Shown: one piece after another, positions 1 through 52,693 of the stretch
Numbering within the stretch: position 1 is the stretch's first letter
How the letters are laid out: every line of letters begins with the position of its first letter
IMG/VR virus record: IMGVR_UViG_3300045988_154063
Span: 1-52,693 of that record
From: a virus
DNA length: 52,693 bases
Reading direction: 5' to 3' (one strand)
Translations under genes and position numbers: made by a program
The notes under the pieces: model-generated
What the model was told of the DNA's origin: nothing
Databases searched by the model: none
Seen by the model: the letters and a program-made list of their open reading frames with translations, nothing else

Positions 1-133
1 CCATAATCTGAATGTCTACTGTCTTTAAACAATATTTGGCTTTTGTAAAAGTCAAATTGCATTGAGTTGTTTTCTTCGCCCCTTAAACCACCTGAAGCGG
101 GCGCGAGAACTCCAAACCCTGCATTGTTTCCAA
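1..133. repeat. Terminal direct repeat identical to 52561..52693, an assembly overlap of a circular or permuted genome
   Basis: The first 133 nt of the window are repeated exactly at its end, so the unique genome length is about 52,560 bp. Confidence 0.9.
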
Positions 134-301
134 ATTTGGTATCACCTTTAAAGGTATTATTACCTGTAAACGTATTATTTCCAGCAGCAGTTACATCGCC
201 ACAGCTATTTATTTTTTTTATGACTTCTTCAAATGTCGAACCTAAACCTACTGCCATTTTAATACTCCTTTTTTATTTTGTCAAGATTTTTATGACAAAA
301 A

Positions 302-1651
302 TTAACTTAAAGTAATTTTTCTTATAGTGCAAGCGATTTTAGCAGTGCCAACGCAAATGTACATATACGTTGCGTCAAAAATCTTTTGCACAACAATTTC
401 TTGATTGTTTGCGTTATATACATCAATTATGCCGTCCGTCTTTGCAAGTCTTATTGCTTGATAAACTGTACCGTTTATTGTTTGCGTAGTCCAAGCACTG
501 TCCAATGTTGTAACGGAAGTGTAACTAACACCTAATTTCGGTAAAGTAATTGCGGCGACACCAGAAGCATTTAAAACGGAAGTTCCATTAACTGTTACAT
601 CTTTTACTTTACCGATTTGGTCGGCGGTTACGCCAAGTAAGCTGTCGTCGATATTGCCGAGTTTGGTTTTTTCAGCGTCAGTGTAATCGTTAGACGATAA
701 ACCTTTACCTTCTTCTGTTGATACTTTTTTGTCAAGAGCGTCTTTTATAACTTTATTTTGAACAGGGTTAGTCGAAGTTAAAGAAAGTGTGGCGTCAACA
801 GTTGTTTTGTTTGCACCTTCGGCAATGCCATTGAGTTTTGTTTTATCAGCCGCAGACATTAAGCCGTCAGCCGTAGTGGTTGCAGTCGAATAAATTCTAC
901 CAAATATTTTAAAATGTGTTTCTTCGGTAACGGCGTGTCCGCTTGACGGAGTTGCGTTTATGTAGAGATAAAGAACACTATTAGCAAGTACAATATCACC
1001 AGCATGATACGTTGCTCCGCTCGTCCATTCTCTTTTGTAGGTTTCTACATTGCCTTTTTGTCCGTTGACAAGTCTTACGGCGTCCGTGTTGTCGATTTTA
1101 TCCCAAGTTGCGCCGTTGTAAACAGCCCAATCCCCTACTTCGTATTCGCCGTCAGTTGCGGTTGTTCCGTCAGGGTTTTTAGTACCTGCGACTTTACAAA
1201 TAAAGTAATCACCCTTTGTCGGAGTTGTATAGCCTGTAATTGTAGACGGCTTACCTGTCGTAGCGTTAAAAGTATCGATATAAGTAACTTGCCCTAAAAC
1301 AGTATCGGGTAAATATAACACTCTGACCTTGTTATTGCTGTCAAGAAGAGTGTTTTTGCCGTCAGGCGAGGCAGCAAGACGCGAAGTATCTGTAGGGTGT
1401 CTGTGGTCGCCTCTTGCAACATTGTCTGCCGAACCTGCACTTGCCGCACCGTCCATTAAAGGGGCAGCAGTTGAATAGTTTTTGTTAAACGCAGTACCTT
1501 TTGTCGCTATTTTAGGTTCTTTGTCGTTTATTTGCGTTTGCAAGTCATCTTCATTGTCGAACAATGTTGTAAAGTTGTTGTCAATGTTTTTGACTTGTTC
1601 GCCAATAGTTTGCCCAAGTTCTACCGCAAGTTTTTCATCTTTTAATGCCAT
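302..1651 (-). CDS. Tail fibre protein with phage tail-fibre repeats
   Basis: 449 aa. It contains two copies of the phage tail-fibre repeat motif (GLMSAADKTKLNGI and GLSSNDYTDAEKTKLGNI) and sits at the distal end of the tail module. Confidence 0.6.
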   Translation of the reverse strand: MALKDEKLAVELGQTIGEQVKNIDNNFTTLFDNEDDLQTQINDKEPKIATKGTAFNKNYSTAAPLMDGAASAGSADNVARGDHRHPTDTSRLAASPDGKNTLLDSNNKVRVLYLPDTVLGQVTYIDTFNATTGKPSTITGYTTPTKGDYFICKVAGTKNPDGTTATDGEYEVGDWAVYNGATWDKIDNTDAVRLVNGQKGNVETYKREWTSGATYHAGDIVLANSVLYLYINATPSSGHAVTEETHFKIFGRIYSTATTTADGLMSAADKTKLNGIAEGANKTTVDATLSLTSTNPVQNKVIKDALDKKVSTEEGKGLSSNDYTDAEKTKLGNIDDSLLGVTADQIGKVKDVTVNGTSVLNASGVAAITLPKLGVSYTSVTTLDSAWTTQTINGTVYQAIRLAKTDGIIDVYNANNQEIVVQKIFDATYMYICVGTAKIACTIRKITLS

Positions 1652-1657
1652 AATGTT

Positions 1658-2569
1658 TTATTCTCCTCTTAAATATATAATACCCGAATACTCGGTTAGT
1701 TTCGATAAATCAATAGTTACATAGATTTTAATTGTGTCGGTTGATAATGTTTTTTCTTGCATAATAACCGAGGTTTGAAAAGAAGTTGTTTCGTTTTGGT
1801 CGGCTGTTTGGTTTAAAAGAATTTTGTCAACAAACGGCTTTGTTAAACCATGTTCGTTTTTCTTAATAGACATAACATATAATTGTTCCGTGCCTAACTG
1901 CGAAAAATCATCTATTGAAAAGACTTTTGCAAACGATTTACTTTTAATTGCCGCTATTTCGTTTGTATTGCCTTCGATTGCCTTTTTAATAGAGTTAGCA
2001 AGTGTTAGTTTCTTTTTTTGGCTTTCGTCTACACTTTCGTAAGCAATGGTGTCGGTGTCAGTTAAAATGTTAGGTTTACCGTTTTCGTTTTGCACCACCG
2101 AACCGTTAATCAAAACTTCATTATCAGCTGAAACACCTTTTAACTCTAACCAATTGTTGCCGTCCGTTGAATACTGAAAAACATTGTTTTCGTTAAGCCT
2201 TATGTAATTTATTTTTGTATCAACGGTTTGAACAAACGTAACCTCTTCTTTTTCGGACGTTGCGCCCTCAGAAATTTCAAGTTTAATAAAGTTTGTTGTC
2301 TTTCTTGTCATGCCGTTTTTACCGCTTATGCCGACATAAACAGGCAAATTTACTTGCAAGATTGTTTTTGGAACGATAAAGACATTTCCCACAAAGTCAA
2401 TCTCATACCTTTTACCTTTTGTGGTTTGATATAAAATTGCAGTTTGCGTAAACCCGCTCCAATCTTCGGCAAAATCTACATGTATTTCATAAGCGTTGAT
2501 TGCGTTCGTTGTTAAACGTTCAGCGTCTATGATTTGTAGATTGCCGTTTATTACATAAAGCCGTGTCAT
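1658..2569 (-). CDS. Tail fibre or baseplate-associated protein
   Basis: 303 aa. It is co-oriented and tightly packed within the tail-fibre gene block, and I recognise no family motif. Confidence 0.3.
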   Translation of the reverse strand: MTRLYVINGNLQIIDAERLTTNAINAYEIHVDFAEDWSGFTQTAILYQTTKGKRYEIDFVGNVFIVPKTILQVNLPVYVGISGKNGMTRKTTNFIKLEISEGATSEKEEVTFVQTVDTKINYIRLNENNVFQYSTDGNNWLELKGVSADNEVLINGSVVQNENGKPNILTDTDTIAYESVDESQKKKLTLANSIKKAIEGNTNEIAAIKSKSFAKVFSIDDFSQLGTEQLYVMSIKKNEHGLTKPFVDKILLNQTADQNETTSFQTSVIMQEKTLSTDTIKIYVTIDLSKLTEYSGIIYLRGE

Positions 2570-2604
2570 TGTTTAGCTCCTTGTGCTTTAAAGGTAATTG
2601 GTTT

Positions 2605-2937
2605 TTATTTTTTGTTAACTTTACTTTTTATTGTTTCAAAGTATGCCTTTTCTTGTTCATCGCTTATAAGTTTCTCGCCGACATATTTCATATCTTTTAT
2701 GTAATACTTATTAGAAAGTCTGCACGAAGTAAGGATACCGTTTGCAAAGAGGTTGTAGTGTTTATCGGTAATAACGTTATAGAACTTGACCTCTTTTTCG
2801 ACAACTTCTTGCGAAACGATTGTTGGGAAAGTTTCATCTTGTGCGAACGTTATAGTTCCATTTGGCGTATCATTCGATATCACCGAAACGGGATTGCAAA
2901 TATAACGTACATACGAGGTCAAACAGCGACAATACAT
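2605..2937 (-). CDS. Hypothetical protein
   Basis: 110 aa ORF co-oriented with the flanking late genes. A plus-strand ORF at 2563..2943 competes for the same span but runs against the operon direction. Confidence 0.25.
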   Translation of the reverse strand: MYCRCLTSYVRYICNPVSVISNDTPNGTITFAQDETFPTIVSQEVVEKEVKFYNVITDKHYNLFANGILTSCRLSNKYYIKDMKYVGEKLISDEQEKAYFETIKSKVNKK

Positions 2938-2958
2938 ATGTAATAATTAAACGTGCTT

Positions 2959-4128
2959 TCATACCGTGTAATAATAGGTATTACCTGCGGTAGGTGTGCC
3001 ATCAAATGCGCCGCCTGTGTCTGTGAACATATTCCTAACAGCATAGGATGGTACGGTCGACGGACACTTAAATATTTTGTTACCCGACGTAGTGTTAACT
3101 TTTAGTTTCAAACATTTGTAAAACATATTGCTATAGCATCCATCCGTTAACGTAGTAGCAGGGAGTTCGGGCGCGGATGTGAGATTAGAGCAACCGTAGA
3201 ACATAGAGTCGTAGCAATACGGTGCTAATGTAGTAGCAGGGAGTTCGGGCGCGGATGTGAGATTAGAGCAACCAGAGAACATACCGTCGTAACAATGTTC
3301 TGTTAACATAGTGGCTGGGAGTTCGGGCGCGGATGTGAGATTTTTGCAATCGGAGAACATATACGCATAGCAATCCTTTGTGCTTATGCTCGTAGGTGGG
3401 TTTTCCCAATCAAGCAAAGTTTGAATATTACCTGTACAATCCGCTTTTTCGCTTAATTTCCAACTAACAAATGCCTTAAACGTCGTATTCCCCTTTCCTC
3501 TTAAATATAACTTTTTATCAACGCTTTGCATTGCCTCTGTGCCTGCTAACGTTGTCCATGTGTTATGGTCAGTGCTCCATTCCAATGTACCGTCCCATGT
3601 TTTTGACGACGCTTTAAGCGTAAATTCACTGGTTTTTCCTGTGAAAGTTAAGCAATCGGTATATACTTGTGTTCCTTTAACAACTTCCACCCCAGCACTC
3701 TTCTCGCTATCTCTATATCCTGTGCCCTTAGCAACTATTGTAATTGTATGAGTACCGTCAGATAAATTTGCCCAACCGCTAAGCGTTGAAAGGTCGATTT
3801 GCTGCTTTGTTGTAGGAGTGGCTTGTTTTGTTCCATTAGCTTGCAACCAAGTGAGTAAATCTTCTGGTATTGTTCCTGTAAATTCTATTGTTTTGTAGTT
3901 TTCGTTTGTCCATCCCCCATTTAATGGGTTGTATGCGTGTGTGTTTGGTCCTGTTGTTGTTGTATATGTTAATATAGCGTCTTTTTCGTGGTCGGGGTCG
4001 TCTGCCCATTCTACAATGAATATTGTATATTCTTTATTATTTGTTTTGAAATTTGCATGGTAATTTGTTACTTTCCCTGTTGCTGGTGCTAGTTTTGGAG
4101 TGTCGTTTATTAACCAAGTTTCTGACAT
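2959..4128 (-). CDS. Tail protein with BspA-type leucine-rich repeats, a receptor-binding candidate
   Basis: 389 aa. It has three tandem repeats of about 26 aa (CYxxMFxGCSNLTSAPELPATTL), and the DNA beneath them is itself tandemly repeated at 3152..3360. Confidence 0.45.
   Translation of the reverse strand: MSETWLINDTPKLAPATGKVTNYHANFKTNNKEYTIFIVEWADDPDHEKDAILTYTTTTGPNTHAYNPLNGGWTNENYKTIEFTGTIPEDLLTWLQANGTKQATPTTKQQIDLSTLSGWANLSDGTHTITIVAKGTGYRDSEKSAGVEVVKGTQVYTDCLTFTGKTSEFTLKASSKTWDGTLEWSTDHNTWTTLAGTEAMQSVDKKLYLRGKGNTTFKAFVSWKLSEKADCTGNIQTLLDWENPPTSISTKDCYAYMFSDCKNLTSAPELPATMLTEHCYDGMFSGCSNLTSAPELPATTLAPYCYDSMFYGCSNLTSAPELPATTLTDGCYSNMFYKCLKLKVNTTSGNKIFKCPSTVPSYAVRNMFTDTGGAFDGTPTAGNTYYYTV
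3152..3360. repeat. Tandem DNA repeat of about 78-81 bp in roughly three copies inside the LRR tail gene
   Basis: Near-identical units starting at about 3152, 3230 and 3311, each beginning gtagtagcagggagttcgggcgcggatgtgagatt. Confidence 0.8.
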
Positions 4129-4208
4129 AATTAAAATCTCCTTATTGATAGTCTATCTGCCCACTAACAGGGACGATGTTATGTGGTCTTTTAAAAATTG
4201 AATGTTCG

Positions 4209-4802
4209 TCATTGTTTTTGCACCTCACCTATTGATAAACCGTCCGCAAACACTTCGATTGTAGTCGCATTATCATCAATTGTGTCGATTTGAATAGTTG
4301 TGCCGCTTACAAGACTTATTGTCGGAGTTGAAAGTTCGGGAAGTACAACAGTATAAGAAATTGAATTACTTGCAGCACTATCGTTAAAATTTGTTCCACT
4401 TGCTCTAACTGTAATGGCGTAAGTGCCAAGTTCAGTGATTAAACTTGACAAGTCAATACTTGTATTTGCTGTACTTGTTAACAAAGTAGAGCCTTTGTAA
4501 ACTTTAAAATTTGTAGCAAAATTCCCATTTGTTTCGGGGTTTGTTATTGTTAGAGTTGAATTATTTAATGATATAGTCGGAGCATTTAAAGTAGGTAGTT
4601 CTACGGTGCTTGAAACATTTACGGTTACACTGCCTAACCCGACATAACCATCGTCCGCTGTTGTAGTTCCGTTTAAAGTTATTTCTTTGTTTTGTAATTT
4701 AGGGTATACATATATATAATCATCACAATATTTTTCACTTGTATCAAGCACTACACCCTCTTTTTTTGTTAATTCAATATTTTTCATACCATACTCCCCC
4801 AC
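4209..4802 (-). CDS. Tail fibre-associated protein with Ig-like repeats
   Basis: 197 aa. It is T/S-rich with a PTISL motif, and its C-terminal TTIQIDTIDDNATTIEVFADGLSIGEV module is shared with the 910 aa tail protein. Confidence 0.35.
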   Translation of the reverse strand: MGEYGMKNIELTKKEGVVLDTSEKYCDDYIYVYPKLQNKEITLNGTTTADDGYVGLGSVTVNVSSTVELPTLNAPTISLNNSTLTITNPETNGNFATNFKVYKGSTLLTSTANTSIDLSSLITELGTYAITVRASGTNFNDSAASNSISYTVVLPELSTPTISLVSGTTIQIDTIDDNATTIEVFADGLSIGEVQKQ

Positions 4803-5737
4803 TCAATAGTTGCACAGTTTTGTTTTAACCATTCAAAAGCATTTGAAGAAATACTTAATGATATATGCGACGGAACATTGAAAATCTTTGCTTCTGGGTG
4901 TATCCATGTGTTTGGTGCATATGTTTGTCCATTGCTATCTGTGTAGTTAATCCACGTATAAACATCATTTGATAAAGATACCGTATATCCATGAAACGAA
5001 AGTATCCCAGAAAGAGCATAAGCAACGTCAATACTGTCTATGTGTGCTAAACCGCCATTCGGCAGTATCGCCGAAAAATATACTGCATTAGTACCTGTAT
5101 TTATACCAACAGGTATTATTAAAAACCCTTGTGTTGGCTGTGTTAATACATTTTTTAAAGTAAAAACAGTTCCAGCAGGAATAACAACATTATAACTTCC
5201 GTCATATGTTTTAATTGCCCCTGTGATTTTTACGCCTTTTGCATATGCTGTTTTATTTTGCAAAATATCTCGTGAGGTCGCCGTTGCGTCAGATGTGTCA
5301 ATACCAGCAGAAACATTTGTTGTAACTGTAAAATCTGAAAACACTTTTCCAGACGGTGGAGAAAATGTTTGAGAGCCATTAGTAGTAATAGTTGCACTAC
5401 CTGCAACTTCTTCTTTTCCCGTCGTTGAAAGTTCACCAACGACACCACCTATACTAACACCTTGTTTTATGTTTGCGGGAATAAGCGTTGCGGGTTTTTT
5501 AACAATGGCTTTTTCCATTGTCATATTAGCGTCAGGCAGAATTATTTGGTCGCCCTCAACCATTAAAAGCGAAACTTCTTTCGTTTGCTTTGTCAAAGTC
5601 TTTTCAACGGTAACGACATTACTGCTTGCGCTATCTTCAACGCCGTTTACTATTGTTTTAACTGTAACGGCTTGCGTGCCTTCGCTTAAACCGCTCCAAC
5701 CGCTTAATTGAGAAACATCTATTGTTTGCTTGCTCAT
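4784..5737 (-). CDS. Tail or baseplate protein
   Basis: 317 aa, with a 4 nt start/stop overlap to its neighbour that suggests translational coupling inside the tail operon. Confidence 0.35.
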   Translation of the reverse strand: MSKQTIDVSQLSGWSGLSEGTQAVTVKTIVNGVEDSASSNVVTVEKTLTKQTKEVSLLMVEGDQIILPDANMTMEKAIVKKPATLIPANIKQGVSIGGVVGELSTTGKEEVAGSATITTNGSQTFSPPSGKVFSDFTVTTNVSAGIDTSDATATSRDILQNKTAYAKGVKITGAIKTYDGSYNVVIPAGTVFTLKNVLTQPTQGFLIIPVGINTGTNAVYFSAILPNGGLAHIDSIDVAYALSGILSFHGYTVSLSNDVYTWINYTDSNGQTYAPNTWIHPEAKIFNVPSHISLSISSNAFEWLKQNCATIEWGSMV

Positions 5738-8469
5738 TAAATATCCACCTCGCCAATTTTTACTCCGTTTGCATAAATAGCAAGTTTTTGTGCGTTTGTA
5801 TCTATATCTTGAACTTCAATCTCGGTAGACGCTTTTGCCGTAACTAATGGTGCGCCCTCTTCGGGAACTGTCGGTAACTTAGCAACTGTGCCAATCACGT
5901 CTGAATTTGCGCTTACAGAGATTGTTTCCGTTCTTTCGTCTATTTCGTCAAGCTGTATCGTTGTGCCGCCATAATGACTAATTACGGGCGTGATTTGAAC
6001 TTGTACGGCAGTAATCGTTATTAAAACATTGCCTGTTGCATTACTTAAAATAACGTAACCCTCATCACTGTTCCAAGTGTAAGTTGAGTTTGTTACTGTT
6101 ATTGCGGTAGGAAACGTATAGCCCTCATCAGCAATAAAATATATTCTCATACTTACATTTTGAAAAATTTCTACTGTTGAAGTAAACGATTTTGCAACAT
6201 AAACATTTGATAAATTATAAACAATATCATAACCACGTTCCATTGAAACGCTATTAGATAAATCACTACTTGTTAAGCCTTGCGCCGTTAGTTTTATTGT
6301 AATCAAATGACTACCAACTGTCAAGCCTTTCCACCCATTTAATTGATTAACTAAAAACAAATATTTTTCATTTGTTATTTTTTCTAAATTAAAATTAGAC
6401 AATGAACCTATTTCGTTTCCATCGGCATATACAATTACTTTTTCAGTGTCAAAATCATAATTTGTTATTTCAACACCAAATTGTGAATTGATTGTTGATT
6501 TTGTAATAGTCGGTGTGCCAAGTTTTGTTTTTGAAATATCACGGACACTTTCACGCAAAATCATTCTTTGTCTAAAACCGCCGTTTAAATAGGTAATTGC
6601 ATTTTTAACAACGTTAAAGTAGACGATTGCGCTATTACGAGTATAAACAGGTTCGCCTTTTCGGTTTTTGCAAGGTACAACCATGTCGCCTACACTAAAA
6701 AACTTTTTAAGATTTTCAGCAGTAGAATTATATAAAATAGGTTGTCCTATTTTAGTCAAATACGAATAGTCCCACGCAATACATTCAATATCGCCACCAT
6801 TTAAACCGTTTTGGAAAACTTTAAGCGTGGTTTCGGCAATCTTTAACGGGCGTGAGTTAGCTTGCTTAACGGAATATTGCATAAGTTCTTCACCGCCACT
6901 TATAGAGGCAGTATTGTCTTTTACGTTAGCATTTTTTAATTTTGTTGCCGTGTCATTCTTAAATACAACCTCGGTATAATCGCCGTTGTAAGTGATAGAA
7001 AGTTTTTGGAACTCGTATGTTATGGTGTATTTGTATGCTATTTGAGGTTCAATGCTTGTTACTGTTCCTTGCGTATTGTATTGAACAAACTCGGAACATA
7101 AAGCATAAAGTGTTCTACCTAAATAAACAACAGGTTTATTTGTATAATAATCATTACTTTCAGTTATTTTATTGTATTTTGCTTCATCAAAACCTGCTGA
7201 AACAGTAGCTGAAACAATAGGATACATTGTTGAAGTATCTTGCCCGAAAGTAAAAGTTTCTTCTTTGCCTAATGTTTCTTTTGTTATATATTCTTCCGAA
7301 ACAAGTTCTTCAGTCGCACCTTCAATTGGTGAAAATTGATTAAAATCGGGTTTTATTTCATAATCACCCGAACTATTTTTTTGATAAGCAACAGTCCCCT
7401 CAATACGCTTAACCGTTTTTTTAACAGTAACTTGATATGCGGGGTTTTTATTATCAACAATTGAAAAAGAAACAATATGTTTTAAATTTTGATTTAAATA
7501 TTTATATAAATAATCAGTAAAAGCAGATACTGTTGGCTTATTTATTGTACGACTGCTATCCCATTTTAAACAAACTCCTGTGCAAACTTGTGAGCCGCCT
7601 GTTTCGGCATAATGAGCGGTTTCATTTTGTATTGCTCCGTTAAGTTCATTATTGCCTATGTTATCAAATTCATGAGTTTCAATTACTTTATCTTTGTTAT
7701 AATCAACGCTTACTTTATCACAATCGACATCGCAACTGTCATATTTATTAGGAACAATAATAGTAGGCTGAAACTGACTTGTAATTTGACTGCTTAAAAT
7801 TCCAATAGCGTTGTCGTTGCTTGTGTTTTTAGCACCGTCCATTCTTACGAACCGATAAACGGTGTTTACGTCCGTTACAAGGGCTGATTGAGCAACTGTG
7901 AGTAATTGCTTAAAAACTTGTCTAAAAGTACGATTTGCGGGGACGTACGGGTATTCTATTGATATTGTTTTTAAGTAATCGGCGTATGTTTGAGTTGCCG
8001 ACCAATCCGACTGCGTAAATACTGCGCTTGTTTCAGTGATTGTACTGTCAAACGCTTTTAACACGGCAAGTGCCACGTCAAACAAAGTTTTAGGTTCTAA
8101 CGGATAATCATAGCCTGCATAAATCTTTGTGTTTGCTTTGGTGAGTTCGTCGCCTAAAACCATTGACAAGGTTTTGTCTGAAAAAGAATAAACAGGTAAT
8201 TCGGTAATGTACAATCTTGCTACTTTTGAATTGTTAGTAAACACTTCAATTTTGTAATTATAATTATCAAATTCACCGTTTAATGCCATATTGTAAAGAC
8301 TTAAATCTTTGTCTTTGACAACCAAAGTTCCGTAAGCAGGGTAAATATCATAAACGGGGCGTGAATAGTCGCTTGTAGATTGTTGCTCGAACTCTAACGA
8401 AACAATGCTTTCACTGCCAAACTCTATTGTTTTATTTGTCATATAAAGTTTAACGGAAGTTTTAGCCAT
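5737..8469 (-). CDS. Tail-associated protein (Tal-like, tail tip or fibre)
   Basis: 910 aa. It lies two genes downstream of the tape measure protein, and its C-terminus carries two copies of the about 40 aa xIxIDxID...YA(D/N)GxxIGEV module. Confidence 0.5.
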   Translation of the reverse strand: MAKTSVKLYMTNKTIEFGSESIVSLEFEQQSTSDYSRPVYDIYPAYGTLVVKDKDLSLYNMALNGEFDNYNYKIEVFTNNSKVARLYITELPVYSFSDKTLSMVLGDELTKANTKIYAGYDYPLEPKTLFDVALAVLKAFDSTITETSAVFTQSDWSATQTYADYLKTISIEYPYVPANRTFRQVFKQLLTVAQSALVTDVNTVYRFVRMDGAKNTSNDNAIGILSSQITSQFQPTIIVPNKYDSCDVDCDKVSVDYNKDKVIETHEFDNIGNNELNGAIQNETAHYAETGGSQVCTGVCLKWDSSRTINKPTVSAFTDYLYKYLNQNLKHIVSFSIVDNKNPAYQVTVKKTVKRIEGTVAYQKNSSGDYEIKPDFNQFSPIEGATEELVSEEYITKETLGKEETFTFGQDTSTMYPIVSATVSAGFDEAKYNKITESNDYYTNKPVVYLGRTLYALCSEFVQYNTQGTVTSIEPQIAYKYTITYEFQKLSITYNGDYTEVVFKNDTATKLKNANVKDNTASISGGEELMQYSVKQANSRPLKIAETTLKVFQNGLNGGDIECIAWDYSYLTKIGQPILYNSTAENLKKFFSVGDMVVPCKNRKGEPVYTRNSAIVYFNVVKNAITYLNGGFRQRMILRESVRDISKTKLGTPTITKSTINSQFGVEITNYDFDTEKVIVYADGNEIGSLSNFNLEKITNEKYLFLVNQLNGWKGLTVGSHLITIKLTAQGLTSSDLSNSVSMERGYDIVYNLSNVYVAKSFTSTVEIFQNVSMRIYFIADEGYTFPTAITVTNSTYTWNSDEGYVILSNATGNVLITITAVQVQITPVISHYGGTTIQLDEIDERTETISVSANSDVIGTVAKLPTVPEEGAPLVTAKASTEIEVQDIDTNAQKLAIYANGVKIGEVDI

Positions 8470-8483
8470 TTATTGCACGCTCC

Positions 8484-9089
8484 TTAACTTTTCTTTGTTA
8501 ATGTAATATCTTCAAAAACAGTAATTCTTTGTCCACTTTTACAAGTGATTATTTTTCCGTTGCTAAGAGGCATGGTAAATGCACCGCTTTCATTGATTAC
8601 AATGCTTCTACCCCATAAAATACCATTATAAGTTGCTAAAATATTTCCACCCTTGTCTTTTACTGTAACAGTATGAGAAGTACGGTCGTTAAGCGTTGCG
8701 ACAAAAGTAAGTTCTAAATCTCTTACGCCCTCAATTCTTGTACCTACATTAAAAAAGTTTTTAAGTTCGGTAGGGTGTGCGTAACATTCGTGTTTAACAA
8801 CCTTTCCGAAGTCGTTGTCGTAATACTCCAAGTCCATTACTTGCTTTCTATGCAATACTTCCGAAACATATAAAAAGTCCTCGGCTTTTATAAAATTAAA
8901 GCCGATTTTAACAGACGGTTGCGTGTAGTATTCGGTGTCGGCAATGTTTGTTGCCGCACCGTCATCTACTCTCGTTACGCTATTATTAGAGGGATAAGTC
9001 ATTTGGTTTACAGTTTCAAGCATACCATAACCAATATCTATTGGACGTCCTTCAAGTTTAAACCAAGTGTCGTCAAATATTTTAGCCAT
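8484..9089 (-). CDS. Distal tail protein (Dit-like)
   Basis: 201 aa ORF immediately downstream of the tape measure gene, the position Dit usually occupies. Confidence 0.4.
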   Translation of the reverse strand: MAKIFDDTWFKLEGRPIDIGYGMLETVNQMTYPSNNSVTRVDDGAATNIADTEYYTQPSVKIGFNFIKAEDFLYVSEVLHRKQVMDLEYYDNDFGKVVKHECYAHPTELKNFFNVGTRIEGVRDLELTFVATLNDRTSHTVTVKDKGGNILATYNGILWGRSIVINESGAFTMPLSNGKIITCKSGQRITVFEDITLTKKS

Positions 9090-11359
9090 TATTTTTTACC
9101 CCCAAAATGCCCAACTCTTGTACCTTCCGTATAAACAGAACTTTCCATAATTTTACCTGCTTTTACTCCGTCAATGTAAACATCGCCTGTAACGGTAGTC
9201 GCACCCGACGAAGAGTATGCTCTTGTGCTTGCACTTTCAATTCCGCTGTATAGGTCGGAAGAGCCGCTAAGCGAAGTGCCTGATAAATTTAATGACGGCG
9301 CACGGATTGGGTTAAGACCATTATTGACATCACCAATCATAGCAAAAATGCTTGCAAACAATGCGCCACCGATTGCGCCCGCTACTAAACCTGCCAAAGG
9401 ATTTTTTGCAAAATGGGTTGCTATACCAATGCCAATTATAGCACCTGCAAGCGTCATGCAAGCAGCAGCAAGTAATTTTGCGTCTGTTGAAGCGTCGCTC
9501 ATTAAAGTAATTAAAGAGCCTAAAAACCCTAACCACGGGTTCATTGCTGTTATTACTAATGCAATCGCAGGAACGAGCCAATTGATATTATCTCTTACAA
9601 ACTCAAACAAATCTTTTGCACCTTTGATAATGACACCTATTATATCTGAAATCGTTTGAACAAAATCAACTATATTTTGATATTCATCTTGATTTTCGAC
9701 AATTTCTTTTGAAGCGTCTGCGATATCAACATAACCGCCTAAATCGGATTTGCTACTACCGTTTAAAGTTGCAAATTTATCTAACTCCGATAATTGCTTA
9801 TTTGAGTTTTTAAGTGATTTAGTATAAGCGTCAATCTTTTCTTTTGACAATTCAAAATATTGCGATTGTCCGTTAAGTTTTGCATTAGCATAAGAAATAG
9901 CATTAGCAAAATTTAAAAAGTCATCGGCAATGGGCTTTAACAAATTAGCAAGAGTTTCAAACAACGGAATTAAAATTGTTGTAAGGCTTACTTGCATTGT
10001 AGTGCTAATTGACGAAAATGTATCTTTTATGCTTCCGAGAGTTGAATTATCTTGCGAAAGCAATTCAAAGCCTTGCTTAATCGCATTAGTAAAAGCCGAA
10101 AGAATTGTTCTTGCAATACGGTAGGTAATAATCGAACCAAGTCGCTTAAAAATATTACCAAAATTCTTTGTTTGCTTTTTAAGATTTTTGCCAATGCTGT
10201 CAAAAACGTTATCTTTCAGTTTTTCCTTGAAAGTCTTTTTAACTTCCTTTTTAACTTCGGAAGTTTTTTCAGCCATTAAATACAGTTCACCGTTTGCAAG
10301 TTTTATGTACTCTCTGACTGTTTTAAAACCTTTGGCAATTTCTTGCGTGCGAATTTTAGTTTTGTCAAATTCATCGGTTCTTAAAACTTCTTCGCCTACA
10401 AGTTCATCTACTTTTGTGCCTTTGACTTTTTTGTCTTTTAATTTTGTAGTGTCAACTTTGTCAACATTTTGCGACATTAAATACAACTCGCCATTAGCAA
10501 GTTTAGCGTATTCTCTTACAATTTCTAAGCCGTCGGAAAACTCTTTTGTTTTAAAAATTGTTTTATCGTCAAAAACTTTAATTTTGCCAAATTGATTGCC
10601 TAACGTTTCACCACTGTCAACAAGTGTTCCTTTAAACTTTTTTGTTTTTTCAGTAATGCCTGTAATAGTTTGAGAAACAAGATACAATTCACCGTTTGAC
10701 AGTTCAGCATATTCACGAATAGTTTTTATACCATCAGCAATTTCTTGTGTTTTGTAAACTGTTTTATTGTCTATTTCTTTTGCTGAAAAAACTTTACCTA
10801 AAATTTTACCATTTTCTACAAGCGTTCCGCTAATTGATTTGCTTTTGCCTGTAATATCAGTAATTGTTGTAGAAAGTAAATACAGTTTTCCATTGATGTC
10901 TTGTGTATATTCACGAACAGTTTTTAAATTTCCAGCTAATTCTTGTGTTTTATAAACAACCTTATTCCCAACTTCTCTTGAAGAAAAAACATCGCCAAGC
11001 ATTTCTCCGCTTTTGACAATCGTGCCTTTTATATTTGAAGTGGTATTTTTAATATTTTTTTCAACTTTTTTACTGTCAAATACATCAGGTACATCAACAC
11101 CTGTTAAATTTTTATAAAGATTGCGAGCTTGTTGTTGAATGCGCTTTATTTCTTTTTGGTAGTTTTCTTTTTGTTGTTTTGTACCATTTTTTAAAAAAGT
11201 TTTTGAATTAGCAATAGACAGCAATTTTTGGGCTTTTTCAGCGTCGGTGGCAGCACTTGCCAATTCTTTATTCCACTGTTTAAGCTTCTTTTTAGCTTGT
11301 TCGATGTCAACATCAATATTTATTACTAAACTTTCACTGCTATCAGTAAAATCCGCCAT
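9089..11359 (-). CDS. Tail tape measure protein
   Basis: 756 aa. The N-terminus is coiled-coil, there are four tandem repeats of about 60 aa (each containing ...REYAKLANGELYL...), the C-terminus is glycine-rich and hydrophobic, and the gene is preceded by a chaperone pair. Confidence 0.75.
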   Translation of the reverse strand: MADFTDSSESLVINIDVDIEQAKKKLKQWNKELASAATDAEKAQKLLSIANSKTFLKNGTKQQKENYQKEIKRIQQQARNLYKNLTGVDVPDVFDSKKVEKNIKNTTSNIKGTIVKSGEMLGDVFSSREVGNKVVYKTQELAGNLKTVREYTQDINGKLYLLSTTITDITGKSKSISGTLVENGKILGKVFSAKEIDNKTVYKTQEIADGIKTIREYAELSNGELYLVSQTITGITEKTKKFKGTLVDSGETLGNQFGKIKVFDDKTIFKTKEFSDGLEIVREYAKLANGELYLMSQNVDKVDTTKLKDKKVKGTKVDELVGEEVLRTDEFDKTKIRTQEIAKGFKTVREYIKLANGELYLMAEKTSEVKKEVKKTFKEKLKDNVFDSIGKNLKKQTKNFGNIFKRLGSIITYRIARTILSAFTNAIKQGFELLSQDNSTLGSIKDTFSSISTTMQVSLTTILIPLFETLANLLKPIADDFLNFANAISYANAKLNGQSQYFELSKEKIDAYTKSLKNSNKQLSELDKFATLNGSSKSDLGGYVDIADASKEIVENQDEYQNIVDFVQTISDIIGVIIKGAKDLFEFVRDNINWLVPAIALVITAMNPWLGFLGSLITLMSDASTDAKLLAAACMTLAGAIIGIGIATHFAKNPLAGLVAGAIGGALFASIFAMIGDVNNGLNPIRAPSLNLSGTSLSGSSDLYSGIESASTRAYSSSGATTVTGDVYIDGVKAGKIMESSVYTEGTRVGHFGGKK

Positions 11360-11361
11360 TG

Positions 11362-11697
11362 TTATTCTCCTTGTAATGCTTTCTTAGCCCTTATATATGC
11401 GTTATGCCGTTCAACGCCTGCCATAATTTTGTCTTTTAAAGAAACACCTTTATCTTTGTTTTCGTTTTCATTATAAGAAAACGGCTTTTTCGGGAATATT
11501 TCAGTTTTCTTAGTCGATAAACATTGATTTGTGCCTAACATTGTGTAAAGTCCCATACGCCAAGCAAGATAATCAAGTTCTTTCGTTTTTTCTTCTTGCT
11601 TTTTAACGTAGACATCGGCATAAGAATAAAACGTTTGAGGGTGTCCGAACCAAAATTCTTCAGTGGACATACCAAAAGTCAAAGCATTTTCTTCCAT
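11362..11697 (-). CDS. Tail assembly chaperone, -1 frame (T part of a G/GT pair)
   Basis: This reading frame stays open well upstream of the listed ATG and overlaps the end of the upstream ORF. A GGGTTTT heptamer lies in the upstream ORF at 11796..11802 (minus strand). Confidence 0.5.
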   Translation of the reverse strand: MEENALTFGMSTEEFWFGHPQTFYSYADVYVKKQEEKTKELDYLAWRMGLYTMLGTNQCLSTKKTEIFPKKPFSYNENENKDKGVSLKDKIMAGVERHNAYIRAKKALQGE

Positions 11698-11735
11698 TTC
11701 TTTTGCAATGTAATCTACATTCCACTCTTCGTCTT

Positions 11736-12239
11736 TTATTCGATTATTATCTTCACTTTGGGCTTGTTGTTGCTCGGCATGCCCTTGCCGCCTGTAAAAC
11801 CCAACTGAATAAACTCCATTATGTAAGTGTATACGCCTTTTACGCTGACAGTTTCGCCGTTTTCGTCCTCGGCTTCATCGTTATATAAAATGTCATTGTC
11901 ATCGCAAAAGTTTATAAGACTTTCGGCGTATTGTTTAGTGTTGCAGTCATTCATACCGCCATATTCCAACATTTCTGGTAAAGCAAAGTCAACTATTGTT
12001 TTTGTGCATTTTTCAATTTCATAAGCAAGCGTTGCTAATGCAAAATAATCTTCTGTCGACAATTCGTTATTAGAATTGATTTTTTCCATTTTATCTTGCA
12101 GTGCACTTGCTTGTTTTGCATATTCAAGAATTTTCGGCTCATGCTTATAAAACCTATATGCCATTTCACGATTTATACCTAATGTAAAATCATAATTACC
12201 TATTTTAAAATGCTTTGTTAGTTTACGATAGTTTCCCAT
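11736..12239 (-). CDS. Tail assembly chaperone (G part)
   Basis: 167 aa acidic protein sitting between the major tail protein and the tape measure gene. Confidence 0.5.
   Translation of the reverse strand: MGNYRKLTKHFKIGNYDFTLGINREMAYRFYKHEPKILEYAKQASALQDKMEKINSNNELSTEDYFALATLAYEIEKCTKTIVDFALPEMLEYGGMNDCNTKQYAESLINFCDDNDILYNDEAEDENGETVSVKGVYTYIMEFIQLGFTGGKGMPSNNKPKVKIIIE
11796..11802 (-). other. Candidate -1 programmed ribosomal frameshift slippery heptamer (G GGU UUU)
   Basis: It has the X XXY YYZ form in the zero frame of 11736..12239, and the -1 frame is open from upstream of this site through to 11362. Confidence 0.45.
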
Positions 12240-12341
12240 TCTGATTTTCTCCTTTGGCTTATTAAAAAGCCTTTATAGTTGCATTATACTCTATAAAGGC
12301 TTAAAAATCAAGTTTTTTATTTATTTTTGTTTAATAACTTT

Positions 12342-12830
12342 TTATGCCGCTTTTGTGATTTTGTTTGTAGACGCAGTAAATTTCCATTTAGTAGGCTCAA
12401 AACTTGCGCCTGTTCCTGTTCCGTCTACTTCAATTTCATCTTCGGCAACAACAGTTATTGTCATAGTTCTTGCTTCGGCAATACTGCCGCCCGCAATTTG
12501 AACCGAAACCTGTCCCGTCCATTTAAGCAAAGACTGACTTTCCTCAAAGAAAAGACAAAACGCTTTTGTAGTATTCCCTAATGCTTTAACTATTGCATAA
12601 GTTTTCGGGTCGTACATAGCAGTATAAGTCTGTTGAGGCTGGTCTGGAAGTCCTTGTTTATACACCCTTTTATGATTTGACATAGTTGTAATGTCAATCG
12701 TTTCAGGCGCACTTTCAAGTTCGGAATAGTCCGTTATATCAACATATTTGGTATATTCGCTTATTGGCGTTGCAGATGACGTAGGTACATCTGTCCAACC
12801 TAAATAAGTGCCAATCGTTGTTTCAGCCAT
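12342..12830 (-). CDS. Major tail (tube) protein
   Basis: 162 aa ORF directly upstream of the chaperones and tape measure gene, which is the canonical order in siphoviruses. Confidence 0.5.
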   Translation of the reverse strand: MAETTIGTYLGWTDVPTSSATPISEYTKYVDITDYSELESAPETIDITTMSNHKRVYKQGLPDQPQQTYTAMYDPKTYAIVKALGNTTKAFCLFFEESQSLLKWTGQVSVQIAGGSIAEARTMTITVVAEDEIEVDGTGTGASFEPTKWKFTASTNKITKAA

Positions 12831-12832
12831 AT

Positions 12833-13309
12833 TTATACTCCTTGATAAAATATTTTGTTTTTGTTATCAAACCCGAAACTACCACGAATAATACGCCGAT
12901 AGACTTGTTTGTCATAAAGGTTGGGTATCGTTTGATTTTCGGAGATAATAACGTGAAATTCTTTTTGTAGAGTTTGTTTGATTTTGTAGTTTATTAAAGT
13001 GCCTATGCGTTCTTTACTATCTTCGCCCACTCTTTGATTGAATGTTTGAAGATAGAAAGACACATAAGAATATTGTTCAATTTCAGTCGAGTGAATTTTA
13101 CTTACATCAACACGGGGATAAAAATCAATATGAAAGCAAGGAAACTCGGAACTGCCGTCATCAAGACTGTCGTAATACTGCATTTCCCTTTGCCCGAAAA
13201 GATTATACCAATAATCTTCTTCGTGGTCGGCGTCGTTTTTGAACGCATTTAACAATGTTTCAACAAACAGGTCTTTCATTTCTATTTCGTTAAACGTTAA
13301 ACTGTCCAT
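12833..13309 (-). CDS. Head-tail joining or tail completion protein
   Basis: 158 aa, placed between the connector genes and the tube gene. Confidence 0.3.
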   Translation of the reverse strand: MDSLTFNEIEMKDLFVETLLNAFKNDADHEEDYWYNLFGQREMQYYDSLDDGSSEFPCFHIDFYPRVDVSKIHSTEIEQYSYVSFYLQTFNQRVGEDSKERIGTLINYKIKQTLQKEFHVIISENQTIPNLYDKQVYRRIIRGSFGFDNKNKIFYQGV

Positions 13310-13312
13310 ATT

Positions 13313-13972
13313 TTACCCCTCCCATTTATTGCTTTTAGGTCTTGTAATATTTGTTTTAAACTTAAATGACGGTTTTTTAAAACCTTTGCCTATTTCTTTT
13401 TCGGTTTCGGCAATTTTTTGGTTTAATGTAGTTTTCATTGCTTGTCTTGCCGCCCACATATAGTTTGCTGCAACACTTGTGTTTGTAAACCCTTTGGACG
13501 AGATTTTTAATTCGCCCTCTTTGTTTACATAAGGTTGTGGTTCAAGTAACGGATAAAACCAATAGCCTGCGTGTTCGCCTTCTTGAATAACAAATTGAGG
13601 AATATAATTGTAAGCCGCAACGCCTGTCGGAGTTGATTTTGCTTCGTTCGCCCCCAAACCTGCGCCATACTCCGCAAAATACATTTCGTATTTTATGATT
13701 TCATTATCTCCTGAAACGGGTGCATAAACTTTATAACCGTTTTTTGATATTTTCTGTATTCCGATTTCATTCATAAGCATTTCACCGTGCTTTTGAGTAA
13801 AATCAGGGCTTGAAGCGGCTGCCACTAATGTTGCTTGCGCCATTTGCAATCCTTCGTTGGCAATCATTTCGCTACTCGCTTGTAGTTTGTTTAAGGCTTT
13901 ATTGATTATTCTATTACTTTTTTTAACTATATTGTTTGCTTGCGTTTTAACTGCTGATTTCTTGTGTGCCAT
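13313..13972 (-). CDS. Head-tail joining protein
   Basis: 219 aa, assigned by position in the neck module. Confidence 0.3.
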   Translation of the reverse strand: MAHKKSAVKTQANNIVKKSNRIINKALNKLQASSEMIANEGLQMAQATLVAAASSPDFTQKHGEMLMNEIGIQKISKNGYKVYAPVSGDNEIIKYEMYFAEYGAGLGANEAKSTPTGVAAYNYIPQFVIQEGEHAGYWFYPLLEPQPYVNKEGELKISSKGFTNTSVAANYMWAARQAMKTTLNQKIAETEKEIGKGFKKPSFKFKTNITRPKSNKWEG

Positions 13973-13977
13973 AACTT

Positions 13978-14559
13978 TTACCTATTTTCAAAGTAAATGT
14001 TTTTGCCGTTTTCAGTAATTTCAACAATGCTTATACGCATAGCATTTTCCATGTCCAAAACGCTTTTAGGTTTGCGTTCCCAAAACGTATCGGCACTTGT
14101 GAAAGGAAAATAGAAATCTTTTGGTATATACGCTTTCTTTTGTTTTGCGTCATAATCAATCGTAACATTCCCTACCTTGCCTTGATATGTAACATACAAA
14201 GTTTTGTTATTCGGTTTTGTACTCATTAAAAATACTTTTATTATGCCGTCCGTAGGCTCGGTTTTGCCCGTTACCTCATATTCGGCACTCGTAAGCGTTG
14301 TATCAATGGGTTTGTCTTTAAACCAAAACTTTGTAGCTACATCAATGAATTTGCTATCTTCGTTTAAGTTGAACATTGCAACTGCATTGTATTGTATTGT
14401 TTCACCATAGTATTCGATTTGCCGTGTCCCGCTTAAAGGAACTAATTGTCCGTGTAACGTTTTTGCAGTGGAGTACATAGACATTTTTTTGTCGTTTTCA
14501 CATATCCTAAAAGCGCAATAGGCAATTCGACTATCTTTACGGCTTATATTTTTGGGCAT
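13978..14559 (-). CDS. Head-tail joining protein
   Basis: 193 aa, assigned by position in the neck module. Confidence 0.3.
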   Translation of the reverse strand: MPKNISRKDSRIAYCAFRICENDKKMSMYSTAKTLHGQLVPLSGTRQIEYYGETIQYNAVAMFNLNEDSKFIDVATKFWFKDKPIDTTLTSAEYEVTGKTEPTDGIIKVFLMSTKPNNKTLYVTYQGKVGNVTIDYDAKQKKAYIPKDFYFPFTSADTFWERKPKSVLDMENAMRISIVEITENGKNIYFENR

Positions 14560-14577
14560 AACACTTACTCTCCTTTT

Positions 14578-14937
14578 TTAATCGGTAGGCAAGTCAAAGC
14601 GATTGCTGTTGTAAGTATATCCACTCGGACGGATATACGGCGCAATGTTTGCCGCAAGCAATTCGCTTAAAATTGACGAACTACCATAGACATCTTTTAC
14701 GCCGTTAGCGTCGCGACTTGTCGAACCCTCTTGCCCCTCGTAATTAAACAATGTAACAACGCAGTTGACTAAAAGATTATCCCACTTTTTGTCGTATGCG
14801 TTTGCTTGTGCAAAAGTTACTATTTGGCAAGCGGCATCTTCTATTAAATCTTGCAGTAAAAACCGTCCGTCCTCAAAATCAACGATTTGGGGAATACGCC
14901 GCAAAATCTTTTCAGTAATTTTTTCTAACCAAGTCAT
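14578..14937 (-). CDS. Head-tail adaptor or connector protein
   Basis: 119 aa ORF immediately downstream of the major capsid gene. Confidence 0.4.
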   Translation of the reverse strand: MTWLEKITEKILRRIPQIVDFEDGRFLLQDLIEDAACQIVTFAQANAYDKKWDNLLVNCVVTLFNYEGQEGSTSRDANGVKDVYGSSSILSELLAANIAPYIRPSGYTYNSNRFDLPTD

Positions 14938-14964
14938 GACGATTATCCTCTCTTTGCCGAGTTA

Positions 14965-15999
14965 TTAGGTCGTAATCTTAGCAATAAACAGGCTGTTGCT
15001 ATCTCTCAGTACGGGCAAGAACAAGGTCGAACCCTTAGTCCAAACGGCAACAGGGTCAGGTTCTTTCCAAGAAGTAACGGTAACAAAGTTCTTATCGGAA
15101 AGAGTAATGCCTGCGTCATCTCTAAGACCAAGTTCTTCAGGCGTATAGCCGAATACACTTGTACCGACTGTACCTTCCGTCGTAAGGAACGCAATGTTCA
15201 TTTCGGGTAAGAAACGTCTTGCCTGCGTATCTTTTGCGTCAACTTTGTACATAGCGTCGTTTTCTACGAACTCTATACCGAACATACCTTTTAAGTATGC
15301 TTTCAAAGTTTCTTCCGTAAGGATAGTCGGCGTGTTGGTTTTATAAAACTGCGTCTGAATTTTGCTATTTTTGAGCATATATTCGATAATTGTGGTCGAA
15401 CAGATTGCTCTTACGATTTTATAACCTTTCTTTTTCGCCGCCGTGCAAACTTTGGTAAGTGCGCCAAGAATATCGGCGTCCGCCGTGTCCCAATCTTTAA
15501 ACAGAGTATCGGTTGTGCCGTCAAAAATGTTCTTTGAGGGAACGTGATAATCAACGGTGATGTTCTGCTCGTTTTCTTTGTATGTAACTTTACCTGTGGC
15601 AAGAAGTTCCATTCTCGCAACTTCGCAACGTGTCATACAACGGCTTGCTTCCATGTTGTAATCGTCAAAAATAAAGTCGATTACTTCATCACGGCTTGCA
15701 TTGTTACCGAGTGTTTCGATAATTCTTTCGGAAGTATTGATTTTTTCCTTGATAAGCAATTTGCTGTAAACAAGTTCCTCAAAATCAGGTCTGTTACCTA
15801 TTCTTGCTTCTGCGTCAAGAGCGTGAACCTGTGCCATAACAGGGAGATTGCCGCCCTCTGCGAGCTGACGTATTTTTGCCTTCATGTTGTAAGTCTTTTC
15901 TTTTGAAAAGAGCTTATCGCCCATAAAGTTGTAGTCGTAAGTAAGATTTTGAGCAAAAGTCATTCTTTGCTCATTTGATACGAGAGAAAGTATATCCAT
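14965..15999 (-). CDS. Major capsid protein (lambda gpE-like)
   Basis: 344 aa. Its size and its place in the order portal-scaffold-decoration-capsid match a lambda-like head module. Confidence 0.6.
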   Translation of the reverse strand: MDILSLVSNEQRMTFAQNLTYDYNFMGDKLFSKEKTYNMKAKIRQLAEGGNLPVMAQVHALDAEARIGNRPDFEELVYSKLLIKEKINTSERIIETLGNNASRDEVIDFIFDDYNMEASRCMTRCEVARMELLATGKVTYKENEQNITVDYHVPSKNIFDGTTDTLFKDWDTADADILGALTKVCTAAKKKGYKIVRAICSTTIIEYMLKNSKIQTQFYKTNTPTILTEETLKAYLKGMFGIEFVENDAMYKVDAKDTQARRFLPEMNIAFLTTEGTVGTSVFGYTPEELGLRDDAGITLSDKNFVTVTSWKEPDPVAVWTKGSTLFLPVLRDSNSLFIAKITT

Positions 16000-16010
16000 A
16001 GTTTATCTCC

Positions 16011-16433
16011 TTAAAAATCTTCGGGGTCGTTAGGTCTTGTAACAGAACCGTCAACCCAAGTAGCCGCAAGTAAGCCCTGTGCTTTACATTCAGCAAGAGA
16101 GGGTGAAGTTGCAGCGGGCGTTCCGCCAGAGCCAGCGTCGGCAGGAGCTTTCGGAAGTTTGCCTGCAATGTAGTATCCTGCAACCATTACAGGAATAGTA
16201 ACTTTTTTATCAGCGGTAGAACCCGTAAGGTCTACGTCCTGATAAACGATACCCTTAACGTTCGCCGAAGAGAAAAGAGTACCTGCTTTAAGAGTTTTGT
16301 GCGTAAGACCGTCAGCGTCTACTTCGTTTACAACTAAACCCGTATTGGTAACAGCGTCCGCACTTGCCGATTTCAGTACAAGACACTCTTCGCTTGCAAG
16401 GAAGTTAGGTCTTGAAACAGTAATTGTAGCCAT
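16011..16433 (-). CDS. Head decoration protein (gpD-like)
   Basis: 140 aa ORF between the scaffold and major capsid genes, the position gpD occupies in lambda. Confidence 0.45.
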   Translation of the reverse strand: MATITVSRPNFLASEECLVLKSASADAVTNTGLVVNEVDADGLTHKTLKAGTLFSSANVKGIVYQDVDLTGSTADKKVTIPVMVAGYYIAGKLPKAPADAGSGGTPAATSPSLAECKAQGLLAATWVDGSVTRPNDPEDF

Positions 16434-16455
16434 AGTTTCTCCTTTTTATTATATT

Positions 16456-17046
16456 TTATAAATTTACTTTGTTAGTCGAACTCGGTCTATCAAGTTCAAC
16501 ACGAGCGTTTTGGTTTTGAGTAACCGAATTATATTTTTGCGCTCTTTTGATTATTTCATTATCAACGCTTGTATCGGAAGAACTTCCGCCGTTTGTTCTC
16601 GGCGTGCCTGTTTGGATGTTTTCTTTGAGTTTCTTTTCGTAATCTTGATTATACTTTGTACGAGCGGCTATTACTTTGTCGGCTTTTTCAATGCTTTCAT
16701 CGTAATTATCACCGAGCAAACTCATATAAACATCGACTTCTTCGTCTGAAAAAAGATTAGCTGCTTTCAAGTGATTTTTAAATCTTTCACCATTAAACGC
16801 TTTTCTGTCGTTTGCCAATGCTTCACGGTCTTTGGCAAGTTTTTCTTCTGCTGAAAGTTTTGCGGTTTCTTCGATTTCTTTGCGAACCTGCGTTTCAATG
16901 TCTTTTTTCAAAGACTTTTCGGCGTTGGCTCTTGCCGTGGTGCTTGCTTCGTTGCGAACTCTATCCATTTCAGCATTGTAGCCCGTTTCGTCAAAAACAA
17001 GTTCACCTTTTTCGTTGGTACTGATAAAATCTTTTAATGTTTTCAT
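16456..17046 (-). CDS. Scaffolding protein
   Basis: 196 aa, highly charged and predicted helical, lying between the portal and capsid genes. Confidence 0.5.
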   Translation of the reverse strand: MKTLKDFISTNEKGELVFDETGYNAEMDRVRNEASTTARANAEKSLKKDIETQVRKEIEETAKLSAEEKLAKDREALANDRKAFNGERFKNHLKAANLFSDEEVDVYMSLLGDNYDESIEKADKVIAARTKYNQDYEKKLKENIQTGTPRTNGGSSSDTSVDNEIIKRAQKYNSVTQNQNARVELDRPSSTNKVNL

Positions 17047-17146
17047 TCTCTTCTCCCCAATTCGTTTAAAAACTTAACCCGACTTATGCCGTTTGCCATT
17101 TCTACCCGAACCGTTAAAAATTAAATATTTATTATGAACGCCTTTA

Positions 17147-18781
17147 TCAGGCAGTTTCACCACTGTTATTTGTTTGTTTTTCAGCATTTAAAGTGCTGTT
17201 TTCGCTATTTTTTTGCGAATTTGTATCGTTAGCGTCCGTACTTTCTGCATTTTCAGTGGCTGTTGCACTATTTGCATTACCCACACCTTTATTAAGTGAT
17301 AAGAAGTTTGTACCGTTGTTCCACGCTTCCAAAATCTTTTTATTGATTTCGGAGGGGTCAGTGCCAACACCCGAACAAATACACGCATTAACATAGTCCA
17401 TACCGCCGTTTACAAGATTAATAAACGCTTGCGAAGCAGACAGTGCGTCATCGTTAAACGAACGCAAGAATTTACATCTTACATCTCGTGCTTTTAAGTC
17501 CGTAATGCCCTCAACTTTTACGTTTTCGCAATACGACAAGCACAAATCTATAAATTGCAATTCCGCTTTATCCATTTTCGGAATAATAAGCCCTGCATTG
17601 TTTTCCAAATCTCTGAAACCGTTACGATATTTAACGGCTTGACCTGTATCACCGCCGCCACCGCCACGTTCTTGTCTATTCGGAATACCTACACATTCTT
17701 GAATAAGCAAGTCGATATAATCGGCAAGTTGCTGAATACTCGTTTGGTCGAGCGCATTTTTCAATATCTCGGCTTTTGAGGGGTTGTTCGGGTTAGCAAC
17801 TTTTAATTCTAACAAACGTGCTTGCAATGCTTGTTTTTTGTCATCCTCGTTTTCAAACGCACAGTTTGTCAAAACAAGAATGTAATCAACCATTTGCTGA
17901 ATGTCGTCCATTCTGTTAGAAATAAGATTGTTTTTAAGTTCCAACAATTCCGTTGCAACTTCCCAATCGCCTTTTCTAAACGGATTGCGCTCAACCTCTA
18001 TAAGCGGAATACGCTTATTCGACAATTGATAAACATCGACTTCTTTTTCGCCAATTTTCTGTTTAACTGTGTCGTAGCCATCGCCGCTTTCGCTGTCTTT
18101 CAGCATATATTGAGCGTATTTCGTCCAACATGTATAAAGATTACCGTCCGCCTTGCCCTCTTCGTTATAATAAGTGCCTATAATAAAGCCCATTACAGGT
18201 CGTGAAATGCTTTCATTTGAATAAACCACGCCTGCAAGCATAGGCATTATAATGTCGGTATTGATTACAAACGGAATACCGTTTAATTCCAACTCCTCAT
18301 TATTAGCAGGCAAAGCAAGTTTATACCCAACACCGCAAATACTTGCGCACATAGTAGCCATAATGTCGCTGTCGTGATTGCCCATACGGTCGAGCATTTC
18401 CGACAACACCTCGACTTGCGCTTGCTTTGTGGTTTGCGCATCGCCGCTTTCTGTTTCGTCAGAACCTCTTGCAATAAATTTTACAGGTTCACCGAAACAA
18501 TAACCGTTTATTGTTCTCGATAACGCCCAAGCATTAGGTATAGAAACTTTGTTGTTTATATCTTCACGAGTAACTTTATCCTTACTCCACCAATCGGTTT
18601 TATTAACAAAAATGTTAAACAAGGTCATTTCTTGCGTTTGATTGGTTTCGTGAACGGACATTACATCGCTAAGGATAAGTTTAACGGTTTCTAAATCGCC
18701 ATTTATGTCGCCCGTAATTTGTCTATTCGTCACCAACTTGCGCCGACCGTATATTTGATTAGATAAATCTATTTGAGCCAT
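17147..18781 (-). CDS. Portal protein
   Basis: 544 aa with an acidic S/N-rich tail, sitting downstream of TerL in the packaging module. Confidence 0.65.
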   Translation of the reverse strand: MAQIDLSNQIYGRRKLVTNRQITGDINGDLETVKLILSDVMSVHETNQTQEMTLFNIFVNKTDWWSKDKVTREDINNKVSIPNAWALSRTINGYCFGEPVKFIARGSDETESGDAQTTKQAQVEVLSEMLDRMGNHDSDIMATMCASICGVGYKLALPANNEELELNGIPFVINTDIIMPMLAGVVYSNESISRPVMGFIIGTYYNEEGKADGNLYTCWTKYAQYMLKDSESGDGYDTVKQKIGEKEVDVYQLSNKRIPLIEVERNPFRKGDWEVATELLELKNNLISNRMDDIQQMVDYILVLTNCAFENEDDKKQALQARLLELKVANPNNPSKAEILKNALDQTSIQQLADYIDLLIQECVGIPNRQERGGGGGDTGQAVKYRNGFRDLENNAGLIIPKMDKAELQFIDLCLSYCENVKVEGITDLKARDVRCKFLRSFNDDALSASQAFINLVNGGMDYVNACICSGVGTDPSEINKKILEAWNNGTNFLSLNKGVGNANSATATENAESTDANDTNSQKNSENSTLNAEKQTNNSGETA

Positions 18782-18946
18782 AGAAACCCCTTTTACGACC
18801 TAAAATGCTTATTATATATTTATAAAATACCCTACATTTTTTGATTTGTCAATACTTTAACGATAAATTTTTTATAAAAATTAAAAAAAGAGTGCATAAT
18901 TCGCTTTTAACTGAACCATGCACCCATACAAGGAGATAATGAATAA

Positions 18947-19309
18947 TCAATTTTTACGCTTAAAAGATATTTCGGCAATATCCTGTTTCGCTCTGTCTTT
19001 TATTTCTTGAATACGCTTTGTCGTTTTTTCGTGGCAGTCCTTACAAAGAAATACCAAATCGTCCATATGATGTAATTCGTCATACAAATGCTCATAAGTC
19101 ATATGGTGAACTTGAAAGCCTTTTAAGGTCTTTTTGTCTGTGCATTTCTTTTCGCAACATTCGCAAATGAAGTGCGCTCGTTTTGCCGCCTTTAACCTGA
19201 TTTTCTTCCACTTTTTAGATTGTAAATATTCATAATACTTTGTCTTATAGTAAGTATTTTTCTTTTTCTTTCCACCTATTAAGCCAAACAACATCGCTAC
19301 ACACCCCAC
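18947..19309 (-). CDS. HNH endonuclease, packaging-associated
   Basis: It carries the CxxC...HH...CxxCH HNH motif (CECCEK..VHHM..LCKDCH). The true start is probably the internal ATG coding MLFGL. Confidence 0.75.
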   Translation of the reverse strand: MGCVAMLFGLIGGKKKKNTYYKTKYYEYLQSKKWKKIRLKAAKRAHFICECCEKKCTDKKTLKGFQVHHMTYEHLYDELHHMDDLVFLCKDCHEKTTKRIQEIKDRAKQDIAEISFKRKN

Positions 19310-19449
19310 CTAACTATCATTTTTTTCCTAAAAGAAAAAGCACTATTTAACTACAATGGAAGCAGTAATTAAACAGTGCTTATAAAAAAGTGCAGAATGG
19401 GATATATTCTTTACTCTTTTAGCGATATTTAATTTCTTCCATCGCTTGC

Positions 19450-19478
19450 ATTATAGTGCAATGAACTTTGTTTGTCAA
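19450..19478 (-). promoter_or_regulatory. Sigma-A-type promoter (TTGACA-17 bp-TATAAT) reading toward the HNH and portal genes, with its -35 inside an inverted repeat
   Basis: On the minus strand, TTGACA is encoded at 19478..19473 and TATAAT at 19455..19450 with a 17 nt spacer. The inverted repeat TGTCAA-N6-TTGACA spans 19473..19490. Confidence 0.6.
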
Positions 19479-19540
19479 GTATTTTTGACAACTTTTTTTA
19501 TTTATTTAAATATATACTCTGTTTAGAGCCGAGCCATTAA

Positions 19541-19585
19541 AAAAGGGTAGAATATGCCTATCGAAAAAGCATACGCTACCCGAAA
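19541..19585 (-). terminator. Rho-independent terminator (minus strand)
   Basis: A gggtag...ctaccc stem with an inner tatgc/gcata stem is followed by TTTTTT on the minus strand. It ends the transcript coming from the 20056..20505 gene. Confidence 0.5.
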
Positions 19586-20055
19586 AATACATACTCCGCT
19601 TGTCGCTTCGCCACTGTATAAGGAAGATGTTGTAGTTTTGCATAACAAATGAACATTCCATACCCTATTCATATGCAAAAAATGCCATTATGGACTTCCT
19701 GCCTTGCGTCTTTTTTTATTGAGGTTTGTTTCGCACTCACATTCCTCTCTCGCATATCGTCTATAACATCTTGAATTACCCGACTGCGGTGCCGTTCTCG
19801 CTCTAAATGGTGGTGACTACCAACAGATTATCGTGTTGTAGAGTTGCACGCATTGCTAATACAATCATGGGTATTTTGGGTAAAATAAAAAGTTCCATTC
19901 GAAAATTGTATTGAATGTTTTAGGGGAACACCTATCTCGAATAGAACTTTTGATTTATTAGCAATGTAAAATGATAGTATTGATAAATGCTCCCCAACAT
20001 TCAAGTACATAATACTCAATAATAAGGGGAAAGTCAAGCGATTTACATTACTTTT

Positions 20056-20505
20056 TTAAATTTTAGTATAAATTGTTAAATCTTTGCCTTTAAAGAAGCT
20101 TTCGAGGGCTGATTTTACATAAGTTACTTGTTTTGAACCGAAGTACAAGGGAACTGCAATTTTTTTATCTAACCACCCGAGATTTTCCATAACGTCATAA
20201 ACGTGTTGTAAGGTGTCGATAAAGTATATTTCGTCAAAGTTAGACTTGCTTACGCCACTTGCGTCGTAGTCGTAAAGGGCAGGAAACATTGAGATAATAA
20301 ATTGTTTTTCTACTCTTGTAATAAGGCAAGTACCAATTCTTAACCCTTTTGCTTCTCTAAGCAAACTTATATTGTAATATACGTTAGGATATTTGACGTC
20401 AATTGCTTTATTGATTTCTCCGCTCATAGAAGAGAACGTACCGAAGCAATGAATAATGACTTCGCAATCGCTTTCAGACATTTTAATGTGTTTTTCTACT
20501 TTCAT
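20056..20505 (-). CDS. Macro-domain-like protein, a possible ADP-ribose binding or processing protein
   Basis: 149 aa. The block DVMENLGWLDKKIAVPLYFGSKQ resembles the C-terminal macro motif (IAFPaISTGiyG), and the N-terminal ...IIHCFGTFSSMSGEI... resembles the IVNAAN...GGGV region. The match is weak and was judged by eye. Confidence 0.3.
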   Translation of the reverse strand: MKVEKHIKMSESDCEVIIHCFGTFSSMSGEINKAIDVKYPNVYYNISLLREAKGLRIGTCLITRVEKQFIISMFPALYDYDASGVSKSNFDEIYFIDTLQHVYDVMENLGWLDKKIAVPLYFGSKQVTYVKSALESFFKGKDLTIYTKI

Positions 20506-20511
20506 AATTAT

Positions 20512-21090
20512 TTACCCCTTTTTAAACTCATTAAGTATTTCTTGTGCCGACATATGTTGTTCTTGCACCACAATGTTAGTTACGGGAGCGTCGTTATCTC
20601 TCATACCGAAGTTCGCCTTAGCGATAAAGATAGAGGGGATAGCGGGAACTTTTTCTTCGAGCATTGCTTGCATAAGCCTGTCGGCGAGCGTATCTTTAAT
20701 AAACCTGCACATTTCGCCACGTTCGGACTTTTCTAACAGAATACTGTTGAATGTTGCGGAAGATATATTCATAAAGTTACAAAACGTATTAACAGTGGGA
20801 GTAAAAACGGTTTTTTTATTGATTTCTCGGCAAATATAACAAAATAACTGCCATACGTCTATAAAATCTTCGATTTCAAACTTTCTTTGTATTCTATCAC
20901 GGAAAAACCCGATAGGGCAAAGCACGTTATCCAAAATAAAGAGGTTTTTACTGCCTAATTCTTCGTCAAAGTCGTGTTCCTCTAACACTCTTAACGCATT
21001 GTCTTTCGCCTTTGTAAGGGCTGTCAAGCGATTTTCAGGCGTGTTTTCTAACGATTTATCTCGTTTTTGTATTATTTTTGCCGATGGCAT
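20512..21090 (-). CDS. Hypothetical protein (moron between TerL and portal)
   Basis: 192 aa with no recognisable motif. It is inserted in the packaging module between the terminase and portal genes. Confidence 0.3.
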   Translation of the reverse strand: MPSAKIIQKRDKSLENTPENRLTALTKAKDNALRVLEEHDFDEELGSKNLFILDNVLCPIGFFRDRIQRKFEIEDFIDVWQLFCYICREINKKTVFTPTVNTFCNFMNISSATFNSILLEKSERGEMCRFIKDTLADRLMQAMLEEKVPAIPSIFIAKANFGMRDNDAPVTNIVVQEQHMSAQEILNEFKKG

Positions 21091-21104
21091 AACATATCAT
21101 CTCC

Positions 21105-23114
21105 TTAAAAAGGTCTATTTTTATGAGGTTTAACAAAGTTTTTGTTGTTTGCGTTGATAATAATTTTATCGGCGAACATAGCAAGGCTGTCAGGGAAGTC
21201 GTCGTGTTCGCTTTTATTACCGTCAAAATTGATTAACTGATGAACGGCATAACCGAGTTCCGTTTTGGGGTTTTTCGCTTTTTCCGAGGGGAAAACAATG
21301 TTATGTATAATCGTATCAGCCGCATTGTTTATTCTGGCAAGTTTATTCGCCGTACTATACACTTGTATAAGTTCTACAAGTTTTTCGGCGTTAGGGCTTT
21401 TATCTTTAATCTTAGACTTTAACGCCACTCCTAAGCTCGTATCCGTGTTTTCTTCATACGCTATCTTTATTATTCTATGAGTAAATATTTTACTTACTAT
21501 TTTATCGTATAACTGTAATACTGATTTTCTCTGATATATAACATCTACCAAATAATACATACCGCTTTTTTCATGGTATCTTAAAATAGGCATAGACAAG
21601 AAGTCGTTTGCTTTTCTTCTTGTGGGGTCAAGAGCGGCGAACGCATAGCCCGAAAATTCGTCCATAGGCGGTAATTCGTCGTAGAACTGTAAAAACTCTT
21701 TTGCAAAGATTAAACCGTCCGCAGGGATAGGTTTCTGCCGCCATATGCACCTGTAATCGTACTCTGGCAAACTGTTTCTCTTTTTTGCCAAGTCTTCATT
21801 GCTTATGAACTCTGGAAACGCACTGTTACCGTACTCGTCCTCGCAGTCGTTTATTATTACAATAGTCTTTTTATCAGCCGATATAAAAGTATTTTTAAAT
21901 CTTTCGTCTTTTGTATAACCGTCTAACAAAGCCTTGCTCATTTCCGTGGAGAACACGTCCTCGGGGTTGAACATTGTGCCTGTAAGCAGTATTTTTTTCT
22001 TGTTTTGGTTTTCAAATCTGTCCTGAAAGTCGCCGTTGAACAAATTACATATTCTCATATGTATTGCCATATTAGAACTTTCTTGCTGTCCTCTTGACGG
22101 GTCGTCGAACATTCCTAACTGACATCTTACGGAGTTTATCGCACTATCTCTCGTCTTAAAAATAGAACTTGTAGGTGTATACTTTGCACCCCTTAAACTC
22201 CATTCCTCTTCCGCACCTTTCTCAAACGGTATAAACTTTCCGTCTTTCGTTACATACTCGTTTAATTCTGGATATAAATCAAGTATAAGCGGGTTAAGAA
22301 GAAGCCCAATCGTCTGTCGGCTTTGCCCTAATATATTGTTTTGTTCGTTGCCTACTCTCAAACACCCGCCTTTCTCCTGCAAGTTCCTCGCCAACACCAT
22401 AAACATTTCATTCATAGTATTGCATACAAAACTCTTTCCACTACTCGGCATTGTAGAAAAGATTATCAATTCGGGTTCAATCTTATTCATTTTCCCGCCG
22501 TCGGGCATTCTCATACCGAATATGTTAAGCAACATCTGGTTCGCCCACCATACCGCACTCCTCAATACCCGCATTCGGCTCGGATAACTCTTTTCCCCCT
22601 TTTCTTGCTCCAAATACTGTATATTGTAATGTATAAAGTACCTCCCAGCCATTGCCATACTCTTCTTCCTTATCACTTTATACAAGTATTCAACATTGAT
22701 TATCTGTTCAATGCTCCCGTCCACACCCTTAACTTCCGTCTTTTCACTCCTTTCACTACACCACCCCCTTACTCTCTTTCTTTCTCCATCATCTACCTTA
22801 TACTTATCACTTACATAATACCTCTCTTCTTTCCCACTCTTCTTTATCCCTATGTAATCTCCATACATAATATACCTTAATAAAGCATTCACCCTCGGCA
22901 CGATATACTCATAACACCACACACTTGCCGTGTAATCGTCTTGCGTATCATACACCATCGCCGCTAACTTGTGCATCGCTATCAATCGGTTAAACTCTAC
23001 CTGTATATCATACCCCTTTCCACCTATTACATAAAAACCGTCGGCACCCCTCAATGCCTCCATTACTTTCCAACTCTCTCTTAACCCCTCACTAATCTCT
23101 TTCCCCATATTCAT
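21105..23114 (-). CDS. terL: Terminase large subunit
   Basis: 669 aa. The C-terminal nuclease motifs are present (AFAALDPTRR, and EHDDFPDSLAMFA matching the DDxxDAL signature). A Walker-A-like PSSGKS is present, and the protein has an N-terminal extension of about 170 aa. Confidence 0.65.
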   Translation of the reverse strand: MNMGKEISEGLRESWKVMEALRGADGFYVIGGKGYDIQVEFNRLIAMHKLAAMVYDTQDDYTASVWCYEYIVPRVNALLRYIMYGDYIGIKKSGKEERYYVSDKYKVDDGERKRVRGWCSERSEKTEVKGVDGSIEQIINVEYLYKVIRKKSMAMAGRYFIHYNIQYLEQEKGEKSYPSRMRVLRSAVWWANQMLLNIFGMRMPDGGKMNKIEPELIIFSTMPSSGKSFVCNTMNEMFMVLARNLQEKGGCLRVGNEQNNILGQSRQTIGLLLNPLILDLYPELNEYVTKDGKFIPFEKGAEEEWSLRGAKYTPTSSIFKTRDSAINSVRCQLGMFDDPSRGQQESSNMAIHMRICNLFNGDFQDRFENQNKKKILLTGTMFNPEDVFSTEMSKALLDGYTKDERFKNTFISADKKTIVIINDCEDEYGNSAFPEFISNEDLAKKRNSLPEYDYRCIWRQKPIPADGLIFAKEFLQFYDELPPMDEFSGYAFAALDPTRRKANDFLSMPILRYHEKSGMYYLVDVIYQRKSVLQLYDKIVSKIFTHRIIKIAYEENTDTSLGVALKSKIKDKSPNAEKLVELIQVYSTANKLARINNAADTIIHNIVFPSEKAKNPKTELGYAVHQLINFDGNKSEHDDFPDSLAMFADKIIINANNKNFVKPHKNRPF

Positions 23115-23317
23115 ACCGTCCCCTTAAATAGGTTCTTCTTTAATTTCTTGTTCTCTTGCTCAAACGATATCCCCTCATTTATGTGCGTCTGACACCGCCT
23201 GTCCTCATATACTCCTATCTCTATACTCCACTCTCTCCCACCTATCAGCTGCTTGTCTACCTCTTCCCAACTCCCACCTTTCGTCTTTATCTCTCTCTTA
23301 TCACTCTTGCTCTTCAT
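23111..23317 (-). CDS. Hypothetical protein
   Basis: 68 aa ORF overlapping the start of TerL by 4 nt. Confidence 0.3.
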   Translation of the reverse strand: MKSKSDKREIKTKGGSWEEVDKQLIGGREWSIEIGVYEDRRCQTHINEGISFEQENKKLKKNLFKGTV

Positions 23318-23534
23318 AACCTTTCTTATACTCTCCCTTTAATATCTTGCTTTCCCCTATCTTTAACTTCCTGCACCAATCTTCTACCTCCACCACTTTC
23401 CACATCTTGTCCTCTCGCCTTACCGCCTGAAATACCCACTGCCTGCTCACCCCCAACTTTTCACCAACTTCCTTATAAGTCCAACCCCTGTTCTTAAACA
23501 CCTTTAAAAACCGCTTGCCTATCTCATTGCTCAT
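23301..23534 (-). CDS. HTH protein, a small terminase subunit candidate
   Basis: 77 aa, first gene of the late operon. It has a helix-turn-helix (TYKEVGEKLGVSRQWVFQAV) and an AGGAG ribosome-binding site 9 nt upstream. Confidence 0.4.
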   Translation of the reverse strand: MSNEIGKRFLKVFKNRGWTYKEVGEKLGVSRQWVFQAVRREDKMWKVVEVEDWCRKLKIGESKILKGEYKKGYEEQE

Positions 23535-23557
23535 TTATATTAACTCCTATCACCACT

Positions 23558-23629
23558 TGTCAAGGATTACTTGACACCTTTTTTATTACTATACCACCTC
23601 TTTTTTCACTTGTCAAGGATTATTTGACA
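23558..23629 (-). promoter_or_regulatory. Late-operon promoter (TTGACA-17-TATAGT on the minus strand) with two copies of the palindromic operator TGTCAAGGATTA(C/T)TTGACA
   Basis: On the minus strand the -35 is encoded at 23616..23611 and the -10 at 23593..23588. Inverted repeat copies lie at 23558..23576 (overlapping the transcription start and leader) and 23611..23629 (overlapping the -35). Confidence 0.55.
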
Positions 23630-23839
23630 ACTCTTTGATTGCTTGACACTTTTATGTTTGGGAAATTGGGAGAGGGAGTATGTTAAGTTTTATTGACACC
23701 TTTTATTTTTTGAGAATTACTCGGGGGAGTACCAACACCGCCCTCGGTCGTTCTTCAAATAGGGGACAGCCCCGCCGCGCCCATTAAAAAAAAGAATAAA
23801 AAATATTTATAAAAACTTTTATAAACTATATAAAAATAG

Positions 23840-23868
23840 TTGCATTATAAAATCTTTCATGTTATAAT
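23840..23868 (+). promoter_or_regulatory. Sigma-A-type promoter TTGCAT-17-TATAAT driving the GC-rich noncoding locus
   Basis: TTGCAT is at 23840..23845 and TATAAT at 23863..23868, separated by a 17 nt spacer. Confidence 0.55.
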
Positions 23869-23876
23869 GAGCGTAG

Positions 23877-24195
23877 CGAAAAGCTAAAGAGCACAGCCCG
23901 CAACCCCTCCGCCATTCTGGCAAGGTTGCGAGACCGGCGCACGAAGTCCGAGAGCGGGAAAACGACGGAAAAGCCCGCATGGGCTGTCGCGAAGCAAGAA
24001 GGTTGAAAATGGTTCAAAACGGCGGCAACATGCCGCAACTATGAGCAGAGCACGCATGCGAGGTCGTTAGGCGCATGCATGTGGCGGGGGCTGAAATGCC
24101 CGTAAAAAGAGAGTCGCAACCGATGACAAGGCGCACGCACTCCCCGCGATAACGTCGCATGTAACGGCGGTAAGATAGGGCGTTACAAGTTTTTT
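23877..24195 (+). ncRNA. Candidate structured ncRNA of unknown family: GC-rich, ORF-free and bounded by a promoter and terminators
   Basis: About 60-65% GC in a genome of about 40% GC, with no ORF of 60 aa or more in any frame. Internal repeated motifs are GGCGCACG (x2), AACGGCGG (x2) and CGCATG (x3), and there are many local GC helices (gcggcaacatgccgc, agcccgcatgggct, gcgggg...ccccgc). Terminator 1 is at 24160..24195 (tgtaacg/cgttaca followed by TTTTTT) and terminator 2 at 24258..24284 (agccatg/catggct followed by TTTTT). Confidence 0.45.
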
Positions 24196-24257
24196 GTTTG
24201 AGATTACTTTTTTATTATTCTTTTTTCTGATAAAAATAGCACACATAAAAAGAACAG

Positions 24258-24284
24258 AGCCATGTTATTATTGCATGGCTTTTT
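24258..24284 (+). terminator. Rho-independent terminator, second of two after the ncRNA candidate
   Basis: A 7 bp stem (agccatg/catggct) with a 9 nt loop is followed by a U-run. Confidence 0.5.
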
Positions 24285-24554
24285 GAGTGCAAAGAGTTTT
24301 TCGGGGCTGTAAAGGTCAACTGCTTGACAGCATCACCGCCCCGCCTCACGTAGTTATATATTACAATATAAGCATTACTACAATATATAATATATAATAT
24401 TCAAGCGTTATATCTTGTAATATACTATCGTATAATATAAACTTCCGTACTCATTATATTTTTTCTTATACGTTTTTTAATATAAATAAAAAGCGTATAA
24501 CCATTTACATGAGTAAATCATGTATAAATATTTTTTTGAGGAGGTTAAAAAAAA

Positions 24555-24874
24555 TGGGTTATAAAGTTTACCGCGCGGGTTATTGTGAGCTTCAAACGGT
24601 TTTAAATCATTCTGATAACGTTGTTAAAATCGGGAGCGGTTCGGGCGTTTACGGTTGGAACTGGTCGGCGTATGTCGTTCCCACGACGAACGGCATGCCC
24701 GTTATAGTTTGCACGGGTTACCGCGATTTATGCGGCGAACGCGTGGAAGGTATCGCACAATTTGAAGAAAACGCAAGAGCGATTTATAACGCGGGCGAAG
24801 GTTGGCAAACGACCGCCGAAAAACAGCACAAAAACGCTTTAGCCCTCGGCGATTATATCGCAAGCAAAATATAA
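24555..24874 (+). CDS. Hypothetical early protein
   Basis: 106 aa counted from the ATG that has a GGAGG ribosome-binding site 10 nt upstream. It is the first gene of the plus-strand arm. Confidence 0.45.
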
Positions 24875-24890
24875 AAGCGAGGTTTTAAAA

Positions 24891-25082
24891 ATGAAAATAT
24901 ATTTTTTCGTAAGTAAAAACAATTACAATGACATAATAACAATTTATTATTCGGACGATAAACATGACACAGAAAAATTGACTTTTACGGGTTACACGGT
25001 AAAGCAAGCAATAAAACGCATGCGGGAAGTATTCGGTTTGAAAAATAAACACGTTATTATTATCGGGGGAGGACAAGCATGA
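24891..25082 (+). CDS. Hypothetical protein
   Basis: 63 aa with a ribosome-binding site. Confidence 0.35.
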   Translation: MKIYFFVSKNNYNDIITIYYSDDKHDTEKLTFTGYTVKQAIKRMREVFGLKNKHVIIIGGGQA

Positions 25083-25222
25083 CAATAACGGCATTAAAGG
25101 CGGCAATCGGGTTGATTATCGCCCGTCAAGCCGCACACGGCAACAAGGAAGAACAAAAACGCATAAACGCAAAACTTGATAAATTGTACGAATTAAAAGC
25201 AATTTTATTATCGCAAAAATAA
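25079..25222 (+). CDS. Hypothetical small protein
   Basis: 47 aa, coupled to the upstream gene through an ATGA overlap. It falls below the 60 aa cutoff of the ORF track. Confidence 0.25.
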   Translation: MTITALKAAIGLIIARQAAHGNKEEQKRINAKLDKLYELKAILLSQK

Positions 25223-25306
25223 CAGAGCGGAACGCCTGCGGGCGTTTTAATGTCACGGCGCACACGGTCGCAAGTGCCGACAGCGCAAAAACGGAGGTAT
25301 AAAAAA

Positions 25307-25702
25307 ATGTTAAGAACAAACAGCAAAAAAGCAATCGAAAATTTGAAAAAATGGACGGTCGAACATTTCGACGCGGACGGGTACAACGATTTTAACGGCG
25401 ATGAAAATAATTTTTCGGATTGTGCGAAGTATATATATCGCGTTTTCCTGCGTGAAAAATATAAAGGCGCGGAGAATTACTATCGCAATGCAAGCATGCA
25501 AGACATCTTTACAGATTGGTGTGCGGGCTTGCCGTCGGTACTTGATACCGCCGATTATTATTACACGCGCAACGCCGTTGACGTGCTCGGCGAAATACTC
25601 GAAGAAACCGAAGAAGAAAAAGCGCGCTATTCACGGACGCAAGCCGAAAATCTTTTATCGGCGTTGTTATGGCTGCATATATCGAAAAGCGCAAGAAGTT
25701 AA
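25307..25702 (+). CDS. Hypothetical protein
   Basis: 131 aa counted from the ATG preceded by ACGGAGGT. Confidence 0.4.
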   Translation: MLRTNSKKAIENLKKWTVEHFDADGYNDFNGDENNFSDCAKYIYRVFLREKYKGAENYYRNASMQDIFTDWCAGLPSVLDTADYYYTRNAVDVLGEILEETEEEKARYSRTQAENLLSALLWLHISKSARS

Positions 25703-25707
25703 AGATT

Positions 25708-25890
25708 ATGAAATTTTTACAAGGTTACTACACGGACAACGACGGCGAGATTTACAAGTTAAAAGAAAAAATAAACGGCGGCGCAATATTTATTGAATGT
25801 GCATACATTTTCAAAAAAGGCATTATCGAAAGTGAACGAACGACCTTTTTTTCAAATAGTGATATCGAAGAAAATTTAAAAAGGCATTAA
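25708..25890 (+). CDS. Hypothetical protein
   Basis: About 60 aa, with an uncertain start. Confidence 0.25.
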   Translation: MKFLQGYYTDNDGEIYKLKEKINGGAIFIECAYIFKKGIIESERTTFFSNSDIEENLKRH

Positions 25891-25939
25891 AACGAACGCC
25901 GCCCGTCGGCGGCATATCCGACGGAAAGGTATTTTTATT

Positions 25940-26640
25940 ATGAAAAAAGAAATTAACGATTTAACTGGAAGAAAATTTGGAAGATTGACAGTATTAGAAC
26001 GTGGAACTAATGATAATTCACGAGGAACAAATGGTGGTGCGAATGTGAATGTGGAAACAAGGTTTTAGTTAGCAAGCATAGTCTTATGTGGGGGCTTACG
26101 AAGTCTTGCGGTTGTTATCAAAAAGAAAAATCAAGAGAAAACGGAAAACGAAATAAAAGATATAACACATATGATTTATCAGGTGATTTTGGAAAAGGAT
26201 ATACGTCAAAAGGAGAAGAATTCTGGTTTGACAAAGAAGATTACGATAAAATAAAAGATTATTGTTGGTATTTTGATAAAAAGAGTGGTTGTCTATACGC
26301 GCAATTGCCTGATACAAGAAAAAGGATAGCCTTGCATAGACTGGTTATGGGCTTTCCCAAAGGGAAAATGGTCAGCCATATCACTCATGAAACATTTAAT
26401 CGATACGATAATAGAAAATGCAATTTGAAAATTGGTTCAATGAAAGAAAATGCAAGAAACACCAAACTATTATCTATGAAAAACTCAGAATTACAGAAAA
26501 AGGCAGAATTACTCGAAGCACTCGTAAACGATTTATGCGAAGCAACTTCTATAGAACAAACTTACGAACGTCTCTTAAGGCTCGGAACGGATATCGGAAT
26601 AACCGTTGAAGAATTACAAGATATTATCAAAGGAGAATAA
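25940..26640 (+). pseudogene. HNH homing endonuclease interrupted by a -1 frameshift
   Basis: Frame 2 (25940..26068) encodes the canonical N-terminus MKK..LTGRKFGRLTVLERG. The conserved continuation KWWCECECGNKV...HSLMWGLTKSCGC and the HNH core (ALHRLVMG...SHITH...NRYDNRKCNL) lie in frame 1, which is open from 26017. The shift occurs near the aaa run at about 26028. Confidence 0.6.
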
Positions 26641-26644
26641 AATA

Positions 26645-26869
26645 ATGAAAGAATGGACTTTAAAATGGCACGAAACGAACAAGGAACTGCCCACGGAAAG
26701 CGGCGAATATCTTGTCGCACAAATATCGAAATACACGGGCGAAGTTTCGTATGTAATAACAAGCAATTATAGCGTACGGCATAAAGCGTTTAACGCAAGC
26801 GACAAACACGACACCGCCGAATACGCAACATTTTACCCCTTTTGGGCGGAGTTACCGAAAACAATATGA
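26645..26869 (+). CDS. DUF551-like phage protein
   Basis: 74 aa with the W...ELP..SGEYLV...FWAELP pattern. Confidence 0.35.
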   Translation: MKEWTLKWHETNKELPTESGEYLVAQISKYTGEVSYVITSNYSVRHKAFNASDKHDTAEYATFYPFWAELPKTI

Positions 26870-27879
26870 GTAAAGAATTAGATTTTAATTTTATATCGGA
26901 CAGCGATTGCATAGGTCAAACTGTGCAAACGCTATTCCGACAAGTCGGAGTGCCTGTTATTCTTTTAGGTTATAAAGAAAACGACTTTTACTATAAAGCA
27001 TATTATGCGCTTGTCAATAACGCACAACTACCGAGCCTTAAAAGGGCGTTTAAAGCCGTGGAATTTGCCCTGCTTAGCAAGTATGCAAACATATCGCTAT
27101 CGCACGAAATTGACGGCGTTGCGGGCGCACTGTTCGCTATATCGATAGAGAAAAACGACCGTTCGTTTATATCACTTGAAAACGTGAAAGACAAACTTGC
27201 TCCGAACGAATATTTTATCGGCATTGACGAAAAAACGGGCGAAGTCGTGAAAAACAATTTGCTTGACTGCCCGCACTTGCTTATAGCGGGCGCAAGCGGG
27301 AGCGGTAAAAGCACTTTTCTGCATAACTTTATATCGTCTTTTGTCGATAAAAAGCCTGACAACGTGGCGTTTATTCTTATTGATACAAAGCAAGTTGAAT
27401 TTGCCCGCTATAAAGCGAAAAAATACGAAGGGCATGTTTGTAAATGTATAGCAACCGACATTGACACGGCTACCGCTGTTTTGGTTGCACTGTGCAACTT
27501 TATTGACGAACGTTACGCCGAAATGGCGGCAAGCGGCGATACAATTTACAAAGGTACAAAACAAGTGCTTATAATTGACGAGTTTGCCGACCTGATTATG
27601 CGGGGCAATCGCTATATAGAAAAAGCACTTATCAAAATAGCGCAACTCGGTCGTGCGTGCGGCGTGCATTTGGTTCTCGCAACGCAACGCCCCTCCGCAA
27701 GCGTATGCACAGGTCTTATTAAAGCAAATATCCCTTGCCGTATCGCTTTTCAATGCGCAAGCAAGGTTGACAGCCGTGTAGTGTTAGAACAAAACGGTGC
27801 CGAAGCACTTAGAGGAAAAGGTGAAGCATTATATCGCAATGCGCAAGGCGTTGTCAGAAAGATACAATGTTTTTCCTAA
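26866..27879 (+). CDS. FtsK/SpoIIIE-family DNA translocase-like ATPase
   Basis: Walker A GASGSGKST, Walker B LIIDEFADL, and the ATQRPS motif characteristic of the FtsK family. Confidence 0.65.
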   Translation: MSKELDFNFISDSDCIGQTVQTLFRQVGVPVILLGYKENDFYYKAYYALVNNAQLPSLKRAFKAVEFALLSKYANISLSHEIDGVAGALFAISIEKNDRSFISLENVKDKLAPNEYFIGIDEKTGEVVKNNLLDCPHLLIAGASGSGKSTFLHNFISSFVDKKPDNVAFILIDTKQVEFARYKAKKYEGHVCKCIATDIDTATAVLVALCNFIDERYAEMAASGDTIYKGTKQVLIIDEFADLIMRGNRYIEKALIKIAQLGRACGVHLVLATQRPSASVCTGLIKANIPCRIAFQCASKVDSRVVLEQNGAEALRGKGEALYRNAQGVVRKIQCFS

Positions 27880-27966
27880 CATTTTTATGCAAGTATATGA
27901 AAATGCTTGCAATTAAACACAAAATATAGTAAAATAATATCGTGGAAATAGGAGAGATTGAAAGCA

Positions 27967-28194
27967 ATGAACGAGAAAATCACAAGGGAAAATGTAGGCG
28001 AAAGATTAAAAGCGGCAAGAAAAATAGGCAAGTATACATGGGCAAAGACAAGCGAAATAACGGGCTTGACAATGCAGACGATATACAACGTAGAAACGGG
28101 CAAACACCCGAGAATTACTATCGGAACGCTTAAAATCTTAGCGGAATTTATAGAGGGCGTAGAAAATGGCAAAGATTTTAGAAGTGAAGTATAA
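27967..28194 (+). CDS. XRE-family HTH DNA-binding protein
   Basis: Helix-turn-helix GKYTWAKTSEITGLTMQTIYNVETG. Confidence 0.5.
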   Translation: MNEKITRENVGERLKAARKIGKYTWAKTSEITGLTMQTIYNVETGKHPRITIGTLKILAEFIEGVENGKDFRSEV

Positions 28195-28834
28195 ATCGCC
28201 CGAATGGTATGCGATGCGCAAAACGCACATAGGCGGGAGCGACGCCGCTTGCATATTAGGCTATGACAAATACCGCAGCAGGCTTGATTTATGGAACGAA
28301 ATGACGGGCAAGGCGGTTAAAGAACGCAAGGTAAATGCTTTAATGGAGTACGGCACGAAAGCCGAAGAACCCCTTGCAGAGTTGTTTGCACTCGATTTTC
28401 CGCAACTCACCGTGCTATCGTCAAAAGATTGTGTTTTTGTAAACGACACCACCGAATACCAAAGCGAATACCAAATGGCAAGCCTTGACTTGCTATTGAT
28501 AGACCATGCGATAAACGAGCAAGGTTTTTGCGAGATAAAGACGGTGAACGACATCGGCGGGAAGTTAAGGAAAGAATGGGCAATGAATAAAATACCTCAA
28601 AAATATTATTGCCAAATCTTACATTATTTTGCCGTCAATGAAGAGTTTAAGTTTGCGTACATTATGGCGCATATAAAATCGAACGACGGTGCAATGCCTT
28701 ATGCCGAAACGATATATCGGACGGTGAGGCGGGAAGACGTAATCGACGATATTGAATACCTTATGCAAAAGGAAAACGAATTTATGAATTGCGTAATCAA
28801 TCGGACTAAACCGAGTGAAATAATAAATTTTTAA
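28166..28834 (+). CDS. YqaJ-like recombination exonuclease (lambda Exo family)
   Basis: N-terminal SPEWYAMRKTHIGGSDAACILG motif, and the gene is adjacent to RecT. Confidence 0.7.
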   Translation: MAKILEVKYKSPEWYAMRKTHIGGSDAACILGYDKYRSRLDLWNEMTGKAVKERKVNALMEYGTKAEEPLAELFALDFPQLTVLSSKDCVFVNDTTEYQSEYQMASLDLLLIDHAINEQGFCEIKTVNDIGGKLRKEWAMNKIPQKYYCQILHYFAVNEEFKFAYIMAHIKSNDGAMPYAETIYRTVRREDVIDDIEYLMQKENEFMNCVINRTKPSEIINF

Positions 28835-28851
28835 TCAAAGAGGTGTAAAAA

Positions 28852-29742
28852 ATGGAACTTATTGTTTACAATGCAAACGAACAGCAAATAAAGCCTATTC
28901 AGTGGAATAAGGATGTTATCGAAGAAAAGGTTAAAGCCTTACTCGAACCGTTTAAAAATCAACTTTTCACAGACCAAACGATACCCGAAGCAAAGGACGC
29001 AAGGGCAAAATTAAACGGCTTGTCGAAACAACTTAACGCTTGGCGAATTGAGCAAACGAGAGATTTTCTCGCACCTGTCGAACAATTCAAAAGCGAGGTT
29101 GACGAAGTAAAGAACCTTATCGACGAAGCAAGTAAACGCATTGACGGCGTTGTTAAAGACTATCAGACACGAGAGCAGGAAGAAAAGAAACAACTTATTG
29201 AAAAGATTTATTCAAAGGTTTTTTACGGCTATATCACCCTTGTGCCGCTCGACAAGATATTTAATCAAAAGTGGCTAAACAAGGCTTACACCGAAAAACT
29301 CATTGAAAAGGAACTCACGGCAATTTTAGACAAGATTGTCGAAGATGTAACCGTAATCGACACAACGTTTTCGGATAAAGACGAAAGACTTGAAATCAAA
29401 ACCGAATACTTTAAGTCGTTAAATCTTGCCGTAACGTTATCCGAATACAATCGGCGCAAAGAATACAAACAGCATTTACAAGAGCAAGCGAAAGCAGAAG
29501 AGGAACGCAAGTTGCAAGCACAAGCCGAAAATCAGCCTGCAAGGCACGAAATGCAAGCAACCGAACAAGTAGCCGAAGAAGAGAAAGAACAACCGAAAAC
29601 GGTTACATTATCGGCTAACGGCAACATTTTAACGAAGCCGAAAATTTACGAAATGTCTTTTAGAATTACGGCAACGAAAGAACAATTACTTGCACTCCGT
29701 GAGTTTTTTGAAAACAATGATATTCAATACGAAAAAATATAA
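28852..29742 (+). CDS. Hypothetical coiled-coil protein between Exo and RecT
   Basis: 296 aa, charged and predicted helical. Confidence 0.35.
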   Translation: MELIVYNANEQQIKPIQWNKDVIEEKVKALLEPFKNQLFTDQTIPEAKDARAKLNGLSKQLNAWRIEQTRDFLAPVEQFKSEVDEVKNLIDEASKRIDGVVKDYQTREQEEKKQLIEKIYSKVFYGYITLVPLDKIFNQKWLNKAYTEKLIEKELTAILDKIVEDVTVIDTTFSDKDERLEIKTEYFKSLNLAVTLSEYNRRKEYKQHLQEQAKAEEERKLQAQAENQPARHEMQATEQVAEEEKEQPKTVTLSANGNILTKPKIYEMSFRITATKEQLLALREFFENNDIQYEKI

Positions 29743-29758
29743 TAGGAGATAAATAATT

Positions 29759-30805
29759 ATGGCTTTAACAAACACATTAGCACCTAAGAAAGAAGAAAAA
29801 ACAAAACTTACATTTAGCACTTTTTGCTCAAACAGGAAAAAGAGCATTGAAGAAATGCTCGGCAAAGATGGCGCAACACGTTTTGTATCGGCGATTGTAT
29901 CAGCCGTTGCAACAACGCCCGCACTTGCCGACTGTTCGCACGCCTCACTTTTGAGCGGCGCATTGCTTGGCGAAAGCCTTAAACTTGCACATTCCCCGCA
30001 ACTCGGTCAATACTACCTTGTGCCGTTTAAAGACAGAAAATCTAACACCACGCAAGCACAGTTCATTCTCGGCGTGAAAGGATGGAAACAACTTGCTATC
30101 AGAAGTGGGCAGTACCGCTTGATAAATGCTATTCCTGTAAAAGAGGGCGAATATCTTGGACTTGACCCACTCACCGCCGAGCCGAAAATACGCTTTATCA
30201 CCGACGCCGATAAAAGAGATAAACTCCCGATTGTAGGCTATTACGCTTACTTTGAACTGTTAAACGGTTATCGCCGTGGCTTGTATTGGACGAAAACCCA
30301 CACGCTCGAACACGCCGACCGTTACTCGCAAGCGTTTTCGTGGCACGGCGTAAACACTGATAAAATGCAAAAGGTTTCTTACGAAGATTACTTGCTCGGC
30401 AAGTACCCGAAGCAAGACGAATGGAAATATTCCTCGTTTTGGTATAAAGACTTTGACACTATGGCTTGCGGGAAAGTCGTTAAAGCGTTGTTAAGCGGTG
30501 GGGACGCTCCGTTGTCTATCGAAATGCAACAAGCAATCAATGCGGACGAAAACGTTGTTGAAATGAGCGAGGACGAAGAGTTCCACTTCGGCACTGCCGA
30601 CAAAGCTGACAATGTTTCGCCCGATATCCCCGAAAATATTGACGAAGACGGCGTAGTTTTAGACACAACGGACGAAACCGCCGAAAACGAACAAGCACCC
30701 ACCGAAGAACCGAAAAAGGCTACAAGGGCAAAAAGAACGGCTCAAACAACCGAAGAAAGTCAAGAAGAAATGTCCGATATGTTTTTCGGCAACAAAAAGA
30801 AATAA
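29759..30805 (+). CDS. recT: RecT-family single-strand annealing protein
   Basis: Conserved RecT core (...GALLGESLKLAHSPQLGQYYLVPF...FILGVKGWKQLAIRSGQY...) followed by an acidic C-terminal tail. Confidence 0.75.
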   Translation: MALTNTLAPKKEEKTKLTFSTFCSNRKKSIEEMLGKDGATRFVSAIVSAVATTPALADCSHASLLSGALLGESLKLAHSPQLGQYYLVPFKDRKSNTTQAQFILGVKGWKQLAIRSGQYRLINAIPVKEGEYLGLDPLTAEPKIRFITDADKRDKLPIVGYYAYFELLNGYRRGLYWTKTHTLEHADRYSQAFSWHGVNTDKMQKVSYEDYLLGKYPKQDEWKYSSFWYKDFDTMACGKVVKALLSGGDAPLSIEMQQAINADENVVEMSEDEEFHFGTADKADNVSPDIPENIDEDGVVLDTTDETAENEQAPTEEPKKATRAKRTAQTTEESQEEMSDMFFGNKKK

Positions 30806-30866
30806 TTAAAAGGAGAGATACACCGCCGTATGGAACAATTTAATAAACCGTGCGGCGGTTTTACTA

Positions 30867-31046
30867 TTTATGTCGAATAAATGGGAAGAGTTGACAACCG
30901 ACCAAATGAGCAGGGCGAATACGATTGTGCAAAGACTTGTAAACGATTGTATAAGTCGTTGGGACGGAAAAAATAAAACGCACACGGCGTTCGATACTTA
31001 CGACAAAGTTGAAAATATTCACAATATCTTACACGAAAATGATTAA
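30867..31046 (+). CDS. Hypothetical small protein
   Basis: 59 aa ORF just below the track cutoff, with only a weak ribosome-binding site. Confidence 0.2.
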   Translation, partial: FMSNKWEELTTDQMSRANTIVQRLVNDCISRWDGKNKTHTAFDTYDKVENIHNILHEND

Positions 31047-31058
31047 AGGAGAAAGGTA

Positions 31059-31901
31059 ATGAATAAAGAACAGTTAATTGAGGAAATGGCATTTATAGCC
31101 TTGAAAAATACACTGTCATATACATGTGCAAAGCAAATTGCAATAAATTTTTACAATGCAGGCTATCGCCAAATCGATGAGAATAGTGTTGTGATAACGA
31201 AAGCCGAATTAAAAGAGTATAAAAGGCAAGCCGTGAAAAAATTTGCGGACGAATTGAAAGCAAAAGACGAAATCATTTCAATCGTCAAAAAGGCGATAGC
31301 GGCTAACTCTTACATAGCCTTGTCGGACGATAGAGTAATATCAGATTGTAACGGCGTTGACCATATAGCGGAAGAAGTCGCCGACGCCGTTTACAACTTT
31401 TATAAACCTATCGACAACGAGCCTGACGGCGCAGTTATTCTTACGCCCGAAGAAAGGGACGAAGAAATAAAAGCGTGTAATGAAAAGCAAGCGGAACTCG
31501 AAAACGAGATTGAAAAAGGGAAGGTCGATTACTACATTAAAGGCGTTGAGGACGGACGACAAGATTTCGAACTTATAAAAAAACAAAACTTTGAACTTTT
31601 AGAAGAGGTCAAGCAATTAGAAGCCGACAATGGGCGGTTCGTGTTGGCAGTAGAAAAATTTGACGAGTTTGCAAGAGGCATAAGCAAAACAAGAATAGAG
31701 ATTACAGGTGAAGCAATTCCGACTTGCAAAACGCTGTTGGAATATATCAAAAAAGAAAAGCGCAAGGCGGTTGAAGAGTTTGCGGAAATTTTAAAAGAAA
31801 AGTTCGGCGAATACGAGGTGTGGCATTACGACGGCGAAGACGAAGCCTGGCACGACTTGAAAGAAGAAATCGACGAACTATTAAAGGAGCTTACGGAATG
31901 A
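31059..31901 (+). CDS. Hypothetical protein
   Basis: 280 aa with a strong ribosome-binding site (AAAGGAGAAAGG) and an acidic C-terminal half. Confidence 0.45.
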   Translation: MNKEQLIEEMAFIALKNTLSYTCAKQIAINFYNAGYRQIDENSVVITKAELKEYKRQAVKKFADELKAKDEIISIVKKAIAANSYIALSDDRVISDCNGVDHIAEEVADAVYNFYKPIDNEPDGAVILTPEERDEEIKACNEKQAELENEIEKGKVDYYIKGVEDGRQDFELIKKQNFELLEEVKQLEADNGRFVLAVEKFDEFARGISKTRIEITGEAIPTCKTLLEYIKKEKRKAVEEFAEILKEKFGEYEVWHYDGEDEAWHDLKEEIDELLKELTE

Positions 31902-32058
31902 TACAATTACGGGGCGGCGTGTTTGTAAATAAAAATCAAACAAAGAGTAAATAAATAGAGTATCAATCAAAATATCCATCAAAAAACAGGCTGGGTTTTA
32001 TTTATGATATAAAAAGTGTGCATTTTAAGAAACCGCCCTTTCTTATCTAATAAAAATT

Positions 32059-32670
32059 ATGGAAGAAATCTTTAAAAACTTTGAACCGCCGTTTGACGGC
32101 TATAAAATAAGCAATTACGGGCGAATATTTAATCCAAAAGGAAAAGAAATTTTCCCGTCCGCAAAACGCATGGGAAAACATATTTATTGTTTTGTAAACA
32201 TAAATATTCGTAACAAAAATTTAACCGCAAGAAAACATTCTTCTTTGGCTGTGGAAGTTTATAAAGCGTTCGGCGTGGGCTATCAAAAGGGAGCAAAGGT
32301 GTATCACAAAGACAACGATATGTTTAATTGCCGAATTGATAATTTGTTTATTGCAAAAGGGTATTTAATGCCACCTTCCGCAGAACAAATAGAAATTTAC
32401 ATAAACAATGTTATTCCTTGCGTAAAACATTATGTGGGTGTTAAAAAACTTAATGATTATGCCGATATATGCGACATAGACGATGTTATAGGTGAAAGCT
32501 ATTTGTTGATATGGAAACACCTTTCACAATTTAAATTAACCAATAAATTTTATTCGTTTTGCGCACAATATGTGCAATGGGCTTTTATCTTTGCGTACAA
32601 AAAAGCAAAACGAGAACAAGAATTTATCAATAATTATGGAGGAATAATAAAAAATGACTTACGGTTGTGA
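32059..32670 (+). CDS. HNH homing endonuclease (NUMOD4 plus HNH_3-like)
   Basis: NUMOD4-like YKISNYGRIFN and HNH_3-like VYHKDNDMFNCRIDNLFI. It is free-standing and flanked by noncoding DNA. Confidence 0.55.
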   Translation: MEEIFKNFEPPFDGYKISNYGRIFNPKGKEIFPSAKRMGKHIYCFVNINIRNKNLTARKHSSLAVEVYKAFGVGYQKGAKVYHKDNDMFNCRIDNLFIAKGYLMPPSAEQIEIYINNVIPCVKHYVGVKKLNDYADICDIDDVIGESYLLIWKHLSQFKLTNKFYSFCAQYVQWAFIFAYKKAKREQEFINNYGGIIKNDLRL

Positions 32671-32792
32671 TTATGAGTTTTGTTTTTTGATAGAAATTTA
32701 TCACACAAACGAACTTTGCTTGTATTGCAAAAATTGCATACGGCGTGAAGAAATTCAAAAGGAGTTAAACGAAACGTTAAAGGAGTATGAAA

Positions 32793-33098
32793 ATGATAAT
32801 TGATTATATCGGTCAGGAGCTGATTTGGAACTTAACTGCGACACACCCGTATAAACAAAATCGTGGGAATTACAGCATAATGATTAACTGTAAAACCCCG
32901 AAACAGAACAAAGACGCCGTTCGCTTTTTGAAGTCGCATCTCGGCAACAAACTTTTGACCGTAGAAACGCAAAAATACCTTGACAAAAACACAGGGTTGG
33001 AATGTGTTCTCGTTAGCAAAATATCCGTCCCTGACGCGTTTGACGGCTTTGGAGAAGCGATATTCGTAAATGAATTTGCAAGGGAGATTAAAAAATGA
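32793..33098 (+). CDS. Hypothetical protein
   Basis: About 101 aa, with a ribosome-binding site placed for the second ATG. Confidence 0.35.
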   Translation: MIIDYIGQELIWNLTATHPYKQNRGNYSIMINCKTPKQNKDAVRFLKSHLGNKLLTVETQKYLDKNTGLECVLVSKISVPDAFDGFGEAIFVNEFAREIKK

Positions 33099-33400
33099 AA
33101 GTAACAATAACAACTAAGCAAGCGTTTAATTGCTTGCCAAAAAAAGACAAAATCAGCGTTTATATGCAAGGCTTTAAAACCTATCAAGAATTGTTTTGGG
33201 GCGCAAACGATATTAAAGTTGCGTTTTCAAATGCTAACAAAATAAAAATAAATACAGACATTGAGCGTATGCACGGACACGGCATTGAAGTCGTTGCTTC
33301 CGATACTAACCGCCGTTATGAAATGCTTTTTGTAGAGCATGACGAAGAAAAACTACTAAAATTGCAAAAGGAGTTAAACCCCTGCGATGATGATTTCTAA
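33095..33400 (+). CDS. Hypothetical protein
   Basis: 101 aa, with an ATGA overlap to the upstream gene. Confidence 0.35.
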   Translation: MKVTITTKQAFNCLPKKDKISVYMQGFKTYQELFWGANDIKVAFSNANKIKINTDIERMHGHGIEVVASDTNRRYEMLFVEHDEEKLLKLQKELNPCDDDF

Positions 33401-33599
33401 ACCATTTAAAATGTTAAAATGCGGCGGCGTTCCTGCAAACCCTGTAAATTCTATTAAAAAGTCCAAAGTTTACGAATGTGATAAAGGACAAGACATTAGA
33501 GTAATAAATTATTGCCTTTATTCCTGCCCTCACTCAAAATGCACGGGAAACCGTTGCAAAGAACTCATTGATTATCAACACTCTTTAAAGGAGAATTAA
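33387..33599 (+). CDS. Cys-rich small protein, a putative zinc ribbon
   Basis: 70 aa with CxxC-type pairs (CGG..C...CLYSCPHSKCTGNRC). Confidence 0.3.
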   Translation: MMISKPFKMLKCGGVPANPVNSIKKSKVYECDKGQDIRVINYCLYSCPHSKCTGNRCKELIDYQHSLKEN

Positions 33600-33601
33600 A
33601 A

Positions 33602-33994
33602 ATGAACGATAGACAAAGACAATTATACGAACTTTTGCTTTTATACGGCGACGTTCCTCTTAAACAAGCCGAAATTGGGCGAGTTTTTATTGACGATTAC
33701 GATGATTGCAATTGTTTAGATTACCACAACTCTCACGCTCGGCAAGTCCTTACTGCCGACATAAGAGAAATCAACAACGATTTGTCTGTGGAGAAAATCA
33801 TTGTTTCGTCAAAAAACGGCATAAAACTTGCTACAAAGGACGAAGCGACACGCTACATTAAAGGACAGTACGCCGCACTCTTTCGCAAGTTAAAACGCAT
33901 TAGAACCCTTGAAAAGAAAGCACGCTTAGACGGTCAATTCAAAATCTTTACGGACGAAAACGGCGATTTTGTTTCAAGTTTTGTCGAAGAATAA
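33602..33994 (+). CDS. Hypothetical protein, a possible regulator
   Basis: 130 aa with no confident family assignment. Confidence 0.3.
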   Translation: MNDRQRQLYELLLLYGDVPLKQAEIGRVFIDDYDDCNCLDYHNSHARQVLTADIREINNDLSVEKIIVSSKNGIKLATKDEATRYIKGQYAALFRKLKRIRTLEKKARLDGQFKIFTDENGDFVSSFVEE

Positions 33995-34059
33995 CGTGTA
34001 TTCTATTGACAATTACAAGCAAGTATTGTAAAATAATTACAATAAAAGGTGGTGAAAAA

Positions 34060-34227
34060 ATGAAACAACGAAAATGCAAGTTAGGGAAATTAGGCGGTTG
34101 TTTGGATTACGGTGATTGTGCGGACTGTATGTTTAGCAAAATGATTGATAAATACGAACGCAAAATCAAACGTTTAAAGACGAAAATTGAAAAATTAGAA
34201 AAAGTGCAAGAGAGCGGGGGTAATTAA
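34060..34227 (+). CDS. Hypothetical small Cys-containing protein
   Basis: 55 aa counted from the ATG preceded by AAAGGTGGTGA. Confidence 0.3.
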   Translation: MKQRKCKLGKLGGCLDYGDCADCMFSKMIDKYERKIKRLKTKIEKLEKVQESGGN

Positions 34228-34230
34228 AAA

Positions 34231-34905
34231 TTGAAAATAGCAAAAGTGCATTGTTTATTTGAGCAAAGTGGAACTTTTAAAAATGAGTTTAAAAAACTTG
34301 GCTATCACGCCGAAGATTACGATATTCTTAACGATTTTGGCGAAACGGATAATGTGGTCGATTTGTTTGCCGAAATCGAAAATGCTTACGCCGGCGAGCA
34401 ATCGATATTTGATAACTTCTTCCCTAACGATTTGATTTTAGCGTTTTTCCCTTGTACGAGATTTCAAGAAAGCATAACAATGTCTTATAGAGGCGTGAGT
34501 TCGCAAATGCAAAAATGGGATGATAAACATAAAGTTGAATATGTTTTCAACTTACATAAAGAACTTAATTTGTTTTATGAATTGTTTTGTAAAATGTATT
34601 TGTTTTGCCTTACAAAAGGGTTACGTTTAATTGTCGAAAACCCTTATTGTGGGCAACATTACTTAATACAATATTTCCCTATAAAGGCTTCATTGATTGA
34701 TATGGATAGGACAAGACGGGGCGATTATTATAAAAAGCCTTCCCAATATTGGTTTGTGAATTGCAATCCTGAAAATAAAATGTTACCCGAAGCAACTTAT
34801 ACACAATCTCAACAAAAGAAAATTAGAGAAGTGCGTAACAAGGTCGAAAGGTCAATGATTAGCAAAGAATACGCTAACCGTTTTATTAGAGAATTTATAT
34901 TATAA
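34231..34905 (+). CDS. Hypothetical protein with weak DNA (cytosine-5) methyltransferase-like motifs
   Basis: TTG start. The motifs LFEQSGTF (motif I-like), FFPCTRF (PC motif-like) and IVENP (ENV-like) are present, but at 224 aa the protein is short for a complete methyltransferase. Confidence 0.25.
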   Translation: MKIAKVHCLFEQSGTFKNEFKKLGYHAEDYDILNDFGETDNVVDLFAEIENAYAGEQSIFDNFFPNDLILAFFPCTRFQESITMSYRGVSSQMQKWDDKHKVEYVFNLHKELNLFYELFCKMYLFCLTKGLRLIVENPYCGQHYLIQYFPIKASLIDMDRTRRGDYYKKPSQYWFVNCNPENKMLPEATYTQSQQKKIREVRNKVERSMISKEYANRFIREFIL

Positions 34906-34920
34906 AGGAGCAAAAAATAA

Positions 34921-35103
34921 ATGAACACTGAAAAGATGTACACTTTGGCAGAAGTTGCCGAAGAATTACGAAAGTCAAGCCGAACAATTTATAATTATGT
35001 TTTAGGCAAGCGGATTAAAACTGTCAAGGTCGGTTCTCGTTATCTTGTTTGCGAAAGCGAACTTAACTACATCAAAACTAACGGTTTAAGAGAAAAGGAG
35101 TGA
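34921..35103 (+). CDS. Excisionase or MerR-like HTH DNA-binding protein
   Basis: YTLAEVAEELRKSSRTIYNYV...KVGSRYLV. Confidence 0.5.
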   Translation: MNTEKMYTLAEVAEELRKSSRTIYNYVLGKRIKTVKVGSRYLVCESELNYIKTNGLREKE

Positions 35104-35107
35104 AATT

Positions 35108-35512
35108 ATGAATAACGTACAACTTATTGGCAACCTTACTCGCGACCCCGAATTGAGCGAAACCGCAAAAGGCGTTTCGTTTGCAAAATTTACAATTGCC
35201 GTTACTCGCCCTTACTCTTCGGGCGAAAACAAAACTGCGGACTTTTTTAACATTGTTGCTTGGCGTGGCTTAGCCGAGAACTGTGGCAAGTGGCTAAGCA
35301 AAGGCAGTAAAGTAGGCGTAATCGGTCGTTTAGAGAACAACTCTTACACGGACAAAAACGGCGATAAACGCACGGTTACGAACATTGTAGCCGAGCAAGT
35401 AGAGTTTCTTAACACAAGGCAAGACGTGGGCGGTAACAACGACAACAACAATCGTTACCGTAAAGGGCAACAGCAGTTAGACGATTACACGGACGACGAT
35501 TTGCCGTTTTAA
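35108..35512 (+). CDS. ssb: Single-stranded DNA-binding protein
   Basis: OB-fold N-terminus (VQLIGNLTRDPEL...) and an acidic C-terminal tip ending DDDLPF. Confidence 0.85.
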   Translation: MNNVQLIGNLTRDPELSETAKGVSFAKFTIAVTRPYSSGENKTADFFNIVAWRGLAENCGKWLSKGSKVGVIGRLENNSYTDKNGDKRTVTNIVAEQVEFLNTRQDVGGNNDNNNRYRKGQQQLDDYTDDDLPF

Positions 35513-35522
35513 GGGGAGTGTT

Positions 35523-35672
35523 ATGCAAACCGACAAAGATAATACGCCTAAGGAAAAATCTGAAATTGGTGCGGAAATTATTAAAGCCTTACAAGAAGCG
35601 ATTGACGAAGCAAAAGCCGAAAAGCAGCAAAAACAAGGACTTAAAAAAAGGAGAAATAAAAATGTGCGATAA
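35523..35672 (+). CDS. Hypothetical small charged protein
   Basis: 49 aa with the ribosome-binding site AAGGGGAG. The ORF track fuses it with the next gene in an A-rich junk frame at 35518..35958. Confidence 0.35.
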   Translation: MQTDKDNTPKEKSEIGAEIIKALQEAIDEAKAEKQQKQGLKKRRNKNVR

Positions 35673-35958
35673 AAGATTTTTGTTTGAAAAATTGTCTTTT
35701 GATTATAGTTATTATAAAGCTCGATTTGATTGCCCGTTCCCTTGCCAAAAATGCAGATTTAGATATCTTTCAAAGCCTGACTGTATTGCCGCAGTGCAAG
35801 CCACAGTTCTTTTTTATAGTGGCTACCGAAAAACGGGTAAAAAAATATGCGAGTTTCCTATTGCTAATAAAAGCGCAACATTTCAACGTTGCGATAATAC
35901 AGTAGACGCAATAGAAGATGAATTGCCCGACGACTTAAAGGAGAAAAAAGATGACTGA
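35662..35958 (+). CDS. Cys-rich protein, a putative zinc-binding protein
   Basis: 98 aa counted from the ATG preceded by AAAGGAG, with CPFPCQKC and other Cys clusters. Confidence 0.4.
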   Translation: MCDKRFLFEKLSFDYSYYKARFDCPFPCQKCRFRYLSKPDCIAAVQATVLFYSGYRKTGKKICEFPIANKSATFQRCDNTVDAIEDELPDDLKEKKDD

Positions 35959-36376
35959 TAAAAAACTAACCACACCACTTACAACTGATATTAGTGGTGA
36001 AAATAAAGATAAAAAATTAAATTTTAGCCGAATGCCTTATTATGTAGAAACACCTATAAGAGAAATTGACAACGATGATTTTAAACAAATAAAATCGGAC
36101 ATAGAAGAAATAAATGTAGCAAGATGTTTAAGGTTTTCCGAGAACTCAATAATCGTTTTGACTTACTATTTGTATTCTAAAAATTACAAAAAATGCGACG
36201 CACTTGCTGAATATTATGAAAGACAAGCTCAAAAAGAGAAAAACGAAGAAATTCAAAGATTACAAAAAGATTTGAAAAATCAAGAAATCGACCATTATCA
36301 AGAATTATATTTAACAACAAATAACCCTGTATATTTGAAACTACTACAACACGCAAAGGAGAAAAAAGATGAATAA
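35951..36376 (+). CDS. Hypothetical protein
   Basis: 141 aa with a ribosome-binding site. Confidence 0.4.
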   Translation: MTDKKLTTPLTTDISGENKDKKLNFSRMPYYVETPIREIDNDDFKQIKSDIEEINVARCLRFSENSIIVLTYYLYSKNYKKCDALAEYYERQAQKEKNEEIQRLQKDLKNQEIDHYQELYLTTNNPVYLKLLQHAKEKKDE

Positions 36377-36581
36377 AAATAAAATAGTAAAAACAAAACT
36401 TGTTGTTGGCGACATAGAAACTTTTTCTCAACTGTTACAAGAAACAATAGACGATTTTCAAAAAGATTTGCTTGAAGTCGAAGTGCAATTTAAAACGGAC
36501 GTAGAGGGATTTTATGCGCTTGTTTTAGGGCGTGATGTTGGCAATTATTATATGAATGATATTTTTTCAAGGAGAAAATAA
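36369..36581 (+). CDS. Hypothetical protein
   Basis: 70 aa with overlapping start and stop codons. Confidence 0.35.
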   Translation: MNKNKIVKTKLVVGDIETFSQLLQETIDDFQKDLLEVEVQFKTDVEGFYALVLGRDVGNYYMNDIFSRRK

Positions 36582-37774
36582 TGCCGACGCTTGACGAATT
36601 AAAACTTTTACAAGCCTTGCCGTTGGAATTAAAAATTGCAAAGACTAAGGCAAGAATAAAAGAATGGGTGGACTTTCACGGCGTTGACAGCGTGTATGTT
36701 TCATTTTCGGGCGGTAAAGACAGCACGGTTTTGTTGCACATTTCAAGGTCAATGTACCCAAATATTAAAGCCGTCTTTTCCGATACAGGCTTAGAGTTGC
36801 CGTCTATTAGGTCGTTTGTCAAAACCCACAAAAATGTTGATTGGCTTAAACCTAAACTTACTTTTGGTGAAATCGTTAAGCAATACGGTTATCCGCTTTT
36901 TGGCAAAGAAATAAGTCATGCAATATGGTATGCGAGAAAGATTAAGTCAACTGATAAAGATAATACAGTCCAACGAGCAAATCGCTTAAAATTAACAGGG
37001 CAACTAACTCGAAACTGCGAAAAAACAATACAACATTTTCGTGAACGTAGTTTTTCTGATAAACAACAGGCAGACAAAAAACTTTCGATTTTTAATAAAG
37101 AGAAATATCTTCCCGCTTGCCAAACTCTCCCTTTTTTAATTGGCGATGTTTGTTGCTCAATAATGAAAAAACGACCGTTTCATGCATACGAAAAAGAAAA
37201 TCACAAAGTACCTATGATTGCAACACTTGCTGAAGAAAGCATGATGAGAACGCAATCTTGGCTAAGAAACGGTTGCAATGCTTTTGAGAGCAAAGACCCA
37301 AAATCTCAACCACTTTCTTTTTGGTTGGAACAAGACATTTTACAATACATAAAAGACAACAATATAACGATAGCAGACATTTACGGCGATATAATTTACA
37401 AAGACAAAAACGGCAATGCTTACGACAACACATTATGCAGACATTGCGGGAAACTTGCTTGTAGCGGAGTTGCGAGAACGGGGTGTGCGTTTTGCGGTTT
37501 TGGTGCAGGAAACGAACACAAAACGTTAGGCAAGTCAAGATATGAACTTTTAGCCGAGAAATACCCCAAAATTTACGATTTTGTGTTACGAGGTGGTGAA
37601 TGGGTTGAAAACCCTTATTATGAACCGTGTGCGCCTGAATACGACCCCGTAGACGGTTGGAGGAATTGGAACCCGAAAAAGATTTGGCAACCTACGGCTA
37701 ACGGTTTAGGTATGAAGTTTGTCTTTGACGAAGTAAATGCTATTTACGGAAAAGATTATATAAAATATCAATAA
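36581..37774 (+). CDS. PAPS-reductase-family PP-loop ATPase with a C-terminal Cys cluster (DndC-like, DNA-modification candidate)
   Basis: PP-loop VSFSGGKDSTVLLHI and C-terminal CRHCGKLACSGVARTGCAFCGF. It is directly upstream of a DNA methyltransferase. Confidence 0.65.
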   Translation: MPTLDELKLLQALPLELKIAKTKARIKEWVDFHGVDSVYVSFSGGKDSTVLLHISRSMYPNIKAVFSDTGLELPSIRSFVKTHKNVDWLKPKLTFGEIVKQYGYPLFGKEISHAIWYARKIKSTDKDNTVQRANRLKLTGQLTRNCEKTIQHFRERSFSDKQQADKKLSIFNKEKYLPACQTLPFLIGDVCCSIMKKRPFHAYEKENHKVPMIATLAEESMMRTQSWLRNGCNAFESKDPKSQPLSFWLEQDILQYIKDNNITIADIYGDIIYKDKNGNAYDNTLCRHCGKLACSGVARTGCAFCGFGAGNEHKTLGKSRYELLAEKYPKIYDFVLRGGEWVENPYYEPCAPEYDPVDGWRNWNPKKIWQPTANGLGMKFVFDEVNAIYGKDYIKYQ

Positions 37775-37789
37775 ACTAAAAGGAACATT

Positions 37790-38470
37790 ATGATAGAAAT
37801 AAATAACTGTTATAATTGCGATTGCAAGCAAGGAATGGAAGAAATGCTTCGACAAGGTTTAATTGCCGATTGGTGCATAACCGACCCTCCTTATGGGATT
37901 AACATAAGTTTAATGCCGTTAGGTGCGGGGGGGGGGAGAGTAAATCAAGCGGCAAGACGTGATTATAGTGCACAAGGACAATGGGATAATCAACGTATAG
38001 ACGCAAGTTACTTTGACCTTATGCGAAAATGTAGCAAAGACCAAATAATCTTTGGCGGAAACTACTACACCGACATTTTACCACCTACAAAAAGTTGGGT
38101 TGTGTGGGATAAAAGGTCTTACAGTCAAACCGACCGAAACGATTTTGCCGATTGCGAACTTGCATGGGCAAGCAAGGGCGTTGCAAGAGTTTTTCACTAT
38201 ATGTACAACGGAATGTTGCAAGACGATAAAAACAAAGACTATCGCTTTCATGTAACCCAAAAACCCACTCAATTATGGGTGAAACTACTCAACTTCTACA
38301 CTAAGCCCAACGACTTGATTTTAGACGCTTTTGCAGGCTCTCAAAGCCTTAGAATTGCGTGTTGGAAAACAGGTCGGCGATATATCGGGTTTGAGATTGA
38401 CAAAGATTATTACGATAAAGGAACGGCGTGGTTTAAGAATGTTTCTTCGCAAGTTTCGTTTTTTGATTAA
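37790..38470 (+). CDS. DNA methyltransferase (N6-adenine or N4-cytosine, DPPY family)
   Basis: Catalytic motif ITDPPYG and a C-terminal FAGSQS AdoMet-binding-like region. Confidence 0.7.
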   Translation: MIEINNCYNCDCKQGMEEMLRQGLIADWCITDPPYGINISLMPLGAGGGRVNQAARRDYSAQGQWDNQRIDASYFDLMRKCSKDQIIFGGNYYTDILPPTKSWVVWDKRSYSQTDRNDFADCELAWASKGVARVFHYMYNGMLQDDKNKDYRFHVTQKPTQLWVKLLNFYTKPNDLILDAFAGSQSLRIACWKTGRRYIGFEIDKDYYDKGTAWFKNVSSQVSFFD

Positions 38471-38476
38471 AAACCC

Positions 38477-38505
38477 TTGACAAGCGCATATATCGGGTGT
38501 ATAAT
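38477..38505 (+). promoter_or_regulatory. Consensus sigma-A promoter TTGACA-17-TATAAT for the replication operon
   Basis: TTGACA at 38477..38482, a 17 nt spacer, then TATAAT at 38500..38505. It is followed by a structured leader of about 133 nt (hairpin at 38519..38546, and ggtgacag at about 38528 complementary to ctgtcac at about 38591). Confidence 0.65.
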
Positions 38506-38645
38506 GTAGGCACAATTAAATGTAAACGGTGACAGACGGTTACATTAAAATTACTATTAAAAGGCTTATAATAACCTGCCCTGAAAGGTGCTGTCACACC
38601 GAGTAGGGGTAGGTTTTTATATTATATACAAGGTGGTGAAACATT

Positions 38646-39407
38646 ATGGCTAAAATACGAGTAAACAAAACAACTAACTATACGATAATGAGCAATGTTT
38701 TTCTTAGAGATAAGCGGTTATCCTTAAAAGCAAAGGGTTTACTCGCTTTAATGTTTTCGTTGCCCGAAGAGTGGAACTATTCCGTTGACGGACTTACAAC
38801 TTTGTCCGCTGATGGGAAAGATAGCATAGCAACGGCTATTACCGAACTTGAAAAATATGGCTATCTTATAAGAACACAAGCAAAAGATAATAATGGTAAA
38901 TTTGCGGGTTATGTTTATGATGTATACGAAGAACCGCAAACGGAAATTCCGTTTACGGAAAATCCGTCAACGGTAAAACCGATTACGGAAAATCGCCCAC
39001 AAATAAATACTTATATAATAAATAAAGAAGAAGTAAATAAAGAAGATAAACACACACCCCCCTATAATTCCCCCAAATCGCAAGGTGGACAAAAAGGTGG
39101 AAAAAATTCCACCATACCCACTTATGGGCTTGAAGAGTTCTTACAAGACAATCCGCAAATAAGAGTTGACAATTACAACGGCATAATAGACGATATGAAC
39201 TTTGCGGAACTTACAAGACGAATAAGAGAAAGTTCGTGGTTACAACAAGTCGAAGATTTTTCTTTTTTCTGCCTTAAATACAACAAGATAATTTCGGGCG
39301 GTTATAAGGACATTGAAAAGCAAGATAAAACAGATAAACAGCAAGGACAGAAAAGGGAAGAGGAGAAACCTAAGAAGAAATATTATTACAATTGCGTAAG
39401 GTGTTAG
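38646..39407 (+). CDS. Replication initiator or replisome organizer (DnaD-like N-terminal winged helix)
   Basis: N-terminus ...MSNVFLRDKRLSLKAKGLLALMFSLPEEWNYSVDGL..., internal iterons, and a DnaC-like loader gene immediately downstream. Confidence 0.6.
   Translation: MAKIRVNKTTNYTIMSNVFLRDKRLSLKAKGLLALMFSLPEEWNYSVDGLTTLSADGKDSIATAITELEKYGYLIRTQAKDNNGKFAGYVYDVYEEPQTEIPFTENPSTVKPITENRPQINTYIINKEEVNKEDKHTPPYNSPKSQGGQKGGKNSTIPTYGLEEFLQDNPQIRVDNYNGIIDDMNFAELTRRIRESSWLQQVEDFSFFCLKYNKIISGGYKDIEKQDKTDKQQGQKREEEKPKKKYYYNCVRC
38941..38998. repeat. Iteron-like direct repeats ((T)TACGGAAAATC x2 plus ACGGTAAAACC) inside the initiator gene, a putative origin
   Basis: ccgtttacggaaaatccg ... acggtaaaaccg ... 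attacggaaaatcgcc. Confidence 0.5.
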
Positions 39408-40201
39408 GAGAAATGAATGAGGAATACATAAAACTACTGCAAGCAGGGATAGACAGTCAAAATGCAGAGCAAGGAACGCTCAATGAGTTTGATTGCCCTA
39501 TATGCAAGAATAAAGGCGAGATTTTCTTTTTAGACGAAAACAACAATGAGTGTTCAAGAGAGTGCGAGTGTATGAAAAAACGGCGCATAATCAGGAATAC
39601 AAGGAATAGCGGGCTTTCCGCTATGCTTGATAAATACACTTTCGGGAATTTTTCACATAAAGAGAATTGGCAATTTACAATGTACGATAAAGCGACCGAC
39701 TTTGTACACGATGATAAAGCGAAATGCTTTTTTGTCGGTGGACAAATAGGGGCAGGCAAGTCGCATATATGTACGGCAATCGTGGGTAGATTGCTTGAAC
39801 AAGGTTACAACGCTTATTACAACGTATGGAACGAGATTGTAATCAACTTAAAGCAAAACGCTTACGACAACCCCGAAGAGTACAATCGGCAACTAACGTG
39901 GCTGAAAAACGTGAAAGTGTTGTACATAGACGATTTTTTCAAAACAACTCCCACGACTGCGGACTTAGACAAAGCGTTTCAAATAATTGACTATCGGAAG
40001 AACTTGTCAATGGGCAACTCAAAAAGACGGCTTATCACGATAATCAGCAGTGAAAAAATGCTTGAAGAGATAATCGGCATAGATGAGGCAATCGGTAGTC
40101 GGATATTTGAAATGTGCAACCGTGGGGAATATGTAGTCGAAATTGAGCGGAGCGCAAATAAAAATCAACGCATGCCTTCGCAAAAATATATAAGGAGATA
40201 A
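39392..40201 (+). CDS. DnaC/IstB-like helicase loader ATPase
   Basis: Walker A GGQIGAGKSHICTAI and Walker B VLYIDDF. The start may instead be the ATG at 39413. Confidence 0.75.
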   Translation: MRKVLGEMNEEYIKLLQAGIDSQNAEQGTLNEFDCPICKNKGEIFFLDENNNECSRECECMKKRRIIRNTRNSGLSAMLDKYTFGNFSHKENWQFTMYDKATDFVHDDKAKCFFVGGQIGAGKSHICTAIVGRLLEQGYNAYYNVWNEIVINLKQNAYDNPEEYNRQLTWLKNVKVLYIDDFFKTTPTTADLDKAFQIIDYRKNLSMGNSKRRLITIISSEKMLEEIIGIDEAIGSRIFEMCNRGEYVVEIERSANKNQRMPSQKYIRR

Positions 40202-40207
40202 ACAACA

Positions 40208-40456
40208 ATGGAAGAAAAAATAACTGAAACTTTAACGGAAAAAATCGCAAGGTGGGAAAGCATTTACACCGACACAGTAAGACGGCATGAACTTATGGAA
40301 ATGGGCTTTAAATCGTATTGGACAAACAAGGTGAACGATACAACCGAAATAGACGAAATCAAACATGATATTGCGCTCATAAAGGAAGCCGAATACGAAG
40401 TCGATTTAGCCAAAAAGTATTTAGCCGAACTCAAAGCGCAAAGAGAGGCGGAATAA
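40208..40456 (+). CDS. Hypothetical protein
   Basis: 82 aa. Confidence 0.4.
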   Translation: MEEKITETLTEKIARWESIYTDTVRRHELMEMGFKSYWTNKVNDTTEIDEIKHDIALIKEAEYEVDLAKKYLAELKAQREAE

Positions 40457-40626
40457 TGAGCGGAATACAAGCCCCTTGGATAGGGTGTAGTTACGAAGAT
40501 TACGAAGAAAGGTTTAAAGACCACTATCACGAGTACGATTATGAAAATGACGAATACTACACGGACGAGGACGAAGAGGACAAGGAAGAGTGGGAACTCG
40601 ATGAGGAGAAAGACGATGAAGAATAA
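40456..40626 (+). CDS. Hypothetical small acidic protein
   Basis: 56 aa, D/E-rich, and below the cutoff of the ORF track. Confidence 0.3.
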   Translation: MSGIQAPWIGCSYEDYEERFKDHYHEYDYENDEYYTDEDEEDKEEWELDEEKDDEE

Positions 40627-40900
40627 AATATTAAAAATTATAACACTTTTTACTTTAATTATTGCAATGTTTATAAGTACAAGTTGCGCTTCTTGCGATA
40701 GAGAGTTAAAATCATGTAACGCCGATATTGCAGGTGGAATGTACAGGCGTGTTACAGTTTATGATTTTAAAGGCGATGTCTTAGCACAGTACGAAGGACT
40801 TATTGACATTGGCACTCAAAGCGATAATTGCATTTTATTTGATTTAAACGGCAAGCGCATTATTTGGTATAATGCTATTGTTGAAATTGAAGAACTTTAA
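40616..40900 (+). CDS. Putative secreted protein or lipoprotein
   Basis: Signal peptide MKNKILKIITLFTLIIAMFISTSC followed by Cys. The ribosome-binding site is GAGGAGAAAGACG. Confidence 0.4.
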   Translation: MKNKILKIITLFTLIIAMFISTSCASCDRELKSCNADIAGGMYRRVTVYDFKGDVLAQYEGLIDIGTQSDNCILFDLNGKRIIWYNAIVEIEEL

Positions 40901-40913
40901 CGGGAGAAAGACG

Positions 40914-41138
40914 ATGAGAAAAATCAAGATAACAATAACAATCGATAACGGAGAGTGCGACCTAACCGACGAAATACCTAACAGCCAAACAGTCGATGAT
41001 TATGTTTCAACACTAATAAAAAAATATATAGATAGCGACGAGTTTCTTTGTTTTATAACTGAAAACGACAAAGGTTATAAGGCAATGCTTATAAACAAAA
41101 CGAAGATAAACACTATTGAAATAACCGAAATAGAATAA
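40914..41138 (+). CDS. Hypothetical protein
   Basis: 74 aa with the ribosome-binding site GGGAGAAAGACG. Confidence 0.4.
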   Translation: MRKIKITITIDNGECDLTDEIPNSQTVDDYVSTLIKKYIDSDEFLCFITENDKGYKAMLINKTKINTIEITEIE

Positions 41139-41469
41139 GGGGAAAAACGTTGTACAACTTATGTATAATTCTTGTAACAGCCGTAATTTTTGCCCTTATT
41201 GCATGATTTTTATGTGAAATACTAATGTAAACAAAAATAGCCCACACAAATCTTTTTTCATTTTTTTATACCTTTACTTGAAATTTGGTAGAGTTCACAA
41301 GTCAAAGAAACTACCAACTTTTTTTGGGTTTTGACCTATAATTTTGTTGACAATCGCTTAGCAATTTGCGATAATGTAAGTGTAGTAAACAGGACAGGGA
41401 GTAATTAACCTTTTCTTTTAGTTGTCCAAAAGAATTACTGTTTACTAACATTTATATAAGGACAACAAT

Positions 41470-41970
41470 ATGGGAAAAAGAAAAAAGACTTATTTAGCGC
41501 AAAGATTTGAAAGTAACGTTGCATTTTTGCCGAAGCATAAAGACGGAACTATACATAAAGACACATCGTCTAACATTTATAACTCAATGCGTTTTTCGCA
41601 AGCGTGGCACAATTTAACATATAAACAACGAGAATTGTATTCGGTAATGAAAGGTTTACAATTCAGCGAAACAAAACGCCGTTCCGAACTTATAACGGAA
41701 AAAGAAAAATCAATGCTTACCGAAGAAGAATTATTACATATAAACATTTCACTTAGGTTTACTTTTTGTCAACCAAAATGGTGGGATTTATATGGTTTGT
41801 ATTCACCAAATGGGCGCAAAGAACTCACAAAAGATATACAAGCCTTAGTAGATAACGGTTTTATTGAAATAAAACAAAACGGCAAAAACGTATGGGGCGC
41901 AAACATATACGAATACAGCGATAAATGGCGTGAATTAGGAATATGGAAAAACCCTTATAAAAACAAGTAG
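41470..41970 (+). CDS. Hypothetical protein, a possible regulator
   Basis: 166 aa, preceded by a 330 bp noncoding region that contains a TTGACA-18-GATAAT promoter. Confidence 0.4.
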   Translation: MGKRKKTYLAQRFESNVAFLPKHKDGTIHKDTSSNIYNSMRFSQAWHNLTYKQRELYSVMKGLQFSETKRRSELITEKEKSMLTEEELLHINISLRFTFCQPKWWDLYGLYSPNGRKELTKDIQALVDNGFIEIKQNGKNVWGANIYEYSDKWRELGIWKNPYKNK

Positions 41971-41993
41971 GTATGGTAAATATAACAAATATG

Positions 41994-42127
41994 AGGGGTA
42001 AACCCCTACATTGTAAAGACTAATAAAGTGTAGACACATGTGGGTTAAACCCCTACATCTATAAAGTAAAAATAAATCATGGATGTAGGGTAAAACCCTA
42101 CACTATATGTAGGTAAAACCCCTACAC
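41994..42127. repeat. Four direct repeats of the palindromic 15-19 bp element (GGGGTAAACCCCTACA-like), a putative operator array
   Basis: Copies begin at about 41996, 42041, 42085 and 42111. Each is internally palindromic (for example GTAGGGTAAAACCCTAC), and the array lies immediately upstream of a Cro-like HTH gene. Confidence 0.7.
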
Positions 42128-42152
42128 GAAGAAACAATTTAGGAGGACGAAA

Positions 42153-42332
42153 ATGACACCGAAACAAATAAAAGAATTAAGGCTTTCACTTATGTTAACA
42201 CAAAAAGAGTTTGGCGAACTTTTTGGAGTTGGGCGAATGTCCGTTTATGCTTGGGAAACAGGACGTTATCAGCCGTCTTTTAAAGTTCAAAGGCTTATGA
42301 AAGAAAAGGTCAAAAGCCTTGAAAAAGAATAA
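42153..42332 (+). CDS. XRE/Cro-like HTH regulator
   Basis: 59 aa, below the track cutoff. Ribosome-binding site AGGAGGACGAAA, and helix-turn-helix LTQKEFGELFGVGRMSVYAWETG. Confidence 0.5.
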   Translation: MTPKQIKELRLSLMLTQKEFGELFGVGRMSVYAWETGRYQPSFKVQRLMKEKVKSLEKE

Positions 42333-42359
42333 GCAAAACTTATTTAGAGGAATGCGAAT

Positions 42360-42860
42360 ATGAGAGATTACTTGAACACCGTTGAACGGCACACGCATTT
42401 ATTTATGCTAATGGTGAAAGAGGACGCAGAAGATTTGCTTAAAAGCGACGGTTTCACCGATGACGAAAAGAAAGCACTTAAAAAGACTTGCGAATGGATA
42501 AACAAGTTTTCTGTAAGCCTGTTTAGCCGCTTTGGCAAGCCGTTTGAAAGAAAACAGTTAAACACTGTGAGAGATAACAGAATATCAATTGTAGGCAAGT
42601 ATGCGCCCGCACAGACGGCTATATCAAATTGTGCGCAAGAAGATTTGATACCTTGCTTTGACGATTACCGAATGTTGAAATGCTTTAATTGCAAAAAGTG
42701 TCAAGACAAACTACTTTACACCGATTGTCCTGTCTATGCAATGGGAATAGCCGTTGATTACATAGACGATGAGCGAGCAAAAGTAAAAGAAAAAGGCTGT
42801 CCGTTTTCAATGGGCAGTGAATATATGCCTGAATTTGACTTAGGCTTTGAAGAAGAATAA
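42360..42860 (+). CDS. Cys-rich hypothetical protein
   Basis: 166 aa with the C-terminal cluster CFNCKKCQDK...DCP...GCPF. Confidence 0.4.
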   Translation: MRDYLNTVERHTHLFMLMVKEDAEDLLKSDGFTDDEKKALKKTCEWINKFSVSLFSRFGKPFERKQLNTVRDNRISIVGKYAPAQTAISNCAQEDLIPCFDDYRMLKCFNCKKCQDKLLYTDCPVYAMGIAVDYIDDERAKVKEKGCPFSMGSEYMPEFDLGFEEE

Positions 42861-42887
42861 AATAATATATCTTAGGAGGATATAAAA

Positions 42888-43436
42888 ATGTTGGAATTTT
42901 TAACTCAATTAGTAACGTTGCCTATATGGGCATTGATACTTCTTGCAATTGTTGCATTACTTGGCGTAATTTTACTGCCGATAACAATAGTTGCAGTACA
43001 CAATCGGAACGTTTATACACAAGAGGGCTTGAACTTAATGGCGTATAAAGAGGACAAAATTGAAGAGAAAGTTCAAGAAGTGGTGTTAAAACTTGAAGAA
43101 GAAAAAGAGGAACAGCGCAAACTTGCGTGCGAAAGGAAAGAACTTGCAGACGCAAAAGTTGACCTTGAAAAAGAGAAATTGCAAACGATTGCCGAGCGAG
43201 AAAAACTTGAAAAAGAACGTAAAGATTTGGAAGCGGCTAATGTACGGCGTGATGGTTTGTTAAAGTCGATTAAATCTCAAAATCAGACACTTTCCCAACT
43301 CCGCAAAGAAACTATCGTCTATGCCCAAAAACAAGCCGTAGAATTGGTAAAGAAAGAAAAGGAAATTGCTAAGGCAAGCGACAAGTTAAACGATAAAGTA
43401 AAAACAGCCACGACAACCACAACTACTAAGAAATAA
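42888..43436 (+). CDS. Membrane-anchored coiled-coil protein
   Basis: N-terminal transmembrane helix (LPIWALILLAIVALLGVILLPITIVAV) followed by a long E/K-rich coiled coil. Confidence 0.4.
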   Translation: MLEFLTQLVTLPIWALILLAIVALLGVILLPITIVAVHNRNVYTQEGLNLMAYKEDKIEEKVQEVVLKLEEEKEEQRKLACERKELADAKVDLEKEKLQTIAEREKLEKERKDLEAANVRRDGLLKSIKSQNQTLSQLRKETIVYAQKQAVELVKKEKEIAKASDKLNDKVKTATTTTTTKK

Positions 43437-43448
43437 AGGAGCGCAGAA

Positions 43449-43865
43449 ATGGGATATATTTTAACTACATCGCAAGAATACATATTACACAAAAGACCTT
43501 ATAAAAAAGCAAAACAAGAGCCATATTACGGTTCAATAATAATTAAGAAAGGCGGTGTAGGTATTTTATTAAGCAAACGAGTTGTACAAGACATAGGACT
43601 TGGCGAAAATGCGATAATAGGTTTTGACAAAGACTTGAACAGACTATACGTTGAGCCGACCTTAATGCAACAAGAAGGGACTGTTCATGTTTGTAATTGC
43701 GGAGCTACTAAAACTAACTACACAAGGCAATATATAACAATAACGCCGATATTAGATTTTTGCGGCGCAAAACACCCCCAAAGGGGTAGATATACGGCAA
43801 TTATTGCGCCCGACAAGTCTTATGTGGAAATTGATTTTAATTGCCTTATAAAGGAAAACGAATGA
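43449..43865 (+). CDS. Protein with an AbrB/SpoVT/MazE-like swapped-hairpin motif
   Basis: GSIIIKKGGVGILLSKRVVQDIGLGENAIIGF resembles the looped-hinge helix fold. Confidence 0.3.
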   Translation: MGYILTTSQEYILHKRPYKKAKQEPYYGSIIIKKGGVGILLSKRVVQDIGLGENAIIGFDKDLNRLYVEPTLMQQEGTVHVCNCGATKTNYTRQYITITPILDFCGAKHPQRGRYTAIIAPDKSYVEIDFNCLIKENE

Positions 43866-44422
43866 AAGTTTATATACTGTTAGACATGCGGGATAAAGCA
43901 CGCAAAATAATCAACGTGTTTTCGAGCGAACAAGAATGTTTAGAAGAACGGAAAGCGGTGGCGAGCCGCTTTTCCGTTGACGAACAATTCTTTGCAATAG
44001 AAAGTTACACAATTAAAAAGTTGCACGAAATAAAATTTACTATTCCGATACAGCCTGTAACAAAGAAAAACCATAGTTCAATCATAACAAATAAAGCAAC
44101 AAATCGTTCTATGCTTATTCCTTCAAAGCAATATAGACAATATCAAAAAGATTGCGGGTATTATGTTAAGTATAAAAACGCTAACATAGACAAGCCGTTA
44201 AACATTAAATGCTTATACTTTATGAAAACACATAGAGTTGTAGACTATTCAAATCTTTTAGAAGCGACAATGGATATGTTGGTGCATTACAAGGTAATAG
44301 CGGACGATAACTGCCGAATAGCGACAACGCATGACGGCACACGAGTTTATTACGACAAGTTTTCACCACGCACAGAAATAACAATCACGCTTGCCGACAA
44401 ACCCGAATACGAAGAGGTGTAA
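43862..44422 (+). CDS. RusA-like Holliday junction resolvase
   Basis: ...IPIQPVTKKNHS... and VDYSNLLEATMDMLVHYKVIADDNCRI match the RusA D..N...D..DD pattern. Confidence 0.5.
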   Translation: MKVYILLDMRDKARKIINVFSSEQECLEERKAVASRFSVDEQFFAIESYTIKKLHEIKFTIPIQPVTKKNHSSIITNKATNRSMLIPSKQYRQYQKDCGYYVKYKNANIDKPLNIKCLYFMKTHRVVDYSNLLEATMDMLVHYKVIADDNCRIATTHDGTRVYYDKFSPRTEITITLADKPEYEEV

Positions 44423-44423
44423 A

Positions 44424-44603
44424 ATGATTTTCTTTATCACAACAATGATAGTGCTTGCAATTGCACTTATATCAATACAAGTCATAATGGCGTTGCCGTT
44501 AAACAAAAACGACAAGGATATGCAAAACGACTTAGACGAACCTAACGCAATAGACGAAATAATTGAAATGGAGTGTATGGACGATGACGATGACAGTTTT
44601 TGA
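44424..44603 (+). CDS. Small transmembrane protein
   Basis: 59 aa with one transmembrane helix and an acidic tail. Confidence 0.3.
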   Translation: MIFFITTMIVLAIALISIQVIMALPLNKNDKDMQNDLDEPNAIDEIIEMECMDDDDDSF

Positions 44604-44829
44604 ACTAACCCTTGCAATAGCAATAGGAACATTTGTAGGTTTTTTTCTTAACTCAATGATAGGTTTTATAATTGAGCAGAGATTACAGCGGGAAAAAGAC
44701 GAAGTAATGCAAAGACTTTTTCACGACTTAAACGAAGGACTTGAAGTACAAAAAATCAAAATCAAAAAGAAAAATGAGCAAAACTCACAAAAAGAAGAAA
44801 AAGGCGTTGACAACAACCCTTTTGAGTGA
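44584..44829 (+). CDS. Small transmembrane protein, holin-like
   Basis: 81 aa with an N-terminal transmembrane helix and a charged C-terminus. Ribosome-binding site GGAG 9 nt upstream. Confidence 0.3.
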   Translation: MTMTVFELTLAIAIGTFVGFFLNSMIGFIIEQRLQREKDEVMQRLFHDLNEGLEVQKIKIKKKNEQNSQKEEKGVDNNPFE

Positions 44830-44908
44830 TATAATGCAAACGTATTAAGCGATTGTTCATTAGTAATTGCCTTTTCCTTACACCTCTGGTTGAGAGTAAT
44901 TCACTTCC

Positions 44909-44954
44909 AAAAAAGATTGCCTGCGGTTATTACGCCGCAGGCTTTCTTTTTTTT
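44909..44954. terminator. Bidirectional rho-independent terminator where the plus and minus arms converge
   Basis: A-run, then gcctgcgg-loop-ccgcaggc, then a T-run of 12. Confidence 0.7.
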
Positions 44955-44964
44955 ATGCTTTAAA

Positions 44965-45330
44965 TCACCTTACTAACCAATAGACATCAACAAGTTCGTC
45001 GGAACAGTCCCATATATCTAAAACTTGCGAATAAAGCGCAACCGTCAAATGCCCGTCAACACGCATTATGACTACATCGTTGCAAAACTTATTGGCAACG
45101 TTTTCGACCGTTACGTTAGCACGAGGCGTGTAACGTTTAAACCCAAAAACATTTTCCAATAAGGAACAATAGCAATCGAGGCATAGTTTGTCGCAATTTC
45201 GCCATTTAGCAACAAAGTCGAGCAATTTATCGACTACCGAATATTTTAAACCCGTAGCGGCTTTTATCGCCCTGCACACACAGTCTTTTTCGATTTTCTT
45301 GTCTGGGTTGGCGTTGTAATACTTAAACAT
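44965..45330 (-). CDS. Cys-rich protein with a possible papain-like (NlpC/P60- or CHAP-like) Cys...His arrangement
   Basis: N-terminal DCVCRAIKAA and later DGHLTVALYS. It is the last gene of the minus-strand operon. The match is weak. Confidence 0.25.
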   Translation of the reverse strand: MFKYYNANPDKKIEKDCVCRAIKAATGLKYSVVDKLLDFVAKWRNCDKLCLDCYCSLLENVFGFKRYTPRANVTVENVANKFCNDVVIMRVDGHLTVALYSQVLDIWDCSDELVDVYWLVR

Positions 45331-45332
45331 GA

Positions 45333-45932
45333 TTAGTACATTTCGCCTTTGACGATAGCAAAGTAGTAAGCGGCAAGTTTTTCGTCGCCGTCAACGGCAG
45401 CGTCCTCGTCGTCTAAAAATGCTTTTGCCAAAGCGACATAAACGTAAGGTTCTTTGTCGGTCGGTATGTAGTTTCTAAGCACGTCGCAGTAGTCGCTATA
45501 AAGCATGTTTGTAGTTAAACATAAAGTCTTTTCGTCAAAGTCTTTAAAAGAAATGCCCATATCACGAGCAACCCTTTCTATCGTTTCTCCACGAAAATGC
45601 TCACCACGACTGCCGTCTGCGTTCATCATGCTTGATTTCCATTCGGTAATATCACGCTTAGTAAGGCGCATATCATCCTCGCCGTCCGAGTAATCACGGT
45701 CATAACCATAGTCGTAATCGTCGTACTCTTTGTCGTAATGAGTGTCATAGCGGTCATAATTGCCGTCCCTACGTCCTCTTCTACGAGAAGCATAATCTTC
45801 TTCGTAAGGTTCGTATTGACCGTAATCACGGCGTTTATCTCTATCGCTCATACGTTCACGATAATCACGCTCACGGTAATCACGTTCACGAGGTCTATAA
45901 GTGCGAGAGCGTCTATCCATAATTCTTCTCAT
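45333..45932 (-). CDS. R/D/Y-rich low-complexity protein with a C-terminal globular domain
   Basis: RDYRERDYRER..., YDDYDYGYDRDY, and DYRE repeats at the DNA level. Confidence 0.4.
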   Translation of the reverse strand: MRRIMDRRSRTYRPRERDYRERDYRERMSDRDKRRDYGQYEPYEEDYASRRRGRRDGNYDRYDTHYDKEYDDYDYGYDRDYSDGEDDMRLTKRDITEWKSSMMNADGSRGEHFRGETIERVARDMGISFKDFDEKTLCLTTNMLYSDYCDVLRNYIPTDKEPYVYVALAKAFLDDEDAAVDGDEKLAAYYFAIVKGEMY

Positions 45933-45946
45933 AGCCGTTGTCCTCC

Positions 45947-46396
45947 TTAATAAACCTTTTCAACGATAAAGTTGGAAATGCCGCCTGTTAATGCAACGCC
46001 TGTGTTATTGACTTGCAAAGTAGCAGGAACGTTTGCGCCCACGCTTGCACAGTTCGGGAAAACACGGACAATGAACGGGATAGTGATATTCACAGTATCG
46101 CCAGCCGCCGCCGCAGATTGAGTAGCGGTATAAACAACAGTACCGTTTTGAGTAAGTTCGACCGTAACAGCACCTGCCGCACCAGCAACCGCCGAAATGT
46201 TATAGGTTACTTTGTAATAACCTGTACGGTTAAGTTGCACATAGTTTGCGCCCGTAGTGCCTACGGCGAACGTGTTAGTGCCTTGCGCCGTTCCGCAACA
46301 TAATTTTCGTGTGATAACACCTAAGGGAAGCGGAGTGTCGGCGGCAACCGCACCAACGTTAGTATTTGTAAGTTGCAAAACTCTATAATCGCTCAT
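45947..46396 (-). CDS. BclA C-terminal/C1q-TNF-like domain protein
   Basis: 149 aa with a beta-rich A/G/T/V-rich pattern (NISAVAGAAGAVTVELTQNG...VNITIPFIVRV) typical of BclA_C-like jelly-roll domains. Confidence 0.4.
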   Translation of the reverse strand: MSDYRVLQLTNTNVGAVAADTPLPLGVITRKLCCGTAQGTNTFAVGTTGANYVQLNRTGYYKVTYNISAVAGAAGAVTVELTQNGTVVYTATQSAAAAGDTVNITIPFIVRVFPNCASVGANVPATLQVNNTGVALTGGISNFIVEKVY

Positions 46397-46525
46397 ATTA
46401 AATCTCCTTATATTTTAGCGGCAAGGAAAACACATATCATACACCGCATACGCATTTCCCTTGCCTTATGCTAAAACTGATTTATTTAGTCGGAATAAAT
46501 ATTCCTGTTATTTTAAAACGTTAAG

Positions 46526-47230
46526 TTATACCTGCGAGCAACCGCAACCGCAAGTGCTTGTTGCACCACAGCCATAAACCGACTGATACGGTGAACAAGT
46601 CAAATATGCGGGAACCGCCGTAGGACGTAAGGCATTTATAAGCGTAGCGGTTTGAGCATTTTGAGAAATTTGTGCTTCGAGAGTAGCGTTTTTAGCCTGC
46701 AAAGAGGAAATCTTTTCGTTGGTAAGGAACGAAAGAATTTGTGCAGTACCATCACGCTGGCTGTCGATTATATCTCTTGCCGCAGTCGCTATGCTATTCT
46801 GAATTGCGCAACCCTGTGTTGCCATGTCATACTTGACACCCATGATTGCTTCTCTTGCTTCGCAGCAGCACTGCTGCATAGCCGTTCCGAGAGTAGTTAT
46901 AGCGTTGCGGGTTTCATAACCGCTCGTAGTAATTGTATTAGTAAGCCCAGCGAAGCCGTTAAGCATACCCGTGTTCATAGCGTAAAAACCGTCGCAAATG
47001 CCGTTATTTACATTGTCGATTTTTCTTTCGATGTTAGCGAAGTCGGAAGCAAGGACATAACCGTCCATTACACCGCCATTGCCGTTACCGAAGAAGCCGT
47101 TACCGTTGTTGCCCCAAATGAGAGCAAAAACAAGAATTATCCATATCCAATCGCCGCCGTACCCGAAAGCACCGCCGTCGTTTCTATTAGCAGTAAGACC
47201 GCTAATTACACCATCAGCATATCCGTCCAT
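46526..47230 (-). CDS. Gly-rich membrane protein with a Cys-rich C-terminal tail
   Basis: Transmembrane helix WIWIILVFALIWG, GNG repeats, a coiled coil, and a C-terminus ending ...GCGATSTCGCGCSQV. Confidence 0.4.
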   Translation of the reverse strand: MDGYADGVISGLTANRNDGGAFGYGGDWIWIILVFALIWGNNGNGFFGNGNGGVMDGYVLASDFANIERKIDNVNNGICDGFYAMNTGMLNGFAGLTNTITTSGYETRNAITTLGTAMQQCCCEAREAIMGVKYDMATQGCAIQNSIATAARDIIDSQRDGTAQILSFLTNEKISSLQAKNATLEAQISQNAQTATLINALRPTAVPAYLTCSPYQSVYGCGATSTCGCGCSQV

Positions 47231-47293
47231 GTGATGTTTCTCCTTAAATATATTATTTATTTTGACACCGCCGTACGCTCGGTGAAAAAATCT

Positions 47294-47599
47294 TTATTGT
47301 TTAAGCCCTAACTGTTTCATAAGTTCTTCGGGCGTTGTATTGTTTTTTTGGCAATAGTCCATTACAAACTGTTTTGGGTTGCCACCATCACGCAAAAACG
47401 CATTAAACTGTTGCGCCTTTTGAGGGTTTTGCGCAAACAATGTTTGCAATACAGTTTCAGGGTTGCCGCCGCCTTTAATCATTCCTATAACGTTACGCAG
47501 TTGTTGCATTTTGTTGCCCATTGCTTGCATACCGTTTGGCATACCGCCGTTAGGCATTGACGGCATACCTTTATTACCTCTAAATAAAGGGTTACTCAT
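47294..47599 (-). CDS. Hypothetical M/G/N/Q-rich protein
   Basis: 101 aa. Confidence 0.35.
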   Translation of the reverse strand: MSNPLFRGNKGMPSMPNGGMPNGMQAMGNKMQQLRNVIGMIKGGGNPETVLQTLFAQNPQKAQQFNAFLRDGGNPKQFVMDYCQKNNTTPEELMKQLGLKQ

Positions 47600-48171
47600 T
47601 ATTCTTCACCGCCTTTTTCTTCTACCTTAGTTACTACCGCTTTCGGCGCAGGTGTGGGTTTAACCGTCATAGTAGGTGTAGGCGCACTCTCATTTATTAT
47701 TATGCTTTTCAACTTGTTTATCGAAGCAATAGTCGATTTTTGATATTCCGCAAACTCTTCTTTCGTTACATACTCTTTCGGCGGTTCTTTGGGTTCTTCT
47801 TCCGCCTTTTGGTCTTTATATTCTACGAGTTCATATGTCGTGTAAGTCTTTCTACCCATTTCGTCCGATATTATATTAAAAATAAGCGGCTTATCTTGAT
47901 GTAAAAACAAAAGATTGCAGTTCGGCATGTTAGTCTTTTGCAATGCGTCCTCTAAACTTGTTACAAAGACCATATTAGTTCTCGCAGGTTGCGAAGAGGG
48001 AGTTGCATTGTTAGGTGTTGCATTTTGAATAGGCATTTGAGCCGCAGAATTAGGGGTATATGCCCCGAAAGGCTGTTGTCCATAAGAATACCCGACCTGC
48101 CCCATTTGTGGGTTATAATAAGGCGATACGGGTTGCGTTGTGTAACCATAAGGTGATTTTCCAAAAGCCAT
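47599..48171 (-). CDS. Hypothetical P/Q/Y-rich protein
   Basis: The start is placed at the ATG with GGAGGT 9 nt upstream, giving about 190 aa. The ORF track extends the frame further to 48246. Confidence 0.35.
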   Translation of the reverse strand: MAFGKSPYGYTTQPVSPYYNPQMGQVGYSYGQQPFGAYTPNSAAQMPIQNATPNNATPSSQPARTNMVFVTSLEDALQKTNMPNCNLLFLHQDKPLIFNIISDEMGRKTYTTYELVEYKDQKAEEEPKEPPKEYVTKEEFAEYQKSTIASINKLKSIIINESAPTPTMTVKPTPAPKAVVTKVEEKGGEE

Positions 48172-48289
48172 AATATTAAACCTCCGTGCCGACAAGCACT
48201 TTTTTCGTTCGCTTAAAGTATAAAAAAAGTCTTGCAAGTTGTACACCTACAAGACTTAATCATTTTTATTAAATTGTCCTACAAAAGTT

Positions 48290-48883
48290 CTACATTTCGT
48301 GGTTTTCCGTGTTTAATTTTGCTTTTAGACGATATTTTTGCTGTGCAACGGACTTTTCGTCAATACACAGCTGTTCGGCAATTATGCTTTGTTTCGTTTT
48401 GTCGATGAAGAAAGCAATCGCAAGGTCGGTATTGTGAGAAGATAAACGTAATTGTTTACAACGCAAAATAAGTTCATCTTTTGAGCAAGTGTCAACATTA
48501 AACGGTTTTTGCTCGGTTTGCTTTTTGATTTTGTGCGTTTCAATTGCAATTGCAATTTTTTCTTGTAACGTACAACCTATCCAACAAATTACAAAGCCGT
48601 CAAAAATAGTAGACAGCAACGAATACGATAAACTGATTGTATGAGGTATAACGCACCAAACAATAAACAAAGTCAATTCAAGGCAGTGGTTTTTACTATG
48701 ATAAACATAACGGAACTTATAGCGTAAAGCACAGTGAGCTACGCAAAAAGATATTCCCTCAACCCACCGTCCGAATATCCACGAACAAATAAAAATAGAA
48801 CCTACTACAACAATGTAATTCCATAGCAAATACCTGAAAAACAACTGTAATTCAAGTTTTTGCTTAGCCGTTAGTTTTTTCAC
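48290..48883 (-). CDS. Membrane-embedded protein with a C-terminal sigma-70 region-4/LuxR-like HTH
   Basis: GTG start overlapping the stop of the upstream small ORF (ATGTGA). There are 3-4 hydrophobic helices and a C-terminal LSSHNTDLAIAFFIDKTKQSIIAEQLCIDEKSVAQQKYRLKAKL. Confidence 0.45.
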   Translation of the reverse strand: MKKLTAKQKLELQLFFRYLLWNYIVVVGSIFICSWIFGRWVEGISFCVAHCALRYKFRYVYHSKNHCLELTLFIVWCVIPHTISLSYSLLSTIFDGFVICWIGCTLQEKIAIAIETHKIKKQTEQKPFNVDTCSKDELILRCKQLRLSSHNTDLAIAFFIDKTKQSIIAEQLCIDEKSVAQQKYRLKAKLNTENHEM

Positions 48884-49044
48884 ATTCTTTCAAGCAATTC
48901 TTTGTTTGCTTCGAGAGCGATTTCCAACTTTTCTCTTGCTTTGTCGGAAATGTCCTCGTGCATTGCTTTTTCAATGTTTTCGATAGCAAGTTTTAAATAC
49001 TTGTCTTTGTTTTCCCCATAAAGAGGAGGTATTTTATTTCCCAT
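48880..49044 (-). CDS. Small charged helical protein of 54 aa
   Basis: MGNKIPPLYGENKDKYLKLAIENIEKAMHEDISDKAREKLEIALEANKELLERM, with ribosome-binding site AAAGGAGT. It is below the track cutoff and translationally coupled to the downstream gene. Confidence 0.4.
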   Translation of the reverse strand: MGNKIPPLYGENKDKYLKLAIENIEKAMHEDISDKAREKLEIALEANKELLERM

Positions 49045-49052
49045 AATCTTTG

Positions 49053-49613
49053 TTACTCCTTTTCAAAAAATTTATTATAATTAAACCATAAATACCAAAG
49101 CAATAACCAAAAGTAACACTCTAAACCCATTATCAAACATGTCATTGAGTTAAAACACAATACTTTCGTTGATAGTTGACGGATAGATAACGAAAGCCAT
49201 TGACATACGAAATGAGCAGTAAAAACAAGTGCCAATCTTTTACTATCGCAATTAAATATTGCAGGTAGAATTATCATTGATAAAATATTATAATATGTTA
49301 AGTATTCAATACAAAAATGTTCAATTAAGCAAGAAACAAGATAAACAAGGCACACAATTAAACTTTTCTTTAAGTCTAAATATTTAAATTCACATAATGC
49401 GCCAAGATATAAAGTGTAAGTGATATAAAATAAAACTAAGCCGAATAATTTATCAAGTAAATAATGATTGTCGATAAATTTGCCTATTTCAATAAGTCGT
49501 TCATTGTTTATTTGCAAAACAAACCAATCAGGGAAGAAAAACTTTAAAACGTACCAAGCAATTAAATAAACGACTACTAAAATTAACATAGTCTTTATAA
49601 CTTTCTTTGTCAT
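49053..49613 (-). CDS. Polytopic membrane protein
   Basis: 186 aa with about 5-6 predicted transmembrane helices. It is the first gene of a three-gene unit. Confidence 0.45.
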   Translation of the reverse strand: MTKKVIKTMLILVVVYLIAWYVLKFFFPDWFVLQINNERLIEIGKFIDNHYLLDKLFGLVLFYITYTLYLGALCEFKYLDLKKSLIVCLVYLVSCLIEHFCIEYLTYYNILSMIILPAIFNCDSKRLALVFTAHFVCQWLSLSIRQLSTKVLCFNSMTCLIMGLECYFWLLLWYLWFNYNKFFEKE

Positions 49614-49649
49614 AGTAAATTATATTCTCCCATTCTTATTTTTATGCTA

Positions 49650-49690
49650 AAAAAACAATAAAGGAGCGATTGCTCGCTCCCTTACTGTGA
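49650..49690 (-). terminator. Rho-independent terminator (minus strand) after the 49749..50138 gene
   Basis: Hairpin ggagcgagcaatcgctcc followed on the minus strand by TTTATTGTTTTTTT. Confidence 0.5.
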
Positions 49691-49748
49691 ATTTTTAAAT
49701 ATTTTTTAGAGGTACTAAGGGTACTGCAATACCCTTGCGCACAAAGAC

Positions 49749-50138
49749 TTATTTATTTTCGGTTTCTTTGTTAGCCGTGCAAACGTCCTCAACCTGTTTT
49801 ATAAACAAGTTAAGTTTTTCGTTTAACTTGCTGAACATGTTGTCTTTCTTCTCGATTTCGGACTGATATTCGCCGACTGCGGCAGCTTTACACTCACGAT
49901 ATGAGTTAAGCATAGCTTTTTCATCGTCAGAAAGATTTACCGCTTCAAGAACTTCATTGCGGGCTTTTAAGTTACCGATTATTTGTTCACGTTCGTAAAT
50001 TTCGCTTGTGATACAATCTTCATATTTCAAAACATCGCCGAACTCATGACATTTTTCAAGGAGTTTGTTTATGGTGGCTTCATCTTTGCGATTTGCCGAA
50101 CAAACATCTTCCTTAATTACAAGAACATATTTAACCAT
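49749..50138 (-). CDS. Coiled-coil hypothetical protein
   Basis: 129 aa, charged and predicted helical. Confidence 0.4.
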   Translation of the reverse strand: MVKYVLVIKEDVCSANRKDEATINKLLEKCHEFGDVLKYEDCITSEIYEREQIIGNLKARNEVLEAVNLSDDEKAMLNSYRECKAAAVGEYQSEIEKKDNMFSKLNEKLNLFIKQVEDVCTANKETENK

Positions 50139-50149
50139 AATTTACCTCC

Positions 50150-50674
50150 TTACAGATTTTCAAGGTCTTTATCGACCGATTTGTTTTTAGATACGAGCGA
50201 AGATTTTATTGCTTCTTGTGCAAAGTCTTTCAGTTCTTTGTTCGTCGCAATGAGTTTTTCTCTTGTTGCTTTATTATCGCTATCAACAACCGAAGCACAA
50301 AACCTGACAAACAATCTGTGGGTACAAAAGGAACCGATTTTGTTTATTAAATCACGCAGTAAGGTATTTTCATACAGCCAATAAACCACAATTTGAACAG
50401 GCATAAGAGCATAAACGCTATACCAATAAACGTCAAATTTTATGCCGCCGATAAGAAACGCAATGGCAGTTACGGGCAAAAGTAAAACAAGCGAAGAAAA
50501 CGCAAGAATTACTTTGCGAACTTGTTTATTCTTAATCTTATTGACAAAGAAAAACTTTACAACGCCAAGCAAAGATATGACGGAACATACAATGATTGCG
50601 GCAGTAAGAATAACCGTTTGAAAATTCCCAAGTGCCTGTTGACACAAAGCAGGAATTTTAGAAAAATCAATCAT
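50150..50674 (-). CDS. Membrane protein
   Basis: 174 aa with about 4 transmembrane helices and a charged C-terminus. Confidence 0.4.
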   Translation of the reverse strand: MIDFSKIPALCQQALGNFQTVILTAAIIVCSVISLLGVVKFFFVNKIKNKQVRKVILAFSSLVLLLPVTAIAFLIGGIKFDVYWYSVYALMPVQIVVYWLYENTLLRDLINKIGSFCTHRLFVRFCASVVDSDNKATREKLIATNKELKDFAQEAIKSSLVSKNKSVDKDLENL

Positions 50675-50705
50675 TTCTTATCTCCTTGTTTTTTCGATTG
50701 GCGAC

Positions 50706-51065
50706 TTATAAATCGTCTAAATCGTTATTTTCGGATTGATTTTCTTCGGAAACGACATTTTCGCAAACAACGCAAGCAGGTTCGGCATAAGCAACTACTT
50801 CGGGTTCGGTGGGGGCGTTGCCTACTTCTTCCACGGTTACTTTTTCCTCTTCCTTTTTTGCTTCTCTTGCAACTATGCGTTCAAGAACATCAATCTCGAT
50901 TTCTTTTTCTTTGAGGTGAGAAGCTCTCGCTTCGGCATATTCGGCACGAATTTTTGCCTCATACTGCGCTACCGCCTCTTTAATCGCTTTTTCGTCATTG
51001 GAAGTTTCTATTTCAAGTTTTTCATTTTTAAGCTCTTCCAAATAAGTGGAAAGGTCAATTAACAT
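50706..51065 (-). CDS. Acidic coiled-coil protein
   Basis: 119 aa, E/K-rich with a Cys pair (CVVC). Confidence 0.4.
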   Translation of the reverse strand: MLIDLSTYLEELKNEKLEIETSNDEKAIKEAVAQYEAKIRAEYAEARASHLKEKEIEIDVLERIVAREAKKEEEKVTVEEVGNAPTEPEVVAYAEPACVVCENVVSEENQSENNDLDDL

Positions 51066-51081
51066 GTTAAACTCCTTTATT

Positions 51082-51372
51082 TTATTTTGTTAAAAAGGGT
51101 AAAACCCATTCTATTACAATGTTAAAATATTTATCGAATAATGTTTTATCGGCGAAATAAACACCGACAATAAAACCTATTGCGCAAATAAATAGACAAC
51201 CTAAAAATGAGAAAAAACCTTTTTTAATTGCTTTGAAAACACAAAACAACGCAAAAATGCACAAAAGCGCAATTCCAGCTATTTTGAAATAATCAATTAT
51301 TTGCATTTGAGTTATTTCCTTTTTTAATGTTTCGACTATTTGCATTGTACAACTGTTTTTAGCGTTTGTCAA
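51082..51372 (-). CDS. Small two-transmembrane protein, a holin candidate
   Basis: 96 aa with two hydrophobic helices, lying downstream of the tail fibre genes. Confidence 0.35.
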   Translation of the reverse strand: MTNAKNSCTMQIVETLKKEITQMQIIDYFKIAGIALLCIFALFCVFKAIKKGFFSFLGCLFICAIGFIVGVYFADKTLFDKYFNIVIEWVLPFLTK

Positions 51373-51505
51373 GCCTTTTTCAAAAAAAATTGTGTAAAGT
51401 ATGTAAAAAAAACTAAAAATGAGAGCAATTGAAATCCATCAAAATTGATAGTAATAGAAATCCCTCTAAATAGAGAGTAATAGAAATCCCTCAAAAAAGT
51501 TGTTT

Positions 51506-52636
51506 TTACATTCCTTTAATTACGCAAGTTCCAAAATTCCTCGTCAAATACACGCTATTTGATATTTGTATGTTTTGCAAAACAGCACCCTGCCCGTATG
51601 GTGTCGGACGAACAATTCTTATAGCCCTTGGTGCTGAGCCATGAAAAGTACTGTTATTACTTGTGCAAGTATATTTAAGTCCTTTGTTTGGTTGGTCGGT
51701 AGAATGATTTACCGTAAGCACAAGAATGTTTCTGCCTGTCGCTATATTTGCAATGTCCGCTTCAGTAATAATTTTATAAGCAAATGCTTTAAGTTTTTGC
51801 CTATATCTTATATTGGTCTGCATACCATTTACACGATTATATGCTTTTTTTGCAATAGGTCTACAAATTTCCAACCTATCACCAGCTTGCAAACTACCAG
51901 ATATTACACGAACACGAATTTTGTGTTGAGATAATTGGTCTTGTGGGTCAATTCTATACGAATTAGTGCTTGCAACACTAATTAAGACTGTCGCATTACT
52001 GCCAGAGCCACCACCGCCACCGCCTGTCGAAGTTTGCACAACTGTTTCGGTTATATCGTAAACGTCAATAGTAAATTCTGCATTGCCGCCCGATGACGCG
52101 CTTGCTACAACATTTAACGAATTATTGGTTGGGTTTACAAAAATACCCGTGTATGGTGTGGTGGTGTATCCGTCAGTTTTTATAGCCATTGGGTAAAACT
52201 TACCGTTAAACTTTGCAAGAAATGTTTTAAGATTATCTACGCTTGTTCCTACAATAGCAGCAGCGGAAGCACTCGGTATCATTATAGAACCCCAGCCTGC
52301 AATATCCGCATCATCAGTTCTATAAAACCCGAACGATACCAAATGAGCATAAGCCCCTGCACTTGAACCGCCACTGCCGCCACCGCTTATTTCAAGGTCG
52401 CCCTCTCCTAAAATCGACTGACCGTTTATGGTTTTAACGTTTTTGCCACTTACTAATAACGGTTGTTTTTTGTCTAAATCTTCGGCAGCCGCTAAGGAGC
52501 AAGTTTTTGCAGGTAACGTTACAATTACATTGGTAGTTCCATACCCAACTGCCATATTGGCTTGTAAGGTAGTACCATAATCTGAATGTCTACTGTCTTT
52601 AAACAATATTTGGCTTTTGTAAAAGTCAAATTGCAT
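51506..52636 (-). CDS. Gly-rich tail fibre or structural protein
   Basis: 376 aa with poly-Gly linkers (GGGSGGSSAG, GGGGGGSGSN). It follows the tail fibre genes in the circular order, and its start lies within the terminal repeat. Confidence 0.4.
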   Translation of the reverse strand: MQFDFYKSQILFKDSRHSDYGTTLQANMAVGYGTTNVIVTLPAKTCSLAAAEDLDKKQPLLVSGKNVKTINGQSILGEGDLEISGGGSGGSSAGAYAHLVSFGFYRTDDADIAGWGSIMIPSASAAAIVGTSVDNLKTFLAKFNGKFYPMAIKTDGYTTTPYTGIFVNPTNNSLNVVASASSGGNAEFTIDVYDITETVVQTSTGGGGGGSGSNATVLISVASTNSYRIDPQDQLSQHKIRVRVISGSLQAGDRLEICRPIAKKAYNRVNGMQTNIRYRQKLKAFAYKIITEADIANIATGRNILVLTVNHSTDQPNKGLKYTCTSNNSTFHGSAPRAIRIVRPTPYGQGAVLQNIQISNSVYLTRNFGTCVIKGM

Positions 52637-52693
52637 TGAGTTGTTTTCTTCGCCCCTTAAACCACCTGAAGCGGGCGCGAGAACTCCAAACCC
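52561..52693. repeat. Second copy of the terminal direct repeat (identical to 1..133)
   Basis: Exact identity over 133 nt. Confidence 0.9.

Follow-up and report, generated by a model that had tools for sequence, protein, structure and literature searches.

What is encoded by the GC-rich, ORF-free stretch between the two divergent gene arms of a gut phage genome? The window analysed here is the whole of IMG/VR record IMGVR_UViG_3300045988_154063, 52,693 nt in length, and represents a circular assembly of 52.6 kb in which positions 1-119 recur at 52575-52693. In a first-pass annotation made from the letters alone, positions 23840-24284 were read as a candidate large structured non-coding RNA of unknown family, bounded by a promoter and two terminators and suggestive of a role in early regulation, anti-defence or packaging. 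The composition and coding potential of the locus, its occurrence in related phages, its structure and its transcriptional setting are considered in turn below, followed by the functions that such an RNA might have.

Genomic context and coding potential

The leftward arm begins with the gene of a 77-aa HTH protein (23301-23534) and continues with the large terminase (669 aa, 21105-23114) and, further on, genes for an SPP1-type portal and an HK97-type capsid. The rightward arm, from 24554, is an early gene block of about 20 kb that includes an FtsK-like ATPase, YqaJ/RecT recombination genes, a methylase and a DnaC-like loader. Iterons at 38928-38987, away from the RNA locus, mark a likely replication origin. 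A conserved GC-rich element, termed element A (23715-23785), is located about 100 nt from the RNA locus with the terminase genes near it, and two independent contigs end inside it.

Overall the genome has 37.7% GC (standard deviation 4.8 among 300-nt windows), and its most GC-rich 300-nt window is 23883-24182, with 59.0% GC, or about 4.4 standard deviations above the mean. The GC-rich island described in the first-pass annotation is thus the GC maximum of the genome, at 57-61%, a little under the 60-65% that had been given. Between 23876 and 24195 the base composition is A 29, C 26, G 31 and T 14%, which is strikingly poor in T. The repeated motifs listed for the island are also present, GGCGCACG and AACGGCGG each occurring twice as reported and CGCATG four times rather than three; its copies occupy the loop of P1a, the two strands of the P2 stem, which is palindromic, and a site immediately 5' of P4 (helices named as below).

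As had been noted, the locus contains no ORF of at least 60 aa on either strand under translation table 11, the longest being 53-59 aa and located on the minus strand. Several variants have minus-strand stop-free stretches of 53-129 codons; that strand is open in all three frames, which is a compositional effect of its being A-poor. The homologues show no conserved ORF either, in agreement with the non-coding reading: 21 of the 28 internal indels have lengths not divisible by three, substitutions are without 3-periodicity, and gene calling left this gap empty on every contig. The genes on either side are read with the standard code. The absence of tRNA and tmRNA features, also claimed earlier, was borne out by ARAGORN, which found no gene of either kind in the window.

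Homologues and distribution

Contigs carrying homologous loci were reached through terminase homologues and the members of their 90% clusters, and one more was picked up by scanning metagenome contigs for a pattern. The set amounts to eight distinct versions of the locus, representing about five to six lineages (the window; L002/L004; L036; L037 and L048; L005, L031/L032 and L033), and their lengths range from about 170-180 nt in L036 to about 450 nt in L002 and L037. Ten contigs have a first early protein identical to that of the window and represent the window's own phage; their intergenic region is 100% identical and hence uninformative. Contig P0120 ends before the locus and adds no version.

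The identical phage is present in many human-gut assemblies, and the sources of the terminase relatives are gut samples (human, pig and Hadza) and MAGs of Christensenellaceae and Clostridia. No close relative was found among GenBank phages or in IMG/VR (queries TerL and the first early protein). Two covariance models, R1 (J3/4 with P4) and R2 (P2), recovered known loci only among 28 sources (300 kb) that included terminase relatives at 44-68% identity. Relatives collected by TerL profile from IMG/VR and GTDB genomes were only 44-56% identical and were without the RNA, and scanning IMG/VR with two RNA patterns gave nothing or chance matches in coding regions. Neither the GenBank phages nor the PLSDB plasmids gave a BLAST match to the window RNA or to its compact L036 counterpart. 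The RNA family is confined to one clade of gut siphophages, in which TerL is at least 79% identical.

The proposal that this is a structured RNA outside the known families was supported by the Rfam searches. At gathering threshold the whole window gave only a Twister-P5 ribozyme, elsewhere, and at E<=10 the locus had only chance sRNA and snoRNA matches of 11-21 bits against thresholds of 50-100; the Rfam 15 families covered included GOLLD, ROOL, HEARO, raiA, 6S, tmRNA, group I and II introns, T-box, riboswitches and small ribozymes. Five divergent homologues had no match within the locus at E<=1. The invariant motifs are also absent from the first 200 of the 408 supplementary files of a survey of structured RNAs in the human microbiome (PMC8040213).

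The Twister-P5 ribozyme (RF02684) is located at 25221-25280, with 39.0 bits against a gathering threshold of 37.6, and is also present in L037, L048 (43.9 bits) and L002 (38.6 bits). The arginine-rich start of the ORF at 25250-25702 had been considered as an N-like partner for the RNA; it lies inside this ribozyme, the real start being the ATG at 25307, and the candidate was rejected.

RNA architecture and covariation

Taken as a single sequence, the locus has an unremarkable folding energy (z = -1.8 for the plus strand and -0.6 for the minus strand), and the evidence for structure therefore comes from the comparison with relatives rather than from thermodynamics. Based on an E-INS-i alignment, the RNA has a conserved core with lineage-specific domains placed between its elements. 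The core, of about 170 nt, is made up of a 5' motif, P1/P1a, GAAGAUUGAYAA, P2, AACGG, P3, GAUAACGUC and P4. In the window it is interrupted by three lineage-specific insertions, namely P0, an extra hairpin and a domain closed by P3. An extent of 300-400 nt had been suggested for the RNA; the part that is conserved is shorter, and what remains of the window's 320 nt consists of these inserted domains.

All elements are on the plus strand and are described from 5' to 3'. A single-stranded motif (AAAAGAUAAGG) at 23879-23892 was identified from the alignments, reading AAAAGCUAAAGAGC in the window and AAAAGAUAAGGCAA in relatives. Domain P0 (23897-23930), restricted to the window, L037, L048 and L002, contains a helix (23900-05/23924-29), an internal loop CCUCC (23906-10) and a hairpin GCCA-UUC-UGGC (23911-21); three of its 11 pairs are compensatory, for example GCCA/UGGC to GCUA/UAGC (RNAalifold, four sequences). 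P1 (CGAC 23963-66/GUCG 23986-89) encloses P1a (GCCC 23973-76/GGGC 23981-84) within 23963-23989, and compensatory changes were found in six of the ten P1/P1a pairs (RNAalifold, six sequences). The joining motif J1/2 (23998-24009) is GAAGGUUGAAAA in the window and GAAGAUUGAYAA in relatives, and in six compact variants it is placed exactly 18 nt 5' of the UCGUUAG loop. This fixed spacing between J1/2 and P2 recalls a boxA-spacer-boxB arrangement. The extra hairpin GCGGC-AACAU-GCCGC (24022-24036) occurs only in the window and L002, and differs between them by a compensatory change (GCGGC/GCCGC versus GCGGG/CCCGC).

Hairpin P2 (24054-24078) has a stem of 24054-60/24072-78 and an 11-nt loop, AGGUCGUUAGG (24061-71), which includes the invariant UCGUUAG. 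Helix P3 (GCGGGG 24084-89/CCCCGC 24142-47; 24084-24147 in all) is the gcggg...ccccgc pairing that the first-pass annotation had picked out as enclosing a domain, and it closes a lineage-specific insertion of about 52 nt. L002 and L036 retain this helix, which in L036 closes just a 6-7-nt loop. The P3-closed domain is GC-rich in both the window and L002, with three compensatory pairs between the two in its interior, and in the window it contains a GAAA-type hairpin (24089-24100) and the motif CGUAAAAAG. L005-type phages have about 190 nt of AT-rich TATAC repeats in its place.

The joining segment J3/4, GCGAUAACGUC (24146-24156), contains GAUAACGUC, which is the same in every variant. The UAACG within it is the complement of CGUUA in the P2 loop, and a pseudoknot between the two is possible; as both partners are invariant, we can only infer it. 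Hairpin P4 (24160-24187) has a stem of 24160-66/24181-87 and a conserved loop of 14-15 nt, GCGGUAAGAUAGGG in the window and GYGGUUAAUAUAGG in relatives. A loop-loop pairing of J1/2 with the P4 loop was also considered and was dropped, being inconsistent across variants.

Covariation among homologues, as expected of a structured RNA, was found in both P2 and P4, using alignments that represent about five to six independent lineages and were anchored on the invariant loops, with the anchors chosen by the analyst. For P2 (alignment A4; eight sequences, eight pairs), 89% of the cells are paired and both sides have changed in seven of the eight pairs; none of 500 shuffles reached the covariation score, and slid controls pair at 22-45%. 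For P4 (alignment A5; seven sequences, seven pairs), 98% of the cells are paired, both sides have changed in all seven pairs, and again the covariation score was reached by none of 500 shuffles. Over the P2 and P4 tests together the slid controls pair at 22-53%. Six different stem sequences surround the one P4 loop, and between lineages the stems are almost fully different while the loops and joining segments are invariant. The window itself scores 37 bits with model R2 at P2 and 65 bits with model R1 at P4.

The unconstrained minimum-free-energy fold of the 180-nt L036 version, in the plus sense, recovers P1, P2, P3 and P4, and for its antisense strand the fold is no more stable than those of shuffled sequences. 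On the opposite strand, nine G-U cells of P2, P4, P1/P1a and P0 would become A-C mismatches, which suggests that the structure belongs to the plus strand.

Promoter, terminators and the early leader

The promoter TTGCAT-17-TATAAT reported at 23840-23868 is present on the plus strand and is here termed P_E. It consists of a -35 hexamer TTGCAT (23840-45), a 17-nt spacer and an extended -10 element TGtTATAAT (23860-68), with a predicted start at about 23875. A consensus promoter scan omits it, since the -35 hexamer matches only three of six positions. Its orthologues score 12/12 with TG in L036 and L002, 11/12 with TG in L031 and 10/12 in L037, and P_E is by far the best promoter in the region. 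Its position is conserved in L002, L036, L037, L005 and L031, with the spacer sequence varying freely.

The relatives L009 and L006, which are without the RNA, have an early promoter that aligns in register with P_E, including the upstream context AAAACTATGTAAAAA..TTG, and shares with it the first transcribed bases AGACAGUYAAA. In these two phages the promoter is located 50-60 nt 5' of the first early gene with no terminator between, and the short leader already has AGAUUGAC and one hairpin. Given the promoter alignment and the content of this short leader, the RNA looks like an expansion of the early leader.

P4 is followed by a conserved AAGUU tail and then a U6 run (24188-24200, plus strand). 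The U-run is found in the window and L005 only, P4 being without it in L002, L030, L031, L033, L036 and L037, and P4 with U6 may serve as a first, lineage-specific terminator. Of the two successive terminators proposed earlier, the first (24160-24195) is in fact the conserved core hairpin P4, and the second was confirmed as the intrinsic terminator T2 (24256-24287, plus strand), with a stem core GCCAUG/CAUGGC followed by U5 (-13.5 kcal/mol, z = -3.0). A strong equivalent of T2 is located 30-70 nt past P4 in L036, L037 and L002, and terminators of this type range from -13.5 to -15.3 kcal/mol. L005-type loci have only an unconfirmed candidate hairpin with a U-run, identified by eye, and the terminator check of L031 finds none.

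The rest of the early leader (24290-24553, plus strand), up to the ATG at 24554, contains an operator-like palindrome (24315-28), an AT-rich block and conserved hairpins before the ribosome-binding site; the hairpins just upstream of the first downstream gene (gene 1) covary too. From the terminator to gene 1, the window, L036, L037, L002 and L031 have no promoter match better than 9/12, and matches of this quality are at chance level, being as frequent in shuffled sequence. A conserved TATAAT at 24431-36, in the AT-rich stretch, is a candidate weak or activator-dependent promoter. The order promoter-RNA-terminator-early genes, with the RNA in sense and the early genes of the window starting at 24554, is the same in the window, L002, L036 and L037. 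Gene 1 is unrelated among most RNA-bearing phages, indicating that the RNA travels with the start of the operon and not with one gene. Few candidate plus-strand terminators are present further inside the early block.

Discussion

The comparative sequence evidence makes it very probable that the locus encodes a structured non-coding RNA, transcribed rightward from the promoter at 23840-68 and belonging to a small, uncatalogued family of one gut-siphophage clade. The alternative of a hidden protein-coding gene, either a small ORF or one with a reassigned stop codon, is very improbable. The minus-strand stop-free stretches of 53-129 codons in several variants would agree with it; the openness of all three minus-strand frames is, however, compositional, the indels and substitutions show no codon constraint, the locus varies in length between 170 and about 450 nt, and neither the gene calls nor the standard code of the neighbouring genes suggest a gene here. 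An element acting at the level of DNA is also improbable, although less so. Such an element might provide accessory packaging sites beside cos, or single-strand hairpins for replication or priming. The locus is about 100 nt from the GC-rich element in which two independent contigs end and is near the terminase genes, and J1/2 (GATTGACAA) is similar to the TTGACA half-sites of operators in the region. Protein sites in duplex DNA do not, however, evolve as covarying stems with conserved loops; the G-U pairs indicate a strand-specific structure, the flanking promoter and terminator are conserved, the likely origin with its iterons is elsewhere, and the TTGACA-like hexamer is not conserved, being TTGAAA, TTGATA or TTTACA according to the variant.

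Early regulation, anti-defence and packaging had been named together as roles for the locus, which was unspecific. The evidence points most to the first of these, as the RNA sits within the leader of the early operon. On account of this position we tentatively suggest that the RNA may act in cis, as a 5' leader of the immediate-early operon and a device for processive antitermination or attenuation control. This reading is favoured because P_E is orthologous to the early promoter of the RNA-less relatives and no comparable promoter is found past the terminator. In the mechanism proposed, host RNA polymerase would initiate at P_E and transcribe the RNA, the conserved loops and joining segments of the folded RNA would act on the elongating polymerase, either directly or with a host or phage factor, and part of the transcription would then get past P4/U6 and T2 into the rightward early block of about 20 kb. 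Several observations count against the cis-acting leader. A terminator as strong as T2 would free a discrete RNA of 250-420 nt, as is expected of a stand-alone RNA gene. The scarcity of plus-strand terminators inside the early block would leave little need for a processive device beyond T2, and close relatives manage without the RNA. There is no similarity in sequence or structure to put, EAR or any Rfam family. Weak or activator-dependent promoters could also be present in the AT-rich stretch, for example at the conserved TATAAT.

A stand-alone, trans-acting stable RNA is nearly as likely as the cis-acting leader, though in itself rather unlikely. P_E and T2 would then make up a complete RNA gene, the abundant product of which acts away from its template, be it as a decoy or sponge for host defence or for an RNA-binding protein, as a host-takeover factor or as an immunity RNA. 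The immunity RNAs P4 CI and P1 C4 serve as the model for this. A strong promoter of its own precedes the RNA, and in the window, L036, L037 and L002 a strong terminator follows; the U-poor, GC-rich composition fits a stable RNA, the modular insertion of domains round a conserved core is typical of stable non-coding RNAs, and the conserved hairpin loops resemble protein- or RNA-binding sites. If the contig ends in element A represent cos, the locus would also be at one end of the DNA that is packaged and could be delivered to the cell early. Against this, P_E is orthologous to an early-gene promoter that has no equivalent past T2, a complement to any of the conserved motifs was not found in the phage genome, and there is no consistently adjacent gene for a partner protein, gene 1 being variable. 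A riboswitch- or T-box-like leader, in which the core would bind a small molecule, tRNA or ion and so switch the downstream terminator, is improbable. The 5' leader position, the highly conserved joining regions between covarying helices, the terminator downstream and the U-run that follows P4 in the window and L005 are all consistent with sensing. No riboswitch or T-box of Rfam matches at E<=10, however; T2 is 30-70 nt past the core with no evident alternative pairing, P4 of most variants is without a U-run, the downstream gene differs among phages, and the taxonomic range is very narrow.

Three other candidates were rejected. A DGR template repeat or other genomic repeat would require a long repeat of the locus, and none is present in the window; no complement of the conserved motifs was found elsewhere in the window for an antisense regulator of a phage gene; and for a replication origin or primer RNA, the iterons are instead at 38928-38987.

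It is doubtful, though conceivable, that the RNA represents a new structural class of phage RNA which by itself reprograms the host RNA polymerase of gut Clostridia, through protein-independent processive antitermination, or, if element A is cos, that it is injected early, transcribed at once and serves as a decoy for a host factor in defence or RNA binding. Either mechanism (self-sufficient antitermination or RNA decoy), if true, is documented so far for only a handful of RNAs. Should the RNA control elongation, it would provide a compact, modular model of about 170 nt for the recognition of RNA polymerase or of RNA by protein in Firmicutes, a marker for where early transcription begins in these phages and a portable part for terminator bypass. 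Should it act in trans, it would join the very few phage non-coding RNAs that have a structured and conserved core. The support for the family is sufficient for deposition as a new RNA motif even if it stays an orphan, and the locus shows the growth of an RNA by insertion of whole domains into a minimal early leader, in phages that are abundant in the human and pig gut but uncultivated.

Comparison with known systems

RNAs that control elongation alone are rare and have mostly been found by genetics (put, EAR, canT and conAn2). Other large structured RNAs, such as GOLLD, ROOL, raiA, HEARO/omega RNA and OLE, have functions that are unknown or only recently emerging, and some of them are phage-borne. 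The present locus resembles these in being a GC-rich, ORF-free island with covariation, the kind of signal by which they too came to light; it differs in giving no covariance-model match (E<=10), in its far smaller core and in its restriction to a narrow phage clade.

The nut sites of the lambda N system have a boxA-spacer-boxB layout. As in lambda nut, the present RNA is located in an early leader and has a single-stranded motif followed, at a fixed distance, by a hairpin that is conserved in its loop and not in its stem. Unlike lambda nut, it is much larger, its motifs are unrelated to boxA and boxB, and an N-like arginine-rich protein was not found.

The putL and putR RNAs of HK022 are located just 3' of the early promoters, are about 70 nt in length and act without protein factors, their stem-loops acting on RNA polymerase in cis with no phage protein needed (PMC9378689). 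Position and genetic logic match those of the present locus, where a sense stem-loop RNA also lies just past an early promoter and ahead of terminators. The put RNAs have two stems, belong to a lambdoid coliphage and bind the beta' zinc-binding domain, whereas the present RNA measures about 170 nt in its core, or 320-450 nt once the insertions are counted, and comes from a Clostridia-type gut siphophage; the two share no sequence or structure, and antitermination in the present case is inferred.

For canT of Tn916 a function in cis has been experimentally demonstrated in a Firmicute: this RNA of 452 nt is processive and orientation-specific (PMC11658703). The conAn2 RNA of pLS20 is grouped with canT as a similar system, as cited in that paper. 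By description, canT is distinct in belonging to a conjugative element and in having no known conserved-loop hairpins like P2 and P4, whereas the present RNA is phage-borne. The two nevertheless have in common a large structured RNA placed between the main promoter and the terminators of a long operon, and are similar in size class, host phylum and layout.

A twister ribozyme in the early operon

A type-P5 twister ribozyme was identified at window 25221-25280 (+), with Rfam scores of 39-44 bits across the window and its relatives, which exceed the gathering threshold. The ribozyme sits in an 85-nt spacer of the early operon that separates a 47-aa gene from the one after it, and this ribozyme has been kept in three contigs of related phages, L037 (1266-1325), L048 (3144-3203) and L002 (3577-3636), all on the minus strand and all above the Rfam gathering threshold. 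The start of an annotated 150-aa ORF (25250-25702) falls within the ribozyme; its true start is probably the ATG at 25307.

An 80-nt deletion corresponding to window 25158-25237 was found in L020, L021 and L024, which are copies of the same phage and identical elsewhere. The deletion takes away the last part of the 47-aa gene along with 17 nt at the 5' end of the ribozyme, which makes it a natural polymorphism between an intact and a truncated twister.

The first early gene also has two small hairpins in its 5' UTR at window 24470-24535, directly ahead of the ribosome-binding site. The stem sequences vary among relatives; examples are AUACG/CGUAU versus AAACG/CGUUU, and UUUACAUGA/UCAUGUAAA versus CUAUAAC/GUUAUAG.

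The region between the two arms

Between the leftward and rightward arms there is a repeated palindrome, TTGTCAAG-N5-CTTGACAA, together with additional TTGACA half-sites (window 23554-23590, 23607-23643, ~23640 and 23693-98), and a different palindrome, GTCAA-CTGC-TTGAC (24315-24328), lies 3' of the terminator of the structured RNA in the early leader. All of these are probably operators. The neighbouring 77-aa protein (23301-23534, minus strand) has matches to HTH_23 and sigma-70 region 4.

A second GC-rich element was observed at window 23715-23785, comprising a CGGGGG...CCCUCG hairpin and AUAGGGG-loop-CCCC, and it is conserved also among relatives without the RNA. Since the contigs L003 and L049 end inside this element, it may be a cos site or a physical genome end. 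The window lacks a 100-250-nt stretch, poor in T and rich in A and C, that comes after this element in L002, L036, L005, L006 and L009.

Genome length and other repeats

Positions 1-119 and 52575-52693 of the window form an exact terminal direct repeat of 119 nt. This repeat shows the assembly to be circular or concatemeric, and the genome itself is 52,574 bp long. Elsewhere, a unit of 78 nt, whose GC-rich core (GGGAGTTCGGGCGCGGATGTGAGATT) is conserved, is present in three tandem copies at 3122-3374, within a minus-strand 389-aa ORF (2959-4128). Three 15-nt direct repeats (GAAAWTCCGTYWACG) were likewise seen at 38928-38987, within an HTH_36 protein gene that adjoins a DnaC/IstB-like ATPase gene, and this site is probably the replication origin.
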